The notes beneath the pieces are model-generated. The model was not told the DNA's origin and ran no database searches. It was given only the letters and a program-made list of their open reading frames with translations. Below, piece after piece: positions 1-64,000 of a stretch of DNA of 64,000 nt (position 1 is its first letter; each line of letters begins with the position of its first letter). The position numbers and the translations under genes were made by a program. Source of the DNA: Diadema antillarum (Eukaryota). Where the stretch lies: positions 7,068,001 to 7,132,000 of the forward strand of contig NW_027271017.1 in assembly GCF_040938485.1 (NCBI RefSeq), given 5' to 3'.

Positions 1-118
1 ATAACAAACTCACAAAGCCTTCCTATAACGAGGTGAGTTGTGCAGGCCCCAACTCTATATGATTCTTTGTTTCAGTACCTTGATATACTAGCAGTGAGTA
101 ACCTGATATACCACAGTA

Positions 119-422
119 CAGAGACTCCAACCCAAAGCACCTTCTGATCTGGAGATTCTCCCGCCTGAAACCCCTAGCAAACGGGAGACTCCAAATTGAT
201 GTGTGCGAAGCACGAAGTTTCTAGGGTTCTAGATGCGCTCTTGTACTATCTAAGGCTTATTTTTTCAACACACGATAGTAATAAAGTAAGAAATCCTTTC
301 CAACGGGAGACAGAGAGCCAGGGCGGGAGAAATTAAATCTCAAACGGGAGAACGGGAGATTTTGCAAAAATGGGTTTTCGGCGGGAGATCTCCCGTCGAA
401 AACGGGAGAGTTGGAGTCTCTG
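119..422 (+). mobile_element. Non-autonomous DNA transposon (MITE), hAT6-like, 6-bp TSD
   Basis: 13-bp TIR CAGAGACTCCAAC/GTTGGAGTCTCTG; TSD ACAGTA both sides; sister copy at 42142-42501. Confidence 0.85.
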
Positions 423-684
423 ACAGTACCTGGTAATTGTCATGGTTTTTACGTCCTCATCATAATGTGGCTGCTCTTTAGCTCATGGTCAACAGTGACC
501 ACAATATCCAATTTCAGTATAATCTGCCATCGTACCCAGTTACTTCTTTTTCTGCAAGAGTTTTCTAAATCTTACACAATGGCCTGCTTTTAAGGACAAC
601 AAAGTTTTCAATTAGTATGAAAAGGAAATAAATGTAGGACATATGGGTACCTGTTGGCAAAAAACAAACAAACAAACTACAACA

Positions 685-1088
685 CTAGAAAAGCGCTCGG
701 AGAGCACAGACCTCCGCCAAGCCAGCAACTCATTTCCATCCATACATGCATGCAATTTCCCAATAAAGAAGCCTTTTGTTTACATCATCTACAGCTGTGT
801 GGCGCCTGGCCCAAGCAGAATATGCGCTTTAGTGCGCGCATGAAAACCTCCATTACCTGCAGCTTGAACTCCCAAGTTCATTGACCTTTATGCCAAAAGA
901 TTTTAAAAATCCTTTAAAAATCCATAGACTTTCCCACATCACTACCAAAATTTAATCATCTGTTTCTTGTGTCATTATCAACTTTTCCTGCAAGTTTCAT
1001 TCAAATCCGTTCACAACTTTTTGAGTTATTTTGCAAACAGACAAACCAATGCGATGATCACTTAACCTCCTTCCTTGGCGGAGGTAAA
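685..1088 (-). mobile_element. Non-autonomous Helitron/Helentron-like element
   Basis: 5' TTACCTCCGCCAAGGAAGGAGG; subterminal inverted TTGGCGGAGG; 3' hairpin GCTCTCCGAGC then TTTTCTAG; homologous to 26893-27394. Confidence 0.65.
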
Positions 1089-3405
1089 AATGATTAGCCA
1101 TGTGCCGAAACCTCTAGCATATACACATGTACGGGAGAAACATATGTGACATTTACTACACACATCACCTGTTCATAAAGACCATTCTTTTCTGATCTCC
1201 CTACAGTAGCCACTATACACTGGTTTGACTGTAGGTGGTATGACAAGTTATGCATCATAGCAGATCTATGTTAAATAACATATTGGCAGTGATAATAAAT
1301 GAACAGAAGTATCAATATTTCATCTCAAATAACTAAAATCACTTTCTTCAAACATTTCTCTTCTTATGCATCCAAATAAGACCACATGCATTAAACAAAT
1401 TCCAGCTTTAAAGAGGAGAAGGTGACCAATAATGAAATTGAATAAACAAAGAGGCTGGTACTTTAATCTTTCATTACAACAAACATATCTGTTGATATTC
1501 AAAATAGAGAAACATGGTTCAGCCCTCTCTATTTCATTTCTCAGTTAAATTCTGTGGTTTTAGTCTAATGATTTTATCTGTCATTGTTTGTATTTCATAG
1601 GGTAGAGTGATCCCTTTGATGTTCATATGTAATTCTTCATTTCAGTTGCAGAATTATTAAAAAGCCTCTGATCTGCCGAATCTGCAATGGATCCTCACAA
1701 CTGGTAACACATTTTGGAAGACTTTTACTGTTTCTGTCTCAAATTGGCAAATTTTTGTGATTTGTCCTGATTTTGTGCAGATTTTAGAATTCAATCAGTC
1801 CCATCTACCAGTAATCTTGATCCTACATAGGATACATTGTAAAATTCAGAGCTGTCGATTAAAAGAGGACAATATGATAATTTCTGCAGATAAAAATTAC
1901 CCCAGAACTTGTAATACGGCAACGGCATCATCGGAATAAAACTTTTCTTTTCATTACAGCTTGCCTCAAAGTGATCATATTCAACCCACTTGCCAATGCA
2001 AAGGGAATAAAAAAAACCATACAAAATGACGAGAGGATATATATATAAACGAATTTGTATCTCAGTGGGTACCCACTCATTACTTTAGAAGACAGGTACA
2101 CATCGAGGGAGCAGACACCCAGTTCTATAGCAAGATTAGAGTCTAAGATTTCAAAGGGTTGTGTCTCTTGTCTGCAAATCCCCACACAAGGCTGGTGAAG
2201 TAATATGATTACCCATCAGATTTACACTGAAGGGTGAGTGCCACTTGTCCTTTGCTTAGTCAAATCTCTTCACAAGACGTGTCGACAAGCAAATGATTAC
2301 AAACAATACAAAAGTGATTGACTCTTTAGGTTACTTGTAAGAACAACATTTGTGCTTGAAAATGCCATATTGGCAATCCACTGCTTTAAAGTCCTATGGT
2401 GGACTTACGCCTGCCCTGCATGACAGGCTCAGTACCTTGTCCTGACCAGCACAAATCTTCACATTCCATATCTGATTCTCTCTTGTAGATTTGGTTCTCA
2501 ATACTTCACTTAATTCTTCTTATATCTGATTCCCTCTTTTACTTTTTGGTTCTTAGTATTTTAGCTCACATATTGCATGATTCAGGCAGCTCTTACTTTC
2601 AGTCTTCTAACAAATAGATGAATACAGTATATGTTGAAGGGCTCCCTCTTCAGGTCTCATGCAGATATTCTCTTATCTCAGACAATGTAGTACCCTTGCA
2701 GCAGTAGTTACCTAAATCTCATGGCAAAGAGGGCAGAGCAAGAGAGCGTTTTATCGCCATATCAGGCAGAATTCAAATACTGCACCCCCAAGTCCCCTCC
2801 ATCTTGGTGAATACTTAATGATTTTGTAAAAGTGCATACAAACAAAGCTGCAGCTTACAAACAAAGAGATCATCTTCTACAACTGGTGACAGAAGCCACG
2901 ACACGGAACAGAAGCAACAAAGACAGGCATGGCAGTGCATCATCCTCAGGACCAGATCCACTGTAGTAATTTTTACATCTCTTTCGCTGCTTTTCTGCAG
3001 TTTGTTATTCAGCCATGCAAAAGCATACATGGAGCAGGACCTCAGCTTTTGCCCTTTACATCCGACCGACTGCTGATGTCATTGCTTTTATATATTATCA
3101 CTTTCGAAAGTCTATAATCTCTTATCATCAATAAGTGCTACCGCAACTTACAAAGCACATTCAAGTCCGCATGCTTCATTAGACAACCACAGAGTTATCA
3201 AAAAGGCACTACGACATCAATTCTGAAATCTAAGTACAATGATTGTGACAGGAATACAAGAAGTTCATTTCAGTCTAATACTTATTACATGCCAGAATGA
3301 CGGAAAGAGAAGAAGATGGAGTAGAAGATGAAGGGTAAAGAGAGAAACAAGGAGCTCCATCCACTGGGCAGAGAGATGCCATCCTGAATGGGACACACCC
3401 AAATC

Positions 3406-3477
3406 TCACGTCTCATCTGGAGTGATGATCAGCTGCAGCTTCTTCTCACTCCAGTCCATCACCTTGGGTAAGTCCAG
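3406..3477 (-). CDS. SUFU: SUFU coding exon 10/10 (LDLPKVMDWSEKKLQLIITPDET*)
   Basis: ggttgcag|CTG; TGA at 3408-3406; aligns with human FKLPKEYSWPEKKLKVSILPD. Confidence 0.92.
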   Translation of the reverse strand: MDLPKVMDWSEKKLQLIITPDET

Positions 3478-6400
3478 CTGCAACCGAGAGAGCCAGTCGA
3501 TAGATATGATTATAAAATGGTTATGGATCCTAATCAAATGATTGGATGAGAGCAATCACGTGAGCAGTCTTTAATTTTACCCAACATGCCCAGCAGGCAT
3601 TAGTCTCTACCACTGACTGCCATCTAATGCCTGCTACTAATGACCCCTCAGAGAAACGAGTGTATATGACTGTGACTTGCTGTGTAATCTCATTTAGTGA
3701 CATCACAGTTGCATACTTTAGCAATGCGCACTCAGTCAGTTAAAGGGCATGCACTCAGTCACCTATTTTAATTACCATGAACAAATTTTCGTGTTCAGTG
3801 CCATTAGCAGTGTGTTTGGAGCACTTCTTCGTACATCTTGGGTTTTTCAAATGTAAATTCTATACATAACTGACTGGTATTTACCCATAAAATAAGGTAA
3901 GTGAAAAATAGGTCACAAAACCATTTTATAATACATATAATGCACAGGTTTAAGTTTGCGAAGTTAGTGGAGATGCAGCGCACTCTCGAGTATTCACAAT
4001 GTTGTGCAACATGCACTCGGCTGCTCTTGTGCATGTTACACCATTGTAAATACCCTCAAGTATGCTGCATTTCCACTAGTGCCCTCTCACCTGTGCACTA
4101 TTTGTATATTAGGACTACTATGAGGTGTGGGAACATTTGGTATAGTCCAACCTCAGTTATCAGGCAATGTTGGGACTGGGGGACAACCCGTTAGGTAGTA
4201 TTGTTGGATTAGCAAGACATGGTCAAGCACAATACTTTTATGCAAGTTGTTTTGGGTATAAATCAGGCATTCTTAATTCACTTTTCATTATGCTAACTGA
4301 AATGATGTTTGCAAGTTTCATTATTCAAATAATGTGGAAATAACATGGCATAAGAGTGGAAATACAGCATCCTCTTAGTCCGTTACCTTTTAGCAACAGT
4401 ACTTTGGTTGGTATAGACATACACACTGCACATCATATCGTAGTGATTGACACATATGTCCTGATTTCATTGTATTGGCAAGAGAATTGTTACGTTGTAC
4501 TTTAAGTGAAGTTTCACACTGATTAATTGCTAAGAGATTCATATACCAGTCCATGTATGGATAATAGAGAGATCCCGTACAGTGATGACCAGTAACCCAG
4601 GTCAAGACTGTGTATTATCCCCCAACGCTGGACAGACCTAGCATGAAAACCATCTTTTACAACTGACTAGATACTCAAAAGCACTCCTTGTTTCTACTTT
4701 GAGGTTGTTGCTACAATGAATCTAATTTGCCATTGAGTGGAAAAGCAAAGAGAATCATTCAACTGCTCTAATATCTCTGTCCTAATCATTGTCACAATGA
4801 ATATGATGACAAATTACATTCACTCTGTAAAATTTGAATGGGTTGATGCTTGACTAGATAAGGTGTGGGCTGAACATTTAGAGATTTCAAACTTCTCAGA
4901 TATCTTTGAAATTCCTTACTTCATATAGGTTAAGAGCACACCTTTCTCACTTCAAGGGCAAACTTGTTGAAAATACTCACACTCTCTCTTGATGGGAGGC
5001 ATTCAAGGTCGTTGGACATTTCATCTGCAAAATCCGCTGAGATGAGGAGCTATAATATAAATACAAAAGAAATGTTTATTTAATATCATTTCAGCTTACG
5101 TACGCAGCGAGTCCAACTCACAAAGAGATGTTAAAAAATGTTGATATTCCAATAGTGGTCAAAAGAAAATGCTAACATATGGCAGGGGCGGATCCAGGAA
5201 TGCTGTAAAGGGAAGGCGCCTTCACAAAATTAAAGGGGGGCGCACCCCCCCCCCATTTTTTTCCTTTTAAATTCTTTTGTTTTAACAAAAAATAAAGAGG
5301 GCGATGCGCCCCCCTCTGGATCTGCCACTGTATGGCATGAAATCAGAACGCCTTACATGTTTTTTAGCTTTGTGACAAACAAAACGAGAGATAAACAGAC
5401 ACTAATCCTCTACACAGGTCACATGTACCATTGTTGGTATATTTTGACATATACACCCTAAACATATGCTGTGTGTTTGTTATATGTCCATGCAATCACA
5501 AATGTTTGTCGATCAGAACGTCTCAGCTGACAGTTATCTGATTACAAACATAATAGGGGGGAGGTATTACAACTTGACTATAACTATTTGCCTTCTCCCA
5601 ACCATTTGATTAACATCCATGGCTCTCCTGGATACTGTTCACTGAGGTAATCTTCCTGAGTTACACAGGTGTCATAATCTTCTTTACTTTGCAGGCTTGG
5701 TATAGAGCCACGATTCACTGTCACCACATTGTCAGGAAACTGTGTAAAATTATTAATAATCAATAAATGATAAATTAAGTGTCAAGACCGACTTGAAAGT
5801 CAGTCCTAACAAGTTCATGAACTTGCACCAAAATTCAAGAAGACATTCTCTTTAGTTTATCATCTGTTTGGAGTAAAACAGTGAACAGCAAAGCTTTACA
5901 AATATTGTTGCATGTAAATGACTTTGCAGTCTTATCTCGTTCAATCCGTTATTTTTCATGAATATTCATCATCTTAATAATTTCACTGATTTTCTAGTTT
6001 AAGTGATGGTAATCATTGTCTAGAGTGGTTGGTTAGGGGGTGAATGTTTGTTAAGGTCCAGGAGTATTTGTTTTTAATCAATGTTGCATAAACCATGCTG
6101 TTGAACAGTATCATCACACAGATGACTGAAGGATGGATAAAGAATGGTACACAAGATTAAGAAAATAAATAAAAAAATCCACTCCATGTTTACCGGCTAC
6201 AAATCAAATTTGGAGAGAAGAGTCAAACGGAAAAATTACAAGAAAAATGGTTAGAGAAGCAATGACCAATATCAATGTGAAATATAATCATATGAAACTT
6301 TACTATTCCACAACTTCCTTGTGTTACTTTAAATTTGCTAATTTTTTCACTCTTTCATTCGTTTGATTTCACATTATGAAGTTGACATGGCGATGAATCT

Positions 6401-9400
6401 AAGTTCTTGTGAATGCTAATGTGTTACAAATCAATAAGTGTGAAAGCTGCATGACAAGGCTGTGCAGAGAATGACATGTCTTACCTGGAGCCAGGGACCC
6501 CTGGCCACAAAGGGATGGTTCTCCTCCACGAAGGAGCCCTCTACGCTGGGGGACACCAGCGTGATTGCACAGTCGTTGGCCACGTTCTTGAAGGTGAAGT
6601 GGCGGCCATGTTTGATGCGGCCCCTGTATGTGTAAAAGGCACACAACCAGAAAAATAGAAATGAGGAAGTAACAAAAAAGAACCAGCATATGTGAAGCAT
6701 ACACAGTTAAATAACCCCACGCTGTCCATAAGATAATGATTATCATGCCTCGACACCTCAGAACGTTCACTCCTGCACATACAACATCTCTCTTCATTGC
6801 AGTTGTTACCCTGAGACCTAGGTCGCTTTTGAGCACTTTCAAGAGAACCAAACCGTACCGAACTGAACCGTACTGAGCCAGATTGGGAGTTTTGAGTACC
6901 CTGTGGAGAAAGCAAACCTCGTGAGTTGTGTTTGGACTTGAGTCGGAGGAGTGGCAAGTTTTATAGCAATAGGGTCACGCACCTGCCGCACCTGTGCTAC
7001 ATACACGTGTCCTGAACAAAGAGAATCAACTCTTTGCGTTATGATGTAGTGCGTGCTACATGCATTCTTCTCATGCCAACTTCTGGTACGGTGTGTACAC
7101 TTTAGGACCACTTTGTGTACTAGCACTCTGAAGCACCGTACAGTATGGAATGCTTTTGGAGCACAATGGAAATAGGTCCGCTTTTGGCACAGTACGATAC
7201 ATTACGGTACACTTTAAGAGTGCTTGAGATCTCCTCTGGCAAAGGATATGGTATGGTATGGCACTCCTCAGTATAGCACTACAAAGCACCCACAGGGTGC
7301 ATTTGAGTGCTCTCCTAAAGTAAACTGTACCAAACCGTACCCATGCCAGAGGAGCGCTCGAACACTACTAAAGTGTGCCATAACGAACTGAACCAAGCCA
7401 AAAGTGGACCACTTCCTGATGTGCTCCAAAAGAGTACCAAAAGCGCACCAAAAGTTTGCATGTGAGAATGCATGTATTATGCACATACGGTATAATGCAA
7501 AGACTTCATTCTCTTTGTTCGGGACAACTGTAAGTAGTTAAAGCGCGCCAGGTGAATGACCCTTTTGCTACAAAATGTGTGACCCCCTCTAAAAATAACT
7601 CATGAGGTACACTTTCAAAACAGACCGTTCAAACGCTCCAAATCTGGCACAGTTCGGTATGGTATGCTTTGGTTCAGTTTGCTTTGGTTTGCCTTAGAGC
7701 GCTCGAATGCACCCCTAGATTACAATAGTTATACATGCATGCTTCCTGGATTGAAAAAAAAAAAAAATCCATACTACAAAGCATCAATGATCATAGCCAT
7801 GGAAGAGACTGACTCACTCAAAGTTTGTTGGAGACAATCACAAACACACCACATGCATAGACATACATACAAAAAGATGATATATCGACATGACACTATG
7901 CAATACATCAAGATAATGATGGTCATTGAATGGCTACTGAAGGGTCACTGAAGGGTCACTAAAGGATCACTGAATAGTCACTCAAAGGTCAGCACACAAA
8001 CCTGAGAGCCAGGGCAAGCAGTGTGGCAGCTTCCAGGTTCAGTCTCATGCTGACCCCTTCCAGGTAGCGCGAGTTGCCGAGCTCAAAGATAGAGCTGCGG
8101 GTGTCAGCGTCGCTCTCCAGTGAGGGCTTCCGGTTCAGACCGCGCCCCTCTGCCTCCTCCTTGCCCTCCCCTTCCTCCCCGGGACGACCCGAGATGGGCG
8201 GTAGGACCGGTCTGTCATTGGACAGGCCTCGGGTGAGAGCCTGGCGGATCTGCTCGGTTTCTACAAGATGAAGTAGAGATGGAAATGATGACTTCTTAGA
8301 AGTCTCCTCCTCAGTGAAGCATGTTGAATATCAAAGATATCACACAGCATATATGATATATGCATTACAAAATGAATGCTGAAATAACTTCTTGCTCTGT
8401 TCAATGTGCTTTACAATCTACAATTATTGTGGAAGAAGACAGAAAATATCAAATACCATCCATATCTATTTTTAGAAATTGCAAGCTTCTGGAAAGATAT
8501 GAAGTTTAAGAGCAATAACCTGTTGAGGATGAGTCTTGAGTATACTCCATTCGATACACCATTCATGCCTGTAATGAGACTAACCTAGCTGTGATATCCT
8601 TGGGGTGTCCCCCTCATTAGTCCAGTCCCCGACCGGCTCCCAAGAGCACCTAGCGCTGACACCGCTGAGATTGGAGCCCTCCGTCTCGATGCCGTGCTCG
8701 ACTTCATCCATGAGATGGGGGTTGACCTCGAAGATGGTCTCGCCCCGCCTCATGTCTGTCACCAGCCACTCCCCTCCAGCTCTGTCAATCAACAAAGGGG
8801 GCGGGGCAAAAACTGAACATGGCGACCTCACAATAACATGGAAATCAAGCAATTTCATATCATAGTACAAACTGAGTATATGTGGCTCATTTGTGGATGT
8901 AAAGAAAGCAGCACAATGAACCAGTTGAATACTGTAAATATATGCCATATATCTAGCAAGTCTAATTTTTTCATAATACAGACATCCCGACAATTTCGCA
9001 AGTGGTTATATTTGTGATCGTGGAGTACAAAAATGAACAGAGAAATATGCCCCTGCACGTCGCATTCATGTCAAGATCAGAGTAAATGATTTTGGGTGTT
9101 GTTAAATTCGCGAATAGCACTGGACTCCCAAAATTCATGACAATAAAACCTTGAGATATGTATGGCGTATACAGTATTGAATATAGAATATTGTCTACAG
9201 CATGGAATTTACACTACACTCACACTTCCATAGACTTGAGGAGTTCCAGCATGCCTGGACCATTCCACCTCTGAGATGCCTGGAGTTCTTCTGTACACAC
9301 TCCAACAATCTGTACGAGATAGATATTTAAAGACAAAAATCTGTGAGAGATAGATATTCAAAGACAACAATCTGTGAGAGATAGATATTCAAAGGCAACA

Positions 9401-12400
9401 ATCTGTGAGAGATAGATATTCAAAGACAACAATCTGTGAGAGATAGATATTCAAAGACAACAATCTGTGAGAGATATTCAAAGACAACTATCTGTGAGGG
9501 ATAGATATTCAAAGACAACAATCTGTGAGATACGGATATTCAAAGACAACAATCTGTGAGAGATATTCAAAGACAACAATCTGTGAGAGATATTCAAAGA
9601 CAACAATCTGTGAGAGATAGATATTCAACGACAACAATCTGTGAGAGGTAAGATATTCAAAGACAAAAATAATCAACAGATATTGCTGCATCTAAAGCTA
9701 ACACAAGAAAGCAGTCATATCCCTCACATTTTGGTGTTGTTTTATACATACCCCACATAGTCATAGTGTGCATGGCATCTTCAATGCACATAGCAACATG
9801 TGGGTAGATAAGATTCAGCAACAGTTTAAACCATGCTACCTTACTGTTGGACAGTAACAAGAAATCATGTTTATCAATCTTTAATACACAACAAGAACAA
9901 AGTACTATTTAAATGCATTTTGTAGCTTCAAATCAATGTGAAAGGAAGACATCTTAGAATTTCATGCCACTGTTTTGATCAAAGCAGAAATCACACATTG
10001 TGACATGTATTCACAGAGGATTGGCCTTTCATTTCTACACCTGGCCCATACTTTTAACTTTCCTTTCAAAAATGCACCAGACAGTTTGAAGCTTTCTCAA
10101 TGCTTTGTAATGTTTAGTAAATTCTGTTTTAACCAACTCATGAAGGCAAGCATTCTTTTACTTGACATGATGAAGACCCCTGAGACTGCTTCCTGTTTTT
10201 GTTTTGCTTGCTTTCTTTACAGCTGACGGGTATGACATCATGCCTGACTACCTGTATGAAATTGACGATGCCATGGGGCGTGTTGATTGCCATGAGCTGC
10301 CGGTCGTCTGCCATCAGCATGTGCTGTATGCGAGACTCGCTGTTGTCCAGGGGACTGTGCCAAGACACGTGGTCTCCATTACAAAGAGTGTTTCCTGCAG
10401 GGAGCAGAATTAGAGCAGACATGCCATCAACAAGTACCATTTATAAATGCTTGATTCTTATTGATTGAAAGCATGTAAAGTCTGAGGTGCACTCATTGCC
10501 ATTCATGTGACATCCCACTAGATTCAGTCGAGAAAAGTCCTTTCTCCATTACAAACAATAGCAGACTATGCATTTGGTAGAATTCTGCCACAGATAATAG
10601 TAATGCCCTGGCAAAAACATTTAGCACTCACTACTACAGTTCTAAGGTCTTTTATGCCATGAGTGCATGGGTTATCCTTAGGTTGTGACAGCATGAATAT
10701 CTAAAATCCCTGAAAAATAAACATAAAATGAAAAACAAAAAACAAAACAAAACAAAACAGGATAATATTCAAGGTAGCCATACCAGGGGCAACCTGTTAA
10801 TCTGGACCCTGTTGCATACAAAGATGCAATCAAACATACATCAGAACATCAAACTCAAAATCAAAATCAAAGTGAGACTGTATTAGCTAATCAGAATTGA
10901 GCATTCAAAGACATTCATATGTTTAATTTTCTGATTTATGGATATTAAGTTTTATCTCAACCTTTATGCAACAGAGCCCTGGTAGTACAAAACATGTGGC
11001 ACACACAAACACTTGTTTTAAGACTACATTGCAAATTCATCACTTCTATCAATGTATCACAGGGAATATGCCTTTGAATCAAAATTAAAGTTCTAGCAAA
11101 ACATTTCAAATTTCTTCTCAACAAAAACAGAAATATTTGATTTATTCATAGAATCAGCCCTCTAAAGCATCTTTTTTTAAATATCTAATCTGCCCCCCTC
11201 AACCTGTTGAAGACAAGTCCCGAGAATGCTTGGGCAGGTGTCTATGGGAAATGCGTGTTATAGCAAAATCAGTCCGTCCTCAATGGGTTAAAAAATAAAA
11301 TACATAATATAAAGTAGATAGAGAGGCAGATACAGTGGATTAATAGGTACATACAATGGAGCTAGTGAGGGGGAAGTGAAAAAGAGGAGGATAAAGAAAA
11401 GAGAGATCAACAGATAGATAAACAGAAAGCAATTTAGTGAGGGAGAGAGAAAAAAGTGGGGGGAGGGGCGGGAAGAGAACACCATTGTGGAGAAAGAAGA
11501 GAATGCCCTGTCTTTGGTCTGCTTTGATAATACAGTCTGAATAGATCTCTCTATATAGCCTCCACTGAGGCATACAGGTGGACCAATGGGATCCTTGTCA
11601 ACTTTTGTCACTGATTGGTTGATAGCCTCTTGAGATGATAGCCACCTTGGTAACTGATTCTTTCCTCATTGACAAGAGTATAACGACAAGACCGCTACTC
11701 TTGCTTCCTCCCTCATACACGCACCACAGTGATTGCATGGGAGTACATATTGTACATGAATGTAACACCACATGCTGCCGCAACACATGATATTAGGTAC
11801 TTATACGAACATGGGCATCTTACAGAATCACAAACAGTGTCTCTAAATGGTTTCATTGACATGGCCGATTTATATTCCAATATCCACAGCATTCCCTGGG
11901 CAAGAAGACTTCCTTTCCAATACAAATAATGCACTGTATTCCTAAATATACACAGCAGTTTTAATACCTGGACCCCATTTCATACAAAGTTGCTACGAAA
12001 GCAACTGTTGCTGAAATGGCAGGTGTCATGGTAACAGCAAGAACCCTGCTTCCTGATTGGTTGTTGCTACAAGAAGTTGTTATTCGAGCAAGAGGTGATA
12101 TCCTAACATCTTTCATAAAATTAGATCCTGGCGTGAGCAAAGACAGGACTACTTGTAATACTGTCCCCCCAACCCCATCATTTTATTTTTGATGTCACCA
12201 AACTGTTTATCAACCCTCATAGTGTTTAATACCCTCATTGAGGGATCCACTATTTCTGATCAACCATTCCATTGTGATGGACATTTTGCCAGTGTTAACC
12301 GTAAGTCAGTCATGTTGCGAACTCTTGTATGCATCTTGTATGCACTAGATTCAAACTCAGCTGCAATATCAAGTTTATAAAAGTAGGCAATGATGCCACT

Positions 12401-15400
12401 TGGATTTGTATGTGAAAATCTGAGTACTCCATGAAATGAAATGGAATATTATCATAATTATGTGTGACACTATTATCACATCAGTCTTAACAACCAAAAC
12501 AACATATTTTGTAGCTAGAAAAGCTGGATGAGAAATAAAGTCAAGTATGTATGGCATATAACAACTAATCTGTAAGAAAATCCAAATCTATGGCAAAAAC
12601 ATTAAAATGTGCTTCCTACTGACTTCAGTGGCATTCGCAAATATTGTCTGATGTGAATGACTGCCTCACCTGACTGGAAGACATATCTGGCTAGTCCCTG
12701 CATAAGCTCTGCTGGCCAGGTAGGGGGCGCCGTCTCAGTCGGTTCTTTCTTCAGTCGGAAGGTCAGCTCGAAACCGAAGCCACTTGGGCCATTGGGTCCT
12801 GATGGAATCCTATAAAGAAACAGATAAGCAGAACTTACGAATGTGTGTCACCTATCAATTCTCTTCTTCTCTCTTTCTTCCTCCACTTCTTCCTCATCCT
12901 CCTCATCTTCTGTGCAGAACTTCTTTTGAGTATACTTGTTCAATTCAAAGTATAATACCTTTTCATGTTCAAGCTGGCTTTGCCATACGTAAACAGAAAG
13001 ATCAAAGGTTTAAGTTTTCTTGAAGCATGCTTGGGTTTTCATACACTGTGTAGTGATGGGGACAACTGCTTTCTTCCTGGAAAGTTCTCATTATGTCTCT
13101 CATAGTCCTGGATGGTTCCAGAGTAACCAGCTTGAATACTTCATTGTCCAAGCAGAAGCATGGAGCATGATTCACAAACTTGAGAAACTTTTACACAAGA
13201 CATACGCATGGGAACACTGCCAACACATTACCAGAACATTATAAAGGGCGAGAGAGAGAAAAAATGGCAGACACGCTCTGTCACCCCGAAAGATTGTGGG
13301 ATTCATCCTTGACAAGGATGGCGTACCATGGGGACCAAAATATTTCTGGCAACATGCTCACCTGGTTTTGTCCCACCATAAGCCGCCAAAGGTGCACGCA
13401 ACCTTTACAGAATGGGGGACAATGTGGGACATGGCTGTAGCATTTAATCATCTGGAAAATCAACAATGGGGAGGTTGGGAGTAACGCTACATGCGTATCC
13501 ACTCCTCTCTCGTAACAGGAAATCATTTTCTCTTTCAAGTCAACAAGAGTGTTTACTTATTCTCTCTCATCTTTCACCCCCACTTGCTTCTTATTGTCAT
13601 TCGACCCTTTGATGTACAGATAATGCGCATTGTTGCTCTGTCACATGGAAGTACGGATGGAAGAAGTGCTAAAGAAATTGCTCCGCTTCGCTCGGAATCC
13701 CTGCACACGCTCAAAACATTTCATCTCGAGATCACACTAAAGAAAAGCACTCATGTGCCATGTCTAAGCAATCACAATCAAGAAATTAATGAGACTTCAT
13801 TGAGTGATGAGCCACATATTTTGGCTAATCGTGAAATTATAAGGTCTATTACACTACATTACCACATAATTCTCATTCTTCATCACTTTTTCCCAGGCTC
13901 TCACAAAGACACCAGCTACCAAACATCACAGACGCATGATTTACAGTTGCCCTGATAGGAGGGCGAAAAACTTGATGAGTATTTTCTTCTTCTTTTTGCA
14001 GAAAGACTAATGAGGCAGAACAATGCCAGAAGCTTACAGGATGTTTGCTTCTATATGCCATGTTTGCATACCCGTGGGAACTTACTTTAACGGCATGTGA
14101 CTTGGCGCGACTGCATTCCCAAAATAAAGGCCAGTTTAACTAAATGTTCTCAAATTGCTTTTGTTATCTTCTCCCAAAGGGTCTGTTTCTCAGGGATGAT
14201 ATACATTTGAACAGTATTTGAAGTCAAGTCTGCATGCATTTCAATAGCTGTTGCTATGTTTAGGTAGTCAACAGACAAAATTTTTGGTTGCCAAGGGTGC
14301 AACCTTTTTGTTAAAAAGGACATGTACAGACTTCACTTCACGTATCTACCTCTCCAGCCACTCCTCTGGACAATCTCTGATCAACTCAGCCTCAAACGAA
14401 CTCGGCTGATGAATTAGCAATGTTCAATTTGCAGTTAGTGCAGTTGTTCAAATGACCTAAAATCTTAAATTGTCAAAACAGAACAACTGCAAAACTAAAT
14501 ATATATCACTCATATTAATATGTAAACCAACTTGCTTTTATATTTAATAACAAGCTCCCTTGGATGTTCAGAATGTTCTTTCACTGCAACATAAAGAAAC
14601 TATATGTGTTGCATGTGACATACAATTGTTGCAACATCGCTCATAACGATTATGTGTCTCTTCATGTTGTTTTTCTCATATGACTTCTGTCTACTCATGT
14701 GAAGAATGTAACTTTGAAAATTGTGTTGGTGCATTTGTATGAAATCTTTGATTACATTGTATCACACATTTTGGGCATCCATGCAAATCTTACTGAAGCT
14801 TGAATGACAGAAATCTCAGATTTTGTTGCTGTTGTTGTTGTTTTACTTGGGGGGGGGGGGGAGGGGAGAACAGACTAAGCTAAATTAAAGCCAGTAAACA
14901 TCATTTTGTGAGACTGGTTTTAAAATCCCAATGTCTGTGGCAGGGATTTAGCTTTCAACAAAGGAAGAGATTACAAAATGTTTGTTTGAATCCTAGATAC
15001 ATGTACATGACATGTCCAGTTCAACCTCACTTATCTGGCCATCATTTTTCTAGATCTCTCTTTTATCAGGACATGGACTTGTCAACAAACAAACAAATAC
15101 ATTGTGTATTCAAGCACTTTTCATGCAAAATCTTACTGGGACCAAACACAAAGTAATAATCTCATTGCAAATACTAGGCAATAAGAAAAAATGCCAATTG
15201 ATATGATAGGATGTACCTGCTGTCATGCTGATTACTCCTCTGATTGTCTTATCAGGTACCCAGAGAAATGGGAGAAAAACCTTCAAGGTTTGATAGCTTT
15301 GCTTGTCAGCAAATTTACAGAAAATAAGACAATAAAGAAGGGATATCTTCGCTCATATTTGATTTTATGTCCACATCATGTGAATCACAAAGCATGCAAA

Positions 15401-18400
15401 TATCATGCACATAGTCATGGGAATGATAGATTGACGATGGGTTCCAAACCCTTACCTGCTAGAAAGGTAAGCATTGGAACATGTACCATATGAATTAAAA
15501 TGCTCATCCAGCCATATCACTTTAATCCAGATGACTGGTAAAAATTAACTGTTTCTAGACTATACACTTGTACTTCAACACCCGGTGCTTTGGATCCTTT
15601 TTCTGAGTAATAATCTGAACAATTATGGTTACATAAAATTTCTTTGTTGAAACCTTGTCATTACTGGTGGCAACCTGTTTATAGCATCAATCAAAGATGG
15701 AGGTTGGTCCCAGAGAGATTAATCGGGCAACATTCATGAGTCACAAAAGGCAGCTGAATGCAACCGCGGTGAGAATACCTCCTGTGCTGAAGCACAAATA
15801 AACATGTTTATCATTAGTTGGAGTTAAGGAACAGAAATCCACATTATATTCATATTTTTTCAAAATTGTTTTGCAATGAGAGATCCACATTCCTGAAGAA
15901 TCCCTCCACCCCCACTTGTAACAAAGGCAAAGGTATGTGCACACTGTGTACACATAGAAAATGACAATAGTCTCTGTTAATCTATATTGATATGTCAACC
16001 TTCTTTTATAGCCAAGGCTAGATTTGAAATATAGTCCTAGATTGATTGGTGATAGGCACCTGTCAAATAGAAAGAATAGACACGACCAACTTTACCAAAC
16101 AAATGGACCACTGATGGTATCAAAGTGAGAACAGCAGTCCATGTTTGCAACAAAGCCGTGGTGAAATAATCAATGGTGATTGCATTGCATTTAAACATGT
16201 TTGTCGATAATAAGTTGGGAAAGAACTTTTCTCACATTGAGACTGAAAAACAAGAATCCCCGGAATAATAACATCGCCATAAAAATAGTCACCCCCTGCC
16301 TGGGCTTCCAGAGAAAAGCTTGGTATGTGGTGTTACAATAAAAGATCCATATCATAATTAGATCTTGTTTACCATGACTGCAAATATGAATTCATGAAAT
16401 GACAAGAGAGGCTGAACAACCCTATTTTGAATCCACCCTACCTTTTTAACAACACCCTTTAAAGTGTAGAAGAGACTGAAAAACAGGCTTTACAGATTCT
16501 GTACAATAATTAAGGGGCCCTCTCATGCAAATATTTTTAATAATACCATGATCCTTTGGCTGGAAATATCCTCGTCTGACTTCCTTGTTGCTGTGTAAAT
16601 CAATTTCCCATGCTCTCTTTGCCGCAAGGGAACAGATTTATGAAGGAAAACTCATACCATCAAAATTTTCATTTTTAAAGGACTTTGCAGAAAAGGCAAA
16701 ATGGCTCAGGTACATACATTGCAAGCACTTACTGCAGAAAGACTACCACACTTACACTGAGCAAAATAATGGTACCTACATCTGGAATTCTAACTCTCAG
16801 CCATACAAAGATCGTATACAACTGTGTACTGATCAAGATCTTGGTATTGCTGTCATTCATGTGACATACAGTTTTTCAGAAAATGTGACTTCATTACCTT
16901 GTATGTTTTTTCCCTAAAATTGATAGATTCAAACTGTTGAATTGAGATACTGTACAATAGTGTACCATGCCAAACCCTAGATCCCCACCCCCCATACCAC
17001 ACACTTTGATTTGGCCAAGATTTCACAATAAAGTGACTTTAGATAGGTATACCCGTTGAAAACTAGTCATGAGTATACTCGGGCAGGTGTCTCTGGGAAA
17101 TGTGTGTTATAGCAAATCAGTTTGTCCTATTAAAACAGGTTAAGGAATCTGACCAAAGTCAGAAAGTTCCATTGCAGATATTGACTTTTAGAATTCAGCC
17201 CAGAGTAGTTTAGTACAAAATTATTGCTGACCTGGGGCCCGTTTCATAAAACTTGTCATCAATCAGTGACAAGTTGTCATAGATGTGACAAGCTACTGAA
17301 ATCCTTGCATCTGATTAGCTGAGAGCAAATTTGTCATAGAAATGTCGCAATTGTTACTGATGACAAGTTTTATGAAACGGGCCCCTGGACTCTTATGATA
17401 TCTCGGCGTTCAAGGGCTATCAAAACATTATGCACTAACTCTTAAAGGGTGTTTTCTTTAAGTTAAGATTTTATCAAATTGATTGAAACATGCATCCCGA
17501 GTCAGACAACACAAGTCAGTTCAAAATAAACATCTTGTATATGGGTTGGCACGACATGTATGCTACATGTATCATGTATTTAATTGAATGGCTAAAAGAT
17601 GGAGTCTATTGCTCAGTCCGTGGTTGAGTCTGGGCACTTACAAATGTAGCTCGAGCCTGTAGTTTACCTTGCAATCTGTCACGATCATTTATATGCAATA
17701 TGTTATCACATTGCCATGGGTGATGATAGTCACATCATATCAATCTTATCAAAGGACTCTGGAGACTGTACATGTAGTGTTACCAGACATGTGAAATTAA
17801 AATCCCCTTTCATGTGCAAATGTCAAGTCAACATCCTTTTTTGACATGTGTCATCTATCATACTACTGCAATGGCCGATAAAAGCATCTTGGGAATACAG
17901 TCTACACGTACCTCTAGTGCATGGAAGTGAAAAGTGTCATATTATCATTGAAAACTCCAAACAGTTTTAGTTTCGAGAGGAAAACTGACTCTAGATGGTT
18001 TGGTATAAGCTCACAGTGTGTCATTCCACAGTCAACTGGCATTGGGATATCTCACTTCTTTCATATTAACTAGGTGGTTGAGCAAACGACTGCTTCAACC
18101 TATAGCTAAGAAAATACTTCATTATTCATCAAATAAACACTGAAATAGTGACTCCCAAAGCCAGAGCTCATAATTTACAACATAAATCATATAATGCCCT
18201 CAAAGGGCTTTGATAGAAGTAGCAAAAGAACTGTCTATTCAGAACCAAAGAGTGTCTCAATGCGAACTTTTTCAGCAAAGAAACGTTCACAAAAGCTGCA
18301 TGCAAACGGATGCTGATTAATGACTGCTGCTTCTGCCCTGTCATTTCAAGCAAGAGAGCAATTCTATTTATGATATCAAATTGGAAATCTGCCCTTTTGA

Positions 18401-19584
18401 AATAAGTTCTCTTCATGACTTATGATTAAAAAAAATACAGACAAATGGTATCAAGCTATTTTAATCGGCTCACCCAAGGTCTTCGTCTTTAGAGTTTGAC
18501 ATCATAGTATACTTTTTGTGATGTGACACTGTGATGGGTAGCAATGAGTCGGTTTTAAAAATGAAAGCATGTGGTTTTTTTTTCTTTGTGAGATTGGTTG
18601 AGATGGCAAACATGCGACCATGAAAATGTCTTTGTTTCTGGATATGTGCTGCATTCTGTGTGCTGGCAATTATTGAACCCCATCCCCCCCCCCCTTCCTT
18701 GATAGTGACAAAGAAAGAACATGACCCAGAACCATTCCATAGTCTGCTGCCATATATCATCAAAATGCTCTGCAAACAGAAAATGCAGAGACAGTTGACA
18801 AAAGCCTTGCCCCATGACAACTGAAGTCTTTGACCAGCTAATTTTAGCAGGGTTGTATTCTTAGTGACTCACACATGGGGGACAAAAGTTTGTATCACAT
18901 AATACGATGTCAACCCAGATTCCCAGCAATACCATGCTTTACACCATCGGTTAAAAAAAAAATGTGTCTGCTACCTACATTGAAAACCAATGCTTAGTCA
19001 GTTACTACTGCACAGAGCATAAAATTCAGAGTTCAGCCTCATTTCCTGATCCTTGATAATCACAAGATTTTACACCTGACCCACACTTTTATAAATAACT
19101 GCCCTGTCTTTCAGGATTACTTCTCTGATCCTGCTGTCATAACCTGGAACAGTTCAATGATTACAGCACACTGAAAATCTTTAGTGCTGAAAATGAAACT
19201 ACGGTGTACTGATCGTCTTCATTTGGAAGATCATCTTCATTGTCATACGGTGAACCTAAAGCTTTCCTGTTATTGCAATGTTAAGCAAGCAGCAGAGTCT
19301 TCATGCAGAGCTCTCTGCTTCAGCAAAACATGTTGTCTTTGCAGTTTGAATCTGATAATTTGATATCAACACTCTGTTTATGTAGGACATTGTATGTGTC
19401 AGCATGTCCTGCAGAAGAGAGACCAGTAATGCATTCATTTCGTCTCAGTCTCGACAAAAATATCTTGGCTATCTTCTGTTCCAAGTGGGGTGATGACAGA
19501 TAAGACTCAATACTTGCACCGTATGCACAAGCAGACAATATATCATACAATGTTTTCTACAGAACCCATGATGCCACACACATG

Positions 19585-19660
<76 letters not shown>

Positions 19661-22600
19661 GACACATACACACGAGACACTGATACATGTATGTCAGTAG
19701 ACAGACATGTCAACTGTGTGGGAACATGATATACATCTGGCGTGACATTTCCAGCCATAGTAATTGTTTCTGCATTCTCCAATTTCCAAACACGCCTGAG
19801 AGCATTTCCTCCCCCCCCCCCCCCACTGTCTCCTGTCCCTGTTTTTCTCCCATTCTTAATCAATAGGTGATGCCGCTGTGTGCCAACCAAGACACCATCA
19901 TTGTCCACTTACTCATGAACTCGGCCATCTCCGAACAGGTCAGACAGTCCGAAGCTGATGTAATGCCAGTGTGGAGGAATGCCATGTCCAGGTTCACCGG
20001 GGTTGCTGTACATACTGATGAAGTCCAATGGGTCAGGGCCATGTAACCTTCCAAAATGAGGTATGAAGAAAAATTGAATAAACAATCAAAGATACATCAA
20101 AGAAAAAGAAATAGGAATCATTACCAGAGGAATGAGCCAAGCACAGAGTTAAACTAGAAAGGCCAGACAATCAAGTATTTATCTATTTAAGATACCTACC
20201 TGGTATGCAGTGTGCACATTTTCATTTTACAAACACATGTACAAATGTACATGTAAATAGCATTCTAGCACCACAGTTTTCAAGAACAGAGAATTGATAT
20301 TGGCATGCTGATAAAGGCAGCTTGATGCTAAATCAACTAAAACCAAACAGAAACCCAACACAATTAGCTGTACAGGAATCTACCAAGAAAAGTGAGTGTA
20401 AGCTACTGTATCTGTAGCTCAGATAAATCAAATAGAATTTATCACAATAATAATGCACCATCTCTAAGAAAAGAAAAAAAGAAAAGGGAAAGGAGAAAGG
20501 AAATAAAAGAAAGAAAAGAAAAGAAAGGAAAAGAATGCTGCATAGTAGAGGAACTGGTAAGTCTAAAGAGAATCCCATTCACAAATTTATGTCAAGTTGA
20601 CATCACAAAAAAAAAAAAAAATGTAGTTGTGATACGTAGCTTTGATCTTAAATTTGGCATAGTTGGTGTATTTTTTAATAATGCAAAATCATTTCACAGT
20701 CGATTATGATCTAAACATATTTGATTCTGTCCATCCAGTTCTAATTGCAAATTAAACATTGTGTAGTACTGTTGTACACTTTAAAATTGTATTCATTTAA
20801 AGCAGACACTGAGCTGTGCATATTAAATTTCATGGCTCTCTTAATTCTCACTGCTGTTTTGTCAACAAAATACACCTTAGAAATTAAATACATATTGAGC
20901 CACATTTAAGGCAGAAAAAAAAATGCATCACGGTTTGATATTCAGCACTTACAGGTATCTAATGACAACACTATATGTCTTCCATAAACCATGAATTCAC
21001 TGATTGTACATTGTATGTGCTAGATAGGCAAGACTGCTACATGGTTGATTACATATTACATGGGCCAATAGCCAAAGAATCATTGTTCCTTTAGATGAAA
21101 AGCAAATCTGAACATCTAACAAGCATCTCTGAGCATTCTGAAAGGGATTCATGCCATATTGCCACACCCCTGACACATGTACACGTACATTGTATGCACC
21201 TGGGAATTAAAGCTGATCTTTAGTCAAGTTTCCCTCACTGATTCCTTCGAGTACACCAAAACCTTTTATCGTCAAAACTACAGGCAAAAGGACTTTTTTT
21301 TTCTGTAAAGCTTGATAGGTTTATATTTCTCTTGTCATATTTCAGTATAAAGACACAATAACACATGCAAAGGAAGTGCAATTGAGTGGCACTCCACTGT
21401 GTGTGGTAAAGACTGAATAGTGGATTAACAAACTATAACTTTAGGGGGGGGGGGAAGAAAGGGAATGGGAGAGGTAAAGTGGGAATCAGTTCTGGGTTCC
21501 TAGCCAAGCTGTGTAAATGTAGGCCTATTCTGAATCACATTGCATGACCAACTGTCATAATGCACCAACTGTGGCATTGATGATTGATTGAACAACTAGA
21601 TATTCATCTACGAATGACAGTTGACCAGCTTCAAAGGAGAGTATTCAACCTATACAGTATATGTATTCGGCTGATGTTACCTTGCATGATATGAATCATC
21701 ACAAGAATTCCAAACACCTTGATATTCATGTGACCTTCTAACTTTATATTACATACACTGTACTGATATCATGTAAAAGAATTAAAAAAAAAATGTATCA
21801 AGAATGACTACTAGGCTACAGCTACAAGACTATTTCACAGTCAAATATGAATCATCACAGAATCTTCTTTAACAGGAATAAATCTCTGATGTCAAGCTCT
21901 GTTGTTGTTACATTTGGTATTTTTTAGGCCACGTAAAAAAAAGAAGAAAAAAAAAGGACATTGTAGTTGCTTGTCTGGATTTATGGAGTGAGGTGATATG
22001 GGAGGTCTGTGTGTGTGTGTGTGTGTGGGGGGGGGGGGGGTGTTGCCCCCCTCCAACATTTTTGGCTGTCAAAAGAAAAAAAAACATTAAAAAAAAAATC
22101 ACAACATCCATGAATTTCCAAAGGTTCCATCCTTAGATTCTTCTCATCTAAGCGGGGGTGGGGGATACTTTTGACCTTGACCCACCACCCTCACAATACA
22201 TTCTCCGGCCCCTGATATTATTATTCTGATCTGAAGCCGCTGCATACATGTGTCATTGCAAGTTGGCGATATTCACTGGCATAGTTTAGCACCACCTCGT
22301 ATAATCATTTTCAGGCATGCACAAACTAACCCTAAACATTTCATAACCTAAAATACTTGCATCTGAGTCTCCACAGTCAAGTTAAAGTTGAATATTTGTC
22401 ATTACTTTTGACACTTGTACAAATTTTGGAATGACTTTACTGCTGTGTACACTGTATGTATCATACCTGTACTGACGGCTTCGACTTTGCAGACTCAGAT
22501 GCAAGTGTGTTTGGCTTCGAAATATTTGGGGTGAGTTTACACATGATTGAAAATCATTAATGAGGCGGTGCGAAACCACACTATAGCGGGCACAAGTAAA

Positions 22601-24497
22601 TGTCCTTTCAAACCAAGCTAGGCTCATGAATGAATAATATGCATACAATCAATGAACGTGAGTGTGTGGAGACAACTTGTCAATTTACGACATACTGAGT
22701 ACATGCTGATGTTCTCAATAGCATGCAACGTCTCAGACCCACAGAAGTACCTAAGGCTGCGTTCACATAGAAGTATTCGGTATTCGGTATTCGGTATTCG
22801 CTATTCGGGCACCGAGTACACCATCACCCGCACCGTCAACTCACCATCCCATGCAGTGAGGATTTCTTCCTCCTACATCCCAGCAAATCTTATTAACAAT
22901 TTCTAAACTGCATCAGAATGTCAGTCGACATGCTTATTTTTGCTAAAGGGCAAATCCAGACCAAAAGTGTCATTATTTCATAAACGAGAGACGGTATACG
23001 CTGCAAGAAAATCGAACAAGCTCGATTCCCACTTTGCTATACTTTTCGCAGCTATTCGGTACTTTCGAATAGTGCCCTCCTATGTGAAACGGTGTGAGGA
23101 AATCCTATCGTTCGATTCAAGCTATTCGCGTGCCCTCGAAAAACGAGCCCGAATACCCGAATAGTATACTTCTATGTGAACGCAGCCTTATGCCGATACA
23201 GTTGCTGGTTTTGTAGATCATGATCACAACTGGTAGGTGAATTTCTGATATTGTTTTCAGCTGTCGTATGAGACCACTGAACACAATCCCCCCCAAGAGA
23301 AAAACCATGTAAACAATCCTGTCTATAGCGACCACCTGTCTACAATGGCCACTTTTTTGGTCTCCCTTGGGGTGGCCCCTATAGACAGGTTTGACTGTAG
23401 TAAAAAAAAAAATGATGCGACACCAAAATTGGATGTGCGCGGGAACAAGAAACTACTTTCTTTTTATCTGGTTGGTATCAAAATGAAAGCAGCCAGGAAG
23501 CCATAAAACAAAAAAGAAAATAAGCAAAACAAACAAACAAACAAGAAACAAACTCTATGAGTCTCTTAGCTAATAAACTAGCTATCAAGGGACCAATGTA
23601 GGCCAACATGTATTTTCCGGTCTACACCTTTCACAATCACATTGTACATCAATGCACTATCTGTATGCAAACAATACCAAACTCATAATTCTGGCATCTT
23701 GAACTTTAAACCATATACATTGTAGGCCTACATACTTTAAAAGCAGAAATGTGGCAGTCAGGAAATTCTCTTACATTTTTCAGCACACACTTTTTTTTTT
23801 CTTTTTATGGAGTCTATATTTACACTATTTTATGTTTTGATTCCTCTGAAGTAAATAAATGAGAAATTCATCTCACCTGGCCAGGCACAAACAACTGCTT
23901 AACACTGACAGCAGCACAATACCACAAACATTAATGTAGGGACCTACGATGTGAAGAGTCGTATCAAATTCCAATAACCTGCATAGCTAGATTATTGGGG
24001 GGGGGGGGGGGGGGTGGGAATGAATCATGGGGATATTTGTGATGTGTTTAACTATAGAAGTTACATCTACAGATCTATATACTACTCATGTATGTAAGAG
24101 GGGGAAAAAAAAGAAATAAAAACATGCAGAACGCTATGTTCTAAAACTTTCTCATTTCTGAAAAATGCTGATTTTTTTAGTACCAGAGGTTCTAGACTTC
24201 TAATGTTAAAGAAAATTCACAAAAATGTGGGGGAGGGAGAGATAAAGCCAGATTCTAAATAAAAATGTTGCAAATGTCAATGTTAAGATTTACAAGGTTT
24301 ATTTAACAAAGCAATAACAAGAAAAAAAAATCGCATCTCAGATAGCCTTACCAGTACTTCACGACAGCTGTGACTTGTAAAGGGTTGGGCTGGTCTGGAT
24401 ACAGGCGACGACATGCTGCGTACACAGCTTCCAAACCCGCCGGTAGCACTGGGCCCGATGTTTGTCCAATTTCCGCCCCTTGCCTCTGCTGCTCCAT
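3406..24497 (-). CDS. SUFU: Suppressor of fused homolog, Hedgehog/Gli repressor; 10 coding exons, 1386 nt, 461 aa
   Basis: join(complement): 24352-24497, 19913-20047, 12670-12809, 10252-10394, 9224-9309, 8585-8781, 8002-8260, 6485-6623, 4981-5049, 3406-3477. All introns are GT-AG with consistent phases. Translation has SUFU hallmarks LYPDQPNPLQVTAVVKYW, GPDPLD, GFGFELTFRL, GDHVSWHSPLD, TDMRRGETIFE, HGRHFTFK, GPWLQ. Confidence 0.97.
4143..4610 (+). mobile_element. Tc1/pogo-like MITE, decayed
   Basis: TA|TAGTCCAACCTCAGTTAT left end, degenerate right end; collinear with 51615-52062. Confidence 0.6.
4981..5049 (-). CDS. SUFU: SUFU coding exon 9/10 (LLISADFADEMSNDLECLPSRES)
   Basis: attatag|CTC ... 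AGT|gtgagt; 69 nt; aligns with human ILLTEEFVEKMLEDLE. Confidence 0.9.
5183..5330 (+). mobile_element. MITE, hAT5-like, 5-bp TSD
   Basis: TIR CAGGGGCGGATCCAG/CTGGATCTGCCACTG (13/15); TATGG both sides. Confidence 0.75.
6485..6623 (-). CDS. SUFU: SUFU coding exon 8/10 (GRIKHGRHFTFK...GPWLQ)
   Basis: catacag|G ... CAG|gtaaga; 139 nt. Confidence 0.95.
6821..7714 (+). mobile_element. Tandem pair of related Harbinger-like MITEs rich in AACCG/TACCG/GTATG pentamers
   Basis: Unit 2 (7295-7714) has TIR GGGTGCATTTGAGTGCTCT/AGAGCGCTCGAATGCACCC; unit 1 (6821-7291) has decayed versions; CTA flanks the whole block. Confidence 0.55.
7937..7991. repeat. 11-bp tandem repeat x5
   Basis: CTGAAGGGTCA x2 plus three variants. 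Confidence 0.85.
8002..8260 (-). CDS. SUFU: SUFU coding exon 7/10 (ETEQIRQALTRGL...LALAL), disordered region
   Basis: cttgtag|AA ... AG|gtttgt; 259 nt. Confidence 0.93.
8585..8781 (-). CDS. SUFU: SUFU coding exon 6/10 (AGGEWLVTDMRRGETIFE...RISQL)
   Basis: ttgacag|A ... G|gttagt; 197 nt. Confidence 0.93.
8932..9174 (+). mobile_element. TA-flanked CTGTA...TACAG MITE
   Basis: TA|CTGTAAATA ... TATACAG|TA; internally homologous to 42662-42875. Confidence 0.65.
9224..9309 (-). CDS. SUFU: SUFU coding exon 5/10 (IVGVCTEELQASQRWNGPGMLELLKSMEV)
   Basis: cgtacag|ATT ... GT|gtgagt; 86 nt. Confidence 0.95.
9303..9669. repeat. 31/27-bp minisatellite, about 12 units, overlapping the SUFU exon 5 acceptor
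   Basis: Unit (GATA)GATATTCAAAGACAACAATCTGTGAGA; spacings 31,31,31,31,31,27,31,31,27,27,31. Confidence 0.95.
10252..10394 (-). CDS. SUFU: SUFU coding exon 4/10 (GNTLCNGDHVSWHSPLD...VNFIQ)
   Basis: ctgcag|GA ... CAG|gtagtc; 143 nt. Confidence 0.95.
11203..11287 (+). mobile_element. 85-bp piggyBac-like MITE
   Basis: Homolog of 31212-31296; right end GGG|TTAA. Confidence 0.7.
11971..12127 (+). mobile_element. Harbinger-like MITE (CTG TSD), decayed
   Basis: CTG|GACCCCATTTCATA ... |CTG; right TIR degenerate. Confidence 0.5.
12670..12809 (-). CDS. SUFU: SUFU coding exon 3/10 (IPSGPNGPSGFGFELTFRL...YVFQS)
   Basis: ttctttatag|G ... G|gtgagg; 140 nt. Confidence 0.95.
17052..17139 (+). mobile_element. 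piggyBac-like MITE, decayed
   Basis: Homolog of 31212-31296; CCCGTTG ... CAGG|TTAA. Confidence 0.6.
17235..17384 (+). mobile_element. Harbinger-like MITE, intact
   Basis: Perfect 27-bp TIR GGGCCCGTTTCATAAAACTTGTCATCA; CTG TSD both sides. Confidence 0.9.
19575..19680. repeat. (CA)n microsatellite
   Basis: Pure (CA)26 at 19601-19652 with imperfect flanks. Confidence 0.95.
19913..20047 (-). CDS. SUFU: SUFU coding exon 2/10 (LHGPDPLDFISMY...GDGRVHE)
   Basis: ttggaag|G ... GA|gtaagt; 135 nt. Confidence 0.95.
22755..23187 (+). mobile_element. MITE with 21-bp TIR and (TATTCGG)n subterminal repeats
   Basis: GGCTGCGTTCACATAGAAGTA / TACTTCTATGTGAACGCAGCC; flanks TAA and TTA, so the TSD is ambiguous (TWA or TA). 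Confidence 0.8.
23310..23397 (+). mobile_element. Short Tc1/pogo-like MITE
   Basis: CCTGTCTATAGCGACCAC ... GTGGCCCCTATAGACAGGTTTGACTG|TA; a more decayed copy lies at about 1160-1231. Confidence 0.7.
24352..24497 (-). CDS. SUFU: SUFU coding exon 1/10 (MEQQRQ...VVKYW)
   Basis: ATG at 24497; ends TG|gtaagg. The ORF-track start at 24584 is a TTG. Confidence 0.9.
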
Positions 24498-24807
24498 AAT
24501 TGATTGAACAACTTGTGCGGATTCCCTATCAATAATGTCCGATAAGAATGAACCCACTATACTTGAAACTTTGTACTCCGTCAAGTATCCTAGAGGAGAG
24601 AGGATAAGGGAGAATATTAGTGCCTCAAACGGTGCTCAAAAGCTGTGGGAACAGCCAACAGTTTACGAACGATCCACAGGCAATCCTCGCTCGGTAGTTA
24701 TGTGCAGTGCTTAGCGTAAAAACACAGGCCGAACCTTGCGAATGCATACATGTACAACGCGGTGTGACTGCGCTCGCACCACCACCTCCCACACACACTG
24801 CACTCAC

Positions 24808-24895
24808 CTACCCAAGTGTCTCGATCCCTTGCTGCGCTGGTGGTCTCGATCTTGTCGGCAGAGCGACGGGTACTGGGCGATGTCCTGTCTTCCAC
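24808..24895 (-). other. SUFU: Probable upstream leader exon of SUFU (5' boundary unknown)
   Basis: Consensus donor TAG|GTGAGT at 24807; pyrimidine tract plus AG acceptor (cccttatcctctctcctctag|G) at 24590; implies a 218-nt intron at 24590-24807. Confidence 0.6.
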
Positions 24896-25515
24896 ACTTT
24901 ACCGTGTATTATTCTTCCCCTTTGCTTGGTTAAAAATGTTGGAGAATGTTTTTCCAGTTCACATGAAATGATACTGGCAATGTAAACTTTCAATGAATGT
25001 AGACGAAACTGTTAGGAAAAAGAATGGAACAACATTAACGTGAAAATACGACCGAAAACATCATACGCCGTGCGCAGTGCACCTCCAGACCAACAACATT
25101 GCATTTTTACGGTGTGTTTTGCTGATAGGTAATAGAAACAGATTTTATATCAAATTTCCAATAAAAATAAACAAATATTATAAAGTTTACAACAAAAAAT
25201 ATTATAACTTTGAAAATAGTTTTTGTGTTGAGTAAAATTATCTTAATTATGTTTTAGCAAAAAGCTCCAACAAAATAAAGATCAAACTAAAAATATCACA
25301 CTTTGATATTAAGTGACTACCTTCATAATATGAACCCGCTTTACCGGCCCATCTCATATGGAAGTTAGCGATGAAATACGGTGAATTTCGTTCTACTGTC
25401 GCCGCCATAGACCTGTGAGCTAGCTTCATGTATATCGTCCTTGCCACACACCATCTGTGATGGTTAATTGACCATTTTCCTGGGCAGGGCGTGTGAACTG
25501 GAATCAGGCCTGAAA
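24896..25515. promoter_or_regulatory. Putative bidirectional promoter SUFU/ACTR1A
   Basis: The two ATGs are divergent and about 1 kb apart. An AT-rich core (about 25130-25270) is flanked by CpG-richer segments. No MITE was recognised here. Confidence 0.65.
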
Positions 25516-35686
<10,171 letters not shown>

Positions 35687-37926
35687 CCAGATCCCCAGGG
35701 CTTAGTGAGCAAGTTAGCGAACAGTAAATTAATCAAACCCAGATACTTAATCAGCTGTACAGTAATTTAGAATGTATTTGACATGTGGCAGTCCCAATCT
35801 ACAGGGTGTGACAAAAATGAGTGTGCATTTGGGATAACTCCCCCCCCCCCCCCATTTCTTTATTTGCAGTAAAAAGGTAATGTAGCATACGCGAACATTG
35901 CAAAATAAGTCGGCCGTGAATGCTTTGAATAGTATTAGTGCAGCTGTGAATTGAATGCAACAATGCAGTGCTGTCACGAGAGATCCACGCTGGGAAAGGA
36001 AAATGTGTTGAGAGTTTTGCTTGTAGGGAATTAAAAAGAATGCCTGGTAGAAAGCCATGAGATTCTAGCTGCAAGTTGCAGTGCCATTTTGCACTCACTC
36101 TTAGCATTGACTTTGCAGTGGTGAATATACTGCAAATGCTTGTGGTATTATGGTATAGCAGTGCAATGACATTTGCATGATGCGCACAATATGAGATGAA
36201 AAATCAGTGACGTTTTGGATTTAGCAATACTCTATTGTGGGAGACAGCCACTTCAGTTATGCATCAGTCACACAGCCGGACGACCAATTTGTCACACCCT
36301 ATAGTGACTGTCACCGCGATTTAATGTAAACATTGGGCTTGTGGTGTGTACCCAACGGCCTTAGGGACATCTTTCATGTTTGTTCACTATGGAGGAAACT
36401 TTGTGTCATGTATAGTTGTCCATGTGGTGGCAAAGCCAATGTGAGGCTGGTGGCACTTGATTTGTATTGTATCAGTAGTAGATAGATTTTTAGCTACAAT
36501 CATGCCTGCTTTGTCATAAGAACTAAATCGAATTGAAAAAAAATGTGAGTGGAGACTGGCTCAACTAGAGCCAGAATTATGTCACTTTTATAACCTTGCC
36601 CTTTATCCATGTTTGGTCAGAATTGCATGCTTAGTCTCAGTTTTAGACACTGCAGCATGCTTATCTTAGTGCCCCCAAATGACCACTTTTCTGTTTTATC
36701 TGGGGTCTGGTGTGGAAGTAAGGGCTTAGATATGACCCAAAGCTTTCTTTTTCTTCCAGGTCATTGGAAGCACCGAGCATGCTTGTTGTGATTTTCCCAT
36801 GAACCCTGCTTGCTACCTACTCCTGCAGGCTGTCCAAATGCATCAATAACGCTGCGAACAATACATTACTCTTGTTTTTGTGATATGATACTATCGATCT
36901 CAATACTTGACATTCCGCAGCATGTTGTTGGAGATGTTGTGTGCTAAATCCATGTTTGATTTCAAGTTTGGCTTTGTCATAACCTATAGGAGAACCCCCC
37001 TCCTCAAGGCATAGTATTCCCAATCACTATGCTCCACATACCTGTAAATCATATTACCATCATTAGTTCCTGTACAGAGGGACCACCGTAGTGTGAAATA
37101 TTGCAAAGTGTGCGTAATATATCCATGAAGCTCTCATCATCTTCACCATATTCAAATTGTATGAGACCAGCTTCAAATGTCAGAGCTAAACATGCATAGC
37201 CTTCCATAACCTGGTGTGGTTTACATTTTTGCAATGAACTTGCATGCTATAATTAAAGACATAAAATTGTAAGGAGTCTTTATGTCGATGTAAAGATGAA
37301 AGGAGCATCATATTCTTTCTTATAGAGCTATCAAGATGTCCTGCAGGTGCGGAAAGGGATCCTTTTGACCATCCCTTTCCATGGCTGATGCCTTGCCAAA
37401 CTCTTCATAGAATTTTGAAAACTTGCATCACAAGACATTAAAAAGGCTTTAAAGTCTGTATTACTTTTTTTGTTTTCTTTTGTTTTTGATTATTTGACTC
37501 TGATGACACATACATACAGTCATACACTGACTCAGTGAAGAGACAGATGCCATTGCTAGTAGACTTTTGTGAGTCCAGTTCTCATGAAGCGTATTACATG
37601 TAAAAAAAATTACTGGTAGATTCTCATTACATTGGCCTTTGCAAAACTCTATAAGTGTGAAACCTGCATGTTAACACCAGAGCAGTCCAATATGGATATA
37701 CATGTACTTGTATCTAGGGCCCTCTTGAATTTTGTGAGAGTACCAAGTATCAAACGTGTGAATGCTTACTTTTGATAAATCTGCACATTGTGTGGAAGAA
37801 AACTGACGAGGGTTGGGGGTGGGGGTAGGGAGCTTGGCTGCTTTGTATTATGTTACAACAGGTTTCAGTGTCTCTGACTCAGTGAAAGTACAAGTGTTAA
37901 TTGTCCTTTTGGAGTGAGAACTTAGA

Positions 37927-38180
37927 TGTCTGTCTGTCAGTCTATCTATGTCTATTCATCTGTCTGGGTGTATCTATCTGTCCACTTTTCTGTTTATCTA
38001 TTTAGTTCATCTATCTATCTATTGATCTATCTATTGATCTATCTCTATCTACTTGTCTTTATCTTATCAATCCATCTGTCTTTCTGTTTATCTATCTATC
38101 CATCCATCCATCCTTCTGTCGTTCTACACACTGTATCTATCTATTAATCTGTCTATCTGCATGTATCTATCTCTCTCTCT
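37927..38180. repeat. Degenerate (CTAT/CCAT/CTGT)n microsatellite
   Basis: Visible tetranucleotide periodicity. Confidence 0.85.
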
Positions 38181-39527
38181 ATTTCTGCCTATATTCTCTC
38201 TCCTGAATATCACTCAATGATAAAATGTTTTAATCATTGTGATATTATTGGTTGCATATTGGATGATGTCCAAGTTTCAGTGAATATGAATATACGCTGT
38301 ATACCTGCCTCAGTTTCACCTGAGGTATTCATCAAAATCACAACATGCTCCAAGATCAAGTGTTCATGCCAGTGAATGGAAATATACCAGCCATTAGTAA
38401 CCACTTGAGACCATGGTCCAGTTTTGCCATGGAGAGGATTAAATGCATTAGGGTGGATAGTATGGTATACCTTGGGCATCCTACGATCACGTTAACTTTC
38501 CATTGATGAGATTATGTTGAATGTGCCATCTTCTTCAAACAAAACTTGTTCTCGTGTGTTGGTATGCTGTGCTCAGTTTCATAAGTGTAGTGACTCTCTG
38601 CTAAGTTTTCAAGGGATTTCATGTTCTTCTGTCACAAGATGTAGTAATCTTTATTGTGAAAGAAGTAAAAGTCTTTACAATGTCTTCTTCATTGACAGAA
38701 ATTATCTATTGTCTATTATTTATGTATTATTTCATCAGAAAAAAAAAATGGGTTCAAGGTGTTATTTACTTTTATTTATTACTTGCTGTTTGTATTTATA
38801 CAATGCGTTTCTTTCAAAACAGCATTGCCTATAATTGTGCAGTAAATGTCTGTTTTACACTGAAATGTTTTTTTTTTTTTAAATTCAGAGCCTTATTTAA
38901 ATTAGGCATGCATCAAACTACCAATATCCTTTAGAGCTGCAATAGATTAAAAAAAAACCCCAATTATATAGTAGTCTTCAATCGTAGCTGTAGGAAACTA
39001 AAAATAAAGAAAAAATACTTTTATGAATCTTCTGTGCGTATGCATTTTCCATTGAAATCAGAGGTAAAAGCTGTACTCTTATAGAGCTGAGATGAAAAAA
39101 AAAATCCCTTTGTGTGTCAGAAATGCACACTACAATGTAGTGTGTAAAATTCACTGCAATGCTGTACAAGAGGTTGCTGTAGCAAACACACCAACAAAAG
39201 TAAACTCACCCCTCCCATTTATGTCTGACCCTGAAAATGACATTTTAAGCTGAAAGAATCCAAATATGTGTATGCAATTTGCAATATTAGTGTTGTATAC
39301 TTTTGAACAAAAAAAAAAAATGAAGTGCAAACAAAAAAAATAAACTGATGAATGGCACTATTCAGGGACAGACTGGAAAGTTGTCATCAATACCTGTATT
39401 TTTTTTTAAACGAGAAAAAATTACCACTTAAAAGGCATGTTTTCTGCTTTTAATGTTGCCATGATTGCGTTCATCACATTCTTATGATATACCAGAGTGA
39501 GATCCATGTCCATTTTCAAGAGAGCTG

Positions 39528-39665
39528 GGGGGCATTTTACGAAGCATTTTGTCCGACAAAGTCGTTGGACAAATTTGCTCTCAGCCAATCAGATGCAAGG
39601 ATTTTGGTAGCTTGTAACAGTTTGTCAGAAAAATACCCGACCCAAACGCTTCATGAAATGCCCCC
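39528..39665 (+). mobile_element. Harbinger-like MITE
   Basis: CTG|GGGGGCATTT ... AAATGCCCCC|CAG; same core as 17235-17384. Confidence 0.7.
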
Positions 39666-41100
39666 CAGAAATCTCTTCCTTTTAGGGAGACAGGCATCAC
39701 AGGCCTTGTCATACCTTGTGGTTTGCGCAAATGAGAAGTGCAGGCAAATCACTAGTATATCTCTAGAATGAGTAACGGGATCATTGTACGCTCATTTATT
39801 TACTCGTTTATGCATATGTCATTTGTTTGTCTGGACTACACTTCATGCTGGCTTCCAGCCATCAATTTTGTGCATTCTATAAGTTTTTTTGAATTTGCAT
39901 GCTTGTTAAAATATCCTCTCTGAATTATGTACATGTACCTGCCCATGTGGTGTCTCTCAACAAAATTTAGTTAGTGTAAATAACTAAAATGAATTAAAAG
40001 TAAGTGTCCATAACTCCAAGAGCAAATGGCAGTCTTTGTTGTTTTGTTTAGCTGAAAAAAAAAAGTTATTACTCATCCATTCTGTGTGTGTGTTTTGTGT
40101 GTATGTGTGTGTGTGTGTGTGGGGGGGGGGTGTTCATGACCAAGATCATCTTTTGAGTGGTGGTGTGATCTTTGAATGATATATTGCTCATGTGGATGAT
40201 CAAATGCAAAAAAAAAAAAATACTCAGTATTTGTGTTTTCAAGAAATCAAGCAACAAAAATACAATTTCTGTGCAGAAGTCTGTTTGGGCTGTTTTCTTG
40301 CTAGATGCCCTATGGACTGTTCAATAAACACACATTATACAAACCTGGGGGAGACTGAAGGTTAGAAATGACCTGAAAATGACTTTGACATTGACAGGGA
40401 GAGATAGAACATGCACACAAGTAGTTGATAATGCTATTTGTTTGATAACTAATACCATCTAATTCTGGTTATCGAAGGGAAGGTCAGTCACACATGTCTA
40501 TCAAGGGCTGCTCTCTATTTCACACAATGCAGGGGCAGGGCTAAAATTCATGACAAGAACACTTTTGTAAAGGAAACTAGTTGTTGGTTGTGGGGCTGAA
40601 ATATGCCATGCCATGTGAAACAAGATTTTTGTTTATTTTTTTTTTAGGGCATTAGGGCATACATTTTTTTTCCTTCTAAACAATGTGAATGGAGAGAGAG
40701 AGACACATCAGGAAAAGAGAGCAGGAGTTGGACATTTATGATTGTTTTTACACCTGTCAGTTTGTCGTTTGCCTTGAAACATCAAGAGTGGAGAGTCAGT
40801 TATGTGTTTACAATATCATCCAGTAACCAAAATATAGAAATTAAGCTCTAGAAATCATTGCATAGCCAAATTGATCAAGATATATTTCTGATTTAAAAAA
40901 AATATATACTTGTACAAGCAATACATTGTACATGGATTGACAAATAATGTCTGTTTAGCATGATACTGGTATGTGCAAACATTGCGTATCTTGACCCAAC
41001 TTTAGCAGCATTAAACAAATAATGCTACAAACAAGAAAGAATATAGGCATTTGGAGCAAAATCTCAGTTATATGATCAAATCCTTATTAGGCTCACTTAA

Positions 41101-41568
41101 AGGGACATTCCAGACGATTTTCATAATTTCACATCATGTAGTAAATAAATTGACAACTCCATGTATAGATTTTTGGAATTTATGGTGGTTCTTGAGCCGA
41201 GAAACAATACTTTGAAAAACCTTAAACAAATTACACTGAACAAGGATGATGACATAGGAGGTTCACATATTCAAGAAATGTAGCAGTGTAATTCCATTAC
41301 AATACCACTTGCTTGCGAGTTCACCTGTGTATAATCTATGCATGCCTTCTTCTTTTGTTCTGCTTCCTTGAGCCCCAACATGTTTTACTCATGCATTCTT
41401 TTGGTGACTCTGCTATGTCATCATCCTTGTTCATTGCAATTTGTTCTAAATTTTGAAAATATTCTTATTCTTCATCCCAATTATCACAAATTCTGAAACC
41501 CTGTCCTCAGTATAACTTATTTATAGTTGTTCAAATGTAAAAATCTGAAAATCGTCCGGAAGTCTCCT
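41101..41568 (+). mobile_element. Kolobok-like MITE
   Basis: TTAA|AGGGACATTCCAGACGATTTTCA ... TGAAAATCGTCCGGAAGTCTCCT|TTAA; inner inverted repeat AACAAGGATGATGACATAG. Confidence 0.8.
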
Positions 41569-41916
41569 TTAAGATGGTGCATGAATGTGTCTGTGTCTGT
41601 GTGCGTGCATGAATGGAGTGTGCTTTGGTGTTTATTGTACTGTAATGTATTGTGAAGTGCTAGGAGGAGTCTGTTAAAAAGTTCATAACAATGCCTCTTG
41701 TGTACTTGATGAGGGTCAATTAAAAGATATCGGGACCCAAGAGTACCAAACATGGAGTACAATACATTGTATTTGGAAGTAAAGGTCAAGAATTGATATT
41801 GTACGACAGACACCCCAAGGCATCATTACACTCTACTACAAAATATCTACTGCAGTGCCATAACCAACTACAATAGATTGGAATCTTTTATAAAGAGGTC
41901 GGATGTAACAAACCAG

Positions 41917-42085
41917 GGCCCTATTTCATAAAGCTGTTCGTAAAGTTACGAACGACTTAAGAATGACTGGTGATCAATTCTGATGTGCTATACATATGAG
42001 AATTTCCATAATTCAGCACAAGAACTGATCACCAATCGTTCTTGAGTCGTTTGTAACTTTACGAACAGCTTTATGAAACACTCCC
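41917..42085 (+). mobile_element. Harbinger-like foldback MITE
   Basis: About 70-bp imperfect TIR containing TTTCATAAAGCTGTTCGTAAAGTTAC; CAG/CTG flanks. Confidence 0.75.
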
Positions 42086-42141
42086 CTGGTGATTTTGTAG
42101 GTACCAATTGTTTATATTTCTTTGTGTTTTGTATCCTGATA

Positions 42142-42501
42142 CAGAGACTCCAACCCTCCCACTTTCGACGGGAGATCTCCCGAAAGTCCACTTTTGCAAA
42201 ATCTCCCGTTCTCCCGTCTGAAATTTAATTTCTCGCCCTGGCTCTGTGTCTCCCGTTTGAAATGATTTCTTACTTTCTGTCTTTGTATGTTGAAAAATAA
42301 GCCTGTAGACAGCACGAGAGTGGCATCAAGAACTCTAATTATTAAAGTTTCCAGGGCCCAAACGGGCCCTGGACCCCGGCCACAAGGAACTTTACGCTCG
42401 TGATATGCACTTCCCGCACATCAAGTTGGAGTGTCCCGTTTGCTAGGGGTTTCAGGCGGGAGAATCTCCAGATCAGAAGGTGCTTGGGGTTGGAGTCTCT
42501 G
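42142..42501 (-). mobile_element. MITE, same family as 119-422, 6-bp TSD
   Basis: Same TIR; TSD CTGATA both sides; carries about 55 bp more internal sequence. Confidence 0.85.
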
Positions 42502-42661
42502 CTGATATAGTGAGAAACCAGATATAACAAGGTATAGTTGTCATGGTTCTTAGGTCCTTATAATAAAGAAGGAGCTTCAACGCTCCTTGGTAATAATAAG
42601 GTTCCACTGTACATTAATTCTGACCCCCAGTTTCTTGGGGATAAACTATACATGCGATATA

Positions 42662-42875
42662 CTGTCAATGTAATATATATTTAGTGAGTCTGATTTTTAG
42701 CGAATTGGGACTTCCTGACAATTTTGCGAGTGGTTAAATTTGCGATTGTGGAGGTACAGTACTAAATGGAGAGATGTGCACGTCACATTCATGCCGGTAT
42801 CAGAGTTAATATTTTTGCATGTTTTTGAATTAGCGAATAGCACCCGACTCTCGAAATTTGCGAAAATAAAAACCT
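42662..42875 (+). mobile_element. TA-flanked MITE, right end decayed
   Basis: Collinear similarity to 8932-9174 (GACAATTTTGCGAGTGGTT, GCGAATAGCAC). Confidence 0.55.
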
Positions 42876-43294
42876 GAAATAATTGGGACTTGTAAGTCAA
42901 GCTCAAGAGTGGTTAAGTCCGCAAAAGAGAGCTATATAGTTACAGAATGAAATGTGAGCACTTTTCCTTTCAGTTAAAACTTAGCGATATTCTACCTTGT
43001 ACAGCGCATTAGTGTTTGCACAGAAAATACTTCTACAAGTTGTTTCATTTTCCAAATACATTGTACTGGTACCAGTTGACTCCGGATATTTTTGAAAATA
43101 GAACACTATGATATACCATGTATAGAGTACAATACAAAATAATAACATGGTTATTACTGTGCACAGCAAATTTTGACATCCATATTCTAAATTTGAGGAA
43201 AATGAGTCAAATATTTGCTTGAGTCTTTGCATGGACAGATAATGCTTCACTCACAAAATCATTGATTTGCCCGCATCATAACTCATAATGACTA

Positions 43295-43499
43295 CTGTAA
43301 AACAAGAAATGTTCGTGTGCATTTTAACTTCACAAATTTCGCAGGGAATCAAGATTCTCAAAATTAAAATGCACGCAAAAGTTCTTTCCACACTATAATG
43401 CATCGGATGCCAGTGGTGATTCGCGAAAATTTCATGCCATGAAAAAGGTGTCGGCTACAATTTAGAAAAATTTCGTGCCAGGAATATTTCTTGCTTGCA
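43295..43499 (+). mobile_element. TA-flanked MITE
   Basis: TA|CTGTAAAACAAG...; homologous to 46127-46327. Confidence 0.65.
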
Positions 43500-43516
43500 A
43501 AACATTACCTGCGAAA

Positions 43517-43738
43517 TGGTGACACGACATTTGCTCCTGCCACAATTGCTCCGGTCTTATTTTCTCAGAGAACATAAGGTTAGGGTAAGGGTTGTAATAG
43601 GGTTTTGGGTTTTAATTTGACAGGAGATTAGTATTAGGGCTAGGCTTATATTTGTGGGTAGAATTTATGTTTGGCTTTGCGTGCAGATACATGTATGTCA
43701 TGGGAGCAATTATCGCAAGAGCAAATGTCATGGAACCG
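43517..43738 (+). mobile_element. MITE with internal telomere-like GGTTAG/TAGGGT tract
   Basis: About 35-bp imperfect TIR containing GACATTTGCTC and CAATTGCTCC; centre GGTTAGGGTAAGGGTTGTAATAGGGTTTTGGG. Confidence 0.7.
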
Positions 43739-46126
43739 AAGTTACCATCCCTCCTCTCACTTTTTATCATCAGTCAGCCTTTCTCTGCCTCCACTTCGTC
43801 TGCTCATGTGGAGTCAGCTGACCGTACAACAGTCTCAGATTACATTAATTTGATAGGATACAGTGTAGTGCAGTCATTTTGATGAGCAACTGATATGTCA
43901 CTGTTACACACAAAAAATTATTCCAAGCATGCTGCGGATACAATCTAGAAGTTTGACCAAGTTTATTACAGATGTGTACACACTGGCCTGAATTCCAGAA
44001 AAAAGGACAAATTTATGATGCTTAATGATACCACATTCTTTTTATCTATTGAATGCAACATATATCTGTAAAAATCTAAATAACATGCAAATGTTCTCGC
44101 TTTTATGGAGAAAAAAAAAACGAAGAAATCAATGGCAAAGTCCTAAAATTCATTTCCTTAAATTTCATAAAACACATCAAAAAAAATCTATATTTATGAC
44201 TTCTTCAGAACAGCGATGAATTCAAAATATGGTATACATTTGTTGACAAGTAGAATTCTAGGAATTTTAATCTGCACATTGCATCACAAAGAGTCTTCTC
44301 TTGTGGATTATAGAGTTGAACATAGTGTAACCGTACAAGAAAAATGTCAACTGAGAAGGTGATACCATAATACATTTCGCCCTTTGTTTACAAAACCAAC
44401 ATTTTATTGGGGGAAAAAATCCGTATTTAAAGTACACAAAGTATCTACAGACAAATGGCATATTGGCATACTGAAATTTGGTATCTGGAAAGTCTGCTTT
44501 GTAAGTTTATCTTGTATCACATCCACAAGGAACTGAGGATCAATTTACAGCATCTACAGTACATTTAAAAATGTTTCCCTACTTACAATGTACACTATTA
44601 CAGTTACAGTTAAAATCTGTCAGTCTTATGCTTCAAGACTATCTTCCTCTTAATGGGCTGGGCATAATATTAGATATAATTTCCCTTCAAAATACATTGT
44701 CAAGGCTCGAAATTGAATTCATACAATCTTTTTTCTGTTCGTGTAAACAATCTTTCTTTCTTTTGTTATTGTTAGCAACAATTCTCTATTGGTCCATTCT
44801 GAAGGACTGGAACTGCCTTAAACAGTTGATTGCAGTCATTACCACACTGTCCCCTGATCAATGCTGCCTTGAGAAACGCAACTGAAACTTTCTCCAGGAG
44901 AGTCATTCAGCAAAGTACACTGCACAAGGAAATGCATTCACTTTGGACTTGCCTCCACAACAACTTACACCCGCATAAATGTGTGGATATATTCTGGTCA
45001 TTAGCAGGGATTCTATGGTGCAATGGTTAAATTCATAAAGAGACCGCCATTTCTCTTAACAAACTCCAATCACAGTCTCGTCAGTGATCCATCCAACCAT
45101 TTCTTGTGGTATATATGAAAAAAAAAGTTCACATACTTGCATAAGTATGTGCTTGCAGATGTATTTTCTTCAGCAAGTTTGTGTGGATTCTAAAGGCTCC
45201 GATGATCTTCCTATTTTGTTTGACCAACAGCAAGAAATTTTCATGTGAGCTGAGCTTCTAATGCTCGTCAACACTAATGACATTACACAAACTGTAATTT
45301 ACGTACTACATCTTTGGAGTCGATGTGTCCATCTCTGTCATTATCGAGGGCAACTTACTCATGAAATTACCTGACATTTTACCGTAGCTACCTCTTTTAA
45401 GTATTATGTGAAGATAACCACCCTCTTACCATCAAGATAGGCTACGTGTACATGTACTTGCATCAAGGGGATACAGAACCAGCTTGAGGTTTGTCATAGC
45501 GAAGTCAAGCTGTGAAAAGCATGCACATGCTGGCGAACAATTTGAGTCAGCCTGATGCTCTGCCCCATGCCTGGATGCCAGATAAGATCATATCTACCTC
45601 TTATAACCTTCATACATCCACTTTCATCATACATCATCTCACATGATTATACATCTATTTTTTTTTCTGTGAAATGTGGTACAATCTACAAATATAATAT
45701 ACAGCACTCAAATATGCCTGTGAATGGTTACAGAATACATGCCCATTTTATATAACAACTTAAAATACCAACAACAAAAAATGAAATTGCACAAATGCAG
45801 CAGCTTATCATTTGGGGAAAAAGTTGAGGTATCAAAAGAGAGAATGAGAGAGAGAGAGAGAGAGAAAATGAAAATATTCCAGCTCAGGTCATGATATATT
45901 CCTTGTTTACTACAAACAAAACCAGTGAACAATTCAGACTGGATTGTGAGAATTTTTCTGTTTTCATTATAATAAAATCTTCTTAAGATGGAAAAAGTAA
46001 CTATAAAGTGAAATAACAACAATTTTACTGGTAAAAAAACCTCTCGTACTATTGAAATCTTGTTGTACATGTACAATGTATGTCCATTATAGCATTATTC
46101 ACCTGTACACAATAACGAGCAGTGTA

Positions 46127-46327
46127 CTGTAAAACGAGGAATGTGCGCGTGCATTTTAATTTCACAAATTTCGCCAGCATTCGTGAAATTAAGATGCACG
46201 CAAAAGTTCTTGCCTACACAATATGCATTGGACGCCAGTGGCAATTCGAAAAAATTTCATGCCACGAGAAAGGTCTTCGGCTCCAATTCGCGAAATTTTC
46301 ACGCCGCGAATATATCGTGTTTTACAG
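46127..46327 (+). mobile_element. TA-flanked MITE, intact ends
   Basis: TA|CTGTAAAAC ... GTTTTACAG|TA. Confidence 0.8.
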
Positions 46328-48163
46328 TATAAAGAATCAAGAACTGAATGCAAAGGTGTAGGAGCTTTTGAACACTGCATTCATAGATACGTGGAACAGT
46401 CTCATCAAACTCAAAACTTAAATATATATTTCCATTTGACTGCGAAGTCTCTGGATTCAACACTGTGATGGTGATTCCATCAACCTGTGATCTTCCATTC
46501 CAACGGATAAACCCATTCCTCTCACATGTACGGTTTAATGATGTCTAGTACTGGATATACATGTATGTGACCAATTTTGGACCAATACTGTGATCTATTT
46601 CACATAGCAATAGGGCAATTTGAGTGGGGATGGGTAGGGTTTGTAGAGGAGAGACATGAACTCAAATTCCTAAGATCAAATTCACTGCAGAACAATATCC
46701 TTCCTGATGAAAAGGATGTATGTTGAAAGTCAACAAAATTTTAAATGCAAACAAGAAATGAAGCGTCTTCAATCTATACCATACACATTCTGCACTTAAA
46801 AGCAATCTGTCTGGAAAACTGAGAAAAAAACCCCAAAGAATGCAGAACAGCACATGACTAGTCTCAAAGGAATTCTATACTGTATACCCAGGTCCAGTAT
46901 GCATGTTATTTTGAAGCACCTTAAAGGAACTACTAATATGCAATGCAAATGCATGTTGACTTGTGTTAATTCATGATACCCTCAACACCACTTATAATTT
47001 GTATATGGCCAAATGAATATCTACATACTTGCCGTGTATTTCATAATAATTTTTGACTATTTTTCTTCAGATTACTTAGATATGCCCACAAAAAAAACCT
47101 TCCAAACTAAGATTCTGCCAGTTTCATCATCTGTCAATCATTGTTTAAGTACTAATATGATTAACAATAAGACATTGAAATGCACTTTCATTAAACTGAG
47201 CATAGTAACTTACATATTTCCACGTTACTAATACGACTGACAAAAGATTTGAACATACTCAAGTAATCTGCAGAAAAACAGCAGAAAAATTACTATAGAA
47301 TACGTGTACTGTAGATACATGTATTTAGATACTCACTTAGCCACAAAAGTGATATTAAGGGTATCATAAATCAACATGATCATCAACTTGCATTTGCATT
47401 ACATGGTTCCTGTAAAGCATGTCCCTTCACAAGATTTTGTATCGACACCAACGGCTGCCATGAATTTAGTTGTTGATTGTCTTGAGCTGCACAACCTCAA
47501 GAGTGATATAGTTGACAGGGAGTAGAGAGAAATAGGTTGGATGCTATACAAGGTGTCACAAAACATGTTGACTTTTAATATCACGAATGTGAAATGCATT
47601 TCAGAAAATTCTCGCATGAACCATGGCTTCTCTATGTGCCATGCACCTAAACTTTGAAATACTGTACCACCACAATATCTATAACACTGATTAAGAATTT
47701 GTGTGCAAGCACGCAGTATGTCGTATTTCTGCAAAACACTACGCTTTACTTGATTCCACTGTATTTTCGAAGTTTGCTGATTTGCCACACAACAGATAGT
47801 GTGATTTTGAAAAAAATTCCATCCTTCTCATTTTTTTTTTGAGAAGATTTTATCATCATTATTACCCTGTATTTGGACTCACTACAACTCATAGACACAC
47901 AGCATGATCAAATTGGAATTCCCACGATACGACTGACTTGGCATTGCTCTTAACATCAGAGCTATCTCATAGAGTGACTATCCTCCATTCCTGTACAATT
48001 CAATGTGAAACTGAAAGTTTTATAGTCAAATTTCTCTGTTGACACAATTCTAAAATGGCACGGCCTGCAAGTAGGTCACGTCCACGCTAATATTTCACAA
48101 GTTTTCAGGGTAAGCATGATCACAAAGACACAACACACTCGTGAGATCCTTGTCAAAATATTA

Positions 48164-50065
48164 TTAATAAGTCTCTGACATCATCAACACTACAAGAGCT
48201 GACCATCCTGTGAATGGGTGTGACCCTTGACCTTTGCCAGACACATCATTATAATTCTCCCAAATATAGCCCGACTTCTGATATTGCTTGATGATATTTG
48301 AGACAATGTTTTCTCGCAGCTCAGAGTACATCTGCCCAGCAGTGTCCGAGTACGGGCCAGGCACGTTGGCATAGTGATGTAAGGCACGTACAGCCAGGTA
48401 GTTCATGTTTATCCACACAGCCCCTCGCCAGTACGGGGGATCGTGTTCTGTATTGTGCTTCATATAGAGTGGATCTGATTTTGACAATGAGCGCAGCCCA
48501 TAGCTGGTCCACAGCAGGTCAGGGTTCTTCATGTCTGTTAGTGTCTTGCCCAGTTTTTCTGAGCTGGGGTCCAGAATCTGCAGAAGAAAAGGAAAGAGAC
48601 TGACATAGCCAAAGGAGTTGACAAATTTGTTCGTCGGCCCAGTTTTGGATTTGACGACACGCACCATCTCCTGTGGAGGAGGTGGGCGAGGTTTTCCTGG
48701 CACTGGTGGCGGGGGTCTGGGGCGCTCGAGCACTACACGAGACGAGTGGTTTCCAAAGTCACTGAACATCTTTGCCTTTGGCGACCAGTGTAACTTCTCA
48801 AGCAAGGCATTGTCGGTGAGAACTTGGTAGGTCTTCTCATACTCCTGATATGGTGCACCGATGGTCTTTCCAATCTCTATCATGACGCTAGATGCCAAAG
48901 CCATCCAGCAGCGCAAGTCGATATGACGCTCCTCATCGGATGGATGGGAGGCTCGTGGCGAATCATCCAACCCCGACGTGAGAGTCTTGGGATTTAACTC
49001 CCGGTTGGTTGTCGCATCCCGCCCCCTCCACCGATACGAGGTGGGCAGTGGCCCCTGCTGTGTGGTGTTGAACCATTGAAACCACTTGTCCAGTCGCGGG
49101 TAGATGTGCTTCAGGAATGTTTGGAACTCTTCGCGGGGTATGACTGCTGACTGGCCTCGTAAAATGGACTGAAGTGGTAAGAAGAGTGTGGGTGGATTGG
49201 CATTGGAGTTGTACTGCACAACAAATTCGGCAGGCACTTTGCTTCGTGCTTCCGCATCGAGAATCTGTTCCCTTGGTATCCAACCATCTGCATTCATGAG
49301 ATCCAGCCAATGTCCAATGATATCTGTGCTGATGTATGGGTCCCACTTGCTGATTAGAAGATTGTGGAATCCCTCATCCCAGAGAAAGCCCCTTGGAAAG
49401 AATGACCTAGAAGGCACTGCAGTGTACAGCGGGGCTTCCCAATAAGGCACTGGTTCAGAATTGTACTTGGACCGAACAACCGACCGACCGTAGAAGTAAC
49501 CGATACCACCAATCATATTACTCAGAGCTGCTCTCGCAAAGCCGACCTCAGCTGATGAGTAACCAGCTTTTGTCAGGCCAAACTTTTGTTCAAAATTCTG
49601 ATGGAATACATCACTATATTGCTGAATTAAGTTTGTCAATTCCTCTCCTGCAAGCTGAACTGCTCTTCTCTTATTGCTCCCTGACTCAAACGCCACATCC
49701 ATGATGTAGGGTGGCTTGACTGCCACATGATAGACTACAATATTTGCCTTCTTATCTGGCGAGGCTGCAATAGTCTGCGAATCTTCACCTACGAGGCCAA
49801 TGAGCTGAGTTTTCTTCTTGTAAGTATAGTATCTCATTCTCTGTAGGACCAGATCTTTAATTGCATGGAGACCTGGAGTATAGGATGCTAGATATGTGTT
49901 CATCCTCACCCGATGTGGCTGAGGGAACTTGAGAGAAAATCGACCAAGCTCCTTGCTGATTCCTTCAATGCCTTGTAGCTGTTCACCATAAAGCACAGGT
50001 TCCAGGGTTCCCTGACCGTCCAGTGCAAAGTAGAACATGAGACCTAGCACACTTTTTTCATTAGT
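48164..50065 (-). CDS. MOGS: MOGS exon 2/2 (633 aa plus stop; catalytic domain)
   Basis: (CT)n tract plus ttatag|ACT acceptor; in frame with the 628-aa track ORF; TAA at 48166-48164. Confidence 0.95.
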   Translation of the reverse strand, partial: TNEKSVLGLMFYFALDGQGTLEPVLYGEQLQGIEGISKELGRFSLKFPQPHRVRMNTYLASYTPGLHAIKDLVLQRMRYYTYKKKTQLIGLVGEDSQTIAASPDKKANIVVYHVAVKPPYIMDVAFESGSNKRRAVQLAGEELTNLIQQYSDVFHQNFEQKFGLTKAGYSSAEVGFARAALSNMIGGIGYFYGRSVVRSKYNSEPVPYWEAPLYTAVPSRSFFPRGFLWDEGFHNLLISKWDPYISTDIIGHWLDLMNADGWIPREQILDAEARSKVPAEFVVQYNSNANPPTLFLPLQSILRGQSAVIPREEFQTFLKHIYPRLDKWFQWFNTTQQGPLPTSYRWRGRDATTNRELNPKTLTSGLDDSPRASHPSDEERHIDLRCWMALASSVMIEIGKTIGAPYQEYEKTYQVLTDNALLEKLHWSPKAKMFSDFGNHSSRVVLERPRPPPPVPGKPRPPPPQEMVRVVKSKTGPTNKFVNSFGYVSLFPFLLQILDPSSEKLGKTLTDMKNPDLLWTSYGLRSLSKSDPLYMKHNTEHDPPYWRGAVWINMNYLAVRALHHYANVPGPYSDTAGQMYSELRENIVSNIIKQYQKSGYIWENYNDVSGKGQGSHPFTGWSALVVLMMSETY

Positions 50066-53000
50066 CTATAAGAGAAGAGAGAGAGAGAGAAATAAAAGAT
50101 GAATAAGCATTGACACTGATACTCCCATATACATGGTATCAATATGCCCCATCTTTGTACCAGATCTGTGAGTTTGTAAGTTCCTTATACCAGGCCTTTA
50201 TATTGGTGTTGTCAAAACAATTTAATGCCACAGAAACATTGGTGTACTATATGAAAAAAAACCAGAGAATTGTAAAAATGTAATTGAAAAAAGAGAAAGT
50301 GAAAACTGCTACAATAGCCAGCTCTAATAAGTTTGTTTCTTAAGCTAACTGCTATATAAAAACTGTAGGATTCTAAATTCTGAGTAGGTTTAAACACCTA
50401 GTTTCAAGTGAGGAGTTGACAAACTAAAATTATTTGTACAATACCCTACAACAAGTCATGAAGACCATCTTGACAAACAAATTTGTTTGCCATATGTTCC
50501 AGTACATGATGTCTTGATTCCTCGGAATTAAAAACATGTGAAACTCTTCTTACCAGGCCAAGCGCGAAAACATTAGTAGCGCGAAAATATCCACTTTTAC
50601 AGTAGTTTCTATCCAATTATTTTGACAATAACTTATGGGCAATTCCGTGAAAAATGTTACCCGAGGGTGGAAAAATGAAACTCAAGAAACAACTTTGTTT
50701 TACCCTGGAAAGTATTCAGGAAGGGTCATATCAAACTGATATGATGAAAAAATTTGGTACAATATGGAAAAAATATAATTTTTTAGGTATTGAAATCGTG
50801 TGTTTTTTCTAAGACATTGCAGAAAAATTCAGTATAATTTGCATGTAATTCTTCTGAAGTAGAAATTTTCCCTATAAAATGACTTTCAGGCAACCATTTT
50901 TATGCTATGATAAAGCTAATGACTCATTTTTACATCATCCTCCTTGATATCAAAAGAAAATAATTCTTTCTTAAAAGATGAGCATTTCAATTTTTTGAAT
51001 TTCCACCTCTTTCAAAGTGTAATGTCCGTAACGTTTTAGATGTAAATGTTCTTGTAACACACTGTGTTTTGGTCTAATTTTGTTCTAAATTCAAATGCAA
51101 AGCTAAAATGTGATATCACACAACATATCCACTCAGTTTTTCGGGAACCTGCATAATTCCTTTTAAAAAGCGTTACGGACATTACATAACTAATGCGTTA
51201 CGGACATTACACATTTGTGGCAAAAGTATTAGCTACATATGATTATTAGGAATAGCTTGGATTCTACCCTACAATATTGATATACTGTCACAATGAATGC
51301 CCTAGCCCTTGCATGAAAATTGATTTGGGACTTTACTCAGCAACAAGTGCAGTGTTTCAACAAGGTTTTGACTAATCTTCTGCATTCCTCTACAATCTTA
51401 TTTCTTGTGTCTACTTATTTCTCCCATGAAATATGTGTACATGGATGCAAGCTATCTTACAGCAACAGCATATCAAGTTGAGTAATTATACTATGATGGC
51501 AAGAATGTATGTTAAAACATTGTTAAAGAAGAGAAACAGTCAAAAACATCTCTGGACAAGGCCTTTTACACAATGTATGGTCAGTTGTGGTCTGACTTGT
51601 CTGTTAAGGAAATACAGTCCAACCTCAAGTTCTAACCATGTCGTGAACGGTAGCCATCTGGATAAAATGATATTGCTGGATAAGGGAGATAGTATGCTCA
51701 TGCATGACACTTGTAAGCAAATTGTGTAGGATATTATTAATTGACTATTCAATATTATAGTTTACATGAAAATTTCATGTTTTATTATTCAATAATGTGG
51801 AAATCAAATGGAATGTGAATGAAATACACTTCCTCATTATTCCTTCTAGCAACAGTATTTTGGTTGTTAGAAATATAATGTTGTACCATAGCGATTAACA
51901 TTTATGTCCTAAATCACAATTACCTTGTAAAGAATAAAAAAGTGATACGTACTTTTAGTCATATTTTGCACCGAATTATGCAAAAAAAAATTATGTGCCA
52001 GTCCATATCTGGATGATAGAGCAATCCAGAAAAGTGATTGCTGGATAACTGAGGTTGGACTTTATGTAATGAGGATAGTCCATCGATTATGAAATTTCTG
52101 AAAAGACAAGGATTCATGAATATTTCTTTGAGTGTAGTGAAGGAGAGCCATTTTTAGAACAGGATGGAATCATTAGGATTAGACCCTCTCCAACAATTGG
52201 TCAAGAACACCTTTCTTGCTTCCAAGGTGATTGATTTGGAAGCAGAATAAACAATATTCTCCAAAACAGACTTTTCTGACCCTGGAAAAGACTGTTGTAC
52301 TTCAACAAACTGTTGGGGGAAAAAGAAAGTAAAACTAAACATTCATTGTGTAAAAATACATACTGAGCATTTGTTGAACCATTATTTTATTTGATTTTGA
52401 TTATGCATTAGTTTTGATTAAAATAAAAGTTGTTTATTCGTGCAGAGTTATGCTCAGTGATGGCTATGTAGATGTGAATAAAAAGTGTAATGTCCGTAAC
52501 ATTTCTTTAAAATTACATTTTGAGTAATTAAAAGTTTGAATATCATAATAGAAAGTCAAAAGGCTGATCTATATGTTATTTATAGATCATAACTTTATTG
52601 CAGGCATTAAGTAAGTTGATTAAATTCCAATATGATAGAAAAGTCAACAAATTGTTAAAGTAGGGGTCCATACTGACCAAATAGTCCTCAAATTGGCAAC
52701 TCCTGAAATAAAAAATCTCCTGAAAGGGCTATAGTAGCATTGTCCAATGTGTATTGATTACCATCCAAGTGAAAAGGATAAAAAATATTAATACTTGCAT
52801 GTGACTCCTGCCACTAAATGAAAGTGGACAAATCTGTAATGTCCGTAACGCTTAGAATGTAATGTCCGTAACACCACAATTATGGCTATAGGAGGTACAT
52901 GTGCCATCTGTTTCACTAAATTTGATTTTATTTTCTTTAAACATTTCTTTACCTTTCAATTTATTCCTACATTGGTCTAATTATGTGCTTAAACTCACAG

Positions 53001-53993
53001 ACTTTTCAATGGTTGTATAGGCATGCAAAAAATCATGTCCAAAAAATGTAATGTCCGTAACGGCCAACATTTTATGCAGCAAGTACCATATGATGTGGTG
53101 AAATGGATTGAAATTTTCACTGTTTATGATTTAGCCTCATATGTGAGTGATTCCACTGTATGAGTTCAGAATGAAAATATTTTGTTATCTTAATGACCTT
53201 TTAAAGTTGCAAATTTTGTCTGAAATGTAATGTCCGTAACGCTGGAACTGCCCTTATGGTTAAAAAAAAGAAAAGAATACAGTCATGTGAGCCCGACTTG
53301 TTTACCTAAAAACGTCCTTGACACCTATCGCACACTTACAGAATTCACACCATCTTTGTATCTAACTGATATGGACGCAGACCAGTCTCCCCCATTCTTG
53401 CCACCTCCTCTCTTGGCAAAAGCTGTTTTGATCTGCAGGGGTCCGTCGATGATTTCCTGAATTCCAAAGTTAACACCATCGTGTTCCAACCATCCATACC
53501 TCTCTAAGCCATCCCCTTGCTCGCAAGAGTGCCTAAGTTTGATATCTCGATTTGGTGCACTTGGATTCTGCTGGAACCACATCAGTCCAGCGACTGGAGA
53601 TTTTGGTGAGCGGGTCTTCACGCCGAAGTACACACCAGGCCGGTAGGTGCCCCAGAATCGCCCGGGATTCCTGGCAGCCGAGCTTGCGTCGTCCGCTATG
53701 GTTCGCGGAACACTCAGCGGCGTTGTGACTGCTGATCGAAGAACATGCTGGTACCACATGTACATCAGCGGTACTAAAACAAGCAACGATGAAAAAAGAA
53801 ACATAGTGAAGTTTCTCGAAGCAGATGGAGGTGCATCTTTGCGAGATTTGATCCCGTTTCCTTTTGAATTTTCTCGCGAACCACCAGGCTTAGCGTTAGC
53901 TGTAGAATCAGCAAAGCGCTGGCGAGGTGTCGCCTGTCCCGCCTTTCCTCCCCCTCGTTGACGAATTTGTCTCTGACCGCCTAAGTTTGCCAT
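48164..53993 (-). CDS. MOGS: Mannosyl-oligosaccharide glucosidase (ER glucosidase I, GH63); 2 exons, 851 aa
   Basis: join(complement): 53340-53993, 48164-50065. Basic cytosolic tail, TM helix (FTMFLFSSLLVLVPLMYMWY), WGTYRPGVYFG, SRSFFPRGFLWDEGFH, GWIPREQIL, ERHIDLRCW, PPYWRGAVWIN, WENY...FTGWSALV. Confidence 0.97.
50485..50602 (+). mobile_element. Right half of a TA-flanked MITE
   Basis: Matches about 32885-32999; ends CCACTTTTACAG|TA. Confidence 0.65.
50637..53253. mobile_element. 2.6-kb Sola2-like DNA transposon derivative in the MOGS intron
   Basis: TTAT|GGGCAATTCC ... GGAACTGCCC|TTAT (9/10 TIR, 4-bp TSD, GRG terminus); eight copies of TGTAATGTCCGTAAC(G). Confidence 0.7.
51615..52062 (+). 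mobile_element. Tc1/pogo-like MITE nested in the Sola2-like element
   Basis: TA|CAGTCCAACCTC ... GAGGTTGGACTT|TA; four collinear anchors shared with 4143-4610. Confidence 0.65.
53340..53993 (-). CDS. MOGS: MOGS exon 1/2 (218 aa)
   Basis: ATG at 53993; TCT|gtaagt donor at 53339, phase 0. Confidence 0.93.
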
Positions 53994-54511
53994 TGTACTT
54001 CTAAACTAGTCGTGCACCATGAGCTGTGGGTCATCACACAAGTTGTCCTTTGTGGGCTATCTATATTGTTTCCTGTCGTTTCTTGACCTTATGACAGCCA
54101 TAAAGAGCAGCTCTGGTCGTGTCCAAGCCAGAGTCCAAACACTTCACAAGATGACATCCGTTCATAAACCGAGCGGACTACGTGTACGTTGTACGTGGTG
54201 CATCCCCGTCGCTGTTATGTTGACGTTGAGTTCATGTGCATGCTGTGCATCTGTCGAGTGGCGTGAACTGGTAGTCTCTATGCAGTCGTCTTGACTAGCA
54301 TGCTTGTAACGAAACAGACAAATGACCCAGCTGCACCAGTAAGCAGGGTAAATGTGGATTTCAATTTCAATTATTTGCGTAACAAACTTAATATTTAAAC
54401 TGTACGCATTTTAATGATCCGTTTGAGCATGATTTTGGCTGCGTATGTGAAAATACAGATCAACAAAGTCTGCTAGAGAGGCTATTAGTTCATTCTGGAA
54501 GTGCTTGCCTG

Positions 54512-54720
54512 GGGTCCGTTTTCATGTTCAGTGTCATCACATACAAGTAATACTAAAAGTCCTTACATAAAGCTCAGAATGGCCAAAGTCGCTCATATAC
54601 TAGTATAGCTATGAGAGACTTTGAGAGAGAAGTAATATCCACTCATAAAGTCTTTCATAAGTGTCTTATGAGCAAAAAGTCTCTCACATCTCTCACAAGA
54701 CTTTCATGAAACGGCGGACC
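54512..54720 (+). mobile_element. Harbinger-like MITE, decayed
   Basis: CTG|GGGTCCGTTTTCATG ... CATGAAACGGCGGACC. Confidence 0.5.
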
Positions 54721-55434
54721 AACGAAGTGAGCGACGTCCACGCATTGTTTTGAGACCAGGAAGGGAAAATAGGAGGAAAATTATAGAGTAAAAGAACCAG
54801 AAATCCTTACAGAATTATAACGCTAAGACTTGTTTAAACGTCATAAGAGAGCTACATGGTATTATGATATCAGTTCAGAGATAACATCTACTGTAAAACA
54901 CTATATTTTCGCGGCAGGTTATGGAAAGTACGTGCAGTGATTCGTTGTAAATCGCTTGTCGTAGATGACGCTCTTTATATTTCATGATTGTCACTAGTTG
55001 ACCATTCTCGAAAGAGACTTTGTTCGACATTCGGGTACTTTGTACTAGGTATAGTACAGGTACTTCCAACCGATCTAATTCATCTGCGCGACCCGTGCAT
55101 AGGTAGCTGTGTTAACATTCAGGTGAATCGCAGTATGTTAGTTGATCTGAACTTTAATTGAATAAGACAACAACATATGTAGTAAGATAACATTAGAACG
55201 GTGCAACTGGTATGATCAGTATTATTGTACATCAAACACAAGAAGGAGAGATCTAGGAATCTGAACTAAAGGTTTACAGAAAAATAAGATGATTCTGTAG
55301 ACCACTTAAATTTTATTTGGATTGCAGTTACTGCATAGTGGTTTATATCCATTTGTCAAAATAAGAATAAAATTAATGACAATACAAGGTAATGCCATAA
55401 TCACTTATCAAGTTAGATTTTGTGTGATATATAT

Positions 55435-55921
55435 GAACAGTTTGTTCGCAAAAACGATAAATCCATATTTGCCAAATGGAGATATTTGCGATTAAAGGGA
55501 AAAAAATAAAGAGAATAATAAGAAAATTTTTGCTTCTTTTGACCATAACTTTAAAAATGTACCTTTATATGAAGAGTTTGTTCGCAAAAACCGATAAGTC
55601 CATATTTGCCAAATGGAGATATTTGCGATTAAAGGTCAAGAAAAATAGAGAGAATAATGAGAAAATTTTTGTTTCTTTTGACCATAACTTCAAAAATGTA
55701 CCTTTATATTTAGTGACCAATATATCATTTAAAAGGTATTATTTTGTACTTTATGACAGAGACCGTACTTCAAAATCTTCAAAAATGGACTTTTCGGTTT
55801 TTGCGAACAAACTCTTCATATGTAGTGACCAATATATCATTTAAAAGGTATTATTTTGTGCTTTGTGACAGAGACCGTACTTCAAAATCTTCAAAAATGG
55901 ACTTATCAGTTTTTTTTTTTT
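55435..55921 (+). mobile_element. Sola1-like MITE (outer copy) interrupted by a copy of itself
   Basis: ATAT|GAACAGTTTG...; the sequence resumes after the nested copy at 55571-55817; right end decayed. Confidence 0.75.
55571..55817 (+). mobile_element. 247-bp Sola1-like MITE (nested copy)
   Basis: 33-bp TIR GAAGAGTTTGTTCGCAAAAACCGATAAGTCCAT (32/33); TSD ATAT. Confidence 0.88.
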
Positions 55922-56409
55922 GCCAGTTCAAATTTGTTTCTTTACACTATTGGTATGTACAGTCTTAAAAGCCATATAAAGGCTTTCTCATGTAGATTCC
56001 CTTTTTCATGAGTACATGTATTGTGTACTTTGTGCCGATTTGTACAGTACATATATCAATACTTTGTGTTAAGTTGTTTTATTTGTATTTTATTTATGTG
56101 TTTTTTTATCCTTGTTGAATGATGGAAATGAAATGAAATGAAATGAAGTTGCTGACAAGTATGATTATCATATGATTTATTTATGACTGGTTAGAATATC
56201 AAGGGGAAGAATATAAAAGAAAAATAGATGGACGGAAATGATATATGTCACATGGTGATTTGTATATTATTGTTGCAATGGTGTATTCTAGTCTATTTCA
56301 AGTGGAAATTTTCCATAGTTATATGAATCACTTTTAGTCACTATAATCATTGAATAATTCAGATTGTGCGATCTAGCCTACTTGATAAGTCACTTTAATT
56401 GCTGCAAAT

Positions 56410-56656
56410 GAAGAGTTTGTTTGCTAAAACCGATAAGTCCATGTTTGCCAAATGGAGATATTTGCGATTAAAGGTCAAGAAAAATAAAGAGAATAATAAG
56501 AAAATTTTTGCTTCTTTTGACCATAATTTCAAAAATGTATCTTTGTATGTAGTGACCAATATGTCATTTATAAGGTATTATTTTGTACTTTATGACAGAG
56601 ACCATACTTCAAAATCTTCAAAAATGGACTTATCGGTTTTTGCAAACAAACTCTTC
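56410..56656 (+). mobile_element. 247-bp Sola1-like MITE
   Basis: Same TIR family; TSD AAAT (AWWT). Confidence 0.88.
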
Positions 56657-56695
56657 AAATCATTGCATTAAGATGCATTCAATTTTACCAACTTA

Positions 56696-56986
56696 CTCTC
56701 TAAAAAAATATCGAGTGAAAATATTCACTCTTAAAGGAGTGAATACAAAAAAGAGTGAATTTAGAGTGAAATTGGAGTGAATTTTTAGTGAAAATGTTTA
56801 TTTTCACTCATTTTGGAGTGACCTCAAGGATCACTCGAAGATTTTGGAGTGATCCCTGAGGTCACTCTAAAACGAGTGAAAATTAACATTTTCACTTAAA
56901 ATTCACTCCAATTTCACTCTAAATTCACTCTTTTTTGTATTCACTCCTTTAAGAGTGAATATTTTCACTCTACTTTTTTTAGAGAG
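56696..56986. mobile_element. 291-bp foldback element, CACTA/EnSpm-like
   Basis: TA|CTCTCTAAAAAA ... TTTTTTAGAGAG|TA; near-complete palindrome with arms of about 140 bp built from GAGTGAA repeats. Confidence 0.8.
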
Positions 56987-58099
56987 TATACCTCCATGCC
57001 AAATGTTTGAGAAATTTACAAAGTTTGTCAACATGTATGCTTTCAGATGCTTGTGCATGGGTATTATACTTCTCAAAGTTTTGTTGTTGTTGTTGTTGTT
57101 TGGTTGTGGATACATGATCCTGCTTTAAGTTTCAACATTTTTGCATCAATTAATGGCAGAAGTTGTTGGGGCTATGGATACACCTGTAGAAATCACCCAG
57201 ACCAAAACCGAAGGCGCATTTTGTAATAAAAAAGGTATTTTCAAAATCTATTTTCATTGCTTTTAAATGTCATAAACAAATGATGACGTACAAGAAAAAG
57301 AAGAAAAAAAACCCCACCAATACACCTATTTGTCTTTAATGTATACACGCACAATCACAGTGTGTATACTGTATGAGTTACTTGCAATTCAGACAGCTTG
57401 AGTGGGCATGTTTCCTATAATGCTGTCATAAATTTAATATTCGTAACAAGTGAGCAAAAGTAGAATTTTTCATATCATTTTCCCAGTGAGTGTGTCATGA
57501 ACTTAAATTTTAAGTCACTTCTTTTGTATTGTATGAAGCATATTATTTTTCAACAGAAATTAAAACCTACACATTCATTTGTGATATTGTTTCACATAAT
57601 AACTTTCTGAAAACTGACCAGGTATTTTTAGCAATCCCTCACTGAGATGGAAGTTAAATTATCAAATCATGATTTGATAACGATGAACATTTTGTACACG
57701 AATGAACATGAGTTAACTCTGTTTCCCCCTCCCACCACCTAAATCATCAATTTGGATATTTTCTTTTTTCTATAATCAGTGTCAGCGCGCACTTGAAGGT
57801 AGGGACAAAAACTTTTAAGACGATCCCTGCCCTTAACATCGCTGTAGGTATGCTGTGGTATAATGGTACATATTCGAGGTATAAACATTGCAATTCACAG
57901 AGCATTCTTGCTCTGAGACGAAGTAAACCTCTGTAATTGTTGTTGCAACAGGATCCTGAATAATATCTCTAACATTTTCATATCAGTTTTCTTGCCAGAA
58001 TTGTGAAAATCATACATTTCATCACAAATGTTTTTCTCTCAGCTCGAGCACATTTTGACAGGTAGCGACTTCCATCGTGCTGCAGCTGATGCATATAAT

Positions 58100-58111
58100 T
58101 ACGCATGCGCA
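58100..58111 (+). promoter_or_regulatory. NRF1-like site upstream of PWWP2
   Basis: TACGCATGCGCA, 11/12 match to TGCGCATGCGCA, in a CpG-richer stretch about 220 nt before the ATG. Confidence 0.45.
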
Positions 58112-58328
58112 GTATGTGCTCTACCGCTTTTTCCCTTGTTCTCGACTTGCACCGTGGGCATGGGGCCGGGGAGAACCCGTGCCGTTGTTGTCAATAGCGC
58201 GAGTACTAAAATCGCGTCGTGTTTCTGATGCATGATAATGTATGCTGACTCGGCTGCCGCCGCATAAAGCCATCCACGGAGAAAAGCTGGCTGCTACATG
58301 CATGATAGCGGCATCGGAGGAGCCCAAA

Positions 58329-58474
58329 ATGGCTTCTCAAGTAATGGCGGAATGTCCGAAAGTGGGCTCGATTCTGCCCGTGGAAGTCGAGCAGGCACTT
58401 CCAGATCTGCTGATGGTGACCTTGAAGTCAGGCAGCAGAGTTTTTCGAGGAGTTTTGCTCGATGCACACTCGGG
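58329..58474 (+). CDS. PWWP2: PWWP2 coding exon 1
   Basis: aaaATGG context; GG|gtaagt donor at 58475. Confidence 0.8.
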
Positions 58475-61400
58475 GTAAGTGGCATTTTAGAACCGAAACA
58501 ACCCGAGCCAATCGACAAAAGTAATTGGTGATGGCTGTCAAAACATTAGGAGCTGTCAAATTTGGTTTATCTAAAGTGTTTCTTTGTTTCAGCATAAAGG
58601 TTGTAGAACTCCATTTAGAACAGGAATAAGTTACTGTAACACCGTAAAAGCCAGCTTTAGGATACTGTTACAGTCTTTCTGCTAGAATTTCAAAATTTTG
58701 TCATAGACATGGTAGTACAAAATGCAGCAAGAAAGCACATCCACAGACTGCAGTCTTTTGGTCTAGAGAGTAGACCTATTGACAAATAAACAAAAATGCA
58801 TTTTAACTATTGATTTTTAGTGATATTTATTTGAAACTAGAGAGCCAATTTTAGTAAGCAGTCTTCTATGCTGCCAGACTTTTGGGTTTTTTGTGATGAA
58901 GTATTTACGAGATGATTTTAAATTACTATGTGTGCAGAATGAATTATATTCAACAATTGTCAGCAATTGAAGGGTGGCAATCTGCTGACACTAGTGCATT
59001 GCCAATGACCAAAACATAGGAGGCAACCTCAAAATGGGAATGAAAATTTAAAAACTTTTGATTATAAATATGCTTTAGATCGAAGTACTAAAGCAGTATC
59101 AATGATTATATGATCCCGATAAAAATCATGAGAGTTGCCTAAAACTGATGATCGAGGAGTAATTTATTGGGAATTTGATTTAGAGTCTTGTAGAAAGTTA
59201 TAATGAAGTGCTGATGGTACATAATTTCACAAACAAAAAAAAAGAAAGATGTACCGGTATTTGTTTTGGTAGTGTGGCGGAGGTTATGATTGTATTATTT
59301 GTGACTAATATTTGTTTCCCTTATTTTTTAGATTTATTTTCAGACAGGGCAAAACTGCTTGGATCATCCCGTTTTGCTGACGCTCGTCACACTACAGACT
59401 TCTGAAATTGATTTATTTTGTACAGCAGGTGTACAGATGGGCAGTTTTTGTCTGCGTTCCACTCTTCAATTTTGGGCTGTGCATGGAGGCAGACACAGAG
59501 TGCAGAAACTACATGTATCATATCTATAGGCATCTTGGGTCGTAGTATCCAAGTCACACAGTTTCATATGTCATCTTCCAACAGTTGCACACTATAGACT
59601 TCCAAATACAGCTGCCACTAATGAGTAATGTTTCTTTCTTATGTTTAGCATATTGTGCAGTTTGTATTTGTTTTTGTTTCTTTGGTGTAACAATGCTTAA
59701 AACAATCCTTCAAGTATTTTGTGAGAATTTCCATTTTTTTATATTCTTTTTTTTTTTCACCTGACATTAGACAAGATATTAGAAGGAGACCAGTGTCTGG
59801 TAAGATTTCTCACCCTCAGGAAAAAAAACAAACCAAAAAACAATTAGTTCAGCTCTAGTGATGTGTCATATTACCAGAAGGAAGGCAGTACAAAACATGT
59901 AAAATACTTGATTTCTGTCAAAAATATTTAAAGGAACCCTTCTGTTTGTAATTATTTGGGAGCCCATTTTCAGCTTCTTCTTAAAAAAAAAAAAAATGGT
60001 CAAATTTGTCACCAAATGTGGCATGCATACACAAAGGCACCTTGCTAGTCCCAGATGGTCTAAGAATCTCTTTAAAAAAACAAAAAGCAAAACAAAACAA
60101 AAGCTTCTATAAAAGCAGAAGTGATAGAGCTAAAATGCTATTGGTACAGTTACTGTATGTTCGTTTGTGACTGCATTTTCAAGTTTGTTTATGTCCGGTC
60201 CAATTGTGCCCCTGTTTTTAGCTTGGGGGGGGGGGGGGGGGGGGGGGGGGATGGGGGGTGGGGGGTGGGGGGGGTCAACTTTCCCATTTCATCTTCTTGA
60301 AACTACATAGTCAAATTTGTCAATAAACTTGGCAGGCATTATCACTATGGTGATAGAAATGATATACACAAATGGATACCATGTCCCCCATGGGGGGGGG
60401 GGGGGTCAACTTTCCCATTTCATCTTCTTGAAACTACATAGTCAAATTTGTCAATAAACTTGGCAGGCATTATCACTATGGTGATAGAAATGATATACAC
60501 AAATGGATACCATGTCCCCCATCTCACCCCCCCCCCCCCCCCCTACCCAAAAAAAAAAAAAAAAGAAGAAAAAAAAGAGAGCTCTGAGTAAATTTATGAG
60601 ATAGTATACTTTCATTTTATTTATTTATTTTATTTTTTTTTTTATTATTCATGCAGGATCCAGGGATGGCTTCTTCGGACTGGTACCTAATTTGGGCCAA
60701 TTGTTTCATTTTGATCTTTTTTAAAGTGCATGGTCAAATTTTCTGTGACATGATATACAAGTAGACACCATGCCCCATGGAGGTCCCCAAAGGCCCCATC
60801 CCCAGTTTACAATATTCTTCTTAAATGGTAATAGTCTGCAAGAATGCATGAAAGGCAAACTTGCGATACTTGGGTAAGCGCTAGGCCCCTGGGTCTCTTG
60901 TTTGAAGTTGCATTATATTTGGGAACTCTTTGCAGTTTAAACTTCAAAGTAGCCATATACCAGGAATGTTTTAGCATATTCTCTGATTATGAAACCAGTC
61001 CTGTAGACTTATTCCTGTATATACATGGACATGTAGCAATGGGGTACAATTTTTTTATGACCAGAGTGTTGTATGTTTTTATGTCTACTCAAGTGATTCC
61101 CTTCTACTACAGTAACTCAAAATATTTAATACCATTGGTAGACTGCAACAATAGTGATACTCAGTCAGTTCATCAATGCACATATTGAGTTGTTTTCCTA
61201 TTCTTCACCACCAGGGTATGTCCACTGGGGATACCAGATGCAGCTAGTCTCGGTTCCAGGCTGAACAAAGAATTTGGAGTGTCGGTCACAGACACAGTCA
61301 TCCTCCCAAAGGAAGACCCAGGAATGGGGGATCCAGCAACTAAGGTGGAGAATTCCGCGCTGAGTTTTCGTCAGTCGTACTTCCAGAATATGCCCCTGCC

Positions 61401-62790
61401 GCCCGCAAGGCCCCTGCTGTTTGGCAAGAAGGACAAGACGCCAGAAATCAAACCAAAGACAATAAGTCACGGAAGGTCGAGGCAGTTCAGGCTCAGACCT
61501 CGGCAACTGTTGTGCAGCAACTGTAAGGGGCCGTGCTCGGGGCCAAAGGCAAAGACTGCCCACAATAACAAACTCAACAACAAGGGTGGTCTGAAGAAAA
61601 GGAAAGCAGACTCCTCCAGTGAAGTTGTTGTGAGAAAAAAGCCAAAGCCAGAACCGAGGCCGCCGGTAACAAACGGTGGGCCAGCCCAGGTGCGTCCAAA
61701 CCCGAGAGTGGTGCTTCCCTGTCCTATTAGTACTCCAAGGCCAGAGAGTAAGTCGTCAAAGAAAACCAGTCCTGCGATAAAGATCTCCTATGCAACTCCA
61801 GGCAAAGGCCAGCGGCTGGTTGTTCGCATACCGCCGCGATCAAACAATTTTAAGGAAGGTTCAGTTTCAAGTACAACTGTGTCTAAGACCAAGAAGAGAA
61901 TACTGACTGTACCTTTATCCCCTCTCTCGACTGTGAGTAAGCATAACATTGAACCTCAAAAGAGACCTCGTGTCAATGGACTGCACACAAATTCAACAGA
62001 GCACCGACGTATAAGGATCGTCAAAACTAAGGGAACTTATTCAATACCCTCAGACAATCTACCTGTCAGAACTTACGGCCCCGTACCAGTGGCACAGCCC
62101 AAGCTGGTCAATGGAAATAGCAAATTGACTGCCAATGTCATAGTGAAACCTATCTCATTGGTCAACGGATACAGATCCCTAGGTCAGACGCACAAGAAGG
62201 AGAGTTTGTCTGTCTTAAATGTCTTGCCACACCTCGATAACAGTGATGCTGCCAGCGATTGCTCTTCTGTTACAACTACGAGCAGGAGTTCTGGGAAAGG
62301 TGGTAGGAAGAAACGAAATGGGTCTCTCAACAACAACAACTCTGAATGTGACTTTGACTCTGATACATCCCTGATGGACACAGATCGCGGGAAGACGCTG
62401 AAGAAGGATGACAGCGTGCACAAGAAAAACGTCACCAAGAGCATCCTTCCAGGAGGACGGACGGTGTGCATCGGGGACATTGTCTGGGGGAAGATCATCG
62501 GCTTCCCGTGGTGGCCTGGCCGCATCGTCCAGATCATAGTCACCCGCAACCCTGATGGGAGCATCTCGTCGCAGGAAGCCCAGATCACCTGGTTCGCCTC
62601 CCGTTCCATCTCCTTCATGCCTCTCACCAAGCTGCCGCCATTTTTGGGAGAGTTCAAACAGCGCTATGACAAGAAGCGGAAAGGCCTGTACAAGGAGGCG
62701 GTCGCCCTGGCAACCAAGGCAGCGGAGGCACTGTCTAGTGAAGTACGCGAACTTCATACTATGTTTGAAACACCACTTACTAAATCCTAA
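58329..62790 (+). CDS. PWWP2: PWWP domain-containing protein 2 family (PWWP2A/PWWP2B ortholog); 2 coding exons, about 573 aa
   Basis: join: 58329-58474, 61215-62790. N-terminal GSILPVEVEQ...FRGVLLD resembles the PWWP2 N-terminus; internal RLRPRQLLCSNCK and PAIKISYATP; C-terminal PWWP domain IVWGKIIGFPWWPGRI...MFET. Start codon choice among 58242/58302/58329/58344 is uncertain. Confidence 0.9.
60215..60903 (+). mobile_element. Helentron/HINE-like element with G tracts and an internal duplication
   Basis: Starts TTTTTAGCT, ends GGTAAGCGCTAGGCCCCTGGGTCTCTTGTTT (subterminal IR plus hairpin type end); a related fragment lies at about 59965-60030. Confidence 0.5.
60275..60522. repeat. Identical 117-bp tandem duplication separated by G14
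   Basis: 60275-60391 equals 60406-60522 base for base as read. Confidence 0.9.
61215..62790 (+). CDS. PWWP2: PWWP2 coding exon 2 (PWWP domain at about 62464-62700)
   Basis: ttcttcaccaccag|G acceptor; phase 2 matches exon 1; in frame with the 503-aa track ORF; TAA at 62788-62790. Confidence 0.92.
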
Positions 62791-63599
62791 CACGAGGTGA
62801 GTCATAACAGCATCATCTACTAACCCATATATTTTTCATGCTGTCATAGAACCCACAAAAATATGAGTTGAGGAAATGCTAGCAGTCTTAGTAAATGTCT
62901 AAACCTGTCGTGTGTAACTATACTTTCATTTTGCTGTCATCGATCAAGCTTGATGATTATACTCACTTCTTTTGTTGTAAGTTTCTCCATTTAAAGCAGA
63001 ATCTGAAAGCTTTTTAGAGTGTAAGGCCACATCCTGCTGAGGTGACCTGTGACCCCCACCCTCTCTGTCCACTGAGCTCCAGCTGGTTTGAGGCATGCCA
63101 ACCGAACAAGAACTCTGTTCTTTCCCGAGGCCTGTTGCAGTAATGAAAGGTAAGAAGCTTGAAAGAAATCATCACACACAACTGTTACACAATTATATTA
63201 CCAAGTCTGGCATGACAAGCATTTCTCTTTCGTTTTTGTCATTTGTTTGTATTTTCCTCATTTGTGTTCTGTTTCACCCCTTGTTTGTGTAAAAATGATT
63301 CAAAGCAGCCTTTAGAAAAAAAAGAATTAATAATGAAGTCTAAACCACTTCCTTTCCGAATGAAAGAGTATCATGAGAAGAAATGCACACAGTGTAGCTG
63401 CAAGGAACAGTGCCTGGCCAACATGAGATTTCTCTATAGATCCTTTAATAGCGAGCTTTAGATCTGCAACGCGAACACTAAGACAATACATCTGATCACG
63501 CATGTCCTGATGACACCTTCAGGTTAGCGTCGCAGATTTACGAGTGGGAAACCGCATAACTTGATCTTTGACGCAGGTACAAATGTGCATCCTCGGGAT

Positions 63600-63785
63600 A
63601 GGACGCGAATAGCTTGAATTGAACGATAGGATTTCCTCAACGTTTAGCGAATCGCAGTATAGCAAAGTCTTCGATTTTCTTTATACCATCTCTCGTTTAT
63701 GAAAAGTGAACAGCCCTTTAGCAAAAAAAGCATGTAATACATTCTGATGCTTGTCATAAGTGTGCTTGAAATCCTCATACTTTGA
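63600..63785 (-). mobile_element. Fragment homologous to the interior of 22755-23187
   Basis: Shared TTGCTAAAGGG, CATAAACGAGAGA, GAGGAAATCCTATCGTTC, TCAAGCTATTCGCGT. Confidence 0.65.
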
Positions 63786-64000
63786 CAGTTTGAGCAGCGA
63801 GTACTTAAATTAGTACCTTAAGGGTATACATCACAAATCGTTTTGTCTTATTGGCGATGACCTTGAAAGTGCAGCTGAAAATCACAAAGACTATATACAA
63901 TGTACAGTAGGGCTTGGGGCCAAAGGCCGTGCTAAAGGCTGGGCCAAGGGCCGGACCCAAGCCCTAAGCCTGAGGCTGGGGGCTCAAGGGGGCCTGAGGC

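What the first reader, a model, noticed from the sequence alone, without database searches (positions are those of the whole stretch)
9303..9669. Minisatellite made of a SUFU splice acceptor: 11 decoy 3' splice sites stacked upstream of exon 5
Seen: on the gene strand the true junction reads aatatctatctcgtacag|ATTGTTGG, and the repeat unit reads aatatctatctctcacag|ATTGTTGT. The amplified unit is the acceptor plus the first 7 exon bases. Decoy AGs lie 31, 62, 93, 124, 155, 182, 213, 244, 271, 298 and 329 nt upstream. Only 93 and 213 keep frame, and both run into TGA within the 31-bp units, so any decoy use gives a frameshift or premature stop. Inference: the spliceosome must select the most downstream of 12 near-identical acceptors, so copy number could act as a heritable, NMD-coupled tuner of SUFU dosage and Hedgehog output.
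Basis: partly seen in the sequence, partly recalled or inferred. Interest (0 to 1): 0.72.

Follow-up and report, generated by a model that had tools for sequence, protein, structure and literature searches.

The report
Splice-acceptor minisatellite ("mirage") in urchin SUFU
The last 24 bases of an intron plus the first 7 bases of the next exon of the sea-urchin SUFU gene have been copied about a dozen times in tandem, leaving 11 look-alike splice acceptors; this is real and differs in length between the two assembled copies of the locus, but it is a kind of junction-spanning minisatellite already described in amphioxus and human genes, and nothing here shows that it regulates SUFU.

Summary
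Observation confirmed in every detail. A 31-bp x 12.2 tandem array lies at window 9303-9670 on the minus (gene) strand. It abuts SUFU exon 5. Each unit repeats the 3' splice site plus the first 7 exon bases. Decoy AGs lie 31 to 329 nt upstream, and each one leads to a premature stop.

The array is not an assembly artefact. A second, collinear copy of the locus (contig C1544, most simply the other haplotype) carries 10 units. It lacks two 27-bp units, and one decoy AG reads GG. So array length differs between the two copies.

The unit occurs nowhere else in the genome. SUFU is single-copy.

The kind is known. Minisatellites that duplicate exon-intron boundaries are called "mirages" in amphioxus (Adh3, TnC, globins, PGBD5). 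Donor-side versions are known in human F7, IFI6, CBS, LMNB2 and PDGF. A single acceptor-junction duplication is known in human CBS (844ins68). In most of these the authentic site is used.

This scan had already noted two other such arrays in this same genome (JKAMP, an SDR gene).

The "NMD-coupled Hedgehog tuner" reading could not be tested, because no RNA run was listed. Nothing in the sequence calls for it.

The most likely reading is a neutral or mildly costly by-product of slippage or unequal exchange. It is a new member of a known kind.

The parts
9310..9670 (-). Intronic part of the 31-bp (some 27-bp) minisatellite: 12 units in this copy. They carry 11 decoy CAG|ATTGTTG acceptors, and the last unit forms the true acceptor.
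   Evidence: TRF; AG list; unit alignment
9303..9309 (-). First 7 bases of exon 5 (ATTGTTG, codons for I-V-G). This is the exonic part of the repeated unit and the source of the unit's first 7 bases.
   Evidence: IVG is conserved in 7 spliced SUFU fragments of other species
9224..9309 (-). SUFU exon 5 (86 nt, IVGVCTEELQASQRWNGPGMLELLKSME..). It is identical in both assembled copies.
   Evidence: Pfam SUFU positions 130-159
9310..10251 (-). SUFU intron 4 (942 nt, phase 0, GTAGTC...ACAG).
   Evidence: a phase-0 intron sits at the same place in 21 of 29 fragments from other species
10252..10394 (-). SUFU exon 4 (ends ...GIVNFIQ). Three third-codon-position SNPs (10258, 10261, 10288) tag the two alleles.
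   Evidence: Pfam SUFU positions 78-136
9343..9347 (-). CTCAC of the last decoy unit, with its A at 9344, which is -35 from the true acceptor. It is the only yUnAy branch-point-like motif in the 60 nt upstream of the true acceptor. Its role as branch site is inferred, not shown.
9286..9291 (-). GAAGAA purine-rich motif 18 nt inside exon 5, absent from the decoy 'exons'. It is a candidate exonic enhancer that would favour the nearest acceptor. This is an inference from the sequence only.
   Evidence: Sequence; no functional test
8585..8781 (-). SUFU exon 6 (197 nt). It holds the premature TGA (8706) that is reached if the +31 decoy is used.
   Evidence: Pfam SUFU_C

Best explanation
This is a 'mirage'-type minisatellite. 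A 31-bp segment spanning the intron 4/exon 5 junction of SUFU (24 intron bases plus 7 exon bases) was duplicated in tandem. It then expanded by replication slippage or unequal exchange to 10-12 units.

It is most likely a selectively neutral or mildly costly structural polymorphism, not a regulatory device.

Productive splicing uses the most downstream acceptor because only that one is followed by the real exon. The real exon has a purine-rich GAAGAA 18 nt in and its 5' splice site 86 nt away, which suits exon definition.

Each unit's CTCAC lies 31-35 nt upstream of the next AG and only 2 nt before its own AG. Whichever unit's branch site is engaged therefore fixes the next AG as the acceptor. 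The true acceptor most likely uses the branch site supplied by the last decoy unit.

Any use of a decoy gives a premature stop and would probably be removed by nonsense-mediated decay.

Shown here: the anatomy, the uniqueness of the unit, the length difference between the two copies, the frames and stops, and the age of the intron position. Inferred: the origin mechanism, the branch-site chain, the basis of site choice and the fate of mis-spliced RNA.
For: Array and junction identity.

SUFU exons and the conserved FIQ|IVGVC junction. A phase-0 intron sits at the same place in 21 of 29 fragments from other species, so the junction is old and the array is derived from it.

The unit is found nowhere else in the 1.75-Gb assembly except on the collinear contig C1544. 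The other hits there are unrelated 14-bp simple repeats.

C1544 is collinear with the window at 88-99.8% identity, and its SUFU exon is identical at the protein level. It carries 10 units against 12 here, differing by a 54-bp indel of two 27-bp units plus 2 substitutions. One of those substitutions destroys a decoy AG.

The decoys are as good as or slightly better than the true site: 10-12 of 16 pyrimidines against 10 of 16. Each has a CTCAC at -31/-35.

All decoys lead to stops.

There is no RNA structure or inverted partner that could mask or single out sites.

Published precedents. Amphioxus mirages differ in length between haplotypes and do not disturb regular splicing (PMC3087553; PMC3902484). 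Human donor-side minisatellites in F7, LMNB2 and PDGF use only the authentic site, and monomer number does not change the choice (PMC1557585). CBS 844ins68, a duplicated acceptor junction, still gives normal mRNA (PMC7277093).
Against: There are no transcript data for this locus: none was listed. 'Decoys silent or rare' therefore rests on analogy.

By sequence alone the decoys are not weaker than the true site, and they are transcribed first, so appreciable mis-splicing cannot be excluded.

In human IFI6 and CBS IVS13 the two pseudo-sites nearest the authentic one are used constitutively (PMC1557585). CBS 844ins68 is reported to lower transcript yield (PMC7277093).

Only 1 of 19 decoy AGs in the two copies is lost. 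That fits neutrality, but the sample is too small to rule out selection in either direction.
Confidence: 0.7

Rival explanations
1. A fraction of transcripts is spliced to decoy acceptors and destroyed by NMD, so array length lowers productive SUFU mRNA in a copy-number-dependent way. This would be a passive dosage effect, and possibly a selected 'tuner' of Hedgehog signalling.
For: The decoys are equal to or better than the true site in pyrimidine content. Each has a branch-like CTCAC at the right distance. All give premature stops far upstream of the last junction. The array RNA is unusually unstructured, so the sites are accessible (z +3.2). The two copies differ in array length. CBS 844ins68 is reported to reduce transcript yield (PMC7277093). 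IFI6 and CBS IVS13 use the pseudo-sites nearest the authentic one (PMC1557585).
Against: There are no RNA data. Amphioxus mirages and F7, LMNB2 and PDGF show authentic-site use only, and in F7 monomer number had no effect. There is no sign that selection maintains the decoy AGs. NMD rules in echinoids are assumed from other animals. An adaptive 'tuner' needs far more than leakage.
Confidence: 0.2
2. The array helps the true acceptor or otherwise acts in cis. It could be a reiterated pyrimidine-tract and branch-site platform that concentrates U2AF/U2 (an intronic splicing enhancer). It could bind PTB-type repressors through UCUU and CUCUC motifs. As DNA it could be a cluster of GATA sites (AGATAG once per 31-bp unit on the + strand).
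For: The true acceptor has the weakest pyrimidine tract of the SUFU acceptors examined (10 of 16). Its only yUnAy motif within 60 nt comes from the last repeat unit. Every unit holds UCUU, CUCUC and, in the 31-bp form, AGATAG.
Against: These are all short motifs, expected often by chance in a 31-bp unit. The 27-bp units lack the GATA motif. Losing two units is tolerated on the other copy. No binding or expression data exist. In F7, deleting or adding monomers showed no regulatory element.
Confidence: 0.07
3. Assembly artefact: the array or its copy number is a collapse or expansion error.
For: Tandem repeats are error-prone in assemblies. One amphioxus mirage was mis-assembled in a draft genome (PMC3087553).
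Against: The same array, with the same order of diagnostic variant units, is present on two independently assembled contigs. There are no N in the window. The array is only 367 bp, well within a single long read.
Confidence: 0.03

Closest known systems
[quoted passage not shown] 2002, as cited in Ebner et al. 2010, PMC3087553; Pavelitz et al. 2013, PMC3902484)
   Same: A tandem array whose units contain the splice signal plus a few exon bases. BflGb6 duplicates the 3' end of an intron plus the 5' part of the exon, exactly as here. Adh3 units are 10-72 bp, a range that covers 31 bp. Unit number differs between haplotypes (6 against 3 in BflGb6; 12 against 10 here). Units are 81-100% identical.
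   Different: A different phylum (echinoderm, not cephalochordate) and a different gene. Here the exonic part is only 7 nt. Regular splicing was checked by RT-PCR in amphioxus but could not be checked here. Somatic instability is reported for Adh3 and is untested here.
Human F7 IVS7 37-bp VNTR and the similar donor-side minisatellites of IFI6 (6-16), CBS IVS13, LMNB2 and PDGF (Borensztajn et al. 2006, PMC1557585)
   Same: The first or last monomer spans an exon-intron boundary, so identical pseudo-splice sites are stacked next to the authentic one. Copy number is polymorphic. The site adjoining the real exon is used.
   Different: Those arrays reiterate the 5' splice site downstream of the exon. 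This one reiterates the 3' splice site, with pyrimidine tract and branch-like motif, upstream of the exon. The 5'-to-3' scanning explanation given for F7 does not carry over directly to acceptors.
Human CBS 844ins68: a 68-bp exact duplication of the intron 7/exon 8 boundary (reviewed in PMC7277093)
   Same: It duplicates an acceptor junction. The insert can be spliced out to give normal mRNA. It is a common, tolerated polymorphism.
   Different: It is a single duplication, not a 10-12-unit array. A reduced transcript yield is reported there and is unknown here.
Regulated unproductive splicing (AS-NMD, poison exons) and NAGNAG tandem acceptors
   Same: Alternative acceptor use would introduce premature stops. 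The acceptors are closely spaced.
   Different: Poison exons are typically conserved and regulated by a factor, which is not the case for this array. NAGNAG acceptors are 3 nt apart and keep the frame, whereas these are 27-31 nt apart and mostly shift the frame.

Membership tests
Mirage / junction-spanning minisatellite | Head-to-tail tandem array of several similar units | tested here: met
   TRF: period 31, 12.2 copies, 89% matches; 10.2 copies on C1544
Mirage / junction-spanning minisatellite | A terminal unit spans an authentic exon-intron boundary, so it contains exon bases | tested here: met
   The array runs to 9303, 7 nt into exon 5. The junction FIQ|IVGVC matches spliced SUFU of 7 other species. 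A phase-0 intron sits at the same place in 21 of 29 fragments.
Mirage / junction-spanning minisatellite | The repeated units carry copies of the splice signal | tested here: met
   11 of 11 decoy units keep CAG in the window. 8 of 9 keep it on C1544, where one reads CGG.
Mirage / junction-spanning minisatellite | Length instability or polymorphism between alleles | tested here: met
   12 against 10 units, a 54-bp indel of two 27-bp units, between the window and collinear contig C1544. That C1544 is the other haplotype is inferred from collinearity and the 88-99.8% identity mosaic.
Mirage / junction-spanning minisatellite | Regular splicing is not disturbed (authentic site used) | not testable with these tools
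   The look-up of sequencing runs listed no run, so read laying was unusable
   No RNA run listed
   All 12 alternative AGs give stops in the extension, in exon 5 or in exon 6. Several SUFU exons lie further downstream.
   Only two copies from one assembly could be compared. One decoy AG is lost and two units are missing on one of them. No other species could be reached.
NAGNAG / short tandem acceptors | Acceptor AGs 3 nt apart (or a few nt), usually frame-preserving | tested here: not met
   The spacing is 27 or 31 nt, and 9 of the 11 decoys shift the frame

The most novel reading that the evidence does not exclude
Array length sets the fraction of SUFU pre-mRNA lost to decoy acceptors and NMD. 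Under this reading the 10-unit and 12-unit alleles give measurably different SUFU dosage, a standing, heritable quantitative modifier of Hedgehog signalling in a sea urchin. Junction-spanning minisatellites, of which this scan has now noted three in this genome, would then be a general source of expression variation in highly polymorphic marine invertebrates.
Probability: 0.1. Interest if true: 0.6.

Novelty: new member of a known kind. Interest (0 to 1): 0.3.

Why it matters
The array is a clean natural experiment in 3' splice-site choice. Twelve acceptors are nearly identical from -24 to +7, each with its own pyrimidine tract and branch-like motif, and only the last one is productive.

Donor-side arrays such as F7 have been dissected experimentally. 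Acceptor-side arrays have hardly been studied.

The two assembled copies differ both in array length and at exonic SNPs. A single heterozygous animal could therefore show whether copy number changes mRNA yield.

With the two other cases noted by this scan in the same genome, the finding suggests that 'mirages' are not confined to amphioxus. They also occur in an echinoderm with similarly high heterozygosity.

It does not by itself say anything new about SUFU or Hedgehog signalling.

Tried and rejected

2. Close relatives. The search for homologous proteins with the exon 4 ORF gave 29 SUFU fragments, none above 72% identity. No echinoid transcript or genomic fragment was reached. I did not search with a joined (spliced) SUFU model; exons were searched one by one by reference.

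3. A dispersed repeat or transposon origin is rejected. The unit is found only at this locus and on its second copy. The 70% hits on C67 and C1112 are unrelated 14-bp TAGATAGTGAGAGA arrays.

4. A paralogue instead of a haplotype is judged unlikely. The second contig is collinear with the window. Identity varies from 88 to 99.8% along it. The SUFU_C exon is 100% identical at the protein level. Only two SUFU matches exist in the assembly.

5. Structural masking of decoys is rejected. The array RNA folds worse than its shuffles (z +3.2), and there is no inverted partner within 8500-10500.

6. Intron position in an insect. Homalodisca has exons 4 and 5 fused, so it says nothing about the acceptor. 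Read-through fragments of other species gave the answer instead.

7. The original mirage paper (PMC117041) is not held. It is cited only through PMC3087553.

8. I built no weight-matrix splice-site score, because too few verified acceptors were available. Pyrimidine counts and yUnAy positions were used instead.
Full report
**What is there.**

On the minus strand, window 9303-9670 holds a tandem array of period 31, with 12.2 copies, 89% matches and TRF score 552. It is the only multi-copy minisatellite with score >=100 in the 64-kb window. The window contains no N.

Read on the gene strand, eleven units end in ...ctctcacag followed by ATTGTTGTCT. The twelfth ends in ...ctcgtacag followed by ATTGTTGGAG, which is the start of a coding exon. 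One extra AG at +178 sits in an 'atag' variant unit. Three units are 27 bp and the rest 31 bp.

**The gene.**

Stop-free pieces of the minus strand hit Pfam SUFU (PF05076) and SUFU_C (PF12470) exon by exon, in profile order: positions 1-31, 34-84, 78-136 and 130-159, then SUFU_C.

- Exon 4 ends ...GIVNFIQ.
- Intron 4 runs 10251-9310 (GTAGTC...ACAG, 942 nt, phase 0).
- Exon 5 is 9309-9224 (86 nt).
- Exon 6 is 8781-8585.

Seven spliced SUFU fragments from other species read ...F[IV]Q|[IV]VG[IV]... without any insertion. The acceptor at 9310/9309 is therefore the productive one.

In 21 of 29 database fragments the match stops right after F[IL]Q and continues with V. That is what a read-through into a phase-0 GT intron gives. 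The intron position is thus old and widespread, although one insect has exons 4 and 5 fused. From memory, and not tested here, human SUFU exon 5 is also 86 nt.

It follows that the junction came first and the array was copied from it. The unit is 24 intron bases plus the 7 exon bases that encode I-V-G.

I searched exons one at a time by reference. The joined coding sequence was not built for any search.

**Consequences of decoy use.**

Frames were followed from the phase-0 end of exon 4. Only +93 and +213 keep frame, and both meet TGA after 42 nt. All other decoys meet TGA or TAA inside the extension, except +31. That one runs through exon 5 out of frame and stops at TGA 8706 in exon 6. All these stops lie several exons before the end of the gene, so they would be canonical NMD substrates. 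That last point is inferred from other animals, not shown for urchins.

**Are the decoys competent?**

From -24 to +7 the decoys differ from the true site at three or four positions. They have 10-12 pyrimidines in -20..-5, against 10 for the true site and 11-13 for five other SUFU acceptors in the window.

The only yUnAy motif in a unit is CTCAC. Its A lies 2 nt before that unit's own AG and 31-35 nt before the next AG. The only such motif in the 60 nt upstream of the true acceptor is the CTCAC of the last decoy unit, with its A at 9344 (-35).

By the accepted rule, the first AG at a workable distance downstream of the branch point is used (scanning for 3' sites; see the discussion in PMC1557585). 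Engaging the branch motif of unit k would therefore select AG k+1. The authentic site would depend on the last decoy unit for its branch point. This chain is inference.

No structure hides any site. The array RNA folds worse than its shuffles (z +3.2), and no inverted copy lies within 8500-10500.

What sets the last site apart is what follows it. The real exon has a GAAGAA motif at 9291-9286 and its 5' splice site 86 nt away.

**Is it real, unique and variable?**

A search of the window's own 1.75-Gb assembly finds the unit in only one other place, contig C1544 (153 kb). The weaker hits are unrelated 14-bp arrays.

C1544 is collinear with the window over at least 15 kb. Identity runs 99.8%, about 94%, 88% and 98.4% along the stretch. 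It carries the only other SUFU_C exon in the assembly, 100% identical at the protein level. This mosaic is what two haplotypes of a very polymorphic species look like.

Earlier notes of this scan say the assembly is of Diadema antillarum with both parental copies retained. I confirmed the second copy for this locus only and did not verify the species.

C1544 has 10 units. Unit by unit the order of diagnostic variants is the same: the first 'ttacc' unit, the 'gtcg' unit, the 'ccc' unit, the 'atag' unit, the 'gcc' unit and the last 'cgtac' unit.

- Two identical 27-bp units are absent from C1544.
- One decoy AG reads GG.
- One CTCTCAC reads CTTTCAC.

Substitution divergence is about 1% around the array (8550-9900). 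It is much higher a few hundred bases away. Exon 5 is identical in the two copies. Exon 4 differs at three third-codon positions.

So the array is not an assembly artefact, it differs in length between the two copies, and both alleles look like working genes.

**What is known.**

A full-text search led to two bodies of work.

[quoted passage not shown] They were first described at Adh3 (units 10-72 bp, somatically unstable). They were then found in TnC, in globins and in PGBD5. In BflGb6 the 3' end of an intron plus the 5' part of exon 2 is repeated, 6 units against 3 in the two haplotypes. RT-PCR showed regular splicing, although many units keep AG/GT (PMC3087553; PMC3902484).

The second concerns human genes whose minisatellite begins on an exon-intron boundary and so reiterates the donor: F7 IVS7 (37 bp, 5-9 copies), IFI6, CBS IVS13, LMNB2 and PDGF. 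In F7, LMNB2 and PDGF only the authentic site is used. In IFI6 and CBS the two nearest pseudo-sites are used as well. In F7 minigenes, 1 to 12 monomers gave the same site choice (PMC1557585).

The CBS 844ins68 allele is an exact duplication of an acceptor junction. It is spliced out to give normal mRNA, reportedly with a lower yield (PMC7277093).

No paper in the held library describes such arrays in sea urchins.

After I had reached this reading, the scan's own notes showed two more cases in the same genome. One is a 223-bp x 4 acceptor array in JKAMP. The other is a donor array of about 40 copies in an SDR gene. Both were filed by their follow-up agents as mirages. I did not re-examine them.

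**Verdict.**

The structure is a new member of a known kind, an acceptor-side mirage in an echinoderm SUFU gene.

The proposal that it tunes SUFU dosage through NMD is neither supported nor excluded. No RNA run was listed. The precedents lean towards silent or nearly silent decoys, with CBS 844ins68 and IFI6 as reminders that leakage or reduced yield can occur.

My estimates are:

- about 0.7 that it is a neutral or mildly costly by-product;
- about 0.2 that there is a measurable, copy-number-dependent loss of productive mRNA, with an adaptive role much less likely;
- the small remainder for a cis-acting helper role or an artefact.

The sharpest test is allele-specific expression in a 12/10 heterozygote, using the exon 4 and exon 6 SNPs found here.

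Noticed in passing
window 4934-19916 against G000:C1544 (L011, L002, L013): Divergence between the two assembled copies is very uneven. It is 0-0.2% at 4934-8100, about 14% substitutions at 8400-8549, about 1% around the array (8550-9900), 8-17% at 10050-11250, about 12% at 10771-12935, and 1.6% at 12933-19916. This looks like a mosaic of old and young haplotype blocks inside one gene.
   Followed up: partly
window 10258, 10261, 10288 (exon 4); 8592, 8745 (exon 6): Exonic differences between the two copies. The three in exon 4 fall on third codon positions. They are useful tags for allele-specific expression.
   Followed up: partly
window 9310-9670, + strand: Each 31-bp unit carries AGATAG (a WGATAR GATA-factor consensus) on the + strand; the 27-bp units lack it. 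On the RNA strand each unit carries UCUU and CUCUC pyrimidine motifs. These may be chance features of a short unit.
   Followed up: no
window 19575-19673: A (CA)n microsatellite of about 50 repeats lies in SUFU intron 2, some 240 nt downstream of exon 2 on the gene strand.
   Followed up: no
window 55430-55914 and 60259-60522: Three two-copy tandem duplications with periods 139, 112 and 131 bp at 93-99% identity. I did not examine them.
   Followed up: no
L014 (Homalodisca vitripennis, GCA_019364655.1) 8186-8419: In this insect the SUFU segments that match urchin exons 4 and 5 are one continuous exon, so the intron that carries the array in the urchin is absent there.
   Followed up: yes
G000:C67:203495-204286 and G000:C1112:476617-476776 (L003, L005): Long arrays (26-66 copies) of a 14-bp unit TAGATAGTGAGAGA. 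They resemble part of the SUFU unit only through low-complexity similarity.
   Followed up: partly
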